A stretch of 64,000 nucleotides of DNA, from assembly GCF_902713615.1 (NCBI RefSeq), contig NC_052168.1:5580001-5644000 (forward strand), in the 5' to 3' direction. Each line of letters starts with the position of its first letter. Positions within the stretch are counted from its first letter, which is position 1. The notes under the pieces are model-generated. The model searched no databases and was not told where the DNA came from. It saw only the letters and a program-made list of their open reading frames with translations. Source of the stretch: Scyliorhinus canicula. Its lineage: Eukaryota. Both the position numbers and the translations under genes were made by a program. Below are positions 1 to 64,000 of this stretch, one piece after another.

Positions 1-587
1 GGACAGGTACAGCACCGGGCTAGATACAGAGTAAAGCTCCCTCTACACTGTCCCCATCAAACACTCCCAGGACAGGTACAGCACGGGGTTAGATACAGAG
101 TAAAGCTCCCTCCACACTGTCCCCCATCAAACACTCCCAGGACAGGTACAGCACGGGGTTAGATACAGAGTAAAGCTCCCTCCACACTGTCCCCATCAAA
201 CACTCCCAGGACAGGTACAGCACGGGGTTAGATACAGAGTAAAGCTCCCTCTACACTGTCCCCATCAAACACTCCCAGGACAGGTACAGCACGGGGTTAG
301 ATACAGAGTAAAGCTCCCTCTACGCTGTCCCCATCAAACACTCCCAGGACAGGTATAGCACGGGGTTAGATACAGAGTAAAGCTCCCTCTACACTGTCCC
401 CATCAAACACTCCCAGGACAGGTACAGCACGGGGTTAGATACAGAGTAAAGCTCCCTCTACACTGTCCCCATCAAACACTCCCAGGACAGGTACAGCACG
501 GGGTTAGATACAGAGTAAAGCTCCCTCTACACTGTCCCCATCAAACACTCCCAGGACAGGTACAACACGGGGTTAGATACAGAGTTA
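1..587 (+). repeat. 69-bp minisatellite (GGACAGGTACAGCACGGGGTTAGATACAGAGTAAAGCTCCCTCTACACTGTCCCCATCAAACACTCCCA)n, ~8.5 copies, in intron 1 of ferritin A
   Basis: Unit starts recur at 1, 70, 140, 209, 278, 347, 416, 485 and 554. Confidence 0.97.
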
Positions 588-1064
588 AACCCCCCCACAC
601 CCAACACAGTCCTCGTCAACCATGTGGTTCTGTGCACACCAGTCCTGTCAGGCATGTTTGTAACAGCATGGATGCCCTTGCGGTGACGACACCCACCGCC
701 TGTGCTGACACGTGGCCTGTTTGGTGACTGTGTTCTGATCCCGTGTGGCCATGTAGCACGACCACACTCCTAAAGTGCTTCAGCAGCCACGGAGCACTCT
801 GAGACAGCTGGAAACCATGGAAGGTGCTACTGAAATGCAGCTTCTTTCCTGACCCCATTCCTGTCTTTTCCATGAACGCCCCAAAAATAAATTGACAACC
901 TCCTGGAGCTCAACTGAATTAGCAGCAACATTTAACCCTCTAATCACAAATAGAGGTTCAGCATCAAGAAAATATTTCTGAAATAATTATGGGACATTTT
1001 AGAAGGCAGTGGCTCATTAAGGTCACAGTCTAATCTGTGTTAAGGTGAGAAGAGGCTAGTTTAC

Positions 1065-1166
1065 CATGGCGAGGTACACATATGAGGTGTAGTACTCGAG
1101 GCCGATGAGTTTGTTGATGGCCGTCTCACTGTCTGGGTGAAAGTTCTGTCTCACCTGAGACTCCAT
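1065..1166 (-). CDS. Ferritin A, coding exon 1 ([34 protein letters not shown]); remaining exons lie left of the window
   Basis: Manual translation gives a ferritin helix-A sequence. Exon is 102 nt, identical to exon 1 of the ferritin at 46601, has a strong Kozak context (acgATGg) and a GT donor (GTAAAC) at the conserved position after Met34. Confidence 0.9.
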
Positions 1167-1321
1167 CGTACACACAATAAACTCCTCGCTCGCTCGATCG
1201 ATCAGTCACCAAACTGCCTGAGCTCGGGGGCAGGGGTGGGGTCAGTGAGTGCAGGGCGCACGCAGGTCTATCAGTCACACACAGTGAGGGGAGGAGGTTT
1301 GGCTCGTTACTGATTGCCAGC

Positions 1322-2256
1322 CGCACGGAAGCACAGTGGTTAGCATTGTTGCCTCGCAGGCTCGATTCCCGGCTTGGGTCACTGTCTGCGCGGAGTCTGC
1401 ACGTTCTCCCCGTGTCTGCGTGGGTTTCCTCCGGGTGCTCCGGTTTCCTCCCACAAGTCCCGAAAGACGTGCTTGTCAGGTGAATTGGACATTCTTTTTT
1501 TTAAATAAACTTAGAGTACCCAATTATTTTTTCCAATTAAGGGGTAATTTAGCATGGCCAATCTACCTATCCTGCACATCTTTGGGTTGTGGGGGTGAAA
1601 CCCACGCAGACACGGGGAGAATGTGCAAATTCCACACGGACAGTGACCCAGGGCCAGGGTTCGAACCCGGGTCCTCAGCGCCATAGACAGCAATGCAAGC
1701 CACTGTGCCACCGTGCTGCCCCCGAATTGGACATTCTGAATTCTCCCTCAGTGTACCCGAACAGGCGCCGGAATGTGGCGACTGGGGGTTTTCACAGTAA
1801 CTTCATTGCAGTAGAACATAGAACAGTACAGCACAGAACAGGCCCTTCGGCCCTCGATGTTGTGCCGAGCCATGATCACCCTACTCAAACCCACGTATCC
1901 ACCCTATACCCGTAACCCAACAACCCCCCCTTAACCTTACTTTTATTAGGACACTACGGGCAATTTAGCATGGCCAATCCACCTAACCTGCACATCTTTG
2001 GACTGTGGGAGGAAACCGGAGCACCCGGAGGAAACCCACGCAAACAGGGGGAGGACGTGCAGACTCCACACAGACAGTGACCCAGCCGGGAATCGAACCT
2101 GGGACCCTGGAGCTGTGAAGCATTTATGCTAACCACCATGCTACCCTGCTGCTGTAAGCCTACTTGTGACACTAATAAAGATTATTACAGGAACGAACCC
2201 AGCTGGTTCACTGCAAACCTGACCTGTGACCATCTTTGATGACCCCTTCGAATGGG
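1322..2256. mobile_element. Nested cluster of three V-SINE/HE1-like SINEs
   Basis: Plus-strand SINE interrupted by minus-strand SINEs at ~1495-1723 and ~1812-2148; GAATTGGACATTCT duplicated at ~1482 and ~1724. Confidence 0.85.
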
Positions 2257-2854
2257 GGATCTTATGGTTATTACAGAATTCAATTCCCATGGATGCGATG
2301 GGGCTGAGACGTTGCCCATAAAGAGGGACCACTCTGCCATAAGTGAAGCTGGTACACACATCGGGAGGTCATTATCACTGAAGACAATGGACGTGAGTGC
2401 AGGCCGTGTGTGTGAGGGGGGCAACTGGTCAGATTCAATGCCAATTTCCCACCAGCAAGTTTAGAAAGAAAGAATTGCATTTATATAGAGCCTTTCACAA
2501 TCTCAGGATGTCCCAGAGTGCTGCACAGCCAATGAACTACGTTCGAAGCATAGTCACTGTTGTAACGTGGGAAATGCACAGTAAGCTCCCACGAAATTCA
2601 GCATGACAATGGCCAGATCATCGGTTTGTACGTTGTTGGTTGAGGGATGAATGTTGGCCCGGACATGGACGGGGGATGGGGGACGGGGGTCGGGGGAGGG
2701 GCGTGGGATCTCCCCTGCTCTTCTCCCAAGTAGTCCCCATGGGATCGTTAACAGCCTCCTGAGCGAGTAGACCTTGGTTCAATGTTTCATCCGACAGACG
2801 GCATCTCTTGACAGTGCAGCACTCTCTCAGCGTCAGCCTGGATTTAGGTTACAA

Positions 2855-3417
2855 CTAGACGTGAATGTAGGAGGGTTGATCAGTAAGTTCGTGGATGATA
2901 CAAACCTTAATGGGGGGATAAATAGTGATGAGGGTAGCTTTAGATTACAGGAGCATAAAGACGGGCTGGTCAGATGGGCTGATCAGTGGCAAATGGAATT
3001 CAATCGGGATAAGTGTGAGGTGATGCACTTGGGCAGGGCAAACAAGAAAATATGTGATAAACGGCAAGACCCTGGGGTGGTGATATGCATAAAGCAATTC
3101 TGAACATAATATTAAACACAACCTCTGACCACTAGGTGGCAGTGTAAACCCACCACCTGTCCCTGGGCCTGGGGAGTTGGGAGTAAGTCGTGTTGGAGGA
3201 TAGACGTATTTTGCAGTCGCTCTATAGCAGTTAGTGAGGGTTAGTAGTTTATTATTTTATTGATCCTAGTTATCGTTATCACCCAGTTGTTTTATAATAA
3301 ATTATTTAAACTAGATGTTCTGTAGCTCATCATTCATATCGGCCAGTGTACAGAACATGACGCTTGGGAATCACCGAGGATCAGAGGGACGTTGGTGTGC
3401 ACAAACACTGGTCCCTT
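2855..3417 (+). mobile_element. CR1 LINE RT fragment, host of a solo LTR and the R2-like insertion; resumes at 4629-4661
   Basis: ISKFVDDT...WADQWQMEFNRDKCEVMHLGR peptide, then CR1-type QRDxGV...SL sequence that continues as (V)AEQV...VVKK after 4628. Confidence 0.9.
3078..3362 (+). mobile_element. Probable solo LTR inserted in CR1, carrying a CTCF-like motif
   Basis: Interrupts CR1 coding sequence; begins TG; AATAAA near 3296; CCACTAGGTGGCAG at 3129-3142. Confidence 0.5.
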
Positions 3418-3649
3418 CGGGAGTAACTATGACTCTCTTAACGAGGATGGGAGTCTCCGACGCGTCCTGGCTACGCCGATGTTAGTTGGATTCTACCCAG
3501 GAGACTGGGTCTGTTCATAGTTACAGTAACCACGGGAATCTTACCCTAAGCACCTATTCTATACCGTGGTGAGTTGCGCCTCCACGTCGGTCCCGCCGGG
3601 CAACGGTTCCTATGAAGGGGTAGAGATGGAGGAACCGGCTAAAGCAACT
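3418..3649 (+). ncRNA. HDV-like (R2-type) self-cleaving ribozyme
   Basis: P1 (GG)CGGG 3418-3421 / CCCGCC 3592-3597; P2 AGTTGC 3572-3577 / GCAACT 3644-3649; P3 GCC 3578-3580 / GGT 3589-3591; L3 TCCACGTC; P1.1 CC/GG; P4 CGGTTCCT 3604-3611 / AGGAACCG 3630-3637; J4/2 GCTAAA with catalytic C3639. Confidence 0.88.
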
Positions 3650-4628
3650 GGTCGAGAATTTTCGGCCGATAGAAATAAGCGTGTGCATGGTACAGAGGCC
3701 TACATGTTGGGTGACCAATATGGAGGTAACCATGCTAGTAGTTGCAGGAATCTGCTGGTTCTTTACTGCAATGAGTCGCACCTCAGCGATGGGGGCACGC
3801 GCTGTTCGACGACCTCCTGATTTATCAGATTGGTTGCACACATGTCGACTGGCCGAGACCAGCAAAACCATGCTAGTACCCTCGTCCGCAAAATTTTAAA
3901 AAAGTTTGATCTTCGGATGGTGCGTGTTCCGACGCGTCCTGGCTACGCCGATGTTAGTTGGACACCACCCAAGTGACGAGGGGAGCGCATGATGCCTTTT
4001 ACCATTCTGAGGATGACGGCCCGAATGGGCAAACTTCAATGCCCAAGACCCAGCTGACGTCCGGGAGGTCGGAACGAGGTCGGAACACGGACAAGTGCTC
4101 GGATACGTCTCGACTGCCCTTCGTTGGTTGGCCTTGGTGGTGGAACGTAGTAGGGTTCTGGCGAACCCATAGAACATTGAATTTGACATTCGGTATCATC
4201 TGTCTGAACCCCGAAGGGCCGGGTGACGACGGGTGAATGACCTCTCCCGGGATGTGCGAGAGGGACAGTTACGCCTAATATGTATGTGAAGCTCGCGGTT
4301 GTTGTTATATTAATGTGTGTGTGAAATAAAAATCCTATTGTGATCAAATGATGATCGTCATTCTGTACCTGCGGGTCAGATGACACAAAGGGTTGGCCGT
4401 CTCCGGACAGACTTAAATACATCTAACCGGTTCTCAGCTCACATTTGGTGGGTGGTGACACCACGCTTGGTATCCCGCGGAATTAAAGGTCATTTTATAC
4501 TGAATCAATTAAGATCACCCCGGTCCACCAACACAGTTCCGGCTGTGGTCACTTGCTAAGGTGGTAGTACAAATCGTCGACGAGCGACGTAAAGACTCGG
4601 AATTGGCACTCTCCGGAGTGTGGTTAAA
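3418..4628 (+). mobile_element. Non-autonomous R2-retrotransposon-derived element (SIDE-like) with 28S-derived 5' leader
   Basis: CGGGAGTAACTATGACTCTCTTAA (28S up to the R2 site) at 3418-3441; HDV-like ribozyme; 3' end GGTTAAA followed by TAGC; cleanly interrupts a CR1 reading frame; no RT ORF. Confidence 0.8.
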
Positions 4629-5106
4629 TAGCAGAGCAGGTGGGAAAGTGGTTAAGAAGGCCCGCTCAGTTAGGGGTTGTCAATCCACTTCAGGATAGGC
4701 CTCCAGGATACAGCTGTGTGCACAACCCTGGAGGGAAATCATTCGGACATTAAAAAATGTATGCTTTTATCATATTCTTTGAACATTTCTCTTTACCACA
4801 CATTAAAAACCTTAAAAATGGGGGGGGAAAAAGGCAGTTGTAGCTTTGACCACCTGCCTCTGCTACCCTCCCACTCTGTCACCCCCCCCCCCCCCACCCC
4901 CATTCCCACCACGCCTTCTCCCCACAATCACCCCCCCCCCCCCCCGGCCCCCCCCCCCCCCCCCCCCCCCCCCCCGGCCCCCCCCCCCCCCCCCCATCCC
5001 TTAACAAGGGAAAACTACACAGTATAAAACCTGGGACCTGGTCGGGGAGAATGACCCTTCGGGAAGAGGAGCAATAGTTTGGTTGTGTCTGTGTACACCG
5101 TAATAA

Positions 5107-5290
5107 GGGGCTGTTTAGCACACTGGGCTAAATCGCTGGCTTTGAAAGCAGACCAAGGCAGGCCAGCACCACGGTTCAATTCCCGTACCGGCCTCCCCGA
5201 ACAGGCGCCGGAATGTGGCGACTAGGGGCTTTTCACAGTAACTTCATTGAAGCCTACTCGAATTTCATTTCATTCATTTTCGTTCATTCA
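5107..5290 (+). mobile_element. Short tRNA-derived SINE (representative; also ~14330, 19401, 20205, 25380, 33047, 40612, 47962, 60008)
   Basis: GGGGCTGTTTAGCAC head, B-box-like GGTTCAATTCCC, shared CCGAACAGGCGCCGGAATGTGGCGACTAGGGG body and TTTCA tail. Confidence 0.85.
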
Positions 5291-5597
5291 TAAACCCGTC
5301 GTTCATTTCTGCCCTATCCTGTGTTCCTGTTGTCTCTCACGTTCAGGTTCCACAGCTCCCCGGCCATCACCTTCACAAGGGGCAAGTAGTGATGGGGAAT
5401 GAATGCCGGCCGTGTTACTGACTGTCCTGTGAGAGAATTTAAAAAAATGAATGGGCTGAATGGCCTCCTTCTGTGTTTTAGGGTGATGGGTACAGCAAAC
5501 CGAGAGGCAAGTGAATTTGGCAATGATTGGCTGGCTGTACGCAAACATTATTTGGTCAGGTTTTCATCCTCACGGACAGTCAAAAGCTTCTTGACGT

Positions 5598-6270
5598 GGC
5601 CCGGAATTCTCTGGCCCTTGGGATTCCGCCGTCGAGAATCCCGCCCATTATCCCAGGGTCAGGGGCCGGGGATTCTCCCAGCCCCCGTGCCGCTATCGCC
5701 CTCGGCGTGGGGCGGAGAATGGGGCGTCGGACCCACAATCGGGTCCGACGACGGTACGCGATTGTCTGGCGACTGGAGAATCGGCTCCAGCCGCGGGCGT
5801 GCGGTTGACGCGCGCCCCCGCGGTGGTTCTCCGCGGTCGACCGGCTGAGTTCCCGTCGAGTTCCGCCGGCGTGGTTCCCATATGGCTTCACCCGGCGGGA
5901 GCTCGGCGTCATGGCTACGGTGGCCGTTCTGGTTGGAGGGGGGGGGGGGGGGGGGCTCCACAATGGCCAGGCCCGCGGTCGGAGGCTACCGATTGGTGGG
6001 CTGGCGTAATCCGGGGGGGGGGAGGGTGTGCCTATCTTCTTCTGCGCCAGCCGCCGTGTGGCTCCGCCATGTTGCGCGGGGGCCAGCCTGAAAATGGACA
6101 CCGTGGGTATGTGGACTCGCGGCCGGAAGTGCAGTATCGGCAGCAGGAGCTGTACGGCACACTCCGGGGCCCTGCTCGTCCCCTTCACACCAAAGAATCA
6201 CTCCGGACTTTTTGAAAACATCTGGAGTGATTTGTGCAGGTTTTCTGCCGGGCGTGGGGGACATAGCCCC
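5598..6270 (-). mobile_element. GC-rich MITE (Harbinger-like family)
   Basis: GGCCCGGAATTCTC terminus and internal palindrome AATCACTCCGGA...TCTGGAGTGATT; same architecture as 28153 and 43163. Confidence 0.6.
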
Positions 6271-6336
6271 ATTTTCGAAGATTCCCGGTCAGGGTGCACG
6301 ATGGCTCAGTGGTTAGCACTGCTGCCTCAAGCCGGT

Positions 6337-6678
6337 GGGCAGCACGGTAGCATGGTGGTTAGCATAAATGCTTCACAGCTCCAGGGTCCCAGGTTCGATT
6401 CCCGGCTGGGTCACTGTCTGTGCGGAGTCTGCACGTCCTCCCCGTGTGTGCATGGGTTTCCTCCGGGTGCTCCGGTTTCCTCCCACAGTCCAAAGATGTG
6501 CGGGTTAGGTGGATTGGCCATGCTAAATTGCCCGTAGTGTCCTAAAAAGTAAGGTTAAGGGGGGGGTTGTTGGGTTACGGGTATAGGGTGGATACGTGGG
6601 TTTGAGTAGGGTGATCATTGCTCGGCACAACATCGAGGGCCGAAGGGCCTGTTCTGTGCTGTACTGTTCTATGTTCTA
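6337..6678 (+). mobile_element. Full-length V-SINE/HE1-like SINE with CR1-type tail (near-identical copies at 27636, 31209 minus, 60478)
   Basis: tRNA-like head with GGTTCGATTCCC, V-domain GGGTTTCCTCCGGGTGCTCCGGTTTCCTCCCACA, tail GAAGGGCCTGTTCTGTGCTGTACTGTTCTATGTTCTA. Confidence 0.9.
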
Positions 6679-7344
6679 AGCCGCCGAGGACCAGGGTTCA
6701 ATCCCGGAACCCCGGGTCACTGTCCATGTGGAGTTTGCACATTCTCCCCGCGTCTGCGTGGGTCGAGGGTGGATTGGCCACTTAACATTGCCCCTTCATT
6801 GGAAAAGAAGAACTGCGTACCCTAAATTTATTGTTTAGAAAAAGGGATCTTCCAGTGTTTTTACATCCAAATTCCACCAGTACCTTTTGAAAGGATGAAT
6901 TCAGTTTGAAAAGGAATCAGGAAACACATTTGCATTTCTCAGCTGTCGAGGAACCCTGAATGGGTTTGCTCTCTCCACGGTGCTACATGAACACAGCTTA
7001 TTCCAGCTGCCTATCACCACTGACTCGGAACCCTGAGCTGATCCTCTGTGGGAGGCAAGGAGAAGAGAAAGCCTGCATGCTTTGCTAAATCTAATATCCA
7101 AATAAAGATTCGGATAGCTGATGAAAAGAGTGGGTAGTCTTTCTGGATTATTGCCCTTAGAGAAGTGGCAGCAAGGCGTGGGTTAAAGGGGAGGCTGTAT
7201 TTTCTGAAACCTGAATTCGCTGATAGCCCCTGGTGACAGGCAGGGTGTGGCTCTATCTTCTTCTGCACATCAGTTTTCAATTTAATGTCAACTGCAGACG
7301 TTAGACTCAGATAATGGCCGTGAAACACAGAGGGACCAATGCAC

Positions 7345-8012
7345 AGTTTTACTGTCTGTTTAACCCGTGCTGTACCTGTCCTGGGAGTGTTTGATGGGGA
7401 CAGTGTAGAGGGAGCTTTACTCTGTATCTAACCCTGCGCTGTACCTGTCCTGGGAGTGTTTGATGGGGACAGTGTAGAGGCAGCTTTACTCTGTATCTAA
7501 CCCCATGCTGTACCAGTCCTGGGAGTGTTTGATGGGGACAGTGTAGAGGGAGCTTTACTCTGTATCTAACCCCGTGCTGTACCTGTCCTGGGAGTGTTTG
7601 ATGGGGACAGTGCAGAGGGAGCTTTACTCTGTATCTAACCTCATGCTGTACCTGTCCTGGGAGTGTTTGATGGGGACAGTGTAGAGGGAGCTTTACTCTG
7701 TATCTAACCCCGTGCTGTACCTGTCCTGGGAGTGTTTGATAGGGGCAGTGTAGAGGGAGCTTTACTCTGTATCTAACCCCGTGCTGTACCTGTCCTGGGA
7801 GTGTTTGATGGGGACAGTGTCGAGGGAGCTTTACTCTGTATCTAACCCGCGCTATACCTGTCCTGGGAGTGTTTGATGGGGACAGTGTAGAGGGAGCTTT
7901 ACTCTGTATCTAACCCCGTGCTGTACCTGTCCTGGGAGTGTTTGATGGGGACAGTGTAGAGGGAGCTTTACTCTGTATCTAACCCCGTGCTGTACCTGTC
8001 CTGGGAGTGTTT
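7345..8012 (-). repeat. 69-bp minisatellite, inverted relative to the array at 1-587 (~9.5 copies)
   Basis: Reverse complement of the same unit. Confidence 0.96.
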
Positions 8013-8194
8013 GCTGAGCTGCAATAACACAGCACCACCACAGGAGGTCACTAATTGTTACAGATTCCTCACAGGCCCTGAGTTAGCCAATTCACCCGGT
8101 CCCTCTTCTAAAAGAAACAGTTTGAGGAATTCATTAAAACTGCACTCAATAGTTTGATTGGTACGCAACTAATTCTCAGCTTAAGGGCACCACT

Positions 8195-8670
8195 GCCAAG
8201 ACTGGCATTTGATGCCCAAACTAATTTGCCCTAGAGAAGGTGGTGGTGAGCTGCCTTCTTACACTGCTGCGGTCCATGAGGTGTAGGTGCACCCACAGTG
8301 CTGTTAGGGAGGGAGTTCCAGGATTTTGACCCAGCGACAGTGAAGGAACGGCCGATATCTTTCCAAGTCAGGATGGTGAGTGACTTGGAGGGGAGCCTCC
8401 AGGTGGTGGCGTCCCCATGTGTCTGTGGCTTTGTCCTTCTAGATGGTAGTGGTTATAGGTTTGGAAGGTTCTGCTGAAGGAGCCTTGGTGAGTTTCTACA
8501 ATGCATCTTGCAGATGGTACACACGGCTGCCACTGTGCGGCGGTGGTGTAGGGTTTGAACATTTCTGGAAGGGGGAAAATCAAACGGGGCTGCTTTGTCC
8601 TGGATGGTGTCGAGCTTCTTGAGTGTTGCTGGAGCCGCACACACCCAGGCAAGCGGGGAATATTCAATCA
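8195..8670 (-). mobile_element. LINE (CR1/L2-type) 3' fragment
   Basis: TLKKLDTIQDKAA...LHHRRTVAAVCTICKMHC peptide; related pieces at 10120-11455, 34545-34800, 45100-45330. Confidence 0.75.
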
Positions 8671-24100: not shown

Positions 24101-24234
24101 CACACACACACAGACAGTATAACACTGCACACACACAGACAGTATAACACTGCACACACACACAGACAGTATAACACTGCACACACACACAGACAGTATA
24201 ACACTGCACACACACAGACAGTGTAACACTGCAC
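21177..24234. repeat. ~3-kb compound satellite: palindromic CAGTGT-A-ACACTG core separated by variable (CA)n spacers
   Basis: Direct inspection; the long Cys/Val ORFs here are artefacts of the repeat. Confidence 0.97.
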
Positions 24235-25317
24235 TTGTGTTTCAGAAAGGACGGGTGTTGGCCATTTAGGGACTAAAATGTTAAAGAAATGTCCACTACC
24301 CCCCCTAATGATCCCCTCACCAAGCACACACTTCACTGCAACAGGAAAACAGAGATAAGAGTGTTGTATCAGCACAGTTTGTTGGGTACAGAGAACAATT
24401 TACTCCCATTAGTACTGCACCGATCTCAGTGTTTGCTTCAGTGTATAGACAATACACAGCAGATTAAAGAAAATCATTTGCTTCTTCCTACTACATGTCT
24501 CCTCCTTGTGCATTCCTCCAGGATGAAGGATGATTTGGTTCCGCTCCGGTTTGGGTTCTGAGATGGCTGATAAATCCGATGCACGACCCGCAGGCTCTGC
24601 CAGGGGTGTGGCGGGTGGTGCTGGCAGTGTCAAAGAGCAAAGGATAGAACAGCGCAGAAACAGGCCCTTCGGCCCTCCAAGTTTGCGCCAATCATGATAC
24701 CTGTCTAAACCAAAACCTTCTGCATGGTACAGCACGGTAGCACAGTGGGTAGCACTGTTGCTTCACAGGGAGCTGGATTTGATTCCCAGCTTGGGTCACT
24801 GTCTGTGCGGAGTCTGTACGTTCTCCCCGTGTCGTCCGGATGCTCCGGTTTCCTCCCACAAGTCCTGAAAGACTTGCTTGTTGGGTGAATTGGACATTCT
24901 GAATTCTCCCTCTGTCTACCCGAACAGGCGCCGGAATGTGGCGACTAGGGGATTTTCACAGTCACTTCATTGCAGTGTTAATGTAAACCCACTTGGGAGA
25001 CAGCACGGTGGCGCAGTGGATTAGCTCTGCTGCCTCACGGCGCCAAGGTCCCAGGTTCGATCCCGGCTCTGGGTCACTGTCCATGTGGCGTTTGCACGTT
25101 CTCCCCGTGTTTGCGTGGGTTTCGCCCCCACAACCCAAAAGATGTGCAGGGTAGGTCGATTGGCCATGCTAAATTTCCCCTTAATTGGAAAAAATGAATT
25201 GGGTACTCTTAAATTTAAAAAAAAATAAAAAATTAGGCTTTCATTTCTTGAAAAATAAATTTATATTTCCCAATGTAAGCCTACTTGTGACACTAATAAA
25301 GATTATTATTAATTTAC

Positions 25318-27190
25318 TTCCGGGGTCCGTATCCCTCTATTCCCATCCTATTCACATATTCATCAAGGTGTATCTTAAATGGAATGAAATGAAAATCGCT
25401 TATTGTCACGAGTAGGCTTCAATGAAGTTACTGTGAAAAGCCCCTAGTCGCCACATTCCGGCGCCTGTCCGGGGAGGCTGGTACGGGAAGCGAACCGTGC
25501 TGCTGGCCTGCTTTGGTCTGCTTTAAAAGCCAGCGATTTAGCCCAGTGAGCTAAACCAGCCCCTGGTCGCTATCACATCTGCTTCCACCATCTCCCTTGG
25601 CAGCACGTCCTAGGCACTCAACACCCTCTGTGTAAAAAGCTTCCCTCGCGCATCTCCGCTAAACTTTCCCCCTCAAACCTATGGCCCCTTTTCCACCCTG
25701 GGAAAAAGCGTCTGACTCTCCACTCTATCCGTGCCTCCCATAATCTTGTAGACCTCTATCAGGTCGCCCCTCAATCTTCGCAGTTCCAGTGAAAACAGTC
25801 CCAGTTCATCCAAACTCTCCTCATAGCTAATGCCCTCCAGACCAGGCAACATCCTGGTAAACCTCTTCTGCACCCTCTCCAAAGCCTCCACATCATCTGG
25901 TAGTGTGGCGACCAGAATTGAACTCTATACTCCAAGTTTGGCCTAACTAAGGTTCTATACAGCTGCATCATGTCATGCCAATTTTTATATTCAATGCCTC
26001 GGCCGATGAAGGCAAGCATGCCGTCTGCCTTCTTGACTACCTTCTCCTTGACTACCTGCGTTGCCACTTTCAGTGACCTGTGGACCTGTATGCACAGTTC
26101 TCTCTACCTATCATTATGCCTAAGGGTTCTGCCATTTACTGTATATTTCCCACCTGTATTAGACCTTCCAAAATGCATTACCTCACATTTGTCCAGATTA
26201 AACTCCATCTGCCATCTCTCCGCCCAAGTCTCCAAATGATCTAAATCCTGCTGTATCCTCTGACAGTCCTCATCACTATCTGCAATTGCACCTACCTTTG
26301 TGTCGTCTGCAAATTTACTATTCAGACCAGTTACATTTTCCTCCAAATCATTTATACAAACAACAAAGGTCCCAGCACTGATCCCTGTGGAACACCACTA
26401 GTCACAGCCCTCCATTCAGAAATACATCCTTCCACTGTTACCCTCTTTCTTCTATGACCGACCCAGTTCTGTATCCATCTTGCCAGCTCACCTCAATATG
26501 ACTTTCCCTTGTGTATCAGTCTGTCATGAGGGACCTTGTCAAAGGCCTTACTGAAGTCCATGTAGACAACATCCACTGACCTACTTGCATCAACCATCTT
26601 CGTCACTTCCTTGAAACACGTGATCAAATTAGTGAGACACAACCTCCCCTTCACAAAACCATGCTGTCTATTTTGAATAAGTGCATTTGTTTCCAAATGT
26701 GAGTAAATCCTGTCCCTGAGAATCTTCTCCAATAATTTCCCTACCACTGACAGAAGGCTCAGCGGCCTGTAATGTCCTGGATTATCCCTCCTACCTTTTT
26801 AAACAAAGGAACAACATTGGCAATACTCCATTCCTCTGGGCTCTCATCTGCAGCCAATAAGGATACAAAGATTACTGTCAAAGCCCCAGCAATTCCTTCC
26901 CTTGCCTCCCTCAGTGTTCTGGGGTAGATCCCATCAGGCCCTGGGGACTTATCTACCGTAATGCTTTTTTAAGACGCCCAATACCTCCTCCCGTTTGATA
27001 CCAACATGACCCAGACTATCTACTCCCCCTTCCCCAGACTCATCATCCACCAAGTCTTTCTCTTTGGTGAACACTGATGCAAAGTATCCAATCAGTACCT
27101 CGCCCATTTTCTCTGGCTCCAAGCATAGATTCCCTCCCCTGTCCTTGAGTGGGCCAACCCTCTCCCTGGCCACCCACCTGCTTCTTGGTG
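25318..27190 (-). mobile_element. CR1 LINE ORF2 (RT) fragment, degenerate
   Basis: [62 protein letters not shown] peptides. Confidence 0.95.
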
Positions 27191-28152
27191 GGTTTCTGCT
27201 CTCCCTCTGGCGCCTCAACTTCACCTCCTCGCAGGGCAGCACGGTGGCCTAGTGGTTAGCACAACCGCCTCACAGCGCTGAGGTCCCAGGTTCGATCCCG
27301 GCTCTGGGTCACTGTCCGTGTGGAGTTTGCACATTCTCCCTGTGTCTGCGTGGGTTTCGCCCCCACAACCCAAAAATGTGCAGAGTAGGTGGATTGGCCA
27401 CGCTAAATTGCCCCTTAATTGGAAAAAATAATTGGGTAATCTAAATTTATAAAACAAAAAAAAACTTCACCTCCTCGCATTCCCAACAAAATCTCCCGAC
27501 GTGTTTGCTGTCTTCCCGAATGAACCTTCCCCATTTTGGGTCGGTCCCAAGGGACTCTCATGACTTGACGGGAAGATGTGACCTCACCAGGGATGTTTGA
27601 AGGACATCCCTTCAGCATTTCTGTCGTCAACCTTAGGGCAGCAGGGTAGCATGGTGGTTAGCATACATGCTTTACAGCTCCAGGGTCCCAGGTTCGATTC
27701 CCGGCTGGGTCACTGTCTGTGTGGAGTCTGCACGTCCTCCCCCTGTGTGCGTGGGTTTCCTCCGGGTGCTCCGGTTTCCTCCCACAGTCCAAAGATGTGC
27801 GGGTTAGGTGGATTGGCCATGCGAAATTGCCCGTAGTGTCCTAAAAAAAGTAAGGTTAAGGGGGGGGTTGTTGGGTTACAGGTATAGGGTGGATGCGTGG
27901 GTTTGAGTAGGGTGATCAAGGCTCGGCACAACATTGAGGGCTGAAGGGCCTGTTCTGTGCTGTACTGTTCTATGTTCTAGGGCATTTACAAAAACCTGGG
28001 TGTTGCTGCCGTAACCGAGTTTCGAGTGAAACAGTTGCTTTGGGAGACTGGTGTCAGGCAATGCGAGCGATTTGTCCTGATCAGTGGGACTAATCGATTA
28101 CGTGACTTGTGCGTGTCTCCTTCTCACTTTATGCAACTGTAATGAAAGACCT

Positions 28153-28677
28153 GGGGCGCGATTCTCTGCCCCCCACGCCGGGTGGGAGAATCGCCGGAGG
28201 GCCGGGTGAATCACGCCACGCCGCCCTGGCACCCCCCGCGATTCTCACCCCCCCCCCCCCCCCCCCCAAATGGTGTCTCGGGTGGGCCGAGCGGCCTGCC
28301 GAACACGACCGGTTCACGCCGGCGCCAACCATACCTGGTCGTTGCCGGCGTGAACAGCACGTGGCCGCTGTGTGTGGGGCCTGTGGGGGGGCGGAGGGAG
28401 GATCGAGCACCACGGCCATGCTCAGGAGGTGTCTGGCCCGCGATCGGTGCCCACCGATCGTCAGGCCTGCGTCTCTAAAAGACGCACTCTTTTCCCTCCG
28501 CCGCCCCGCAAGATCAAGCCGCCATGCCTTGCGGGGCAGCGGAGGGGAAGACGGCAACCGCGCATGCGCGGCTGACGTCACTTAGGCGCCGCGGCCACGT
28601 CATTCCCAGCGCGCCGCTTTGACGCAAGCGTCAAGGCCCGGCGCACAAAATTCACGCGCCGCCACTCCTAGCCCCCT

Positions 28678-28714
<37 letters not shown>

Positions 28715-28820
28715 GGGGGAGCGGGAATAGGGGGCGAGGAACGGCCTCCAACGCCGGAGTGAAACACTCCAGGTTTCACTCCGGCGTGGCTGTTTGTCTC
28801 CCTTTGGGAGAATTGCTTCC
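28153..28820 (+). mobile_element. GC-rich MITE with terminal inverted repeats (Harbinger-like)
   Basis: GGGCGCGATTCTC...GAGAATTGCTTCC ends, CTG flanking both sides, subterminal hairpin ACGCCGGAGTGAAAC/GTTTCACTCCGGCGT. Confidence 0.7.
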
Positions 28821-31800
28821 CTGCATTTCCATAGCGCCTTTCACAACCTCAAGATGTCCCAGAGAGCTTTACCGCCAATGCAATGCTTCGGAAGTGTAGT
28901 AGTCACTGTTGTAATGTAGGAAACATGTAAGCGGATTAGTGCATGGCAAGCTCCCACAAACAGCAATGTGATAATGACCAAATCTTTGCCATGTTGGCTG
29001 ATGGAGACACATAGACGCAGACAAGGATGAACACACCTATTTTGGTGTCTCGTGGCGCAATCCCTCCCTCTGAGCCAGAAGCTCCCTGTTCGTGTCCCAC
29101 TCCAGGCCTTGATGGCCAAGGAAAGTGCGACCACAACGCGGGCCAACAGGTTGAGTGTCAAACTGCAAAATCCTTCCAAACGCGGCAGTGGCTGGCGGTG
29201 GAGAGCGGGAGAGACTCCTGGTCAGCTACTCTTGCTGTGGTGTTGTGCCCCTCGATCTATAAGCCCCTGGTGACAGACACTCCAGGATTAACTAACTATG
29301 GGAACAGGAGAAAGAAGATCTCCCCCATTTCAATCACCGTATTTTCTGATGGTTAAACACCAGTACCTGGGGCATCTTTTCTGCTGTGTTGATTAATATG
29401 GCAATAACGCTGACTCAGTGTTCTAGTTGGCAATACAATTCAAATCCTGTTGTAGCTCACAGTGTGAAAATAATTGACTGATTAGATCAACCTTTGGAAT
29501 TCTGCGTTTGAACCTTCGCCTTGTGGACCCGGCAATTAATTCCAACTTTATTCCTCGTAAACAACTTAAATTGTTCACTTCTTTCTCGATCTTTTTGCGA
29601 AGTTCTACTAAAAAATACATTGGGCGTCTCCGTTCCTGAGACTGCGGGCTGGATTCGCTGCCGGCGGGACCCTCTGTTTCTCCGGCAGCGCACACACGCC
29701 CGGGGATTTCCTGGCGGCATGGGGGTGCCCACATTGGCTGGCTGCCAGGAGGGAGAATCCCGCCCTACGTGTTGGCGCCAGGGCAGGATCGTGGACTTCA
29801 TCAGGGTGGTATACACCCCGTGCCAAGCCAATAGATCTCAGTTCAAGGATATCGTTTTCGTTGAGTTGCGTGTTGCTATCTCATATGTAATGTTTCGGAA
29901 CAACTTTCCAAATTGCAGAAGAAGTTGCTCTCAATGTAGACTGCCAATAAAAATTACTTGTTTTTTAAAAAAATGTATTCTTTCATACACCAGAGGGCAT
30001 TGCTGGCTGGGGCCAGCATTTACTGCCCATCTCTAATTGCCCTTGATCTGGAGTCACATGTAGGCCAGACCAGGTAAGGACGGCAGATTTCCTGCCCTAA
30101 AGCCAGATGAGTTTTAATGATAATCGGCAATGGTGTCGGGGTTTATCATTTAGACTTTCAATTCCAGATTTTGATTGGATTCAAATTTCACCATCTGTAG
30201 TGTTGGGATTGGAACCCTGGGTCTTTGTATTATTAGTCCAATGACCAAGCCACTGCCTCCTCCTTGCCCGCCATAAATTCTTAAGATATAGGAGCAGAAT
30301 AAGCCCATTTGGCCCATCATGTCTGCTCCGCCATTCGATCTTGGCTGATATCATCCTGGCCTTAACTCCACCGTCCTGTCCGTTCTCCATAGCCCTTCAG
30401 CCCATTACCAATTATAAATCTGTCTAACTCCTCCTTAAATTTACTCACTGTCCCAGCATCCACTGCACCCTGCGTTAGCAAATTCCACAAATTCACAACC
30501 CTTTGGGAGAATTAGCTACCCCTCAACTCCGTTTTAAATTTACTACCTCTTATCCTAAGATTGTGACCTCTCGTTCCAGAATGCTCCACAGGACGAAGCA
30601 TCCGCTCCACGTCTACTTTATCCAAACATTTATCATCTTGTACACCTCAATTTGATCTCCCCACATTCTTCTAAACTGCTCAGTCTCTCTTCATACGACG
30701 AACCACTCATCTGTGTACATGCAACCACACAGCAGCTAGCCATGTACTGAAATAAACAGGCTGCTCACACAGGGCAGCACGGTTGCACAAGTGGTTAGCA
30801 CCGTGGCTTCACCGCGCCAGGGTCCCAGGTTCGATTCCCTGCTGGGTCACTGTCTGTGCCGAGTCTGTACGTTCTCCCCGTGTCTGCGTGGGTTTCCTCC
30901 GGGTGCTCCGGTTTCCTCCCACAGTCCAAAGACGTGCAGGTTAGGTGGATTGCCCATGCTAAATTACCCTTAGTGACCAAAAAGGTCAGGAGGGGTTACG
31001 GGGATAGGGTGGAAGCGAGGGCGTAAGTGGGTCGGTGCAGACTCGATGGGCCGAATGGCCTCCGTCTGCACTGTATGTTCTATTTCGGAAAGTTCAGTGA
31101 TTTTTAAATTGTAAGTTGCCCCTGGATGTTAAAGTAGGTGCCTGGTGGTACACCTGTCAGAAAGAGTTTAGGGAGAACTATTTCAGAGAACTGGCCACCG
31201 ACAGATGTTAGAACATAGAACATAGAACAGTACAGCACAGAACAGGCCCTTCGGCCCTCGATGTTGTGCCGAGCAATGATCACCCTACTCAAACCCACGT
31301 ATCCACCCTATACCCGTAACCCAACAACTCCCCCCCTTAACCTTACTATTAGGACACTACGGGCAATTTAGCATGGCCAATCCACCTAACCCGCACATCT
31401 TTGGACTGTGGGAGGAAATCGGAGCACCCGGAGGAAACCCACGCACACACGGGGAGGACGTGCAGACTCCACACAGACAGTGACCCAGCCGGGAATCGAA
31501 CCTGGGACCCTGGAGCTGTGAAGCATTTATGCTAATCACCATGCTACCGTGCTGCCCCCAAACCTTAGGGGAGGTTTTTTTCCCTCGTTTTGTTTGCTTT
31601 TTGGGGGGATCGTAAGCTCAACGTGAAGATGTCCACAGTTTGGAATCTAAAAGATTTGGTGGTATAGAGTTGTACTTGTGAAGTGGATTTGCTGTTTTAT
31701 AATGGAAAATGTCCTCAATTAAAATATTTTTAAAAGGAGAATTGAGATGGGGCACTGATGACGGGGTGTCTGTCCTGCAGCAATATTCCCTGATTGTTCC

Positions 31801-32592
31801 TCACTGCCACTCAGGACTCTGTGTTCCTGTTATTATCTCCAATTTTGCTAAGTTCAGTTCCCTCAAGTTGCTGAGTCACTCTGAGTAACACGTCATTCCA
31901 GTTTGCAATGTCACATTGTTGAAATGTCAGGAAGATTCTATTTGATTTGGCAATTCTGGGTGCATCAGCAGCGCAATTGTTTTCGTGGCCTAGCAATTTC
32001 TTTTAAAAATTCAAAACCTGTGGACGCCTTCACGCTGAGCTTATGGTTCCCACAGAGGCCGGTACAGACTGCCCCTCAGTTGCAGAAGGTGAGTCAACCC
32101 GCACCGCTGGCAACGGGAGGTAATCACCGCCATTGACATCTTGCACCAGAGTCCCGGGCGCCACTTTGCTCCTCTGCCCAGCCTGTACTGTTCTGTCGTT
32201 CTTGGTGTCTGAAGGTGGCAATGCGACGTGTACCCGCAAGCCTGTGGCCAGTATGGGGGAGGCGGATATAAGACGGGACGAGTGCAGAAGGTGATGTGCA
32301 GAGTGTGAGCAGCACTTTCATGAAATCTTTCACCCTTACGCAATAGGCTTTTGTTATTACAGATCCTCCCAGGCAGACTGTCTAAAAACACGTCAGCAAT
32401 GAGTCATTGCCAGTAACTGCCGACACTGACTGTGCAATTTTTGTGTCGGCTCCAGCTGTTCTACAGAACGCAATGTTAAAACATTTTAGCTAAAATCTAA
32501 CCACGTTTGTTTCAGAATCAGTTCCTATATCTGTGCAGTGTGTCAATTAAGGGGCAACAATTTCCTCCCATTCAGCCCATTTATATCTCATA

Positions 32593-33410
32593 CATACGTG
32601 TGTATCTGCTTGTATTCGTGTGAGTATATTTGTGTGTGCATGTGTGTGTGCGTGTATCTGCTTGTACGTGCATGTGTGTGCGTGGTGTGTATCTGCTTGG
32701 ATATGTGTGTGTGCGTCTGCTTGTATGTGTGTATATTTCTGTGTGAGTATATGTATGTGTGTGAGTGTATTTGTGTGTGTGTATCTGCTTGTATGTGTGT
32801 GTATGTATTTGATTGAGTATATATATGTATGTCAAAACATACAGCGTGAAGGCGTCCACATGTGTGTGTATCTGCTTGTATGCGTGTGTATGTATTTGAG
32901 TGAGTATATATATGTATGTCAAAACATACAGCATGAAGGCGTCCACATGTGTGTGTATCTGCTTGTACGTGTATGCGTGTGTGCATCTGCTGAACGTGTG
33001 TATATGTGCGTGCGTGCATGTGTTTGTATATGTGTAAATGTCTGTGTGAAATGAAAATCGCTTATTGTCACGAGTAGGCTTCAATGAAGTTACTGTGAAA
33101 AGCCCCTAGTCGCCACATTCCGGCACCTGTCCGGGGAGGCTGGTACGGGAATTGAACCGTGCTGCTGGCCTGCTTTGGTCTGCTTTAAAAGCCAGCGATT
33201 TAGCCTTGTGAGCTAAACCAGCCCCTGTGTATGTATGTATCTGCTTGTATGTATGTGCTTGCATGTGCACATGTGTATGTGTGTAGGATTCTATGTTTGT
33301 GTGTGCTTGTATGTGTGTTACGTGTTTGTGCATATGTTTGTGTGTGTGTATATGCTTGTGTGTGTGCATATGCCTGTTTGCGTGTGTATGCTTATGTGTG
33401 AATGCATTAG
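32593..33410. repeat. Degenerate (TG/TA)n low-complexity region with an internal ~96-bp duplication, interrupted by a SINE at 33047-33225
   Basis: Direct inspection. Confidence 0.9.
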
Positions 33411-36400
33411 TGATGTCTCTTGAACATGTAGTTAGGCCACAGCTAAAATCCTGCGCGCAGTAAATGCTGTACAAGGAGGATGTGATGACATTAGAGAGGG
33501 TACGGAGGAGATTTGCAACTAAGCAAGAATTGGAGAATCGTCACTGTGAAGAAATGCTGGGATGAAGGAAGCTGAGGGAAGATTTACTTGAGGTGGATAA
33601 AATTATGAACAATCTGGATAGAGTGGATAGGGAGGCTCTGTTACTATTAGCAAGGAGCTCAATCATCAGGGACCATAGAGTTAACAAAACTGACAGAAGA
33701 GTTAGAGGGTTGCCAACCCTCCAGAATTGTTGGCCTGGAATCTGCCGGAATTGAAGATCGATCTCCAGAACACAGCTGTGCGCGACCCTGGAGAAACATC
33801 GTCGGGACATTAAAAAAAATATGGGTTTTTTTTCATTTCCTTTGAACATTTCTCTTGATCAGATTTTTTAAATATTGAAAATGGGAAATAAAGGCTGTTT
33901 CACGGACAGAAGTGCATTGTCCCATTGGGTAATGAGTCTCTCTGTTTTCCGATTGGTGAAGGGAGACCGTGCGTCACGAGGGTGGATGTGTTGGCCGGCT
34001 AGAGGGTGGAGCCTGGGGGCAGGTCTTGTGTTGAAACCTCCACTTGGGGGGGGGGGGGGGATTCTCCCGCCTCCCAGCCACATGTCTCTCGGCAACGGGA
34101 GCCGGCACGCCATTCGCTGGCGACCTGATTCTCTGCTCCAGCCGCTGCCAATGGGATTTCCCATTGATGCCACCCCACGGAGCTGGGAAACTATCAGGCG
34201 GGGGGGGGGCGTTACCGGCGGGAACAGCGAATCCCACAGTCAGCGAACGGCTGGTGGATTCTGGCTTTAATCACAGTTGTCAACCCGGATGTCTGTACCA
34301 ACATAAAGTACACACCAAGTTTTTTTTTTCCAATTAAGGGGCAATTTGGCGTGGCCAATCCACCCACCCTGCACATCTTTGGGTTGTGGGGTAAGCCCCC
34401 CACAGACACGGGGAGAATGTGCAAACTCCACACGGACAGTGACCCGGGACCGGGATCGAACCCGGGTCGTCGGCGCCGTGAAGCAGCAGTGCTAACTGCT
34501 GTGCCACTGTGCCGCCTCGTGCAGACTAAGATAAAGGGAACAATTCCTTCCAATGGCTCGAGGGAACCCCACCACCTGGAGGTTCCCCTCCGAGTCACTC
34601 ACCACCCCGAGTTGGAAATATATCGGCCATTCATTCGCTGTCGCTGGGTCAAAATCCTGGAACTCCCTCCCTAACAGCACAGTGGGTGTACCTACACCTG
34701 AAGGACTGCAGCGGTTCAAAAGGCAGCTCACCACTACCTTATGAAGGGTAATTAGGGATGGGCAATAAAAGCTGGCCTAGCCAGCCACGCCCACATCCCG
34801 TAAATTAATTTTCATAAAAAGATTCATCATAGGATGTACAGTGCAGAAGGAGGCCATTCGGCCCATCGAGTCTGCACCGGCTCTTGGAAAGGGCACCCTA
34901 CCCAAGGTCAACACCTCCACCCTATCCCCATAACCCAGTAACCCCACCCAACACTAAGGGCAATTTTGGACACTAAGGGCAATTTATCATGGCCAATCCC
35001 CCTAACCTGCACATCGTTGGACTGTGGGAGGAAACCGGAGCACCCGGAGGAAACCCACGCACACACGGGGAGGATGTGCAGACTCCGCACAGGCAGTGAC
35101 CCAAGCCGGAATCGAACCTGGGACCCTGGAGCTGTGAAGCAATTGTGCTGACCACAATGCTGCCGTGCTGCCCTAAACATAGGGCACAGCAGGCCTATGC
35201 TTCTTATTCACTGAGCAATTGGTCATCTCTGATTCTTCGACCTCTCTCTGGTTTTTATTCCCACTTAATTTACTGTGAGACCAAAAGTCAATTTCCCGAT
35301 GTCACAATTAACTTTTGGAATTTTGATCTCGGGATCATAATAATAATCTTTATTAGTGTTAGTATTTATGAGTATTATTATTATTAGTGTCACAAGTCGG
35401 CTTACATTAACACTGCAATGAAGTTACTGTGAAAAGCCCCTAGTCGCCACATTCCGGCGCCTGTTCAGGTACACAGAGGGAGAATTCAGAATGTCCAATT
35501 CACCTAACAAGCACGTCTTTCGGGACTTTGTGGGAGGAAACCGGAGCACCCGGAGGAAACCCACGCAGACACGGGGAGAACGTACAGACTCCGCACAGAC
35601 AGTGACCCAAGCCGGGAGTCGAACCCGGGTCCCTGGCGCTGTGAAGCCACAGTGCTAACCACTGTGCTACCGTGCCGCCATAAAGGCGGGCGAGAGAGGA
35701 GTCAAATTTCCTGGCAAACAATGTCGGGGGAATTTCCTTCCGCCTGCTTTATCACGTCCTGCTCGCTCTTTGAAAGGTCACCTCTCCGGCATTAATTTAT
35801 TTCCCCGCGAAATTAAATTCCCCGCCTGTGGGAAATTGGGATGGTCACTGTGTGTAAATGGCGAGCACCTGGCGAGTAGAGGCTCCCATGAGGTAATGGT
35901 GGTGGGGAGGGCAACATCACTGCTCACCCATCCGTCAGATTCGTCGTGGTCCGCACAGGTGCATTAATGAGCTGAACAGCGCAAGATCGCACGTGTCCAG
36001 CTGTCCCCAGGAGGAACCACTCCTACTTACACGCCTGGTACCGAATTTGGATTTCAGAGCGTATGATTTCACCCAATGTTGACCCTTTATCAGATCAGAT
36101 CAGCCATTTACACATTCTTTATACTTTCTAATGGTTTTGGTTAATTCAATGTTTCTACCGATAGCTGAATTAAAATTTAATCTCAGTCGTTTACATTTCA
36201 TTTTTTAAAAAAAATTTAGAGTACCCAATAAATTTTTTCCAATTGAGGGGCAATTTAGCATGGCCAATCCACCTAGCCTGCACATCTTTGGAGGAAACCC
36301 ACGCAGACATGGGGAGAACGTGCAGAGAGGTTTACAATTCATCTACATTGGTGGCACGGTAGCACAGCGGTTAGCACTGTTGCTTCACAGCGCCAGGGTC

Positions 36401-39400
36401 CCAGGTTCGATTCCCGGCTTGGGTCTCCCCGTGTCTGCGTGGGTTTCCTCCGGGTGCTCCGGTTTCCTCCCACAAGTCCCGAATGACTTGTGCTTGTTAG
36501 CGGAATTGGACATTCTGAATTCTCCCTCGGTGTACCCGAACAGGCGCCGGAACGTGATGACTAGGGGATTTTCACAGTAACTTCATTGCACTGTTAATAT
36601 TAGCCTACTTGTGACACTAATAAAGATTATTATTATTAATTGGCGTGTTCCTCTGGTTTTTCTCACCGAGGTTAGACTGAAGACTTCAGAATGCAAGATA
36701 AGTGGTATCAGTTGATAGCCGGTGACAATCTAGTCAGTACTGGGGTGTCAGCATGATTCAGCCGAAACGTTATGGGTTTTTAAGCTCCACTCAAGGACTT
36801 GCTCGAATAACAAAAATCCCAAACTGTGCCGACGTTGATAATCTGAAAGAACAGAAAATACCGGAAAGACTCAGTGAGTCAGGAACCATCCACGTTTGAG
36901 ATCGATGACCTTGGGGTTCTTATGAAAGGTTATCCACCTGAAACTTTTCCTCGCTCCTGCAAAACTCGTGCTGGATCTCCCTGGATGATCTATTTTCTTT
37001 TCAGCATTGGAGAATTGTCAGATTGAGGAATTTATTCAGAAATTTTGAATACCCAATTCATTTTTTTTTTCCCAATTAAGGGACCGATCCACCTACCCTG
37101 CACATCTTTGGGTTGTGGGGGTGAGACCCACGCAGACCCGGGGAGAATGTGCAAACTCCACACGGACAGTGACCCGGGGCCGGGATCGAACCCGGGTCCT
37201 CAGCGCTTAGGAGGCGGCAGTGCTAACCACTGTGTCATCCTCAGATTCGGGTGGAGTGCTCATCCAAGGTGTTGTCAGTATTGTGAGTATTGCTGATAGA
37301 AAAAAGGCAGGCTGGTGAAGTTTTTCATCTCGCACTCGACAGGACAGACGCGAGAATCCCAAATTTCAAAGGGAACAACAATTTATACCGCATGAGCAAA
37401 AGGATGCTGATTGGTTGGCAAGTCAACGCTGGTTGGTCAACGCATCGCCATGGAGAATGCACCAGGGGACTACTGTCCCCAACACTTTTGTTCAATTTTA
37501 AAAAGGCACAATGTCTGGACATGTTCCTTTTGCTTGCACAGGCCAGGTCCCTGCGTGTGAATATGTGTAACGTCCAGCAAGCAGACGTGAGCCACATCAC
37601 AAACCCGACTGATGAACTTAAATTGCTTATTAGCGTGAGTCTCGGCACACTCAGGATTGCTCAGCATGTGCTGTCCAATCATGAAATCACATCTAATGAT
37701 AGACATTGGCCGGTATTCATGATAGACGTTGGCCCGCGGGTTTCCTGGTGGGGTGGGGTGGCTTAAATGGGAAATCCCACGGACAGCGGCGGGAACAGAG
37801 AATCCAGCCACCAGCGTGTCGCCTCCTGCTGCCGGGAAACACGTGGCTGGGAGGACGGAGAATCCCACCCACTATGTTCTGAGGGGCTGTTTGAGTTCAG
37901 TCAATATTCTGCTTTTGTGGACAATCAGGTTCTATTCTACCAAGTGCCTATTATCCGTGAGGCCTTCATTGAGACGGGAAGGTTGGAATCACCGAAGGAT
38001 AGTTAAAAGGCATTTTCTTTAACTCAAGGAAGAAGATCCATTGATAGGACCATTATTATGTCTTGTGCGACGATAAATAGCGCCGAATCTGACCATATCT
38101 ATTCTGTACGTTCCGTTTATTGTGAGGTAAAGGAAAATGATGGGCCTCAGATCAACAACTTATTTGAAATGAGAATAAAGAAGCAGTTAATTTATTTCAG
38201 GTGATGTTGATTCGGGGATGAGCGTTGGGCTCTTCGAGTTCCCCGCTCTTTCTTTTCAGAGTGCCCTGGGGATCGTTTATTCCGTGGCCATGCAGACAGG
38301 ATTTTGGGGTTAACGGTTCGGCCAAACGACGGCGCCTCTGACACTACAGCACTCCCTCTGCACTGCACCAGAAAGGCATACTTGGATTATGTGCCCACGC
38401 CCTCGCTTAAAGCTGCAACTCATGATCTTATGACTCCCCGATAGGAATGCTGACGGTCCTTTATTTCTCAATGCTGGCTCGGCAGCTGATATCAGTCAGA
38501 TTGCACCCTGAAAATTATGGACTTAATAAAATAGGGCATATTAAGTGGCGTTATATGTGCTGGTGACCACCTGTGCGTTAAACATTTTTGCAATCACATG
38601 CAGCACACACTGTAAATATTTACGACCCATTAATCAGTTTTGTACTCTGAACATTTGTGTTTGCTGCTGACACATTCACTTGGCTCGGATATCTTTAAGG
38701 AACGAACATATCCTTCTGCCACCTCAAAGTGCTTCACTCCCACTAAATTATTTTGAAGTGCCGTCTGTTGTTTTATCGGCAAGTGCAGTAAATCAAAGCC
38801 TCCGGGGCAGCAATTTGATGAGTAACCCCATTATTAACCTGTCCCCGTGCTTGTGGGGTAAACGTTTGCCACAAATTTGGGAGATCCCCCCTCTCGTTTT
38901 TCGTTCCTGGTCTCTTTTGTGTCCCAAGTTTCAAATTGCCGGAGGATATCTTTTGCAAGAAGAAAGGTTTACCTTTAGAAAGTACCTTCCACAACCTGAG
39001 GATGGCCCAGTGGTCACTTTTGACGTGTCATTGCAGCTACAGTGTCAGAAACGTGGCAGCCAATTTGTGGCACAGCAAGCTCCCACAAACGGCAATGTGA
39101 TCATGACCTGATATCCTGGGGTTTTTTGGATTGTTCACTGAGGGATTTGGCCAGGAGCTGGGGAGCACTCCCCCGCTCTTCTTCCAAAATAGTGTCATGG
39201 GGGTTGTTTACATCCACTGAAGAAAACATCCAAGAGACAGCACCTCCAGCCCTCAATGCTGCACTGTCAGCTGACATTTCAGTGCTCAATGATGTGGGAC
39301 TTGAACTCACAACCTGTAGCTCATTGGTGAAAGAGCCGCGCACCTTTGTGACGCTGCTAACACAAATCATAGAATCATCGAGCTTACAGTGCAGGAGAAG

Positions 39401-42400
39401 GCCATTCGGCCCATCGCGTCTGCGCCGGCCCTTGGAAAGAGCACCCTATTTAAGCCCACACCGCCACCCTATCCCCGTAACCCAGTAACTCCGCCTAACC
39501 ATTATTGGACACTAAGGGCCCATCCCCCTAACCTGAACATCTTTGGACTGAGTCTTTGTTGGGATTGGTCAGTCTATAAGTGGTCAGAGCCTCATGCTTT
39601 TATGGGAACTGGATATGTTGCTACATTTATTTAACCGCAGTACGACCCAGAGGTGCAACCATTTCCCCTTTCTGCTTGCGTACGAGATATTTTTCAGTTA
39701 CGTAAAAAGAGGGAAAATTGCTTCATGCTTATTCTGACGTGGTCTGTTTCGTGTGTTAACCACCTTTTGTCCAGATTCTTCATTTTTTGAACTTGTCAGG
39801 ATGCACTTTGCTCAGATGAACTCCGAGGTTGGAAGTAGCTAATGTTTCCCCCCCCTGAATTGAAACAGCAAGTCCTGGCTCTTTTGATAAATGAAGCATT
39901 TTAACAAACCCTCTTTCTCCCAGTTTGACGCTAAAGGTCGGTCTAGATGGGGGTTGGGGGCCCAGGGGCCGCTCACGATCCATCAGGGTTCCGAGTGCGG
40001 CCCGTGGGACATTTTGTTGACAGTTGCCGACGCGCAGACTTGCAACATTCCGCTTGTTTCCATCGTGTAGCTCTTTTCCTATCGCACGTAAGGTGATACG
40101 CAAGTAAAGCAATGGGAAGTGAAGTGAGGTGCATGCTGGTTGCTCACAACATTGACTGTGAGAACCGTGCGCTCCCTCTGTGCAAAGATTTCTTTTGTTT
40201 TTACCGCTGGATGTTGATGACGGTTCCATTTTTTAAAAGAATATTTGTCTTCTCCTCCTCTTTCACATTTTCTCCCAAATTTGCACCCACCAACAATAGA
40301 CAATAAGCAGGAACGAATATAATGTCAATCCCCATATCAACAACAACCATCCCATCCTCCCAAACATTGGCCCGCATGTTAACATAAACAAATGACAAAA
40401 AGGAATCAGGAATCACCCATTGTCACCAGTAACACATACAGACCCCTCCCCCCAACCCCCCCCCTAATGTTCGGTGTTATCCAATTCTTGAAAGTGCAGA
40501 ATGAATAAGGCCCATGAATTGCAGAACCCCTCCATCCTTCCCCTCAGTTCAAACTTAACCTTCTCAAGAGTCAAGAATTCCAACAGGTTCTATTAATATA
40601 TGAATGATTAAGGGACTGGTTTAGCACACTGGGCTAAATCGCTGACTTTTAAAGCAGACCAAGGCAGGCCAGCAGCACGGTTCAATTCCCGTATCAGCCT
40701 CCCCGAACAGGCGCCGGAATGTGGCGACTACGGGCTTTTCACAGTAACTTCATTGAAGCCTACTCGTGACAATAAGCGATTTTCGTTTCATTTCCTTTAA
40801 CTTGTTCGGAAATACCCGGCGTGTATTAAATGTGTTTAATCTTATTCATAGGGTCATGGTTCGTGTACAAAGCCCCGACTTCAATCTTGCGGCCCACTGC
40901 GAGGGAGGGCTGTATGTGCAGCCTACTCACTGGCCTAGGCTGCCCATCACTGCTCTAGATTTACAGGTTGGGGTGAGGCGGAAGGGGGGCGGTATTTACA
41001 AATGACACCTGCTCTGTTTAGAAGGCAGTCAAACGTGGCAAGGACCGGATAGGTCCCCTTCGGAGGCTGAATGTGCTCCTGTAAATGGGTGGCCAGCACT
41101 TTTTCCTGCCCAAAATCAGCGCCAGGCTCCAGGCCACATATTCTCGGTCATTCTCGCCTTGATTAGTCACAGTTACTCAGATGTTTTTTTGTGAATGCAG
41201 TCTGGTGTCACTTGAGGGCATGTGCGATCCACTCTGCTGTTCTTTTACGGGTTAGCTGCCTTACCCCAACCTTCACTACTGTTCACTACTCCTTGCAAAT
41301 GACTGGTGGCAACGCACACTTTTCAAATCCATCTGGAGCTGGAGCTGTGGATAGTGATGGTAGATTATAGATTCATAGAATTTACAGTGCAGAAGGAGGC
41401 CATTTGGCCCATCGAGCCTGCACCAGCCCTAGGAAAGAGCACCCTACTTAAGTCCACACCTCTAAGGGCAGCACGGTGGCCTAGTGGTTAGCACAACCGC
41501 CTCACGGCGCTGAGGTCCCAGGTTCGATCCCGGCTCTGGGTCACTGCCTGTGTGGAGTTTGCACATTCTCCCCGTGTCTGCGTGGGTTTCGCCCCCACAA
41601 CCCAAAAATGTGCAGAGTAGGTGGATTGGCCACGCTAAATTGCCCCTTAATTGGAAAAAATAATTGGGTAATCTAAATTTATAAAAACAAAAAGCCCACA
41701 CCTCCAGCTGATCCTCATAACCCAGCAACCCCACCTAACCTTTCTGGACATTAAGGGCAATTTAGCGTGGCCAATCCACCTAACCTGCACATCTTTGGAC
41801 TGTGGGAGGAAACCGGAGCACCCGGAGGAAACCCACGCAGACACGGGGAGAACGTGCAGACTCCGCACAGACAGTGACCCAAGCCGGGAATCGAACCTGG
41901 GACCCTGGAGCTGCGAAGCAACAGTGCTAACCACTGTTCTACCCCGCCGCCCAACATTCGTTCCATCACACGGCTGACCTCTGCCATCCTTACTGTCTGC
42001 CCTTGGTGTGTGTTGGAAGGATTCTCAGGTCGATATCCCGTTTGACCGCGGTATGTACGGAACCTCCCGCAGCGATCGAGACCTGGGGTGGGACGCGAAC
42101 CCGGATCTGACTATTCCCAGGCGCTGCTGTTCCTTCGCTGTCGCTGGGTCACAATCCTGGAACTCCCCAACAGCACTGCTGGTGCCCCCACACCACAAGG
42201 ACGGCAGACGTCCAAGAAGGCAGCTCACCACCACCCACTGCGCCACGGCCACAGACAAATCCCACATTGCCTGCCATCTACAGAAGTCAAACAACAACAG
42301 AATTAAGACGTAAAATGAATGCAATATCCCGCGCGGGACCTGTGGGTGAGAATGCTTGTTTTCCCCGTGCTCCTTGTGGAAGTCGAACTCCCCCCGGCTA

Positions 42401-42493
42401 GAGGGTGGGATATCTCTATTGCCCAGTGTATATAAGGTTGGGCAGTAAATCACCGACAAGAGCAGTACCCAGCAGGGATCAACCAGGGAGCAT

Positions 42494-43040
42494 GTGATGA
42501 ACAGTCGCTGTGGATATAAGCGGGGAAACCAAACAGTGTGAAGATGCTGTGCAGTGCCTTGATCACGGAGGCCGAGGTCATATCGGGGCAGGGGACAGCA
42601 AAAGGGAAGCGGAAGAACTCATCGATAACGGTGAGGAAGTAGATGTTGCGGTTGGTGGACGGGAGGGGCCCTTTGAAGTCCACGCTTAGTCGCTCAAAGG
42701 GCCCAGAGGCCTTTATCAGGCGGGCCTTGTCTGGTCGATAGAATTGCGGTTTGCATTCCGCACAGATCTGGCATGCCTTAGTCATGGCCTTGACCTCCCC
42801 TGTGGAGTAGGGTAGGTTGCGGGACTTGATGAAGTGGGCAAGCCGGGTGACCCCCGGGTGGCAGAGGTCATCGGGGATGGATCTCAGGCGGTCCAATTGC
42901 GCATTGGCGCACATGCCGCGGGACAGGGCATCTGGGGACTCGTTGAGCTTCCCCGGGCAATATTTAATGTCATACGTATAGGTGGAGAGCTCTATTCTCC
43001 ACCTCAGAATTTTGTCATTCTTTATTTTGCCCCATCTTCT
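42494..43040 (-). mobile_element. Gypsy LTR-retrotransposon pol fragment (RNase H end, integrase zinc finger and core start)
   Basis: RWRIELSTYTYDIKYCPGKLN..DALSR, CHPG...CQIC, PFERLSVDFKGPLP, LTVIDEFFRFPFA, LFGFPAYIHSD. Confidence 0.92.
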
Positions 43041-43162
43041 AGGAGCTGCTGCCGGATGTACGAGGACATGATACCGGACACAAGGGCGTCGCGAATATGC
43101 AAGTTCCTGTGGTGTTCGGATCAACCAGGGAGCATAAATATACTGTTTGTAAATAAAACTTT

Positions 43163-43823
43163 GGGCGCGATTCTCCGCACCCCACGCCGGGTGGGAGAAT
43201 CGCGGGAGGGGCGGGCGAATCACGACACGCCGCCCTGGCGACCCCCGCGATTCTCCCACCCCCCCAAAATGGTGTGTCGCGTTTGTTGACAGGCCGCTCG
43301 GAGAATCGCCGCTTGCCGTTTCTCAAGGCCGCCGGCGATTCTCCGGCCCGGCCGAGCGGCCTGCCGAACCCGACCGGTTCACGCCTGCGCCAACCACACC
43401 TGGTCGCTGCTGGCGTGAACAGCGCGCGACAGGTGAGTGTGGAGCCTGTGGGGGGCGGAGGGAGGATCGAGCACCATGGGCGTGCTCAGGAGGGGTCTGG
43501 CCCACGATCGGTGCCCACCGAACGTCGGGCCGGCGTCTCTAAAAGACGCACTCTTTTCCCTCCGCCGCCCCGCAAGATCAATCCTCCATGTCTTGCGGGG
43601 CAGCAGAGGGGAGATGGCAACCGCGCATGCGCCGGGCTGCGCTTAGGTCACTTAGGCGCCGCCGGCCGCGTCATTCCCGGCGCCCGAGATTCACGCGCCG
43701 CCGCTCCTAGCCCCCTGGGGGGGGGGGAATAGGGGTCGAGGAGCAGCCTCCGACGCTGGAGTGAAACACTCCGGGTTTCACTCCGGCGTCGGCTGTTTGT
43801 CTCCCGATGGGAGAATTCCGCCC
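43163..43823 (+). mobile_element. GC-rich MITE, second copy of the 28153 family
   Basis: TIRs GGGCGCGATTCTCC / GGAGAATTCCGCCC, TTT flanking both sides, colinear with 28153-28820. Confidence 0.75.
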
Positions 43824-45489
43824 TTTGTTCTTACTTTCACTTGGTTTAGATTCCCGTGCCCTCATTAAAATGATGAGATTTAAGAATAGCCCAATGCCAT
43901 ATCCCCGGGATCAAATTAATCAAATCTAATGAAAGGGCAGCTCGGTGGCGCAGTGGTTACCACTGCCGCCTCATGGCGCCAGGTTCGATCCTGCCTCTGG
44001 GTCGCTGTCCGTGTGGAGTTTGCACATTCTCCCCGTGTCTGCGTGGGTTTCGCCCCCACAACCCAAAGATGTGCAGGGTAGGTGGATGGGCCCCTTAATT
44101 GGAAAAAATGAATTGGGTACTCGAAACGTATAAAAAAGATCAACTCTAATGATTTTTATACATTGAATCCTGACCTAGACGATATTTTACTCTGCTTTTT
44201 TTTTCTATCTTCTATTGTGTTTTTTTATATTTTACTTGGAAAAATGATTGATTGTAAAATTTGGTCCTCGCCCACGACGGAAGGTGATTTTTACTGAAGA
44301 GATGAATGAAACGGAAATGGGTCCTGTGTCAGGCAAAAGGGCAGCAGTTTACAAACAGAATTAGTTTGCAACTTCCAAGTACAGATGGGGGGAGGGGGGG
44401 GGGGGGGGGGGGGTTGGGGGGGGGGGAGGGGGGAGTAGACAAAACTGGTTCTTCCTGCCCCATAAATATATTGTGGATAGCCACCCACCTTTATCCCTGC
44501 CCGCAATTTAGCGTGGCCAATCCACCTACCCTGCACATCTTTGGGTTGTGTGGGTGAGACCCACGCAGACACGGGGAGAATGTGCAAACTCCACACGGAC
44601 AGTGACCCGGGACCGGGATCGAACCTGGGTCCTTGGCGCTGTGATGCAGCAGTGCTAACCACTGCGTGACCGTGCCGCACACTCATGCTCACCTTTTAAC
44701 ACATACAAACATACATACAAATTAGGAGCCAAAGTAGACCACTCGGCCCCTCAAACCTGCTCCGCCATTCAATAGGATCATGGCGTCGAGTCACTGGATA
44801 TTTAGCACCGCCTGGGTAGCTCTTACTGCCTCTCGCATTTTCTGAGCACTGGGCGGTTTGCCGACTGGATTCTGCAAATGGTTTGGGTCAGAGCAGAAGG
44901 TGCGCCAGCCATTTCAAACCCCTTTTTGGGCATAGATCTAAAATCACCGCTGTTCACTGAAATCCTTGAGTGGGTCTTGAACACCCACTCAGAGGTAAAG
45001 GTGAGACAGACCAACGCAAGTGTGCCCGCCTTGTAGTGGCAGCATCACAGCTGTGATTTTTAAAAATTCTTTCTTGGGATGGTAGAATCCCTGGCAAGGT
45101 TGGTATTTATCACCCATCCTTAGTTGCCCCTTGAGGAAGGTGGTGGTGAGCCGCCTTCTTGAACCGCTGCAGTCCGTGTGGTGTAGGTACACCCACAGTG
45201 CTGTTAGAGAGGGAGTTCCAAGATGCTGATCCCACGACGCTGTGGCAATGGCTGATGTATTTCCAAGTCAGGATGTTGGGTGGTTCAGAGGGGAACTCAT
45301 CGGTGATGATGTCCCCCATGCATCTGTTGCCCTTCTCCTTAATAATTATTAACAATAATCTTTATTATTGTCACAAGTAGGCTTACATTAACACTGCAGT
45401 GAAGTTACTGTGAAAATTCCCCAGTCGCCACACTCCGACGCCTGTTCGGGTACAGGGAGGGAGAATTCAGGATGTCCAATTCACCTAAT

Positions 45490-45955
45490 CTGGCTGCATC
45501 ACAGCCTGGTATGGCAACTGCTCGTCCCAAAACCGCAAGAAATTCAGAGAGTTGTGAACACCGCTCAGTCCATCACATGAACCTGCCTCCCATCCATTGA
45601 CTCCGTCTACACCTCCCGCTGCCTGGGGAAAGCGGGCAGCATAATCAAAGACAACTCCCACCCGGCTTACTCACTCTTCCAACTTCTTCCATCGGGCAGG
45701 GGATACAGAAGTCTGAGAACTGATTCAAAAACAGCTTCTTCTCCTCTGTTACCAGACTCCTCTTATGGACTGACCTGATTAATACTACACTCCTGTGTGC
45801 TTCACCCGATGCCGGTGTTATGTAGTTACATTGTGTACCTTGTTTGGCCTTTTATTTCCTTTCCTTTTCATGTGCTAAATCATGATCTGTTTAAACTGCT
45901 CGCAGAAAAATACTTTACACTGTACCTCGGTACACGTGACAATAAACAAATCCAT
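45490..45955 (+). mobile_element. Rex1/Babar-type LINE 3' fragment
   Basis: Translates to GCITAWYGNCSSQNRKK.QRVVNTAQSIT; tail GTACACGTGACAATAAACAAATC. Confidence 0.7.
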
Positions 45956-46358
45956 CCATCTTTCAGGACTTGTGGGAGGAAACTGGAGCACCCAGAGGAA
46001 ACCTACGCAGACATGGGGAGAACGTGCAAACTCCGCATAGACAGTGATCCCAAGCCGGGAATCGAACCTGGGACACTGGCGCTGTGAAGCAACAGTGCTA
46101 ACCATTGTGTCACAGTGCCGCCTTGTAGGTGGTCGAGACCGTAGGTTTGGAAGATGCTGTCGATGGAGGGTTTGCGCTGAGTTGCCGCAGCGCATCTGGG
46201 CGATGGTAGGCACGGCTGCCCCCCTGTGGTAGGCACGCTCTGGCCCGATGACTGCGCTGTATAAGAGGCACACATCAGAGCTGTAAATAACTGTAACCCT
46301 GTCCCCAACCCAGTGGGTTAAAGCAAGGAAGTCAGAAACCCAGCACTCGAAGAGTTAA

Positions 46359-46429
46359 CCAATTTGTGCTGAATCATCCCGGTGGGGCGGGAACAAGGTT
46401 GTAGGCGGTGACTTGCTGAACATATAAGA
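46359..46429 (+). promoter_or_regulatory. Ferritin B core promoter: CCAAT (46359), ARE/MARE-like ATGATTCAGCA (minus strand, 46367-46377), GC box (46384-46390), TATA (46423)
   Basis: Motifs in canonical order 40-110 nt upstream of the IRE. Confidence 0.7.
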
Positions 46430-46467
46430 GGTGTTGGTGGAGGAGCTGCAGCTCAGAATCCGGGTTA

Positions 46468-46499
46468 TATTCTTGCTTCAACAGTGTTTGAACGGAATA
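46468..46499 (+). promoter_or_regulatory. Iron-responsive element (IRE) in the 5' UTR of ferritin B
   Basis: TATTCT-TGC-TTCAA-CAGTGT-TTGAA-C-GGAATA: ferritin-type UGC/C bulge, 5-bp upper stem, CAGUGN loop at 46482-46487. Confidence 0.98.
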
Positions 46500-46600
46500 G
46501 AACCCAAACTTCGATACCTCGAACTCCCATTTTAGTTTGGAAAAAAACAAATTTTTTTTTTCAACACTTTGCCAACAACAACAACAACAGCAGCAACAGG

Positions 46601-48500
46601 ATGGCTTCTCAAATCCGCCAGAATTATCACCAGGAGTGCGAGGCAGCGATGAACCGCCAAATCAACATGGAGCTGTACGCTTCCTATGTCTACATCTCGA
46701 TGGTGAGGCCAGAGATATTTACTATGTGGGTGGAGGGATTCTGAATTGGGGGGGGGGGGTATTGAGCTGGCTGGGGCATTCTGTTTTTAATTGTAACCAT
46801 CGACGGGGTTGGGGGGAAAATCGGATCTTGCGGGGCAATCCTCTGGTCTAGGAGAAGGGCGTTGTTGCTTTTGTCTCCAGTACAAAGACTAGTCCCAAGG
46901 CTAGTTGGCCTCTCGCACATAATGTGCTTGTTTAAAGCTTTAAAAGTGCTCAGGTGAAAACCTTAACTGGGTGGAGAGCTGTGGCTGGCCTTGTCAATTT
47001 CCACTGGGTCAATTTCAGTAAAAACCTTACAGGGCGGAGAGCTGTTGCTGGCCTTGTCAATTTCCAGCGGATTGGAGAAATTGAACGAGTCTGGAGAAGT
47101 TTGTGTGCCTGGTTTCACGTAACACTTTTTTTTCTCTTCTCTCTTTCCCTTTGTCCCTCTCCCTCCCAGTACGCCTTCTTCGACAGGGACGATGTCGCCC
47201 TGAAGAACTTCGCCAAGTTCTTCAAAGACCAGTCCCACGAGGAAAGGGAACATGCAGAGAAGCTGATGAAATTCCAAAACCAGCGTGGGGGACGTGTTAT
47301 CCTGCAGGATGTCTCGGTTAGTACAAAAGGACTGACTTCCCACACGCCATGCCTCACTCGAGTCTCTCTCTTGTGTAGTCTAATTCTTTTTTTTTTCTTT
47401 CCCCTCCCCCTAGAAACCTGACCGCGATGAATGGAGCAATGGTCTCGAAGCCATGAAATGTGCTCTTCACTTGGAGAGAACCGTGAATCAGTCTCTCTTG
47501 GACCTCCACAAACTGGCTTCTGACAAGTTCGATGCACAAGTATGTATGGACCTCCCTCTGATTCCTTTGTTCTACCCAAGGCCAGTTTTTCTTGTTCTTT
47601 TTTAAACCCCTCCCAGGTTCAGTGTGGACTGTAGAAATGTTTTTCATCCAGCAATTGTTTTTTAAAATAATAACAGTAAACTTTTTTTTACAATCTATTT
47701 AACCTGCACATCTTTGGGTTGTGGGAGTGAAACCCACACACACACACACACACACACAGGTGCAAAGTCCACACGGACAGTGAATCGAATGTGGGTCCTC
47801 AGTGCTGTTGTTCCAGTGCTAACCACTGTCACATGCTGCTCTTTACCTAGCAAGTATTATCATTTTAAAAAAAAATTGTTTAAAAAAAAAAAATACCAAG
47901 ACAAGGGGCCAGGCTACTATCTACTTGAACCCAAGATTTTTCTTGAGGCAGATGTTTGGCTGGGGCTGGTTTAGCTCACTCGGCTAAATCGCTGGCTTTT
48001 AAAGCAGGCCAGCAGCACGGTTCGATTCCCGTACCAGCCTCCCCGGACAGGCGCCGGAATGTGGTGACTAGGGGCTTTTCACAGTAACTTCATTGAAGCC
48101 TACTCGTGACAATAAGCGATTTTCATTTTTTCATTGGGATAATGCTGAAATTGTTTAAAATCTCCAATCATTTTATGCTGACAAATATAAATTGTCCTCC
48201 CAGGACATCAACAACTAACTGGTTATGTGTTGTCCAGCATTTAATCGAAGACTTGATTAAGTACTGCACTAGCTGAACAATAAGTGTCTGAGGTTCATTA
48301 AAGCCATGCATATTAACAACACTGTCTTTTTAAATTTCTTCCAGATGTGTGATTTTCTGGAGACTCACTACTTGGATGAGCAGGTCCAGTCTATTAAGAA
48401 GCTTGGCGATTTCGTCACCAACCTGGTTCGTCTGGGGGCTCCCCAGAATGGTATGGCCGAGTATCTGTTTGACAAGCACAGTCTGGAAGAGAGCAGTTAA
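46601..48500 (+). CDS. Ferritin B, heavy/middle-type subunit, 176 aa; join(46601..46702,47170..47316,47414..47539,48345..48500)
   Basis: Four GT-AG exons of 102/147/126/156 nt; MASQIRQNY...[10 protein letters not shown]...[12 protein letters not shown]; ferroxidase residues E27, Y34, E61, E62, H65, E107, Q141 (human H numbering) intact. Confidence 0.97.
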
Positions 48501-48717
48501 TGCCTGGAGATCAACAGTGTGCCTACATTAAAACCATTTTTCTCTACTATTGATGCTTTTTCACTTGGATGACTATATTTGTCTATCTTTTTGATTTGAG
48601 TCTATCTTTGATGGGGTATTAACTAGGTTGTGAATTAAGCTTGTAAAGGTTAAAATCGTGTCTTGAAGTGTGAACGTTTCTATCAAACTGTAAAACTGTG
48701 GCACAACTGGATAAGAA

Positions 48718-48728
48718 AATAAAATAAA
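48718..48728 (+). terminator. Overlapping AATAAA polyadenylation signals of ferritin B
   Basis: AATAAAATAAA ~220 nt after the stop, followed by a GT/T-rich tract. Confidence 0.75.
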
Positions 48729-51700
48729 ATGTTGTCAAGTGTTAAACTGTTTCTTGTAGTCTTTGCTCTTTTGGGGGAGGAATCATTCTCTCAACCCACT
48801 AGGTGTAGATAATTCCACAATAAGGGAGTTCCATGGTTTTGACCCAGTGACAATGAGGGAATGGCGAGTTCTGATTTCGTGATTTAATATGGGGATGAGT
48901 GAGAAAAATATCAGGCATGATTGAATGGTGGAGCAGACTCAAATGGGCCGAGTGGCCTAATTCTGCTCCTGTCCTGACCCCTGCATCTGTCTGTACCATG
49001 TGTTCAGCAATTACTTGCCACTTGAACAATATGCTGCTTTCCTATTCTACCTGCTTTTGAGTGGACAAGAACAAAAAGTACAGCACAGGAACAGGCCCTT
49101 CGGCCCGTGCTGCCCGTCTAAACTAAAATCTTCTACACTTCTGGGGTCTGTATCCCTCTATTCCGATCCTATTCATATATTTGTCAAGATGCCCCTTAAA
49201 CGTCACTATCATCCCTGCTTCCACCACCACCTCCGGCAGCGAGTTCCAGGCACCCACTACCCTCTGTGTAATTTTTTTTTTTTTTTAAACTTTCCTCATA
49301 TCTCCTCTAAACCTTGCCCCTCACACCTTAAACCTATGCACCCCTAGTAACTGACCCCTTTGAACGTTCTCCCTGTCTGGGTTTGCTCCGGTTTCCTCCC
49401 ACAGCACCAAAGATGTGCCGGTTAGGTGAATTGGCCATGCTAAATTGCCCCTTTAGTGTCCAAAAGGTTAGGTGGGGATAGGGTGGAGGTGTGGCCTTTA
49501 TGTAGGGTGCTCTTTCCAAGGGCATATGCAGACTCGCTGGGCTGAATGGCCTTCTGCACTGTAAATTCTATACTGGCTGGCTCTAACTTGTCCCCCTCTG
49601 CTCTAGTATTGCGAACTATAATCATAGACTGGTTACTCCTTCCTCCACCAGGAGGTGGTAGTCCTGTCTAGCACTATTTTAAAAAAAAAACCAAGACACT
49701 CTAAATACCAAAACACTTCTTTCCAAGGGCCATGTGTGTCACTGTCTCAGATGGCATTTGTTGCCCATCCCTAATTTCCCTTTTACTGAGTGGCTAAGAG
49801 TCAACCACATTGCTATGGGCCTGGAGTCATGTAGGGCAGACTGGGTAAGGATGGTGGATTTCCTTCACTGAAGGTTGTTAGTAAACCAGATGGGTGTTTT
49901 TTTTTAAACAATTGATTAGTTTGAACCAGTGTTTTTCTGAACATTAGTTTTGGTCATTGGATTACTAGTGCCATTACCACTACAGCATTGTATTCAATGT
50001 ATTCCTGCATATCTTGTGCAAATAGTTGAGACTGCTTGTCCAAAGATGATGGTTAACGGTTGGTTACTAATCAAATGGAGTTTGTTACGTATCAACAAAA
50101 TTGTACTGCGTGAAGCCTGTTACAAACATGCCTGGGTAAACTGTTCAAATCTTACCTCTCCACAAATAATTTTCTTGTTTGAATGAACAGGCACTTCAAA
50201 CCTAAACATTATCAGTGTCACCTGATTGTTCCTGAGTGACTTGCACCTGTGGTGTTGATAAAACTGTAGCTTTCCAAACCTGTGACCTCCACCACCTGTT
50301 ACTTCAAGCTCCACTCCAGGGGTAAGTCTTGTCTGACACTCCCAGTGCAGTTTGGAGGGAGTGCTGCACTGCCCACGCAGCTGTGCTTGTGGATGTTGAA
50401 CCCCTCAAGTGGGCATCGGGTGGTGGAATTCTCCTGGTGTCTTGGCCAACATTCGTCCCTGAACCAGTATCATCTGGTCATTTATCTTTTTGCACTGTAC
50501 AAACTGGTTTCACCATTTACCTACAGAAATGTCACGCCACTTCTAGTTGATTTTTAAAATTCATTTGCAGGATGTGGCCATCGCTGGCTAGGCCACCATT
50601 TATTGCCCATCCCCTAATTGCCCTTCAGGTGGTGGTGAGATGTGTTGTTGAACTGCCGCAGTCTCTGTGGGAGAGCTACACCCACAGTGCTGCGAGGGAG
50701 GGAGTGACAGGAATTTGATCAGGTGACGGTGAAGAAACAACCAAAAAATGGTTCTGATCATTTATGGGATGTATGTGCTGCTGGTTAGACCCAGCGTTTA
50801 TTGCCCATCCCTAGTTGCCCTTCAGAAGGTGGTGGTGAGCTGCCTTCTTGAACCACTGCAGTCCTTGAGGTGTATATAATCCCAAGGTTTAAAAAAAATT
50901 TATAGTACCCAATTAATTTTTTCCAATTAAGGGGCAATTTAGCGTGGCCAATCCACCCAACCTGCACGTCTTTGGGATGTGGGAGCGAAACCCACGCGGA
51001 CACAGGGAGAATGTGCAAACTCCACACGGACAGTGACCCGGGGTCGGGATCGAACCTGGGGCCTCGGCGCCGTGAGGAGTCTGCTAACCACTGCCCCACC
51101 TTGCTGCAATATAATTCCAAGTTGGCTGTGAAAGACCTTTATACAAGTGTAAATTCTTTTGAGTTGTCAGCGCAGATGCACTGTTTCTTTCAGGGTTCTG
51201 CCAGGGTTCCCAAGTGCATTGTTAGGTGTGAGACAGAATCATATAGATCAGGGGGTTTTCCAGTTCAGTATCACGTCTGGTGAGCACCTAGTGAGTGAGA
51301 GCACAAAGTGGGCCCAGTATCCCAGAGGTCTGTGTGAAATGGGTTCAGATAAAAGCTGGCATCCCTTTTCGCGATCACTGTATAAACAAAAATGACAGGC
51401 CTGAAAAGACACGAGGGATCACCAAAAAAGGCTGGTTGTTTGGGCATATTACAGGAGGACAACTAGTACTGATGCTTCACAGCACCAGGGTCCCAGGTTC
51501 GATTCCCGGCTTGGGTCTGCACGTTCTCCTCGTGTCGGCGAGGGTTTCCTCCGGGTGCTCCGGTTTCCTCCCACAAGCCCCGAAAGACGTGCTTGTTGGG
51601 CGAATTGGACATTCTGAATTCTCCCGCTGTGTACCCAAACAGAATGTGGCGACTAGGGGCTTTTCACAGTAACTTCATTACAGCGTTAATGTAAGCCCAC

Positions 51701-51875
51701 TTGTGACAATAAAGATTATTATTATTAGCTCCCCAGTCAAGCACCTTCGGGGGGGGGGGGGGAGCTCATCCATAATCTCGGCACGTGCAACGCTCTCCGT
51801 GTGAAAAGGGACCCAAGTCTTTCCCTGTGGATCTGAGAAACATTAACAGGCAAAAACAGCAACGGTTTAAGAACT

Positions 51876-51881
51876 TTTATT
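51876..51881 (-). terminator. Polyadenylation signal of ferritin C
   Basis: AATAAA on the minus strand ~260 nt after the stop, followed by GTTGCTGTTTTTG. Confidence 0.65.
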
Positions 51882-52142
51882 TGGGAACAGATTGTAAAGT
51901 TGTTCTTTCCGGAATGATTATCCAGTGCATTTTTGTGACCAGATGGGATCACTTTAATACCACGGCCATTTTGGTAAAAACAATGTCATAACTTAACATA
52001 GAGGACAACAGGATCACCCTGTTGAACAATGGAATTCCTTCGACCAATCAGGGTGACGAGCTTGCAAAAAAAAAAACCGAAGGAAGGCAGACCTAGCAGA
52101 CGCAAGTCTAATGAGCCAAAGTTGGCCAAACATAACCTCTCC

Positions 52143-52298
52143 TTAACTGCTCTCCCCCAGGGTGTGCTTGTCGAACAGATATTCCCCCATGCCATTATCG
52201 GGAGCTCCCAATCGCTTCAAGTTAGTAATATGCTCTCCAAGCCTCGTAATGGCCACAATTTGCTCATTCAAGTAGTTTGATTCCAGGAATTCGCATAG
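52143..52298 (-). CDS. Ferritin C exon 4 ([51 protein letters not shown])
   Basis: Manual translation; polypyrimidine tract plus CAG acceptor at 52299-52301; this frame is absent from the ORF track. Confidence 0.93.
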
Positions 52299-55200
52299 CT
52301 GAAAGAGAAAGAAAATGGGGTCTCATCTCCATCCTGAAACTTACTTCGCCAACCTGGCACGCTCCAGCTTACAGCTCCCAGACCCTGCTGATGGGTTTGG
52401 AGTTATCAGCCTCAATCCCAATTACGTTATCCAGTTGAATAAGGAAGCAAATTTCAAGGCAGGAATTGTTCACAGCCAGTTAGATGGTTCTTTACGACCG
52501 CAGCCAGCCTCTGAGTCTCCCAGTGCAATAAAAAAAAGAACCCTGGGAGGTCTTGGCTCTCCTCCAATTCAGGCCTCTTGCAAACCCTGATTTAATCACT
52601 ACAACTCTGGTAAACCCTCAGCTGCTTCAGTCCCAAGACCTGGACTTGCCGCCCTCAACCTCGCCTCCTTTTGGATGCTCCTCACAACCTCTTTAATTTA
52701 TTCTTTCACGGGCTGTGGGTATCGCTGGCAAAGGCGGCATTTATTGCCCAGTCCTAATTACCCTTGAACGAGTGACTTGCCAGACCATTTCAGGGGACAG
52801 TTAACATTGATCTGGAGCCATACGTAAGCCAGAGCAGGTAAGGACAGCAGATTTCCTTTCCGCCAGGGCATTAGTGAACCAGAGACTTTTATTTATTTTT
52901 GTATAAATTTAGAGTACCCAATTTTTTTTTCCCAATTAAGGGGCAATTTAGCGTGGCCAATCCACCTACCCTGCAGAGCTTTGGGAGGTGGGGGTGAAAC
53001 CCACACAGACAAGGGGAGAATGTGCAAACTCCACACGGACAGTGACCCAGGGCCGCGATTCGTCCTCTGCGCCGCAGTCCCAGTGCTAACCACTGTGCCA
53101 CCGTGCCGCCCCACCAGAGATTTTTCTGACAATTGGTGATAGCTTTGCGGTCAGCATTACTGAGCCGAGCTCACAACTGTAGATTTTATTAGCTTACCTT
53201 TTGAGATTTTGTTGATTGCATTTTTAAAAATTTAGTGTACCCAATTAATTTTTTCCCAATTAAGGGGCAATTTAGCCTGGCCAATCCACCTACTCTGCAC
53301 ATCTTTTGGGTTGTGGGGGAGAAACCCATGCAGACAAGGAGAGAATCTGCAAACTCCACACGGACAGTGACCCAGAGCCGGGCTCGAACCTGGGACCTTG
53401 AGGCAGCAGTGCTAACCACTGCGCCGCCGTGCTGGCCTTATTGATTGCATTTTTAAAAATTCCACAAGCTGCCATGGTGGAATTTGAACTGAAGCACCTA
53501 TCCAGGCGATATCTGACAAAGATTGACATCGAGCCTCTTAAAGGGGAGGCCCAGGCTAACACTCTGGGGCTTCAGTTCAAATCCCACCATGGCAGCATGT
53601 GGAATTTTAAAAAATGCAATCAATAAGGGCAGCACGGTGGCACAGTGGGTAGCACTGCTGCCTCACGGCACCAAGGTCCCAGGTTCGATCCCGGCTCTGG
53701 GTCACTGTGGACTTGGGGAGAGTGCTCTTTCGGGCCGAAAGGCCATCCTCCGCACTGCTGAGATTCTGTGATTATATATAAATGACAGCTAGGGGCAGCA
53801 CGGTGCTGAGGACCTGGGTTCGAATCCCGGCCCTGGGTCACTGTCTGTGAGGAGTTTGCACATTCTCCCCGTGTCTGCGTGGGTTTCACCCCCACAGCCC
53901 AAAGATGTGCGGGTTAGGCGGATTGGTCACATTAAATTGCCCCTTAATTGGAAAAAATAATTGGGTACTCTAAATTAAAAAAATATATATATAAATGACA
54001 GCTGTTGTATTTGCCCGCCTGTGAATCAGCGTTTGAAGCAGGTTCGTTAATATGATTCCGGGGTGTGACTATGTGGGGGTTTTCTGCCCTTTTGGAGTGG
54101 AACGTCTCTCCACGCCTTACAAAGTAAACGACGGACAGGATCATATATCCCCTTCCTGATCCACCAACCATCAATCAATCACGGGGCATTTTAATAATCT
54201 TTACCCTATCCAAGAGGAGCAAAGCAGGGCAGAGTCACAGAGTATATTCTTGGTTAGATTCTCCCCGTTTATGTTTAATCTGTAAGCTCTACAGGTGAGA
54301 ATGAGGCTGTTCAGCCTTTGGCCCCTGTGCTGGCCCCATGGGAGAGCTATCTAATTCCATCCCACTCCCCTATCCGTTCGCCGAACTCCTTCAAAACTTT
54401 ATCTTTTCAAGCGTTCACCCAATTCCCTTTGGAAAATGACCACTTAATCTGCTGCCACTGCTCGTTCAGGCAGCAGATTTCCAAACCACTACAGTTGTAT
54501 CGAACCTTGGTATGGTCGCACTTGGAATATTGCACACAATTCTGGTCGCCACACTACTAGAAGGATGTGGAGGCTTTGGAGAGGGTGCAGAGGAGGTTTA
54601 CCGGGATGTTGCCTGGTCTGGAGGGTGTTAGCTATGCGGAGTGGCTGAATAGACGCGGACTGTTTTCATTAGAAAGACGGAGGTTGAGGTGCGACCTGAT
54701 AGAGGTCTATAAGATTATGAGGGGCATGGATAGAGTGGATGGGCAGGCACTCTTTCCCAGGGTGGAGGGGTCAGTCACCAGGGGGCATAGGTTTAAGGTC
54801 CGTGGGGCAAAGTTTAGAGGAGATGTGCGAGGCAGGTTTTTTACACAGAGGGTGGTGAGTGCCTGGAACGCGTTGCCAGGGAAGGTTGTGGAAGCAGATA
54901 CATTAACGGCGTTCAAAGGGCATCTTGACAAACACATGGATAGGATGGTAGAGAGGGCACAAGGAAGTGCTGAGGGTTTTGGCAAAGATTGGTATCGACC
55001 AGTACAGGCTTGGAGGGCCGAAGGGCCTGTTCCTGTGCTGTATTGTTCTTTGTTAAGTAAAAAAGCAAATCACTGCGGCGCTGGAATCAGAAACAAAAGC
55101 AGAAAATGCTGGACAATCTCAGCGAGTCTGACAGCATCTGTGGCAAGAGAAGGGAGCTAACGTTTCGAGTCTGGATGACTCCTTATCAAAGCCAGAGAGG

Positions 55201-58200
55201 GCTGGGACAGGGCTGAGATTTATACTGTTGTGGGGGAGGCGCGAGCAGTCGGGGCAAATCATGACTCGCTGCCTTAAATTTCTTTAATCTTCATCTACCC
55301 CTCTGTTTCTTTCTTTAATTATCTTAAATCTGTGTCATCCGGTTACCGGCCCTCCCACCAGTGAAATAGTTTCTCCTCATCTATTCCACCCAAACGTCTC
55401 ATCAATTTTAAACACAAGAGATTATTGTGCAAGATTAAAGCGCATGGGATTGGGGGAAGTGTACTGAGGTGGATAGAAAACTGGTTGGCAGAGAGGAAAC
55501 AAAGAGTAGGAATTAATGGGTCCTTTTCAAATTGGAAGGCAGTAACTAGTGAGGTGCCACAGGGATCGGTGCTGGGACCCCAGCTATTCACATTACATAT
55601 TAATGATTTGGATGAGGGACCAAAAAAAGTAACATCTCAAAGTTTGCAGATGATACCAAGTTGGGTGGGATGGTGAACTGTGACGTGGATGCAGAGATCC
55701 TACAGCATGATCTGGACAGGTTGGGCGAGTGGGCAAGTCAATGGCAGATGCAGTATAATTTGGATAAGTGTGAGGTAATTCACTTTGGAAGCAAAAACAG
55801 GAAGGCAGATTACTACCTGAATCGTTGTAAATTGGGAGAGGGGGCGTGTGCAGCGAGACCTGGGTGTCCTTGTGCACCAGTCGCTGAAGGTAAGCATGCA
55901 GGAGCAGCAGGCGGTAAAGTATGCTGGCCTTCATTGCGAGAGGTTTCGAGTATAGAAGCAGGGATGTGTTACTGCAATTATACAGGGCCTTGGTGGGGCC
56001 ACACCTAGAATATTGTGTGCAGTTTTGGTCTCCTTCTCTGAGGAAGGATGTTCTTGCTCTCGAGGGAGTGCAGCGAAGGTTTACCAGACTGATTCCAGGG
56101 ATGGCGGGACTGTCACATGACGAGAGATTGACTAGGTTAGGATTGTTCTCGCTGGAGTTCAGAAGAATGAGGACAGACTTATAAAATTCTAACAGGACTA
56201 GACAGGGTAGATGCAGGGAAGATGTTCCCGATGGTGGGTGTGTCTAGAACCAGGGGTCACAGTCTGAGGATTCAGGGTAAACCATTTCGGACAGAGATGA
56301 GGAGACATTTCTTCACCGAAAGTGTGGTGAGCCTTTGGAATTCATTACCACAGGAAGTAGTTGATGCTAAAACATTGAATATATTCAAGAGGCGGCTGGA
56401 TATAACACTTGGGGAGAATGGGATCAAAGGTTCTGGGGAGAAAGCAGGATTAGGCTATTGAGTTGGATGAACAGCCATGATCGTGATGAACGGCGGAGCA
56501 GGCTCGAAGGGCCAAAAGGCCTCCTCCTGCTCCTATCTGCTAGGTATCTATGTAACGTCGATCATATCCACGCAGAACCTTTTCTGCTTTTAAGGTTGGT
56601 AAATTTATACATAAAATCTGGGTGGTCAAGGTTTGGCGAGATTCGCGCAACTCACAGAATGATCATCCTGGTCGGACGCCAGTTTGTGTAGGTCCAGGAT
56701 ACACTGGTTCACTTCCTTCTCCAGGTGCAGGGCCTGTTCCATCGCCTCTAAGCCGTTGCCCCATTCGTCCTGTTTGGGTTTCTGGAAATAAAGGCAAAGT
56801 GGCTCACTGGAGCTGAAGGACATTTCGTAACGTTGGGCGAAGCGGGTGGGAAGGGAAAGCAAAGGGGACGGAGAGATCTCCCTCCCGCTAACCTTGATGT
56901 CCTTGAGGATGATGCGACCTCCGCGCAGATTCTGAAACTTCATCAGCTTCGCAGCATGTTCCTGCTCCTCGAGCGACTGCTCCAAGTAAAACTTGGCAAA
57001 GTTCCTCAGAGCGATATCATCCCGCTCGAAGTAGTAGGCCTGAAGCAGAGAAGACAAGGGAGTGACGACGGGACTCAGGGCACCCTCGCTTCCACGGCGC
57101 GCACCCTCCCGACACGAACGTACTTCATTTCAACCATTCACTGCCGAACACGATTGCTGAGCAACGTGTCGCCACGGGGACCCCTTCGGCCCTTCAAAAT
57201 GCTATCCCACAACATCTTCTCAGGACAAATAAGAATGGCTAAGGGTCAGCTGTGCCTCAGTGGGTAACCCTCTTACCTGACTTCGAAGGTTGTGGGTTTC
57301 CACACACTCCAGAGAGGTGACGCTCCTCTTGTAGTTTGGAGCACCGCATTGTTGTGAGACACGAAACCGAGGTGGAATTAAAAGATGCAATAGCGCTACT
57401 TTGAAGAGCATGAGAGTTATCCCTGGTGCCCTGGCTAATATATATCCCTTAACCAAAATCACTAAAACAAATTCAGATGATATAGTCTTTCTCTCATTGA
57501 TGTTTGTGTAAGCTTGCTGTATGCAAGTTGGCTGGCGCGCTCCCTAATGGTCAGTGGTGACTAAACCTCAGGAAAGTACTTAATTGGCTGGAAGTGCTTT
57601 GGGGATATCCTGAGGATGGGAAAGAGTCTATATAAATGCAAGTTCTTTCTTTAACAATGGAAGGGCAGGGTTAGCCCTGCTGCCTCACGGCGCCGAGGTC
57701 CCAGGTTCGATCCCGGCTCTGGGTCACTGTCCGTATGGAGTTCGCACATTCTCCCCGTGTCTGCGTGGGTTTCACCCCCACAACCCAAAGGTGTGCAGGT
57801 TAGGTGGATTGGCCAGGCTAAATTGCCCCTTAATTGGAAAAAAAAAATAATTGGGTACTCTAAATTTATAAAAAAAAACAATGGAAGTGCCTATGTAAAC
57901 ATGTCACACTGCTGTTACATCCTCCTGCCACTGGAGGCTCTGCATCTCCGTAGGCAGAAGGGTGTATGTACAACATGACGGGCTTACATACCTTATAAAC
58001 AGGACATCGACCTGGGAGGAATGTGAGTTGATGTAACAATCTGAGGAAGTTCCCCTTGCAATTAAGGACATTACATTTTCCTTCCACATCTCTTGCTGAT
58101 TCTTGTACAAGGACATCCAGATCCCTCTGCATTTTAGCAGTCTCTCATTAGTTAAATAATAGTTTGCTTTTCTGCCAAAGTGGCCCAGCTCATATTTTCC

Positions 58201-61200
58201 CACATCATACTTCATCTGCCAATTATTTTGCCCACTCACTCAGCCTATCTAAATCCCTTTTCAGACTGTACCCTCCTCACATCTTGCATTCCTACCGATC
58301 TTTGCATCATCAGCAATTCTGGCTACGCCAGTCCCTTCATCCAAGTCATTAACATAGGGAGTAAATAGTTCAGGTCCCTGTGGCACTCCACTAATTATGT
58401 TTGCCAACCTGAAAATGACCAATTTATCTCGATTTTTGTTTTCTTGCATGACAATGGTAAGATGTTAGTAAAATTGGATGATTAATGTAGTGGGCAATGT
58501 TAAGGGTCAAACACCTGGGGTTAGAATGTGTGTGTTTAAAAAGAATTCTGTTCTGCGGGGCCCGGGTGGTTTTAGCGGCCAGCAAGTGAAATTGACAGAG
58601 GAATGTGTTTGTCAGTCTGGGCTAATGCATCACGGTTTGCCTGGGGAAGTTGTTTTTCAGCTTGAAGAGATGAGGTCATTTCGGGCTGGAGCCCAGGAAG
58701 GCAGAGAGAGACATTTTGAAAGTATTAGAGAGGCAACTGGTGGAGAAACTCTTTGGAGAGAGGAGTTGCATTCTGATCTGCCTGATACTGAGTCCACAAA
58801 TCTCCCGCAGTAAGTTAGATTGAGATCTGTATGTTTCTTTTCTTATTGTTTAATGGGAAATTGAGTAGCATTGTTCAAGGTGTAAATTGTAAGCTGTTAT
58901 TTCTGGGTGTGAAGTTAAAAAGTTTAATATTGTAGTTATAATAAAGTTTTAAAACTAACCAAGCACTATTTCTTCATGCAATCACTCCTGGAGCGAATCA
59001 TTCTTTCCACAAATAAACTGAAATATTGGGGATTTGGTCCAGTATCCTAGCCACTGTTGGGATCTGGTCTGGGATCGTACTACTGAATCCATGCTAATAT
59101 ATCAACCACGACACCATGGGCCTTTATCTGGTGCAGTTACTTTTTACGTGGCACCTTATTGAATGCCTTTTGGAAATCTAAATACATTATATCTACTGGT
59201 TCCCCTTTATCCACCCTGCTTGTTACATCCTCAAAGAACGCTAATCAATTTGTCAAATATGTTTTGCCTTCCACAAAAACGTACTGACTCTGCCTGTTGC
59301 CTTTTGCTTTTTCTAAATGCCTTACTACTACTTCCTTGAGAATGGATTCTAGCAATTTCCCAATGATAAATGATGGATTAGTCTCCACCAACTCTCTTCA
59401 ACAGTATAAAATCCATCACATTTCTACTTCTAAACAAGAGTCATATGGGCTCAAAACGCAAACTCTGTTTCTCTCTCCACAGATGCTGCCAGACCTGCTG
59501 AGTTTTTTCCCAATACTTCCTGTTTTTATTTCAGACTCACAGCATTAGGGGCGTTTTGCTTTAATTATAGTTTCCTGCTTTCCGTCTCCCTCCTTTCTTG
59601 AATATAGCAGTTACATTTGTGGTTTTCCAATCCTTTCCAGAACCTGGAGAATTGTGAAAGATTACGACCAATGCATCCATTGTCTCCACACCATTTCCTT
59701 TAAAAAAAAATCTAGGGTATGGTAATTGGGCGGAGGACCGACTGGGTCCCTGTGCGGAGAACCTGGACGTAATGGGCCGAGTGGCCTCTGTGCTGGCCAT
59801 CAGGTCCAGATGTATCAACCATTAGTGCCATTAGCTTTCCTCCTACTTTTTCGCCACTGATAGTGATTGTTGTACGTTCCTCCTACCATTTGCCTTTTCA
59901 TTACCAATTATTATTGGTATGCTTTATGCAAACAGATAACAAACGTTTGTTCAAAATCTCTGCCATTTCTTTGTTTCCCACTATTAATTCTCCAGTCACA
60001 CCTTTTAGGGGCTGGTTTAGCACACTAGCTAAATCGCTGGCTTTTAAAGCAGACCAAGGCAGGCTAGCAGCACGGTTCAATTCCTGTACCAGCCTCCCTG
60101 AACAGGCGCCGGAATGGGGCGACTAGGGGCTTTTCACAGTAACTTCATTGAAGCCTACTCGTGACAATAAGCGATTTTCATTTCATTTTTTTTCATTTTT
60201 AACGGGCCAGTGTTTACTTTAGCTACTCTCTTCCTTTTTATATACTTGTAGAAAGTGTAATTGTCTTTTTATATTACTTCCTAATTTTCTCACATATCCC
60301 AATTTCTCTACTCATCCTTCACCAGCTTTGAATGTTCCCAAACTTCTGGCACTAATTTGTCATGTTTTCTTTCAACTTGATACCCCCCCCCTTAACCTCC
60401 TTCTACAAATGATGCACCCTTCTCGTAGTATCTTTATCAATGGACTATATCTTTCTTATGAAAGACCTCCTTCACAAGGGCAGCACGGTAGCATGGTGGT
60501 TAGCATAAATGCTTCACAGCTCCAGGGTCCCAATTTTGGTTCCCGGCTGGGTCACTGTCTGTGCGGAGTCTGCACGTCCTCCCCATGTGTGCGTGGGCTT
60601 CCTCCGGGTGCTCCGATTTCCTCCCACAGTCCAAAGATGTGCGGGTTAGGTGGATTGGCCATGCTAAATTGCCCGTAGTGTCCTAAAAAGTAAGGTTAAG
60701 GGGGGGGGGGGGGGGGGGGGGGGGGGGTTGTTGGGTTACGGGTATAGGGTGGATACGTGGGTTTGAGTAGGGTGATCATTGCTCGGCACAACATCGAGGA
60801 CCAAAGGGCCTGTTCTGTGCTGTACTGTTCTATGTTCTAAATGTCTGCCACCCCTTTGCCACTGTCTAACCCTGCACTGCTGGCCTTGTTCTGCGTCACA
60901 AAGCAACTGTCTAGCCAACTGAGCTACACTGGCCCCCATACCGGCTGAGATTATTCATGAAGGCCCCACTTTCTCAACCTTGCACCTCGCCTGAGGTGTG
61001 GTGATCCTCAGGTTAAATCACCACCAGTCAGCTCTCCCCCTTAAAGGGGAAGCAGCCCGTGGTCATCTGGGACTATGGCGACTTTTGCCGTACCTTAGTC
61101 TAACCTTTCAATGTTTTTTTTGCCATTCCACTTTGGCCAACTCTGTTCTCATGCCCTTGTAATTGCCTTTATTTCAGTTTCAGACAGCAGTTTGGACACA

Positions 61201-63168
61201 AATTTCTCACCCTCAAACTGAATGTGAAATTCTATCATGTTATGATCGCTCTTACCTAGAAGATCCTTTGCTATGAAGCCATTAATTAATCCTGTCTAAT
61301 TACACATTACTAAGTCTAAAATGGCCTGTTCCCTGGGTGGTTCCAGAACAGCCCGGTAGCACAGTGGGCAGCACTATTGCTTCACGGCTCCAGGGTCCCA
61401 GGTTCGATTTCCGATTGGGTCACTGTGGAGTCTGCACGTTTTCCCAGTGTTTGCGTGGGTTTCACCTGGGTGCTCCGGTTTCCTCCCGAAAGACGTGCTA
61501 TTCGGTAATTTGGACATTCTCCCTCTGTGTACCCGAACAGGTGACGGAATGTGGCGACTAGGGGCTTTTCACAATAACTTCATTGCAGTGTACTGTAAGC
61601 CTACTTGTGACAATAAACATACTGTTCTAAGGAATTGTCGCAATTATACTCTAATGAACTTCAGGCTACGTTTGCCAATTTGATGCATCCAATCTTAAAC
61701 AGTGAGGATCTGCTGGAATTCTGTCCTGAGATGTGTCCGTTGAATGGGACCCGCTGGATTTTCTCCTCACATTGTTGGAATTTTTTTCCTGGGACATCCT
61801 GTATTGAATGGAATGCTCTGGAATTTCCTCCTGGAATGTGTCAGTTTCTTCTTGGGACGTGCTGTGACTGACGCAGGTACTGGGATTTCTTCTTGGGAAA
61901 TGCATGCTCCCTCCTGTGGTGTGCTGAGATTCTACATTGGAAGATGCTGCAATTCCCTACTTGGATACCCCTGAATTCACCACTGGGATTCCCTCTTCGG
62001 ATGTGCTGGGATTGGGATTTGCTTGGATTCCCTGTGGGGATTCTTTATTGGGCTGTGCTGGGATTACCTGTTTGGATATGCTGGGTCTGTTGGGATGTGA
62101 TGAAATTCTGTTGGGGTGTGGCAGAATTCTGTTATGGCATGCTGGGATTATCTGTTGGTGTCTTTGGGATTTCCCTGTTGGGACATGCTGGAATTGCCTG
62201 CTGGGTGTACTGGGGCATGCTGGGATTCCCTGTTTGGGTGCACTAGGAACGCCTGCTGGGTGTGGTGGTGGGGATGTGCTAGGATTGCCTGCTGGGTATA
62301 CTGTGATTTCTAGTTGCAGTGTGTTGGGATTCCCAATTGGGGGTGTGCTGGGATTGCCTGCTGGTGGTGCTGGGATTGCCTGCTGGGGGTGCTGGATTCC
62401 CGGCTGGGATTGCCTGCTGGGATTGCCTGCTGGGAGTGTACTTAGATTGCCTGCTGGGGTTGCTGGGATTCCCTGCTGGAATTGCCTGGTGGTGCTGGGA
62501 TTGCCTGCTGGAATTGGCTGGTGGTGCTGGGATTGCCTGCTTGTGTGCTGGGATTGGCTGCTGGGGGGGTTGCTGGGATTGGCTGCTGGGATTGCCTGCT
62601 GGGGGGGGGGGGGGGTGCTGGGATAGCCTGCTGGGTGGGTGCTGGAATTGCCTGCTGGGGGGTGCTGGGATTGGCTGCTGGGGGGGGGGTTTGCTGGGAT
62701 TTGCTTGGGGGGGGGGGGTGCTGGGATTGCCTGCTGGGTGGGTGCTGGAATTGCTTGCTGGGGGGGTGCTGGGATTGGCTGCTGGGGGGGGGGGGGGTTG
62801 CTGGGATTGGCTGCTGGGGGGGGGGGGGGTTGCTGGGATTGTCTGCTGGGGGGGGGGGGGGTGCTGGGATTGCCTGCTGGGAGGGGGGGGGGTGCTGGGA
62901 TTGCCTGCTGGGAGCACCGGGCTCTCACCATGGACAGGTAGACGTAGGAGGCGGTCAGCTCCTGGTTGATCTGTCTGTTGATGCCATCCTCACATTCCCG
63001 CGGGTAATTCAGGCCGCTCCCTCGGCCCTGCGACCCCCTCCGGATCAGCAGCTGCGGCCCGGCGGCGGGGGAGCGGCAGAGCGAGAGCGGGCCGGGCCGG
63101 CACAGGAGGCGGCAGCCGGGCTGCAGGCCCAGCCACAGGCCGGGCAGGAGGCCCCACAGGCTGCCCAT
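52143..63168 (-). CDS. Ferritin C with N-terminal extension, 222 aa; complement(join(52143..52298,56656..56781,56893..57039,62929..63168))
   Basis: GT-AG exons of 240/147/126/156 nt at ferritin-conserved positions; ...[35 protein letters not shown]...QSLEEQEH.../KPKQDEWG...LHLEK.../[13 protein letters not shown]...[15 protein letters not shown]; no frameshift or internal stop. Confidence 0.93.
54490..55055 (+). mobile_element. CR1 LINE 3' fragment in intron 3 of ferritin C
   Basis: [52 protein letters not shown]. Confidence 0.92.
55418..56552 (+). mobile_element. CR1 LINE RT and 3' fragment in intron 3 of ferritin C
   Basis: [41 protein letters not shown] peptides. Confidence 0.93.
56656..57039 (-). 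CDS. Ferritin C exons 2 (56893-57039) and 3 (56656-56781)
   Basis: ORF 56626..57057 reads through both exons and the in-frame 111-nt intron; donors GTTAGC and GTGAGT. Confidence 0.95.
58450..59079 (+). mobile_element. LTR-like repeat; related copy ends at ~9645-9800
   Basis: Shared 3' sequence CAAATAAACTGAAATATTGGGG...GGTCCAGTATCC...TCTGGTCTGGGAT; interrupts a minus-strand CR1. Confidence 0.55.
61700..62912. repeat. Low-complexity (GCTGGGATTGCCTGCTG-Gn) repeat in intron 1 of ferritin C
   Basis: Direct inspection; degenerates progressively away from exon 1. Confidence 0.9.
62929..63168 (-). CDS. Ferritin C exon 1: putative targeting presequence plus helix A
   Basis: 80 codons from the only in-frame ATG before the ferritin domain to the donor ATG|GTGAGA. 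Confidence 0.85.
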
Positions 63169-63432
63169 GGGAGCGCGGACAGGCCGCGGCGTGAGGGGCG
63201 GGGCGAGCGCGCGGCCGCCGGGACTGCCGATTGGCCGCTAAGGCGGGCGCCATATTGGGAAGGGCGTGTGGCGGCGGGTCCGGGCGGCCGCCATTTTGAG
63301 CGGTTCCACATTAGTGTCTCCTTCCTTCCGCCATTTTGGGGTGTGGCAGACCCTCCGCCATGTTGGGTGTGGCCAACCCTTCGCCCTGTTGGCTGTGGAA
63401 GACCCTCCACCATGTTGGGTGTGGCAGACCCT
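63169..63432 (-). promoter_or_regulatory. CpG-rich, apparently TATA-less promoter of ferritin C: GC box 63195-63204, CCAAT 63230 and 63254, YY1-like CCGCCATTTT 63288 and 63328
   Basis: High CpG density and motif matches; no CAGTG-loop IRE seen. Confidence 0.65.
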
Positions 63433-64000
63433 CCTCCCAACCTGGCCCATGTTTGCCTCTGGCTGCTCCATGGAGAGGGCCACAGCACAGAAGGAGGCCA
63501 CCCGGCCCGTCGTGTCCACGTCAGCTCACGGCCTGCGCAACTCGCCCACGCCCCGCAATCTATTTCCCAGAGCCCATTCGATTCCACTTGAAAAATCACG
63601 ATCGAATTCACCTGTGTTCGGGCATCGCGCTCTGGATCTTGCTGCCCGGTGAAAGTATTTCATCGGAATTAGGAGCAGAAGTCAGCAAGTCAGCCCTTGA
63701 GCCTGCTCCGCCATTCAATCAGATCGTGGCCGATCTCTTCCTGGTATCAAATCCACCTCCCTATCTGTTCCCCAAAGAACAAAGAAAAGTACAGCACAGA
63801 AACAGGCCCTTCGGCCCTCCAAGCCTGTGCCGACCATGCTGCCCGTCTAAACTAAAATCTTCTACCGGGGTCCGTATCCCTCTATTCCCATCCTATTCAT
63901 GTATTTGTCAAGATGCCCCTTAAACGTCACTATTGTCCCTGCTTCCACCACCTCCTCCGGCAGCGAGTTCCAGGCACCCACTACCCTCTGTTTGAAAAAC

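Follow-up and report, generated by a model that had tools for sequence, protein, structure and literature searches.

A non-autonomous R2 derivative within a decayed LINE copy of Scyliorhinus canicula, probably inserted off target at a 28S-like site

How does an R2 derivative that starts with a piece of 28S rRNA come to lie inside the remains of a LINE reverse transcriptase? The question is raised by a locus of Scyliorhinus canicula, analyzed here within a stretch of 64,000 nucleotides (contig NC_052168.1, positions 5,580,001 to 5,644,000; henceforth the window), in which a 1.2-kb non-coding R2 derivative at 3418–4628 sits inside a decayed CR1-like reverse-transcriptase fragment. A preliminary description had taken it for a natural off-target R2 insertion at a 28S-like site, a reading that the 28S leader, the core likeness of the site to 28S and the R2-type 3′ end all bear out. 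Read 5′ to 3′, the locus passes from ...CAC TGG TCC CTT (to 3417) into the 28S leader, then through a body closing on ...GGTTAAA (to 4628), and returns to the LINE with TAGCAGAGCAGGTG from 4629. Its features are as follows (target positions are counted from the bottom-strand nick of R2 in 28S).

2774–3076, + strand: upstream part of the host CR1-like LINE reverse-transcriptase fragment, an open reading frame with the motif FVDDT...WQMEFNRDKCEV
3077–3364, no strand assigned, bounds approximate and taken from contig breaks: unrelated, very abundant repeat, an earlier insert in the host LINE copy
3365–3417, + strand: left flank, LINE reverse-transcriptase fragment by translation (LGITEDQRDVGVHKHWSL), closing on TCC CTT (Ser-Leu), which is target −10 to −5
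3418–3441, + strand: 28S rRNA leader, target positions −26 to −3 (CGGGAGTAACTATGACTCTCTTAA), 24 nt, exact, carried on the element RNA
3442–4628, + strand: non-coding, SIDE-like, R2-derived body of about 1.19 kb, ending in ...GGTTAAA
3456–3505, + strand: first copy of a 50-nt direct repeat, from a repeat search
3928–3977, + strand: second copy of the 50-nt direct repeat, 90% identical to the first; public contigs break at both
4606–4628, + strand: predicted 3′ terminal hairpin (4606–4621) followed by the single-stranded A-rich tail GGUUAAA, from a fold with a weak z of −1.67
4629–4632, + strand: TAGC, target +1 to +4, common to 28S and to the host LINE copy (Val GTA and Ala GCA codons)
4629–4661, + strand: right flank, LINE reverse-transcriptase fragment by translation ((V)AEQV-G/E-KVVKKA), aligned to the related copies L001, L002 and L007

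The host copy is a fragment of a large family. The 2774–3076 segment matches Pfam RVT_1 at E 0.001, as a fragment and under the curated cut-off, and its protein is 54–57% identical to those of two further window copies; the CR1 label is tentative and follows from likeness to the chicken CR1 motif, Pfam showing RVT_1 fragments. At the earlier insert, paralogous contigs jump some 318–330 nt between 3046 and 3365–3377, with about 30 other LINE letters instead, and many contigs stop at 3361, with continuations unlike the window. The alignment of the left flank to L001, L002 and L007 extends to the Leu codon, and the LINE resumes after the element as TAGCAGAGCAGGTGGGAAAGTGGTTAAGAAGGCC, so that the host copy reads RDVGVHKHWSL, the insertion, and then (V)AEQV; one other window copy reads RELCIQVHRSLKVATQ. 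After 4643 the host copy has lost 1 nt, most paralogous contigs having an extra A there, and this loss causes the frameshift in (V)AEQVGK-VVKKA. A word search yielded 67 related ORF fragments, which share DLGVQVHRSLKVAxQVEKVVKKA...LVRPHLEY, and the S, L, K and V of SLKVA are invariant in a 31-sequence alignment wherever the region is present. Within the window, the copy near 26076 (minus strand) reads TCA CTG AAA GTG GCA ACG CAG (SLKVATQ) and that at 55881 reads CTG AAG GTA AGC, which agrees with the readings first quoted for copies near 26060 and 55880. For codon counts we used eight related copies, namely seven loci from six fragments (L005 and L006 encode the same protein and were counted once) together with these two window copies, and over these eight the consensus is TCA CTG AAA GTG GCA A. 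A nucleotide BLAST search with the flanks found no paralogs in the window, the copies surfacing only in the protein-level search, and of 57 patterns matched when metagenomes were scanned for further LINE copies, 0 were confirmed. Two NCBI proteins labelled Proteus mirabilis (P0039 and P0044) are 66–67% identical to the window copy and contain HRSLKVATQ; they are fragments of this vertebrate LINE family and probably stem from host-DNA contamination of bacterial assemblies.

Against these relatives the state of the site before insertion can be reconstructed. In a single reading frame, the two flanks run collinear with both window copies and with L001–L007 (RDxGVxxHxSL-K-V-A/S-xQ). Local alignment to L002 and L007 shows that exactly 4 nt are absent between them, AAR G, being the Lys codon and the first base of the Val codon, as had been proposed when the joined flanks were first described as lacking four nucleotides. 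We relied on codon collinearity and local pairwise alignment here, a MAFFT nucleotide alignment of the joined flanks having misplaced the gap. The pre-insertion site is thus soundly reconstructed as TCCCTT-AARG/TAGCAG (R being A or G, and the slash, here and below, the nick), with bases −4 to −1 predicted from the relatives. The Lys codon is AAA in seven of the eight related copies and AAG in one. The initial count of 13 of 16 matches to 28S, made for AAGG, is arithmetically correct for AAG; since seven of eight relatives have AAA, 12/16 is the likelier score. Among the contigs listed from low-coverage public runs, none has a 3417-to-4629 joint or the empty site.

The features of the element itself identify its origin. 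Numbered as in PMC10499050 (A−31ACGGCGGGA−22, with the RASIN motif TAAGG/TA), the leader covers −26 to −3, and a 23-nt 28S string from it occurs a single time in the window, with 0 occurrences expected by chance and 0 hits in 100 shuffles. It is without the two nucleotides GG at −28 and −27, and the copy therefore begins 2 nt inside the expected 5′ end of the RNA. At the other end, the junction reads ...GGTTAAA/TAGC, with the bottom-strand nick position falling just before 4629. Target-site duplication and poly(A) are absent, as is a CR1-type 3′ tail; the published R2Tg junction, ...GATAAA/TAGCC, has the same form. An A-rich tract that enters the reverse transcriptase active site is known for the 3′ UTRs of R2Bm and R2Tg (PMC12222951). 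According to the ORF list, 3418–4628 contains no ORF of more than 128 aa, none that is RT-like and no endonuclease ORF, so the element is non-autonomous and must depend on protein supplied in trans; the single ORF with zinc-finger/Myb, RT and RLE endonuclease domains by which an autonomous R2 is recognized is lacking. The 50-nt direct repeat is the sole internal repeat found in the repeat search. Judged on its sequence features, namely the leader, the ribozyme layout detailed below and the 3′ junction, the element belongs to the R2 lineage as a non-autonomous derivative of SIDE type. R2 elements of the A and D lineages are present in Chondrichthyes (PMC13188248). Four of its ORFs, when looked up, were not on record, a metagenome scan for its 3′ end gave 0 hits, and the supplements of a 2026 R2 survey held none of four diagnostic strings.

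R2 ribozymes most often pair their P1 with 28S −28 to −22 and cut at −28, leaving on the RNA a 28-nt 28S leader that later anneals to the target (PMC3774820). A candidate for such a ribozyme is found in the 5′ part of the body, with the following parts, all on the + strand.

3572–3649: putative HDV-like ribozyme core, located by a script from positions and complementarity
3572–3577 and 3644–3649: putative P2, AGTTGC and GCAACT, also recovered in the MFE fold
3579–3585: putative L3, CCTCCAC
3591–3597: putative P1′, TCCCGCC, directly after L3 and the exact complement of GGCGGGA at 28S −28 to −22
3598–3599: putative P1.1, GG, followed by GCAAC
3605–3610 and 3631–3636: putative P4, GGTTCC and GGAACC
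3637–3639: GGC with the putative catalytic C

This HDV-like layout, in which the P1 strand would be supplied by 28S, agrees with that of PMC3774820. An Rfam search of 3200–4900 with E up to 1 returned no match, neither to a ribozyme nor to a 3′ UTR structure; for the ribozyme this is expected, since its P1 strand lies 170 nt from the core and is out of reach for the HDV model.

How closely, then, does the site resemble the 28S target? The observed bases alone (−10 to −5 and +1 to +4) match 28S at nine of ten positions. Among the 127,970 16-mers on both strands of the window, 0 reach 13/16 and 2 reach 12/16, one being the LINE copy at 55881 and the other lying at 32206; the LINE copy at 26076 scores 11/16. 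Shuffling gives an expectation of 0.34 matches of 13/16 or better per window, and in-register matches of at least 12/16 turn up in the window at about 1.6e-5 per position. The likeness of the reconstructed site to 28S is far beyond chance. Its source appears to be the protein that the LINE encodes: the 28S target TCT CTT AAG GTA GCC, put in the LINE frame, reads S-L-K-V-A, and the SLKVA motif fixes 10 of these 15 bases, all first and second codon positions, so that the wobble bases alone vary. Thus the site mimics 28S because conserved SLKVA codons of the LINE coincide with the 28S target. The match at 32206–32221 (TGTCTGAAGGTGGCAA), the only other 12/16 match that lies outside a LINE, was rejected as a chance near-site, its context being not RT-like.

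The likeness is restricted to −10 to +4, a 14-bp core around the nick. Further upstream (−31 to −11) 7 of 21 positions match 28S and downstream (+5 to +27) 8 of 23, both at chance level, as is the match over −34 to −20, the upstream region read by R2 proteins. In vitro, R2Bm needs the upstream RUM motif A−31WWWGCNNNA−22 (PMC10499050), although this is the motif of the silkmoth protein and may not be that of the shark's; here G−27, C−26 and A−22 are not all present, and the bases contacted by R2Tg (−25 to −20) are not reproduced either. Nearer the nick, the RASIN of R2Bm requires T−6, T−5, A−3 and T+1 (T−6 T−5 N A−3 N N / T+1; PMC10499050), of which T−6, T−5 and T+1 are observed here and A−3 is predicted from all eight related copies.

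In this respect the host copy differs from its relatives. It has T at −5 (Leu CTT), where all eight have G, and A at +2 (Val GTA), shared by two of the eight (L007 reads GTAGCA) and unlike the other six; both changes go towards 28S. The LINE consensus, at 11/16, carries G at −5, where R2Bm needs T, and on this account the consensus copies would be near-misses and not ready-made R2 sites. The proposal that CR1 copies offer cryptic R2 sites thus holds insofar as SLKVA fixes 10 of 15 target bases and fails insofar as the consensus stays at 11/16 without T−5. The SLKVA segment of this abundant LINE family might keep near-cognate R2 targets in permanent supply, each needing a substitution or two to become cleavable, and so act as a secondary landing pad hit recurrently by R2 and its non-autonomous relatives. 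We rate this speculation as unlikely; if it were true, the −10 to +4 core could suffice in vivo without the upstream motif.

Copies of the element also exist elsewhere in the genome. In low-coverage DNA runs of the same species, contigs cover the element interior at multi-copy depth, and two contigs of depth about 190 from small runs of another study span 3461–3962 and 3933–4632 with 0 mismatches. The second of these, from run X13, matches through TAGC (4632) and then diverges into 21 letters unlike the window, so the abundant copies sit in a different context; together with the R2Tg junction AAA/TAGCC this confirms the placement, already made in the preliminary description, of the 3′ junction at the canonical TAGC nick. 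The leader points to master copies that would reside in 28S, a non-rDNA copy being defined as one whose element 3′ junction does not continue into TAGCCAAATG. CpG observed/expected is 1.01 in the element versus 0.53 in the window and left flank, and this value, with the 0 mismatches to the dominant copies, argues for a young insertion in an old host copy. In the four very small runs X13–X16 (about 0.2 Gb) all words of the element occur at a depth of about 190 and none of the flanks; should these be RNA libraries, expression of the element would be strong, which is what an rRNA co-transcript should show. In a related species (organism B) the interior is absent, but contigs match the ribozyme core at 3547–3623 and the last ~80 nt at 4548–4624. 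These are probably the ends of that species' own R2 elements, in which case the functional ends would be common to autonomous R2s, although an autonomous R2 with these ends did not turn up directly.

We consider it probable that the locus arose by off-target insertion, in which an R2 protein reverse transcribed a ribozyme-processed SIDE-like RNA by target-primed reverse transcription. The order of events that we infer would start with a non-autonomous, internally deleted R2 element residing at the 28S R2 site and transcribed with the rRNA, from which an HDV-like ribozyme would cut the co-transcript near −28 in 28S, such that the 28S leader stays on the RNA. The protein of an autonomous R2 would bind this RNA in trans and nick the bottom strand at the near-cognate TCCCTT-AAR-G/TAGC (site TCCCTTAAAGTAGCAG) of an old LINE copy, which would earlier have gained T at −5 and A at +2, and reverse transcription would be primed from the nick. 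The 5′ end would then be joined without homology, keeping 24 nt of the leader, losing 2 nt of it and deleting 4 bp of target; the leader would be retained, and the join be non-homologous, because at a non-rDNA site it cannot anneal upstream. R2-mediated target-primed reverse transcription fits every junction.

Other routes to the same arrangement are conceivable. R2 may have inserted into a site that had the consensus GTG, in which case the TA at 4629–4630 would be a copy of 28S sequence in the RNA tail; priming would then have used a GC microhomology two bases downstream, the target would have lost 6 bp, and the site, at 11/16, would have been weaker. Six of the eight relatives have GTG GCA, the RNAs of R2 and R1 are assumed to run into downstream 28S, such letters being sometimes co-inserted, and the frame would be preserved by a 6-nt loss too. 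We nevertheless find this course of events improbable: it requires a nick shifted by 2 nt, yet no step in the integration of R2 and R1 varies less than the bottom-strand nick, the match to a LINE contig of organism B starts at 4629 and takes in the TA, GTA exists in the LINE family (L007 and the window copy at 55881), and the host copy already carries an unambiguous change towards 28S at −5.

Insertion by other LINE machinery (CR1 or L1), or capture at a double-strand break, would make the 28S likeness coincidental. LINE enzymes do mobilize other RNAs; the locus, however, has neither target-site duplication nor poly(A) nor a CR1-type 3′ tail, its 3′ end coincides exactly with the one found in the abundant copies, and given the in-register frequency quoted above for matches of 12/16 or better we regard such a coincidence as very unlikely. 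It is less probable still that reads of an rDNA-resident copy were misjoined into the locus to give an assembly chimera. That the element has many copies and does not differ from the abundant ones, and that none of the public contigs listed spans either junction, would fit a chimera; against this, both flanks continue a single LINE copy in its reading frame with a clean 4-nt loss, and a leader clipped to 24 nt and abutting LINE sequence is not the product of a misjoin. Off-target insertion by an R2 protein thus stays our preferred reading.

Several known systems resemble the shark locus in part. In silkmoth, R2Bm and R1Bm insertions outside 28S (Xiong et al. 1988, as re-examined in PMC10499050) likewise lie outside rDNA at sites of limited 28S similarity. 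The silkmoth site keeps, like ours, the core around the nick (TTAAcG/T), and it has a RUM-like motif at the right upstream distance (PMC10499050), whereas none is seen at the shark site. The shark case also differs in its vertebrate host, in its non-autonomous element and in the 28S leader carried. Drosophila R2 SIDEs (PMC3414825) consist of a 5′ ribozyme and an R2 3′ end, have no ORF and use R2 protein in trans, as proposed here, but are described at the 28S site, whereas the shark copy lies outside rDNA and takes the P1 strand of its putative ribozyme from 28S (the −28 type). A close parallel is provided by full-length non-rDNA copies of Drosophila R1 with 7–28 bp of upstream 28S leader, the targets of which share 4–9 bp with 28S around the bottom-strand nick (PMC2718515); R1 is a different element, however, with an APE endonuclease and target-site duplications (PMC2718515), as opposed to the 4-bp deletion of the shark copy. 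Engineered R2Tg in human cells makes rare non-28S insertions with a 28S-like logo and the 3′ junction AAA/TAGCC (PMC12222951). Those cases are experimental, in human cells and with over-expressed protein, whereas the shark case would be a natural germline event. For a bearing on human genome engineering we found no support, and off-target logos of R2Tg have already been published from work in human cells, with 1,530 loci as their basis (PMC12222951).

The literature already has R2 and R1 insertions that went astray to 28S-like sites, as well as off-target logos from experiments, and the locus adds no new principle. It adds an explanation by codon mimicry, the limitation of the likeness to −10 to +4, and a LINE consensus that would be a near-miss. 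The coincidence of SLKVA codons with 28S explains the high near-target score of the LINE family and predicts which copies could be hit. As a clean natural example from a vertebrate germline, the locus would illustrate what R2 needs when the rDNA target is missed, its clipped 28S leader recording an in vivo ribozyme cut near −28 and the retention of that leader recording that annealing failed away from rDNA, in agreement with the Eickbush model.

Two observations concern the sequence downstream of the locus. We take 5085–5260 to resemble a tRNA-derived shark SINE, and ARAGORN returned no tRNA there. At 4856–4990 lie long C-rich homopolymer tracts broken by GG, at which contigs break and depth spikes.

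What the first reader, a model, noticed from the sequence alone, without database searches (positions are those of the whole stretch)
3418..4632. Non-coding R2-retrotransposon derivative carrying 28S rRNA leader, inserted outside rDNA
Seen: the insert begins with CGGGAGTAACTATGACTCTCTTAA and ends GGTTAAA|TAGC. It is ~1.2 kb and CpG-rich relative to its flanks, and I see no RT, zinc-finger or endonuclease ORF in it. Known: that 24-mer is the 28S rRNA sequence immediately upstream of the R2 site (TTAAGG|TAGC); loss of GG at the 5' junction is typical of R2; non-autonomous short internally deleted R2 elements (SIDEs) were described in Drosophila. Inference: this is a SIDE-like parasite of a cartilaginous-fish R2. 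It was co-transcribed from rDNA, released by its ribozyme, and retrotransposed in trans into the ferritin locus. I do not know of a described vertebrate example, but cannot check novelty.
Basis: partly seen in the sequence, partly recalled or inferred. Interest (0 to 1): 0.9.

Follow-up and report, generated by a model that had tools for sequence, protein, structure and literature searches.

The report
ORF-less shark R2 parasite, off-target copy
This 1.2 kb insert is a protein-less derivative of the ribosomal-DNA retrotransposon R2 that keeps only R2's self-cleaving ribozyme and its 3' recognition module, is abundantly transcribed (probably from a twin copy in the 28S gene), and here landed by mistake in a LINE remnant that mimics the 28S target.

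Summary

- **The insert.** Window 3418-4628 starts with 24 nt identical to 28S rRNA positions -26 to -3 from the R2 site. It ends GGTTAAA|TAGC, has CpG o/e 1.01 against about 0.5 in the flanks, and has no ORF over 128 aa and no Pfam domain.
- **5' module.** It carries a complete HDV-like ribozyme core (3572-3649). Its P1 partner CCCGCC pairs with 28S GGCGGG at -28, the commonest R2 cleavage site. The copy starts 2 nt short of that site.
- **3' module.** The last 52 nt are 83% identical to the 3' end of a full-length A-lineage R2 of zebra shark, including the hairpin/pseudoknot motif.
- **A second copy in rDNA.** Public RNA and DNA contigs of the same species hold the body with 0-1 differences, at high RNA depth, and run from its 3' end into 28S (TAGC-CAAATGCCTCGTC...).
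- **The target.** Paralogues show the empty site ...TCCCTTAAGG|TAGCAG..., a 13/14 mimic of the 28S target made by LINE codons S-L-K-V-A.

Not shown: the rDNA 5' junction, the autonomous partner in this genome, and ribozyme activity.

The first stage of this scan had already noted this same stretch, its ribozyme and its target mimic, and other R2 copies outside rDNA in this genome.

Verdict: first vertebrate SIDE-like R2 found in the open literature searched; a new member of a known kind.

The parts
3418..3441 (+). [quoted passage not shown] It is the remnant of the 5' end of a ribozyme-processed co-transcript. The first two G of the predicted -28 end are missing.
   Evidence: shark 28S flanks
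3442..4628 (+). Body of the ORF-less R2 derivative (1187 nt).
   Evidence: No ORF over 128 aa and no Pfam domain. CpG o/e 1.01 for the whole insert 3418-4628. RNA and DNA contigs 3461-3962 and 3933-4632 match with 0-1 differences.
3445..3505 (+). First copy of an internal direct repeat. It begins 3 nt into the body and lies inside the ribozyme's J1/2 loop.
   Evidence: alignment score 77 against 20 +/- 2 for shuffles
3572..3649 (+). HDV-like self-cleaving ribozyme core. P2 is 3572-77:3644-49, P3 is 3578-80:3589-91, L3 is 3581-88. The P1 3' strand CCCGCC is 3592-97, P1.1 is 3598-99:3582-83, P4 is 3605-10:3631-36. The putative catalytic C is 3639. The P1 5' strand is 28S GGCGGG, of which only CGGG (3418-21) survives in this copy.
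   Evidence: Rfam RF00094 (21.7 bits, E 2.3) and RF02682 (16.5 bits) hit the same place, 3566-3651. All helices check as canonical pairs. Compared with shark R2 ribozymes. PMC3774820.
3915..3977 (+). Second copy of the internal direct repeat (35 nt exact, about 90% over 50 nt), 472 nt after the first.
   Evidence: The repeat breaks the 31-mer contigs at 3461/3962/3933.
4560..4628 (+). R2 3'-UTR terminal module. Hairpin GUCG 4576-79 / CGAC 4585-88. Loop CGAG 4581-84 is complementary to CUCG 4596-99 (pseudoknot). Hairpin CACUC 4607-11 / GAGUG 4616-20. Tail UGGUUAAA.
   Evidence: Second hairpin, tail and the CUCG position checked by script; the first hairpin and the pseudoknot pairs read by eye from the sequence (the coordinates scripted for them were off by one and failed). 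43/52 identity of 4577-4628 to the R2-1_STig 3' end, and TCGACGAGCGA is also in teleost R2 3' UTRs. The last 65-67 nt suffice for TPRT in R2Tg (PMC12222951).
4629..4632 (+). TAGC, the downstream half of the target mimic and the site that primed reverse transcription.
3365..3417 (+). Upstream flank: LINE reverse-transcriptase C-terminal remnant ending ...TGGTCCCTT. The next 4 nt of the target (AAGG) were lost on insertion.
   Evidence: Paralogue contigs read ...GGTCCCTTAAGG|TAGC. The reconstructed site translates as ...DQRDVGVHKHWSLKVAEQVGK....
4633..4760 (+). Downstream flank: continuation of the same LINE remnant.
   Evidence: paralogue at 33763-33885
2774..3046 (+). The same LINE remnant further upstream (..FVDDT..WQMEFNRDKCEVMHLGRANK).
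   Evidence: RVT_1 E 0.0013, below Pfam's cut-off

Best explanation
The insert is a non-autonomous, SIDE-like derivative of an A-lineage cartilaginous-fish R2 retrotransposon. It keeps only the two RNA modules R2 needs in cis.

Steps:
(1) A master copy with the same sequence sits at the R2 site of a 28S gene and is co-transcribed with rRNA.
(2) Its HDV-like ribozyme pairs CCCGCC with 28S GGCGGG and cuts the co-transcript 28 nt upstream of the R2 site. The element RNA therefore carries a 28S leader.
(3) R2 protein, supplied in trans by an autonomous R2, binds the 3' pseudoknot module.
(4) In this event the R2 endonuclease nicked a look-alike site, TCCCTTAAGG|TAGC, formed by the codons S-L-K-V-A of a LINE reverse-transcriptase remnant, and primed reverse transcription on TAGC.
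(5) The cDNA was copied to within 2 nt of the RNA 5' end and joined with loss of 4 nt (AAGG) of target.

The copy here is a dead end. It has no rRNA promoter upstream, and its P1 helix has only 4 of 6 pairs and lacks the cleavage-site G.

Shown: the anatomy, the homology of both ends to R2, an identical expressed sequence joined to 28S at its 3' end, and the target mimic. Inferred: self-cleavage, the trans-acting protein, and the order of events.
For: **Leader.** 24 nt of 28S at 3418-3441.

**Ribozyme.** Two Rfam HDV models place their cores at 3566-3651. All helices are canonical, and P1 is 6/6 only when the two missing G of 28S are restored. PMC3774820 states that R2 P1 most often uses 28S -28 to -22 and that J1/2 ranges from 23 to over 700 nt; here J1/2 is 150 nt. 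The core shares GGTCCCGCCGG and GGCTAA with stingray R2-1_HSa, while P2 covaries: AGUUGC:GCAACU here against GAGCCA:UGGCUC.

**3' module.** 43/52 identity to zebra-shark R2-1_STig. The first pair of the conserved hairpin shows a compensatory change, G:C here and A:U there. The motif TCGACGAGCGA recurs in teleost R2 3' UTRs. In R2Tg the last 65-67 nt are sufficient for TPRT.

**rDNA copy and expression.**
- Contigs 3461-3962 and 3933-4632 have 0-1 differences at depth 97-564 in RNA-type runs of different samples.
- Flank depth is about 0.
- The 3' contig continues into CAAATGCCTCGTCATCTAATT in X18, X7 and DNA run X1.
- DNA depth is about 9-11 in the element against about 5.4-5.8 at the ectopic junction and unique flank.
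- Five RNA runs hold 6/6 sampled words of 3418-3520.

**Real insertion.** A contig from sample S1, which is not the sample flagged as the probable assembly source (S16), bridges the ectopic 5' junction, 3309-3485.

**Target mimic.** At least 12 paralogue contigs read ...CCCTTAAGG|TAGC..., and the site translates as S-L-K-V-A.

**Second leader.** A diverged relative carries a leader starting at -27 (GCGGGAGTAACTGGGATCTCTTAA) right after a ribozyme (X2 loose end at 3658).

**Older lineage.** Diverged copies (about 85-92%) at single-copy depth cover most of the element. One spans the internal repeat boundary, 3844-4119.
Against: - The 5' junction of the rDNA copy was never seen. No contig was laid on 3418-3460 in RNA runs, possibly because contigs holding 28S are filtered as human-like.
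- The last ~66 nt appear to be shared with at least one other R2 lineage. That lineage's contigs in X7 stop at 4596-97, and a variant with changes at 4550, 4573 and 4574 reaches depth ~60 in X1. So 31-mer contigs cannot strictly phase the ORF-less body to the 28S junction.
- DNA depth suggests only about one extra identical copy per haploid genome, so this is a very small 'family'.
- The autonomous partner in this genome was not retrieved. Only unverified first-stage notes and the higher-depth 3'-end variant point to it.
- The Rfam scores are far below the gathering thresholds, because the P1 strand lies 150 nt away.
- Comparisons with published shark R2 UTRs were made by eye on text from a supplement, not by a scored alignment.
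- The internal 60-nt repeat, and a relative in which 4448-4548 precedes 3515-3614, are not explained by a simple internal deletion.
Confidence: 0.75

Rival explanations
1. A one-off, recent deletion derivative rather than a SIDE-like lineage. A single R2 copy in rDNA lost its ORF, and its RNA was accidentally copied once to this site. There would be no history of propagation as a parasite.
For: DNA depth indicates only about one further identical copy. The ectopic copy is identical to the expressed sequence over about 1170 nt, so only one very recent event is documented. An isolated internally deleted R2 copy is on record in budgerigar (PMC5035012).
Against: Diverged copies (about 85-92% identity) at single-copy depth cover 3426-3614, 3844-4261, 4250-4409 and 4448-4548. 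One contig crosses the internal repeat boundary at 3915. This suggests the ORF-less architecture is older than the last event. A second leader-bearing relative exists.
Confidence: 0.17
2. The deletion arose during this very insertion. A full-length R2 RNA was reverse transcribed with an internal template switch, and the abundant RNA comes from this ectopic copy, not from rDNA.
For: R2 reverse transcriptase is known to jump templates (PMC3414825). 31-mer contigs cannot phase the body to the 28S junction, because the last ~66 nt are shared with another lineage.
Against: RNA depth in the unique flanks is about 0, while the element reaches 97-564. There is no promoter or terminator reason for a transcript to begin and end at the element's borders. 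DNA depth is about twice single-copy.
Confidence: 0.05
3. An assembly artefact, or a DNA-level capture of an rDNA fragment (segmental duplication or repair patch) rather than retrotransposition.
For: rDNA-derived sequence is often misplaced in assemblies.
Against: A contig from a sample other than the one flagged as the probable assembly source bridges the 5' junction at single-copy depth. The 28S part starts within 2 nt of the predicted ribozyme cut. The insert ends exactly at the R2 3' end on a TTAAGG|TAGC mimic, with no 28S sequence downstream. A DNA fragment would carry arbitrary 28S flanks on both sides.
Confidence: 0.03

Closest known systems
R2 SIDEs of Drosophila (R2Dwi_SIDE; Eickbush & Eickbush 2012, PMC3414825)
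   Same: An R2 5' ribozyme joined to an R2 3' end with no ORF, and a central part without recognisable R2 coding sequence. It is co-transcribed with 28S and presumed to be mobilised by R2 protein in trans.
   Different: - Vertebrate (shark A-lineage) rather than insect.
- 1.2 kb rather than 0.5 kb.
- The ribozyme cuts at -28 in 28S rather than at the element's first base, so the RNA carries a leader.
- No poly(A) tail.
- It contains an internal 60-nt duplication of its own 5' start.
- Very low copy number.
- This copy lies outside rDNA.
Full-length A-lineage shark and ray R2s (R2-1_STig, R2-1_HSa, R2-1_CMax; PMC13188248)
   Same: - Ribozyme core motifs GGUCCCGCCGG and GGCUAA.
- 5'-UTR stretch ..CTGGGT..ATAGTTACAG.
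- 3'-terminal hairpin/pseudoknot module, 43/52 identical to R2-1_STig.
- 5' junctions with small 28S deletions.
   Different: Those elements encode the ZnF-Myb-RT-endonuclease protein of about 1000-1300 aa. This one encodes nothing. Outside the conserved modules the sequences are not alignable by eye.
R2-2_MUn of budgerigar (Kojima et al. 2016, PMC5035012)
   Same: An internally deleted vertebrate R2 copy whose 5' end is flanked by sequence weakly similar to 28S.
   Different: It is described as a single degraded copy. No expressed rDNA twin, ribozyme analysis or target-site analysis was reported.
Sow-bug R2 5' junctions with a 24-bp duplication of upstream 28S (Eickbush et al. 2013, PMC3774820)
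   Same: A 24-nt block of 28S from just upstream of the R2 site is retained at the element's 5' end, together with a 4-bp target deletion.
   Different: There the junction lies in rDNA and is uniform for the family. Here it marks an off-target insertion in a LINE.

Membership tests
R2 retrotransposon lineage (derived from) | 3' junction with 28S at TTAAGG|TAGC | tested here: met
   Contigs run from 4632 into CAAATGCCTCGTCATCTAATT in X1, X18 and X7. Caveat: the last ~66 nt are shared with another R2 lineage.
R2 retrotransposon lineage (derived from) | HDV-like ribozyme at the 5' end, with P1 formed with 28S -28..-22 or with the element's own start | tested here: met
   Core at 3572-3649 with all helices canonical, and P1 6/6 with 28S GGCGGG. 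Motifs are shared with shark R2 ribozymes and P2 covaries. Catalytic activity is not testable here.
R2 retrotransposon lineage (derived from) | 3'-UTR terminal RNA module recognised by R2 protein | tested here: met
   43/52 identity to the R2-1_STig 3' end, plus the hairpin/pseudoknot pairs (and by eye on the sequence). Protein binding is not testable.
R2 retrotransposon lineage (derived from) | Single ORF with zinc fingers, Myb, RT and restriction-like endonuclease (autonomy) | tested here: not met
   Longest ORF is 128 aa and no Pfam family was found. [quoted passage not shown]
   The rDNA 5' junction was not seen.
SIDE (short internally deleted element) | Several copies with R2-type junction variation, showing propagation by TPRT | tested here: inconclusive
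   Two identical copies at different sites (rDNA and this LINE), plus diverged copies at single-copy depth. Junctions of the other copies were not recovered.
SIDE (short internally deleted element) | Co-resident autonomous R2 with a related 3' end that supplies the protein | tested here: inconclusive
   A 3'-end variant (changes at 4550, 4573, 4574) at depth about 60 against about 11 in X1. First-stage notes report R2-A copies elsewhere in the genome. No ORF-bearing copy was retrieved.
L1/CR1-type processed retrocopy | Poly(A) or microsatellite tail and a target-site duplication | tested here: not met
   It ends GGTTAAA with no tail. The target lost 4 nt instead of being duplicated.

The most novel reading that the evidence does not exclude
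Sharks may harbour an active non-autonomous R2 lineage that dominates R2-related RNA. In X7 its depth is about 244, against 5-14 for other R2 3' ends. The R2 machinery may also escape rDNA repeatedly through a built-in reservoir of pseudo-targets: the codons S-L-K-V-A of a high-copy LINE family spell TTAAGGTAGC. That would make LINE remnants a genome-wide landing pad for a supposedly site-specific element. It would also give a natural data set on the off-target rules of A-lineage R2 enzymes now being engineered for gene insertion.
Probability: 0.25. Interest if true: 0.7.

Novelty: new member of a known kind. Interest (0 to 1): 0.5.

Why it matters
Non-autonomous R2 parasites (SIDEs) are on record only in Drosophila. 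R2 itself was reported in cartilaginous fish only recently (one shark R2 in 2016; a 2026 survey presents its own as the first), with no ORF-less forms.

This element extends the phenomenon to vertebrates. It also supplies three natural 'experiments':
- **A fossilised RNA 5' end.** It places in-vivo ribozyme cleavage within 2 nt of the predicted -28 site.
- **A minimal vertebrate R2 passenger.** It consists of the ribozyme and the ~67-nt 3' module, matching what engineering of avian R2 found sufficient.
- **A documented off-target integration.** The site shares only 13/14 core bases and 4 nt of downstream homology with 28S. This bears on the specificity of A-lineage R2 proteins used for transgene insertion.

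Tried and rejected
- **Rfam on the insert.** Only sub-threshold HDV hits and no R2 3'-UTR family hit. I kept the ribozyme call only because all helices check and published shark R2 cores match.
- **Second ribozyme.** I looked for one after the second repeat copy and found none.
- **Second GGTCCCGCCGG.** The one at 29661-29671 (-) is a plain GC hairpin, not a ribozyme.
- **Empty-site paralogue inside the window.** None found. The mimic was recovered from read contigs instead.
- **rDNA 5' junction.** A second read laying on 3395-4660 laid nothing on 3418-3460 in RNA runs. The indirect word test supports the junction but does not prove it.
- **The look-up of encoding contigs.** Run on three element ORFs to fetch rDNA-context contigs: not on record (one search had a coordinate slip, corrected).
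- **The search of earlier findings.** By sequence it returned nothing, and by words it returned only titles.
- **Exact motifs of this element.** They are absent from the (truncated) R2 table of PMC13188248, so the parent R2 is not among the sequences held there.
- **Not done.** I did not run the large protein searches, because no R2 protein sequence was available by reference. I did not identify the species.

Full report
**1. What is in the sequence**

The window reads ...CACTGGTCCCTT|CGGGAGTAACTATGACTCTCTTAA|CGAGGATGG... at 3418, and ...GGAGTGTGGTTAAA|TAGCAGAGCAGG... at 4628/4629.
- The leader is unique in the window and not expected by chance.
- It equals shark 28S from -26 to -3 relative to the R2 site, as printed for several sharks in Table S2 of PMC13188248...AAACGGCGGGAGTAACTATGACTCTCTTAAGG|TAGCCAAATGCC....
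- The insert has CpG o/e 1.01 against 0.49-0.57 around it, at the same G+C.
- Its longest ORF is 128 aa, and ten ORF translations hit no Pfam family.

**2. The 5' module is an R2-type ribozyme**

Two Rfam HDV-ribozyme models place their cores at 3566-3651 (RF00094, 21.7 bits; RF02682, 16.5 bits). Both are below threshold because they force a local P1.

Read as an R2 ribozyme, the helices are all canonical:

| Element | Coordinates / sequence |
|---|---|
| P2 | AGUUGC 3572-77 : GCAACU 3644-49 |
| P3 | GCC : GGU |
| L3 | UCCACGUC |
| P1.1 | CC : GG |
| P4 | GGUUCC : GGAACC |
| J4/2 | GGCUAAA, with the putative catalytic C3639 |
| P1 3' strand | CCCGCC 3592-97 |

The partner of the P1 3' strand is 28S GGCGGG at -28..-23. 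This is 6/6 pairs in a co-transcript but 4/6 in this copy, where the two leading G are replaced by TT.

Eickbush et al. [quoted passage not shown] Here J1/2 is 150 nt.

The stingray R2-1_HSa core shares GGUCCCGCCGG and GGCUAA, while its P2 covaries (GAGCCA:UGGCUC). Zebra-shark and catshark cores have the same layout (compared by eye).

The copy therefore begins 2 nt inside the predicted cleavage product. A diverged relative in DNA run X2 has a leader starting at -27, directly behind a ribozyme (loose end at 3658). This is a second record of the same RNA 5' end.

**3. The 3' module is an R2 3' end**

Positions 4577-4628 match the last 52 nt of the full-length, three-zinc-finger R2-1_STig at 43/52. 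The match includes TCGACGAGCGA and GTAAAGACTCGGAA. The first motif recurs in teleost R2 3' UTRs.

The region forms these features:
- a hairpin, GUCG/CGAC, whose first pair is G:C here and A:U in zebra shark;
- a loop, CGAG, complementary to a downstream CUCG;
- a second hairpin, CACUC/GAGUG;
- an A-rich tail.

The second hairpin and tail were checked by script. The first hairpin and the pseudoknot pairs were read by eye after the scripted coordinates proved off by one.

In zebra-finch R2 the last 65-67 nt, a pseudoknot plus hairpin, are necessary and sufficient for TPRT (PMC12222951).

**4. A twin copy in rDNA, expressed**

Logan contigs of the same organism were laid on the window.
- **RNA-type runs.** Runs from different samples (X4, X18, X7, X14) hold 3461-3962 with 0-1 differences, and X4, X18 and X7 also hold 3933-4632 with none. 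Depths are 97-564 in these three (23 in X14). The contigs break only at the internal repeat.
- **Flanks.** Depth in the unique flanks is about 0.
- **28S junction.** In X18, X7 and DNA run X1 the 3' contig continues into CAAATGCCTCGTCATCTAATT, which is 28S downstream of the R2 site.
- **DNA depth.** In X1 the ectopic 5' junction contig (3309-3485) has depth 5.4 and the unique flank 5.8, against 9-11 inside the element. That is about one further identical copy per haploid genome.
- **Independent sample.** The contig across the ectopic junction comes from sample S1. Sample S16 is the one flagged as the probable source of the assembly. The insertion is therefore real.
- **Leader in RNA.** Five RNA runs hold 6/6 sampled words of 3418-3520. 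By my own estimate, there is about a 90% chance that at least one of those words spans the leader/body joint. So the same joint is probably present in RNA.

**5. Caveats**
- No contig was laid on 3418-3460 in RNA runs. Contigs rich in 28S may be removed by the human-likeness filter, so the rDNA 5' junction is unseen.
- The last ~66 nt appear to be shared with at least one other R2 lineage. That lineage's contigs stop at 4596-97 in X7, and a variant with changes at 4550, 4573 and 4574 has depth about 60 in X1. So 31-mers cannot strictly phase the body to the 28S junction.

**6. The target**

Paralogue contigs of the flanking repeat read ...GGTCCCTTAAGG|TAGC... (1 contig each in X4 and X18, 3 in X1, 7 in X2).

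The flank is the C-terminal part of a LINE reverse transcriptase (..FVDDT..WQMEFNRDKCEVMHLGRANK; RVT_1 E 0.0013). The reconstructed site translates as ...HWSLKVAEQVGK....

The codons S-L-K-V-A give TCCCTTAAGGTAGC, which is 13/14 identical to 28S TCTCTTAAGGTAGC. Downstream homology ends after TAGC.

Insertion removed AAGG from the target. There is no target-site duplication and no poly(A). This is the signature of R2 target-primed reverse transcription, not of L1/CR1-type retrocopying or DNA-level capture.

**7. Age and fate**

Three things point to a very recent event:
- the copy is identical to the expressed sequence over about 1170 nt;
- one site (3829 A/G) is polymorphic among runs;
- the CpGs are undecayed.

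This copy lacks a Pol I context and the cleavage-site G, so it is presumably inert.

**8. Is it a SIDE?**

By the criteria of Eickbush & Eickbush 2012 (PMC3414825):

| Criterion | Result |
|---|---|
| Ribozyme + R2 3' end + no ORF + R2-site residence | Met |
| Propagation as a family | Partly met: diverged copies at about 85-92% cover most of the element, one crossing the internal repeat boundary, but copy number is very low |
| Co-resident autonomous R2 | Not demonstrated: only the higher-depth 3'-end variant and unverified first-stage notes of R2-A copies elsewhere |

**9. Unexplained**
- The 60-nt duplication of the element's own 5' start (3445-3505 and 3915-3977).
- A relative in which 4448-4548 is followed, after 78 nt, by 3515-3614.

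Both hint at a tandem or template-switch origin rather than a simple deletion.

**10. Novelty**

The literature searches found SIDEs only in Drosophila. They also found one internally deleted R2 copy in budgerigar. The 2026 survey that presents itself as the first report of Chondrichthyes R2s mentions no non-autonomous form; an angel-shark R2 was already listed in 2016.

The element is a new member of a known kind, with some value for R2 biology and R2-based genome engineering. The species was not identified. The cartilaginous-fish assignment rests on the UTR homologies.

Noticed in passing
window 3077-3364: A block of about 290 nt is absent from most paralogues of the LINE remnant. Contigs join 3046 to 3365 through about 30 LINE letters. 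The block is itself very high-copy (DNA contig depth up to about 4250). It is probably a nested SINE-like insertion just upstream of the R2 derivative.
   Followed up: partly
window 3658 (loose end in DNA run X2): A diverged relative continues after the ribozyme with CATA + GCGGGAGTAACTGGGATCTCTTAA + TG... This is a degenerate 28S leader starting at -27 directly behind a ribozyme module. It looks like an in-vivo template jump or tandem R2 product.
   Followed up: no
window 4448-4548 and 3515-3614 (X1 contig): One 291-nt DNA contig of a diverged relative has the 3' region followed, after 78 other letters, by the ribozyme region. The order is permuted relative to this copy. Together with the internal 60-nt repeat, this suggests tandem or circularly permuted arrangements in the family.
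   Followed up: no
window 4531-4632: In DNA run X1 a variant of the 3' end (4550 C>A, 4573 A>C, 4574 T>A) has about 5 times the depth of this element. This is the candidate 3' end of the autonomous R2 of this genome.
   Followed up: partly
window 4850-5000, also 13270-13610, 28675-28725, 44385-44435: Long poly-C tracts interrupted by GG or A, repeated at several places in the window.
   Followed up: no
window 5550-6300: A CpG-island-like stretch (G+C 0.66-0.71) lies about 1 kb downstream of the insert. Its long ORFs had no Pfam hit.
   Followed up: partly
window 21173-24234: A 3-kb minisatellite of about 120 copies of a 25-27-nt unit (CACACACACAGACAGTGTAACACTGCA). It explains the stop-free ORFs of 692-1049 aa there.
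   Followed up: yes
window 46600-47600 (+): Exons of a ferritin heavy-chain-like gene ([31 protein letters not shown]....[19 protein letters not shown]....[14 protein letters not shown]..), 42 kb from the insert.
   Followed up: partly
window 42450-43256 (-): An ORF with an integrase core domain (rve, E 2e-08), i.e. an LTR-retroelement or DNA-transposon remnant.
   Followed up: no
window 29661-29671 (-): A second exact GGTCCCGCCGG, inside a GC-rich hairpin (GCTGCCGG...CCGGCAGC). It has no HDV-like features.
   Followed up: yes

Follow-up and report, generated by a model that had tools for sequence, protein, structure and literature searches.

The window analyzed here comprises 64,000 nt from the shark Scyliorhinus canicula (contig NC_052168.1, positions 5,580,001 to 5,644,000 of the forward strand). 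At positions 3418-4628 it carries a non-coding element of approximately 1.2 kb, which begins with a piece of 28S rRNA and interrupts a LINE; all features of the element are given for the + strand. The high-copy host LINE spans 2774-3417 and 4629 to approximately 4800. It shows a weak RVT_1 match on 2774-3100, and the flank directly upstream of the element (3365-3417, + strand) lies in the reverse-transcriptase ORF, where the frame reads ...LGITEDQRDVGVHKHWSL. Translations of the flanks in this ORF are ...DVGVHKHWSL and ...GKVVKKA. This particular LINE copy has 3047-3364 in place of about 30 nt present in other copies (joints 3046>3365). Downstream of the element, the LINE resumes with TAGC (4629-4632), the first target bases behind the R2 nick, which are common to 28S and the host LINE; contigs end loosely at 4629 before these bases and at 4632 behind them. 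Further downstream, a long C-rich low-complexity tract (4860-4995) is followed by a tRNA-derived SINE at approximately 5110-5260, whose depth is enormous in every DNA and RNA run. Far from the element, an IRE (46465-46500, + strand; 42.9 bits, above the Rfam gathering score) and the subsequent ferritin-H-like exons, represented by ORFs 46484-46744 and 46954-47421, constitute an ordinary ferritin gene with a 5' IRE.

The 28S piece at the element's 5' end (3418-3441, 24 nt, + strand) is an exact match to the 28S interval -26 to -3, counted from the R2 site, as judged from the 28S strings quoted in PMC3774820. Its 23-nt core, 3419-3441, is the sole match in the 64 kb window, with a chance expectation of 0. 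Within this leader, CGGGA (3418-3422) is the surviving portion of the 5' strand of helix P1. Behind the ribozyme described below, the remaining R2-derived element (3650-4628) is non-coding: no R2 ORF follows the ribozyme, the longest + strand ORF within 3566-4628 measures 92 aa, none of the ORFs contains a Pfam domain, and no remnant of a reverse transcriptase, an endonuclease or any other coding sequence was found in the element. A scan of this remainder with Rfam by E-value revealed no R2 3'-UTR family and just a weak SNORD35-like match, and the fold of the 3' end is no better than that of shuffled sequences. The SNORD35 match lies at 3984-4066 (+ strand) and is not significant (15.3 bits, E 3.5). 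This C/D-box snoRNA-like stretch shows recognizable C, D', C' and D boxes and is a curious feature of an RNA that is co-transcribed with rRNA; jumps of R2 templates onto small RNAs have been published.

A direct repeat of 50 nt connects 3456-3505 with 3928-3977 (90% identity, the first 35 nt exact), and a fainter similarity extends back from it to the element's first own bases, from approximately 3443 versus approximately 3914. On sequence grounds the element may thus be a composite of two units, each starting like an R2 5' end. The end of the element (4531-4628, about 100 nt) is shared with relatives of higher copy number: DNA word depth rises to approximately 80 on 4553-4638, three fixed differences (4550, 4573 and 4574) distinguish the high-depth 3' end, and one contig diverges upstream of 4531. 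These last 100 nt or so are probably the 3' end held in common with an autonomous R2.

For 3418-3649, an initial annotation of the sequence had proposed a complete HDV-like ribozyme whose P1 helix is supplied by 28S rRNA. Every helix can indeed be paired where it had been placed, and all strings named were found at their coordinates. P1, P1.1, P2, P3 and P4 are all present and form a nested double pseudoknot in the canonical order. P2 combines AGUUGC (3572-3577) with GCAACU (3644-3649), with which the ribozyme ends. P3 (3578-3591) pairs GCC 3578-3580 with GGU 3589-3591 and encloses the loop L3, UCCACGUC, at 3581-3588. According to alignment with the HDV model, L3 has the conserved U...G as well as the CC (3582-3583) which, in P1.1, pairs with GG 3598-3599. 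P4 is an 8-bp stem with an 18-nt loop (3604-3611 with 3630-3637); like P1.1, it derives from the model alignment and a check of the pairing. J4/2, GCUAAA (3638-3643), aligns to GGCuAA of the model and contains the predicted catalytic cytosine C3639. Finally, the 3' strand of P1, UCCCGCC (3591-3597), is, as claimed, complementary to 28S: it is the exact complement of positions -28 to -22 (GGCGGGA), the 28S sequence used being that of the strings quoted in PMC3774820 and of the stub. A complete P1 would require 28S positions -28 and -27. The copy in the window retains five of the seven pairs, and the calculated duplex energy amounts to -13.5 kcal/mol with 28S versus -7.3 kcal/mol in the window copy.

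Between the two halves of the fold lies a J1/2 region of approximately 150 nt (3423-3571), closed by a stem of 3423-3432 with 3515-3524 and followed by a hairpin of 3529-3535 with 3564-3570; its inner pairings are ambiguous. The annotation had described J1/2 as structured by three pairings. All three exist, and the 10-bp closing stem is perfect and was equalled in only 2 of 300 shuffles; the two 7-nt pairings occur at chance level. The details of the proposed J1/2 structure are not established. In the MFE fold of J1/2, ACCACGG/CCGUGGU is kept and AGUCUCC/GGAGACU is swapped for other pairings. The 10-bp stem joins 28S positions -21 to -12 to element sequence. Taken together, P1 and this stem pair 17 consecutive leader nucleotides (-28 to -12) to two separate segments of the element. 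The sole positions at which other copies were seen to vary, 3499 and 3629, are both outside the helices. Just inside the element, GAUGGGA (3446-3452) could pair with the P1 3' strand at six of seven positions, one of them a G-U; it may be left over from an old 28S duplication, or may be a decoy P1.

Public RNA and DNA contigs as well as word depths were mapped to the window, using the RNA runs X4, X14, X16 and X18 and the DNA run X1. An RNA contig of 721 nt from X18 covers 3933-4632 with 0 differences and then continues for 21 nt into 28S downstream of the R2 site. Likewise, a 113-nt DNA contig from X1, which is possibly the assembly's own sample and hence not independent, covers 4520-4632 with 0 differences before entering 28S. 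Beyond 4632 both contigs read CAAATGCCTCGTCATCTAATT, the 28S sequence directly after TAGC downstream of the R2 site. Contigs running into 28S imply that identical copies reside in the R2 site of the rDNA and are transcribed jointly with 28S. rDNA is therefore where the master copies lie, and these are plentiful in RNA. A contig of 3461-3962 was recovered with 0-1 differences in RNA runs from four studies, and 3933-4632 was recovered likewise in X4 and X18. RNA word depth on the element is 97-564 in X4 and X18, 23 in X14 and 36 in X16, and it is near 0 on the flanks 3148-3408 and 4714-4800. In the DNA run, depth is approximately 10-25 over most of the element, with a few bins higher, versus approximately 15,000 for the neighboring LINE. 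This puts the enrichment of the element in RNA, relative to this LINE, at roughly 1000-fold.

The copy in the window itself is not the source of this RNA. No RNA contig spans its 5' junction, where depth is 0 on 3392-3434, and none crosses the 3' junction into the host flank; X18 alone passes 4632, and it does so into 28S. On these three observations, the window locus is rejected as the expressed gene. RNA contigs are also lacking on 3418-3460, for which filtering of 28S-like contigs is a possible cause; both words sampled from 3419-3485 are present in eight RNA runs. The runs differ in the extent of coverage: X4 and X18 contain both parts of the element at similar depth, whereas X14 and X16 cover 3461-3962 and have nothing from 3963 on, i.e., of the 3' 670 nt. 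Possible reasons are relatives consisting of the 5' half only, differences between individuals, or the filter. Together with the 50-nt repeat, the stop at 3962 gives a hint of a composite element, relatives of which share only its 5' half.

The insertion site can be reconstructed from unfilled copies of the host repeat. The empty host site is CCCTTAAGG^TAGC and the 28S target is CTCTTAAGG^TAGC; of the 14 bases compared around the nick, the two share 12. Short contigs of the unfilled repeat, covering 4629-4660, read ...GTACACC(A/G)GTCCCTTAAGG|TAGC, align to the upstream flank and continue AAGG|TAGC; across the junction, they read ...GTCCCTTAAGG|TAGCAGAGC. The 3' junction of the element, ...GGTTAAA|TAGC, falls exactly on the canonical nick position of R2. 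Such an exact nick-site junction on a target mimic is, as far as sequence can tell, the signature of target-primed reverse transcription by an R2 protein. In the LINE ORF, the motif CCCTTAAGGTAGC is translated as ...SLK(V)A..., and with a high-copy LINE containing this motif, the genome holds many mimics of the 28S R2 target.

On the 5' side, host sequence ends at CCCTT and 4 bp, AAGG, are missing. T3416 and T3417 are the last host bases and stand in the places of ribozyme nucleotides 1 and 2. An origin of these two Ts by mutation of the 28S Gs is ruled out by the empty-site contigs: they carry the TT, so the 28S-derived leader begins at C(-26). The earlier claim that this copy starts 2 nt inside the predicted cut is strengthened accordingly. 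Upstream host DNA has just about 9 nt in common with the leader, from which it follows that the cDNA could not anneal there and was joined end to end, with no microhomology (GG versus TT). R2 proteins are known to nick the two strands with an offset of 2 nt, and junctions without rRNA pairing arise by end-joining (PMC11331408); the end of the leader at -3 is consistent with the 2-nt offset between first- and second-strand nicks. Between the window copy and the expressed rDNA copies there is at most one difference (A3829G, in three RNA runs) in approximately 1,170 nt, which indicates a recent insertion.

Taken together, we consider it likely, with good confidence from the sequence, that the stretch represents a well-preserved R2-type 5' processing ribozyme of the -28 class, located on a non-coding R2 derivative, of which the window contains an ectopic copy. 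According to the mechanism we propose, the 5' strand of P1 would not be encoded by the element; 28S positions -28 to -22 would supply it in the Pol I co-transcript. There, 28S GGCGGGA would fold with UCCCGCC, and cleavage 5' of G(-28) would free an RNA with a 28S leader, which in this element family would extend from -28 to -3, as the element joins 28S at -3. An R2 protein, supplied in trans, would then nick the 28S-target mimic CCCTTAAGG^TAGC in the LINE ORF. The processed RNA would be reverse-transcribed almost to its 5' end, and the cDNA end would be joined upstream without homology, which would have cost the target 4 bp and the leader its first 2 nucleotides. The data show the anatomy of the sequence, the ectopic site, the copies in rDNA and their abundance in RNA; catalysis itself, the cut at -28, the self-cleaved template and the supply of R2 protein in trans are what we infer.

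The predicted cut 28 nt upstream of the R2 site coincides with the most frequent one published for R2 ribozymes (PMC3774820), many of which, as the initial annotation stated, cut in upstream 28S. In vitro mapping placed the cut of the earwig, Nasonia giraulti and silkmoth ribozymes here, and the same position has been predicted for zebra finch, planaria and others (PMC3774820). Furthermore, the lengths of 28S duplications at R2 5' junctions match the cut site (PMC3774820), and the window copy is their counterpart at an ectopic site. The further proposal of a self-cleaved template is one that we accept as a well-founded inference: the leader starts within 2 nt of the predicted cut, and a random cDNA end so close to it would be rare on a long 28S/R2 co-transcript. 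Regarding the window copy, the annotation had supposed a catalytic impairment. P1 is reduced from seven to five pairs, and single P1 mismatches abolished cleavage in the R2 ribozyme of the horseshoe crab and in other HDV-like ribozymes (PMC3774820), by analogy with which an impairment would be expected here. Since P1 is shortened, the two lost pairs adjoining the scissile phosphate, and the copy is not visibly transcribed, the ribozyme in the window is very probably inert.

How much weight the fold can bear depends on the possibility of a chance look-alike, in which case the element would have no ribozyme and its 5' end would have been made another way. Several scores fall on the side of this explanation. 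At the gathering threshold, Rfam gives no ribozyme match in the window, the IRE elsewhere being the only match. The covariance-model search that had been suggested as a check places HDV families as the top match at the expected position, and leaves them below the gathering score: under permissive filters, HDV_ribozyme (RF00094) reaches 21.7 bits, far short of the gathering threshold of 50 (the E value is 0.69 across 4227 families, or approximately 1.6e-4 if that family is taken alone), and HDV-F-prausnitzii reaches 16.5 bits versus 44 at the same place. A loose HDV descriptor of our own, composed of P3, L3 with CC, P1.1, P4, the J4/2 C and P2, with P1 omitted, found approximately 9 loci per 128 kb of dinucleotide-shuffled sequence versus 14 in the real window; at this chance frequency, the helices alone, or pairing by eye, are weak evidence. 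MFE folding of 3416-3655 did not recover the pseudoknotted fold and gave a stability no greater than that of shuffles (z = -0.55), which is uninformative for a double pseudoknot. Separately, a scan of metagenome contigs for the L3/P3/P1'/GGGCAAC core returned 51 loci. Every one of them lacks both the 28S stub and a proper J4/2, and they are chance matches in GC-rich DNA. The low Rfam score itself is explained by the model being unable to span the 150-nt J1/2; it puts the P1 5' strand wrongly on 3568-3574, with non-standard pairs. Against a chance fold, the two HDV families are the only + strand matches among 4227 models, at 3566-3651 and with C3639 on the catalytic cytosine, the conserved letters of L3 and J4/2 are present, a 7-nt segment is exactly complementary to the 28S position on which most R2 ribozymes rely, and the whole is located at the 5' end of an R2-site element, where such ribozymes always occur (PMC3774820). 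The real weight of the case lies in the 28S-complementary P1 strand, the HDV letters and model match, and the 28S stub approximately 170 nt upstream, and in view of these a fold by chance appears extremely improbable.

If the ribozyme is accepted, its cut might still be at -26 rather than -28, with a five-pair P1 (CGGGA/UCCCG) and C3596-C3597 as a 2-nt J1/4. In that case nothing would be missing from the processed 5' end of the ectopic copy, its P1 would be intact, and the copy would be able to cleave if it were transcribed. The copy begins exactly at -26, R2 ribozymes tolerate a J1/4 of 0-2 nt, a P1 of 4 bp exists in Nasonia, and cuts displaced to -25, -27 and -29 have been described (PMC3774820). 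On the other hand, in the 28S context two further G-C pairs continue the helix without a break and make it almost twice as stable (-13.5 versus -7.3 kcal/mol), in vitro mapping put the cut of elements sharing this 28S P1 at -28 (PMC3774820), C is unusual as the first P1 nucleotide, and published junction variants likewise start a few nucleotides inside the cut (PMC3774820), all of which makes a cut at -26 unlikely. The stub would be no record of self-cleavage at all if rDNA had been pasted in at the DNA level by repair, or if reverse transcription of an uncleaved co-transcript had stopped by chance. R2 insertions are often 5'-truncated or rearranged; yet the 3' junction coincides exactly with the R2 nick in a mimic matching at 12 of 14 positions, and no 28S extends past TAGC, which is also present in the host. 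With kilobases of 28S upstream on the co-transcript, it would be improbable for reverse transcription to end by chance no more than 2 nt from the predicted cut, and a structural stall is not expected, since P1 is already unwound when the enzyme meets its 5' strand. We therefore judge both of these origins, DNA-level paste and chance stop, very unlikely, and retain processing at -28 as the preferred reading.

R2 ribozymes cutting inside 28S have been known since 2013, and in this respect the fold adds a host lineage and no new principle. New here are the rDNA-seated, RNA-abundant master copies, the ectopic copy in a LINE, and the empty-site evidence for the host origin of TT and for the AAGG loss. 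Outside rDNA, the target cannot have contributed the leader, whose start at -26 would report where the template RNA started in vivo. The junctions likewise show the outcome of R2 protein activity when the cDNA cannot anneal upstream, namely end-joining with a target loss of 4 bp. Furthermore, the 28S-site mimic that this high-copy LINE carries in its ORF is a concrete natural off-target, which is relevant to R2-based transgene insertion (PRINT), and a non-coding R2 derivative outside Drosophila is uncommon. Going one step further, the element could be an R2 SIDE from a vertebrate, the first such case, and a non-coding parasite of R2 that is active at present and abundantly co-transcribed; a very recent jump would have kept the 5' end of the in vivo template, CCCTTAAGGTAGC would then be a recurrent off-target of R2, and the 17-nt leader pairing a clamp. 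We put forward this combined view tentatively and with less than even confidence. If the clamp is true, P1 and the 10-bp J1/2 stem would protect or present the 28S leader.

Among known systems, the ribozyme most closely resembles the -28 class of R2 ribozymes (Eickbush, Burke & Eickbush 2013, PMC3774820). It shares with them the double pseudoknot, the use of 28S -28 to -22 as P1 5' strand, a GC-rich P1 of 6-7 bp, a P2 of at least 5 bp, a 3-bp P3, the catalytic C in J4/2, a long J1/2 that takes in what remains of the 28S leader, and the location at the 5' end of an R2-site element. It also fits the published R2 consensus of a 6-7 bp P1, a P2 of at least 5 bp, a variable P4 and a J1/4 of 0-2 nt, in which the gap between P1 and P1' ranges from 23 to more than 700 nt (PMC3774820); long structured J1/2 regions are likewise known for R2 ribozymes (PMC11331408). 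It differs from the -28 class in its shark host, its non-coding carrier, a copy without nucleotides 1-2, an activity that is predicted, and a J1/2 closed by a 10-bp helix of 28S -21 to -12 with the element. R2 elements as such are known in sharks and rays (PMC5035012, PMC13188248). With the Hepatitis delta virus ribozyme (RF00094), the stretch has the core letters CCUCC..GG, GGGCAAC and GGCUAA and the topology in common, whereas its P1 5' strand is situated about 170 nt upstream and its score is 21.7 bits versus the gathering value of 50.

Concerning the junction, the closest parallels are the 5' junctions in honeybee, in flour beetle B and in hydra (PMC3774820 Fig. 5), in which the length of the 28S leader reports the processed 5' end of the template, and PRINT templates with an rRNA leader of 26 or 28 nt (PMC11331408), for which end-joining occurs when the cDNA cannot anneal upstream. 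Unlike in those R2 and PRINT junctions, the leader here lies at a non-rDNA site and cannot be confused with the 28S of the target. As for the element as a whole, SIDEs require just a ribozyme and a 3' end, and R2 SIDEs have been described only from Drosophila, where they were termed rare (PMC3414825). The element resembles these Drosophila R2 SIDEs (Eickbush & Eickbush 2012, PMC3414825) in being non-coding, in its 5' R2 ribozyme and probable R2-type 3' end, in its position at the 28S R2 site and co-transcription with rRNA, and presumably in being mobilized in trans. In contrast to them, it resides in a vertebrate host, has a length of approximately 1.2 kb, contains an internal 50-nt repeat, and would be cleaved in 28S rather than at the junction.

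Follow-up and report, generated by a model that had tools for sequence, protein, structure and literature searches.

Mitochondrial localization is experimentally established for the mammalian ferritin FTMT and predicted for the shark ferritin described here. FTMT is an intronless retrogene nested in mammalian FTH, and its leaders measure 57–70 aa in seal and guinea pig. It carries no IRE and has a GC-rich promoter (PMC5022048). Among invertebrates, Drosophila Fer3HCH and Bemisia "ferritin 3" (P0241) combine introns with an N-terminal leader, which in such mitochondrial-type ferritins is rich in Lys, Ser, and Thr; Fer3HCH was shown to be mitochondrial in work cited in PMC13010531. Secreted ferritins of insects and molluscs likewise place a hydrophobic leader on the ferritin domain, and in one example (P0263) this leader is ∼18 aa long, strongly hydrophobic (KD8 3.1, KD12 2.6), and directly abuts the domain. 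Canonical FTH1-type genes have an IRE in the 5′ UTR.

A gene of the catshark Scyliorhinus canicula resembles FTMT in being H-type, with an intact ferroxidase center and a long Arg-rich leader nearly without acidic residues, and the leaders of the two are alike in hydrophobicity and charge profile. Unlike FTMT, it keeps three ancestral introns, adjoins its presumed parent gene, falls in a separate clade, and has a leader of unrelated sequence. It has the fold and catalytic residues of canonical FTH1-type ferritins (structures 1fha and 4oyn; neighboring gene at 46601–48500) but neither their IRE nor a Met at their start. Introns and a leader are common to it and the invertebrate mitochondrial-type ferritins, yet its leader is rich in Arg, Gly, and Pro, and those distant lineages have ancestry in common with the shark clade only at the level of the ferritin family. 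Compared with P0263, the shark leaders are longer (29–65 aa), less hydrophobic, and Arg-rich throughout. Because the IRE was lost and an Arg-rich leader gained, we read this locus as a nuclear gene that probably encodes a mitochondrial-type H ferritin restricted to sharks and rays, and assign that reading a probability of roughly 0.7 from sequence comparison. A literature search found no work linking mitochondrial ferritin with sharks.

Gene Structure and Product

The window—the whole 64,000-nt stretch of DNA that was analyzed—holds this four-exon H-type ferritin gene on the minus strand (63168..52143) and a convergent canonical ferritin gene. Their features are as follows.

63169..63434, minus strand: GC-rich promoter-like flank
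63258 and 63234, minus strand: CCAAT boxes in the flank
63203-63195, minus strand: GC box in the flank
63168-62929, minus strand: exon 1 coding sequence, 80 codons (53-codon extension plus start of the domain)
63010..63168, minus strand: N-terminal extension, exon 1 codons 1–53, ATG at 63168
62929..63009, minus strand: remainder of exon 1, with the ferritin domain start (NYPRECE...YVYLSM) and helix A, then a GT donor
56893..57039, minus strand: exon 2, 147 nt, helix B with E61, E62, and H65 (human numbering)
56656..56781, minus strand: exon 3, 126 nt, helix C with E107
52143..52298, minus strand: exon 4, 153 nt plus TAA, helices D and E with Q141
51876..51881, minus strand: AATAAA, likely polyadenylation signal read from the sequence, ∼260 nt past the stop codon
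46465..48500, plus strand: convergent partner, canonical 176-aa H ferritin (P0021), exons 46601-46702, 47170-47316, 47414-47539, and 48345-48500
46465-46500, plus strand: IRE_I of the partner gene (Rfam, 42.9 bits)

The joined exons encode 222 aa, identical to XP_038639298.1 (P0001; RefSeq name "ferritin heavy chain-like"). RefSeq gene models for the leader-bearing ferritins of sharks and rays exist already, under generic names. The three introns are all GT-AG, all phase 0, and at ancestral positions, and exons 2–4 (147/126/156 nt) have exactly the lengths of those in the canonical neighbor, whose intron positions are the same and whose mature part is 64% identical. The original description of a ferritin with three ancestral introns is therefore sustained, and the gene is H-type.

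Ferritin domain PF00210 is assigned to the product, and residues 53–221 match solved H-chain ferritins in the PDB (E about 1e-74). The ferroxidase center, described from the catshark sequence as intact, proved so across species: E27, Y34, E61, E62, H65, and Q141 (human H numbering) are invariant across the orthologue alignments, and E107, present in the catshark protein, is retained in every orthologue having exon 3. The acidic three-fold-channel positions are present in the mature chain. An AlphaFold2 model from a 12-row alignment recovers helices A–E and gives no helix or structure in the Pro- and Gly-rich extension; with a mean pLDDT of 53 it is a poor model, good for helix order only.

Start Codon, Upstream Flank, and IRE

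The canonical ferritin start position carries no Met, as had been claimed. Read 5′ from the ATG at 63168, the frame reaches a TAG after 24 codons (63240) and contains no second ATG up to that point. The flank contains four sense-strand AAnATGGCG motifs; a 26-bp repeat, present four times in tandem at 63327–63434, holds two of them (three with the AACATGGTG variant). Heptranchias, Narcine, and Rhincodon likewise carry this motif in sense orientation 5′ of their start codon. An out-of-frame upstream ATG in strong context at 63253 would hamper translation if transcript starts lie further upstream.

The reported lack of an IRE also held: Rfam searches at E ≤ 10 gave no hit in exon 1 of the catshark gene or in the 832 nt preceding it, while the neighbor's IRE, serving as positive control, scored 42.9 bits. 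None was found in the orthologous loci examined, including skate and zebra shark, or in the skate cDNA. The partner's IRE is conserved in all three other species whose DNA was read, so that in four species an IRE is present solely at the convergent neighbor. Derivation of the leader from an ancestral IRE-bearing 5′ UTR was considered and rejected, local alignment of the neighbor's 5′ region with the extension being no better than shuffles; this comparison found no CAGTG loop.

Orthologues, Transcript, and Phylogeny

Leader-bearing orthologues occur in 14 elasmobranch species—sharks, skates, and rays—which is every elasmobranch sampled. The extension is thus conserved beyond the catshark, and the proposed cartilaginous-fish gene is real, though not the single-species novelty that one genome suggested. 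Exon structure is identical at the loci where DNA was read (Heptranchias, Narcine, Rhincodon, and Leucoraja), and the clade has its own residues (NYP for NYH, EEQEH for EEREH, and LCEFLES). A full-length skate cDNA (contig L007) is spliced at the three junctions of the catshark gene and begins with the template-switch oligo, followed by ∼15 nt of 5′ UTR and the MGS start codon.

Sequence searches found no bony-vertebrate member. Among the 150 best representatives, the remaining ferritins with a leader came from invertebrates or were mammalian retrocopies or fused gene models. Callorhinchus P0290 was rejected as a chimaera orthologue: It is 176 aa long with a canonical start and a degenerate ferroxidase site, and lies outside the clade in the tree. 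The shark ferritin gene family as a whole is very large and strongly expanded.

Phylogeny supports the proposed independence from mammalian FTMT. FTMT falls inside mammalian FTH (100/94), and the sharks and rays form a clade of their own (100/99); an AU test rejects the union of this clade with FTMT (p = 0.00076). The further proposal of a local gene duplication fits the tail-to-tail pairing with a canonical ferritin, conserved in six species (catshark and five others), while the tree is neutral: A sister relation with the IRE-bearing neighbor is neither supported nor rejected (AU p = 0.17). The gene arose before the shark/ray split, which occurred >250 million years ago, probably as an inverted copy of its FTH1-type, IRE-bearing neighbor.

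Composition and Constraint of the Extension

The extension places 53 aa ahead of the ferritin domain, 46 codons more than in the canonical gene. Its earlier description was accurate: There are six Arg in the first 50 aa (positions 20, 24, 32, 43, 44, and 49), no Asp or Glu precedes residue 58 (the first acidic residue is E58), and RRG|S occupies residues 43–46, with the predicted cut between 63034 and 63033. As an argument from one sequence, however, this composition did not stand. Shuffling the 80%-GC DNA of catshark alone gave no Asp/Glu in 32% of cases, Arg content above that observed, and no stop codon in 72%. Since all three features thus arise in shuffled DNA, single-sequence composition was discarded as evidence, and the case rests on comparative data.

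Across the 747 extension residues of the 14 species there are 118 Arg and 6 Lys against 3 Asp and 1 Glu; in the four species with DNA, composition predicts 7.9 Asp+Glu, and none occurs (P about 4e-4). Ten of the 14 species have an RR(G/A) motif 13–15 residues ahead of NY(P/S); of the four acidic residues, three fall C-terminal to this motif. Extension length varies from 29 to 65 aa and net charge from +6 to +10 (ten orthologues computed). The start MGS(L/R)(W/R) is conserved across orthologues, with Met-Gly-Ser in 12 of 14. Between catshark and Heptranchias, eight of codons 1–17 differ, seven of them synonymously, whereas the 60 nt upstream are unalignable. When Rhincodon is compared with Stegostoma, exon 1 shows indels of 9 and 24 nt (frame kept), and those of the flanks are 1, 1, 25, 16, and 11 and 10, 1, 1, and 12 nt. 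By these comparisons, the extension is translated and under constraint.

Predicted Targeting and Alternative Explanations

The extension has the traits of a presequence, being N-terminal, 29–65 aa long, net positive, and nearly acid-free, with Arg at −2/−3 of the predicted processing site near the mature N terminus in 10 of 14 species. Its hydrophobicity maxima (KD8 1.5–2.4, KD12 1.2–1.9) match those of the seal and guinea-pig FTMT presequences (KD8 2.4–2.5, KD12 1.4–1.9), and maximum hydrophobic moments are 0.43–0.57, compared with 0.31–0.53 for FTMT leaders. A protein-atlas look-up of residues 1–56 returned only weak, uninformative matches (≤0.76), to ferritin-like and diiron clusters. We consider import of the catshark ferritin into mitochondria likely.

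Under this reading, transcription would proceed from a TATA-less, GC-rich promoter directly 5′ of the ATG at 63168, and the short 5′ UTR would contain no IRE, so that synthesis would escape IRP/iron control. The 222-aa precursor would carry, as a matrix-targeting presequence, an extension of ∼45–53 aa in which Arg, Leu, Gly, and Pro abound and acidic residues are nearly absent. After import it may be cut near the conserved RR(G/A) (RRG|S in catshark), which would put the start of the mature chain within about one residue of that of cytosolic ferritin. With all ferroxidase ligands and the acidic three-fold channel, mature chains could assemble into a 24-mer that oxidizes and stores iron in the matrix.

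Several observations weigh against mitochondrial import. The first 19 catshark residues are uncharged and moderately hydrophobic, and the corresponding run in Mustelus, Cetorhinus, and Heptranchias resembles a signal-peptide core (KD8 2.1–2.4). Abundant Pro and Gly disfavor a long amphipathic helix, GC-rich DNA encodes Arg-richness anyway, a Glu precedes the putative cleavage motif in Hemitrygon, and transcript support comes from skate rather than catshark.

The main rival is accordingly a signal peptide formed by residues 1 to ∼18 of a secreted or ER-lumen ferritin, whose Arg-rich propeptide would be removed at RR, as in the secreted ferritins of insects and snails. It would account for the uncharged Leu-rich run LLPGL.LGL that follows MGS in catshark, Heptranchias, Cetorhinus, and Mustelus (KD8 up to 2.4), the best-conserved extension part between Heptranchias and catshark, and the RR could be a convertase site. 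That core is borderline in four sharks (KD8 2.1–2.4) and weaker in catshark (KD8 1.5), and 20–45 more Arg-rich residues follow it in all orthologues. Arg breaks the run in orectolobiform sharks (Rhincodon R6, R11, and R13; Stegostoma; Chiloscyllium) and several batoids, and Narcine has only a weak AGPAVAGSLL. Because Arg interrupts the run in so many orthologues, what the whole clade shares is a lack of acids together with positive charge, rather than a hydrophobic core. The presequences of FTMT itself are just as hydrophobic; the scarcity of acids spans all 29–65 aa, needless for a propeptide; the mature domain (read from XP_038639298.1) has no N-glycosylation sequon; and the clear signal-peptide ferritin P0263 has an 18-aa leader with no intervening segment before the domain. 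We rate secretion as unlikely.

Less probable still is a cytosolic ferritin that retains its N-terminal tail for some other role, for example Gly2 N-myristoylation for membrane anchoring, or regulation or degradation. The loose rule for myristoylation asks for Gly2, a small uncharged residue at 3, and a small residue at 6; the near-invariant Met-Gly-Ser start and MGSLWG fit it, but Rhincodon, Stegostoma, Chiloscyllium, Narcine, and Hemitrygon have Arg at position 6, Cetorhinus has it at position 3, and Rhinoraja begins MAS. We know of no cytosolic vertebrate ferritin with a ∼50-aa N-terminal tail on each of its 24 subunits, and retention would leave the acid-free composition and the RR(G/A) motif unexplained. 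That the extension is an artefact of annotation or chance, an open frame in GC-rich 5′ DNA at an untranslated or decaying duplicate, is largely refuted and very improbable: Although the catshark frame and composition lie within chance at 80% GC and the transcript seen is from skate, the frame offers no other start codon, 14 species conserve the ATG and its frame with mostly synonymous changes and in-frame indels, the ferroxidase residues are invariant, and the spliced full-length skate cDNA begins just 5′ of the same ATG.

Discussion

We favor, somewhat less firmly than import itself, a history in which elasmobranchs evolved their own mitochondrial ferritin before sharks and rays diverged, through inverted tandem duplication of FTH1, loss of the IRE, and emergence of a presequence where the 5′ UTR had been. 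So read, the shark gene illustrates how a targeting peptide may arise at a former regulatory 5′ UTR position.

If mitochondrial import is correct, the shark protein would be the first mitochondrial ferritin of a vertebrate other than a mammal, and its gene the first of this kind among vertebrates with introns retained. It would also be a further independent origin beside those of mammals, Drosophila, and plants; Fer3HCH is a precedent for such repeated origins. A second vertebrate origin by a different route—duplication with introns rather than retroposition—would mark mitochondrial ferritin as a recurrent solution, and the gene would offer a natural comparison for which features FTMT requires, among them IRE loss, leader type, and a GC-rich promoter with YY1-like motifs. 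In sharks themselves, the ferritin expansion would thereby include a member with a function of its own.

Gene structure and product

The minus-strand gene at 63168–52143 encodes an H-type ferritin in four exons. Exons 2–4 were located by tblastn with the convergent neighboring ferritin (46601–48500, plus strand), and their limits were fixed by reading the DNA:

63168–62929, minus: exon 1, 80 codons, from the ATG to ...YVYLSM, then a gtgagag donor
57039–56893, minus: exon 2, 147 nt, bounded by AG/GT
56781–56656, minus: exon 3, 126 nt, bounded by AG/GT
52298–52143, minus: exon 4, 156 nt including TAA, with AG at the acceptor side

Exons 2–4 equal those of the canonical neighbor exactly in length (147/126/156 nt), so the gene retains all three ancestral introns. 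The spliced product of 222 aa (P0001) is identical, letter for letter, to XP_038639298.1, "ferritin heavy chain-like [Scyliorhinus canicula]", and the neighbor's product (P0021) to XP_038639494.1; existing annotation includes both genes, with generic names. An in-frame TAG stands 24 codons upstream of ATG 63168, and there is no other in-frame ATG. The N-terminal features of the original prediction were recovered: six Arg within residues 1–50, E58 as the first acidic residue, an RRG|S motif at residues 43–46, and no Met at the canonical ferritin start.

The ferritin domain matches solved H chains (E about 1e-74), with ferroxidase ligands and acidic three-fold-channel positions conserved clade-wide; over the mature part, identity to the neighbor is 64%. 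In a low-quality AlphaFold2 model (mean pLDDT 53), the five helices follow in order and residues 1–56 are unstructured.

A G-rich minisatellite in intron 1 (62321–62912; unit about GGGGGGGTGCTGGGATTGCCTGCTGG) begins 17 bp past the exon-1 donor and lacks stop codons, so a mechanical ORF from ATG 63168 extends 403 codons into the intron. Intron 2 (56782–56892, minus; 111 nt) is in frame and stop-free, and its retention would add 37 residues in the helix B–C loop; this is probably chance, the Heptranchias intron being 116 nt.

Orthologues and phylogeny

Conservation of the extension in other elasmobranchs, proposed as a check, was confirmed: protein searches and cluster look-up placed orthologues with a like extension in 14 species, namely the sharks S. 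canicula, S. torazame, Mustelus, Cetorhinus, Rhincodon, Stegostoma, Chiloscyllium, Heptranchias, and Pristiophorus and the batoids Narcine, Rhinoraja, Leucoraja, Hemitrygon, and Pristis. Exons mapped in Heptranchias, Narcine, Rhincodon, and Leucoraja follow the pattern x/147/126/153+stop with identical junctions, exon 1 alone varying (168 to 258 nt). A tail-to-tail 176-aa ferritin partner, as in the window, accompanies the gene in Heptranchias, Narcine, Rhincodon, Mustelus, and S. torazame. Protein searches found no bony-vertebrate member of the extension-bearing clade.

Maximum-likelihood analysis of 50 ferritins recovered the extension-bearing genes as a single clade (support 100/99). FTMT, the mammalian mitochondrial ferritin, of seal, guinea pig, and pocket mouse is nested in mammalian FTH (100/94), beside axolotl FTH, and the catshark neighbor joins coelacanth and the tetrapod/teleost H/M clade (90/89). 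Constraining the shark clade together with FTMT cost 36 log-likelihood units (AU p = 0.00076); constraining it as sister of the neighbor's lineage was not rejected (AU p = 0.17). Independence from mammalian FTMT, as originally claimed, is upheld: because the clades are separate and the AU test rejects their union, the elasmobranch presequence-bearing ferritin is not an FTMT orthologue. It originated before the shark/ray split, and a tandem origin from the FTH1-type neighbor is compatible with these results.

A Callorhinchus candidate (P0290, 176 aa) was rejected as a clade member, falling outside the extension-bearing clade in the tree. The chimaera ferritin at Callorhinchus locus L004 (10001–12007; 176 aa) carries a degenerate ferroxidase motif, HKERSNA replacing HEEREHA, and adjoins an intermediate-filament gene; the chain could be L-like and lack catalytic activity. 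In Heptranchias, another ferritin gene (L001, 3062–9641; 183 aa) is arranged head to head with the orthologue, only 360 bp ahead of the latter's ATG, and has no IRE at gathering threshold; this arrangement suggests that the two genes share a bidirectional promoter there.

Composition of the extension

The original argument from an Arg-rich, acid-free leader does not go beyond chance for the catshark sequence alone. The extension DNA is 80% G+C (GC3 0.98), and its shuffles contained no Asp/Glu in 32% of trials, a mean of 9.0 Arg vs 6 observed, and no stop codon in 72%. Since the composition of one sequence proves little, we sought comparative evidence. Arg accounts for 118 of the 747 residues in the 14 extensions, Lys for 6, Asp for 3, and Glu for 1; across four species with DNA, composition predicts 7.9 Asp+Glu vs 0 observed (P about 4e-4). 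The motif QLx(I/V/R)RR(G/A) occurs in 10 of the 14, 13–15 residues ahead of NY(P/S), the opening of the ferritin domain, and three of the four acidic residues are C-terminal to RR(G/A).

The Stegostoma extension has an in-frame 24-nt duplication, with SQGPRRWG twice (L005 3001–3270 vs Rhincodon L003 10001–10237), which illustrates drift in leader length. Orectolobiform orthologues read EEQKH, not EEQEH, beside the ferroxidase site.

Predicted localization

Based on the leader sequences, we predict mitochondrial localization with a probability of roughly 0.7. Counting for a matrix presequence are extension length (29–65 aa in 14 orthologues), net charge (+6 to +10 in the ten where computed), near exclusion of acidic residues along the whole extension rather than just its tip, and a conserved Arg-Arg motif at a plausible processing site; the abundance of Pro and Gly counts against it. 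IRE loss parallels mammalian FTMT (PMC5022048).

A secretory protein with an N-terminal signal peptide is improbable. The run LLPGL.LGL of catshark, Heptranchias, Cetorhinus, and Mustelus—the best conserved stretch of the extension—is borderline signal-peptide-like, but Arg interrupts it in orectolobiform sharks and batoids, so the clade-wide feature is not a signal-peptide core. Hydrophobic maxima of the extension take values seen among genuine FTMT leaders and do not reach those of the only clear signal-peptide ferritin compared. A retained tail with another role is somewhat less probable still, and an artefactual extension is very improbable, given the evidence for translation below.

Translation of the extension

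Synonymous bias, in-frame indels, and a skate cDNA show that the extension is translated. Over codons 1–17, catshark and Heptranchias differ at 8 codons, 7 of them synonymously, with 2, 1, and 7 nucleotide differences at positions 1, 2, and 3; over the 60 nt 5' of the ATG, no alignment among species is possible. Rhincodon vs Stegostoma shows two exon-1 indels (9 and 24 nt), compared with noncoding indels of 1, 1, 25, 16, and 11 nt in the 300 nt upstream and 10, 1, 1, and 12 nt in the intron.

Logan contig L007 (run SRR13269370, 945 nt) encodes the 216-aa Leucoraja protein in one unbroken reading frame and aligns to the skate genome in four exons. From library chemistry, we take its 5' end to be a SMART template-switch oligo, from which about 15 genomic bases lead to an MGS start codon, and its 3' end to be a Nextera adaptor. 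Given this order and the four-exon mapping, L007 is a cDNA whose captured 5' end lies shortly before the conserved ATG. No other exon precedes the first one, the 5' UTR is too short to hold an IRE, and the Rfam scan of L007 detected none. The main proposed refutation, a transcript start downstream of the ATG, is thus answered for the skate orthologue only, where the start lies upstream.

IRE and neighboring ferritins

The sole IRE that Rfam finds in the whole window (46465–46500, 42.9 bits) lies 100 nt before the neighbor's ATG and serves as a positive control. The extension-bearing gene, as first claimed, has none, even at E<=10, in the 1.2 kb spanning exon 1 and all window DNA upstream. In three of three orthologous loci with DNA read, the IRE is on the 176-aa neighbor alone. 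The neighbor (46465–48500, plus), a canonical H ferritin of 176 aa, appears by its tree position to be the true FTH1 orthologue amid a shark ferritin expansion.

A third ferritin first exon (1065–1166, minus) ends ...YVYLAM, the remaining gene lying beyond the left window end; its upstream flank has no Rfam IRE match at gathering threshold. A 3-kb minisatellite (unit 25–27 bp, CACACACACAGACAGTGTAACACTGCA, about 120 copies) accounts for the pronounced GC and AT skew across 21173–24234.

Upstream region

The 300 nt upstream of ATG 63168 are GC-rich. CCAAT boxes lie at −90 and −66 and a GC box at −35; the motif AAnATGGCG, which resembles a YY1 (or TISU) site, occurs four times on the sense strand. 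The associated repeat is:

63248–63434, minus: 26-bp tandem repeat (x4) and nearby copies with sense-strand AAnATGGCG

Three of the four window matches to the ten-base AAnATGGCGG fall in this flank (chance expectation for the whole window, 0.33). Ahead of the orthologous ATG, the sense strand carries the nine-base form five times in Heptranchias, twice in Rhincodon, and once in Narcine; the motif forms a composite CCAATATGGCG element at −90/−88 in catshark and −126/−124 in Heptranchias. A perfect CRE lies at −52 in Narcine. Human FTMT is reported to be activated by YY1, SP1, and CREB (PMC5022048); the promoter likeness is a resemblance only.

One AAnATGGCG motif creates an upstream ATG at 63253 (minus), whose context is strong, with A at −3 and G at +4; the ORF it opens is 87 codons long, out of frame, and overlaps the main start codon. 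This ORF would repress translation if within the mRNA, so catshark transcription probably starts downstream of 63253, as the skate cDNA suggests.

Relation to known mitochondrial ferritins

Public models of the orthologues are named generically, and none of the names met says mitochondrial. According to a 2026 review, mitochondrial ferritin is confined to mammals, Drosophila, and some plants (PMC13010531), and our literature search found no paper tying it to sharks. The shark ferritin expansion is already known from a Greenland shark preprint, where the elasmobranch leader-bearing member is unmentioned. We class this gene as a convergent, intron-containing, elasmobranch-wide ferritin of mitochondrial type, its localization being predicted.
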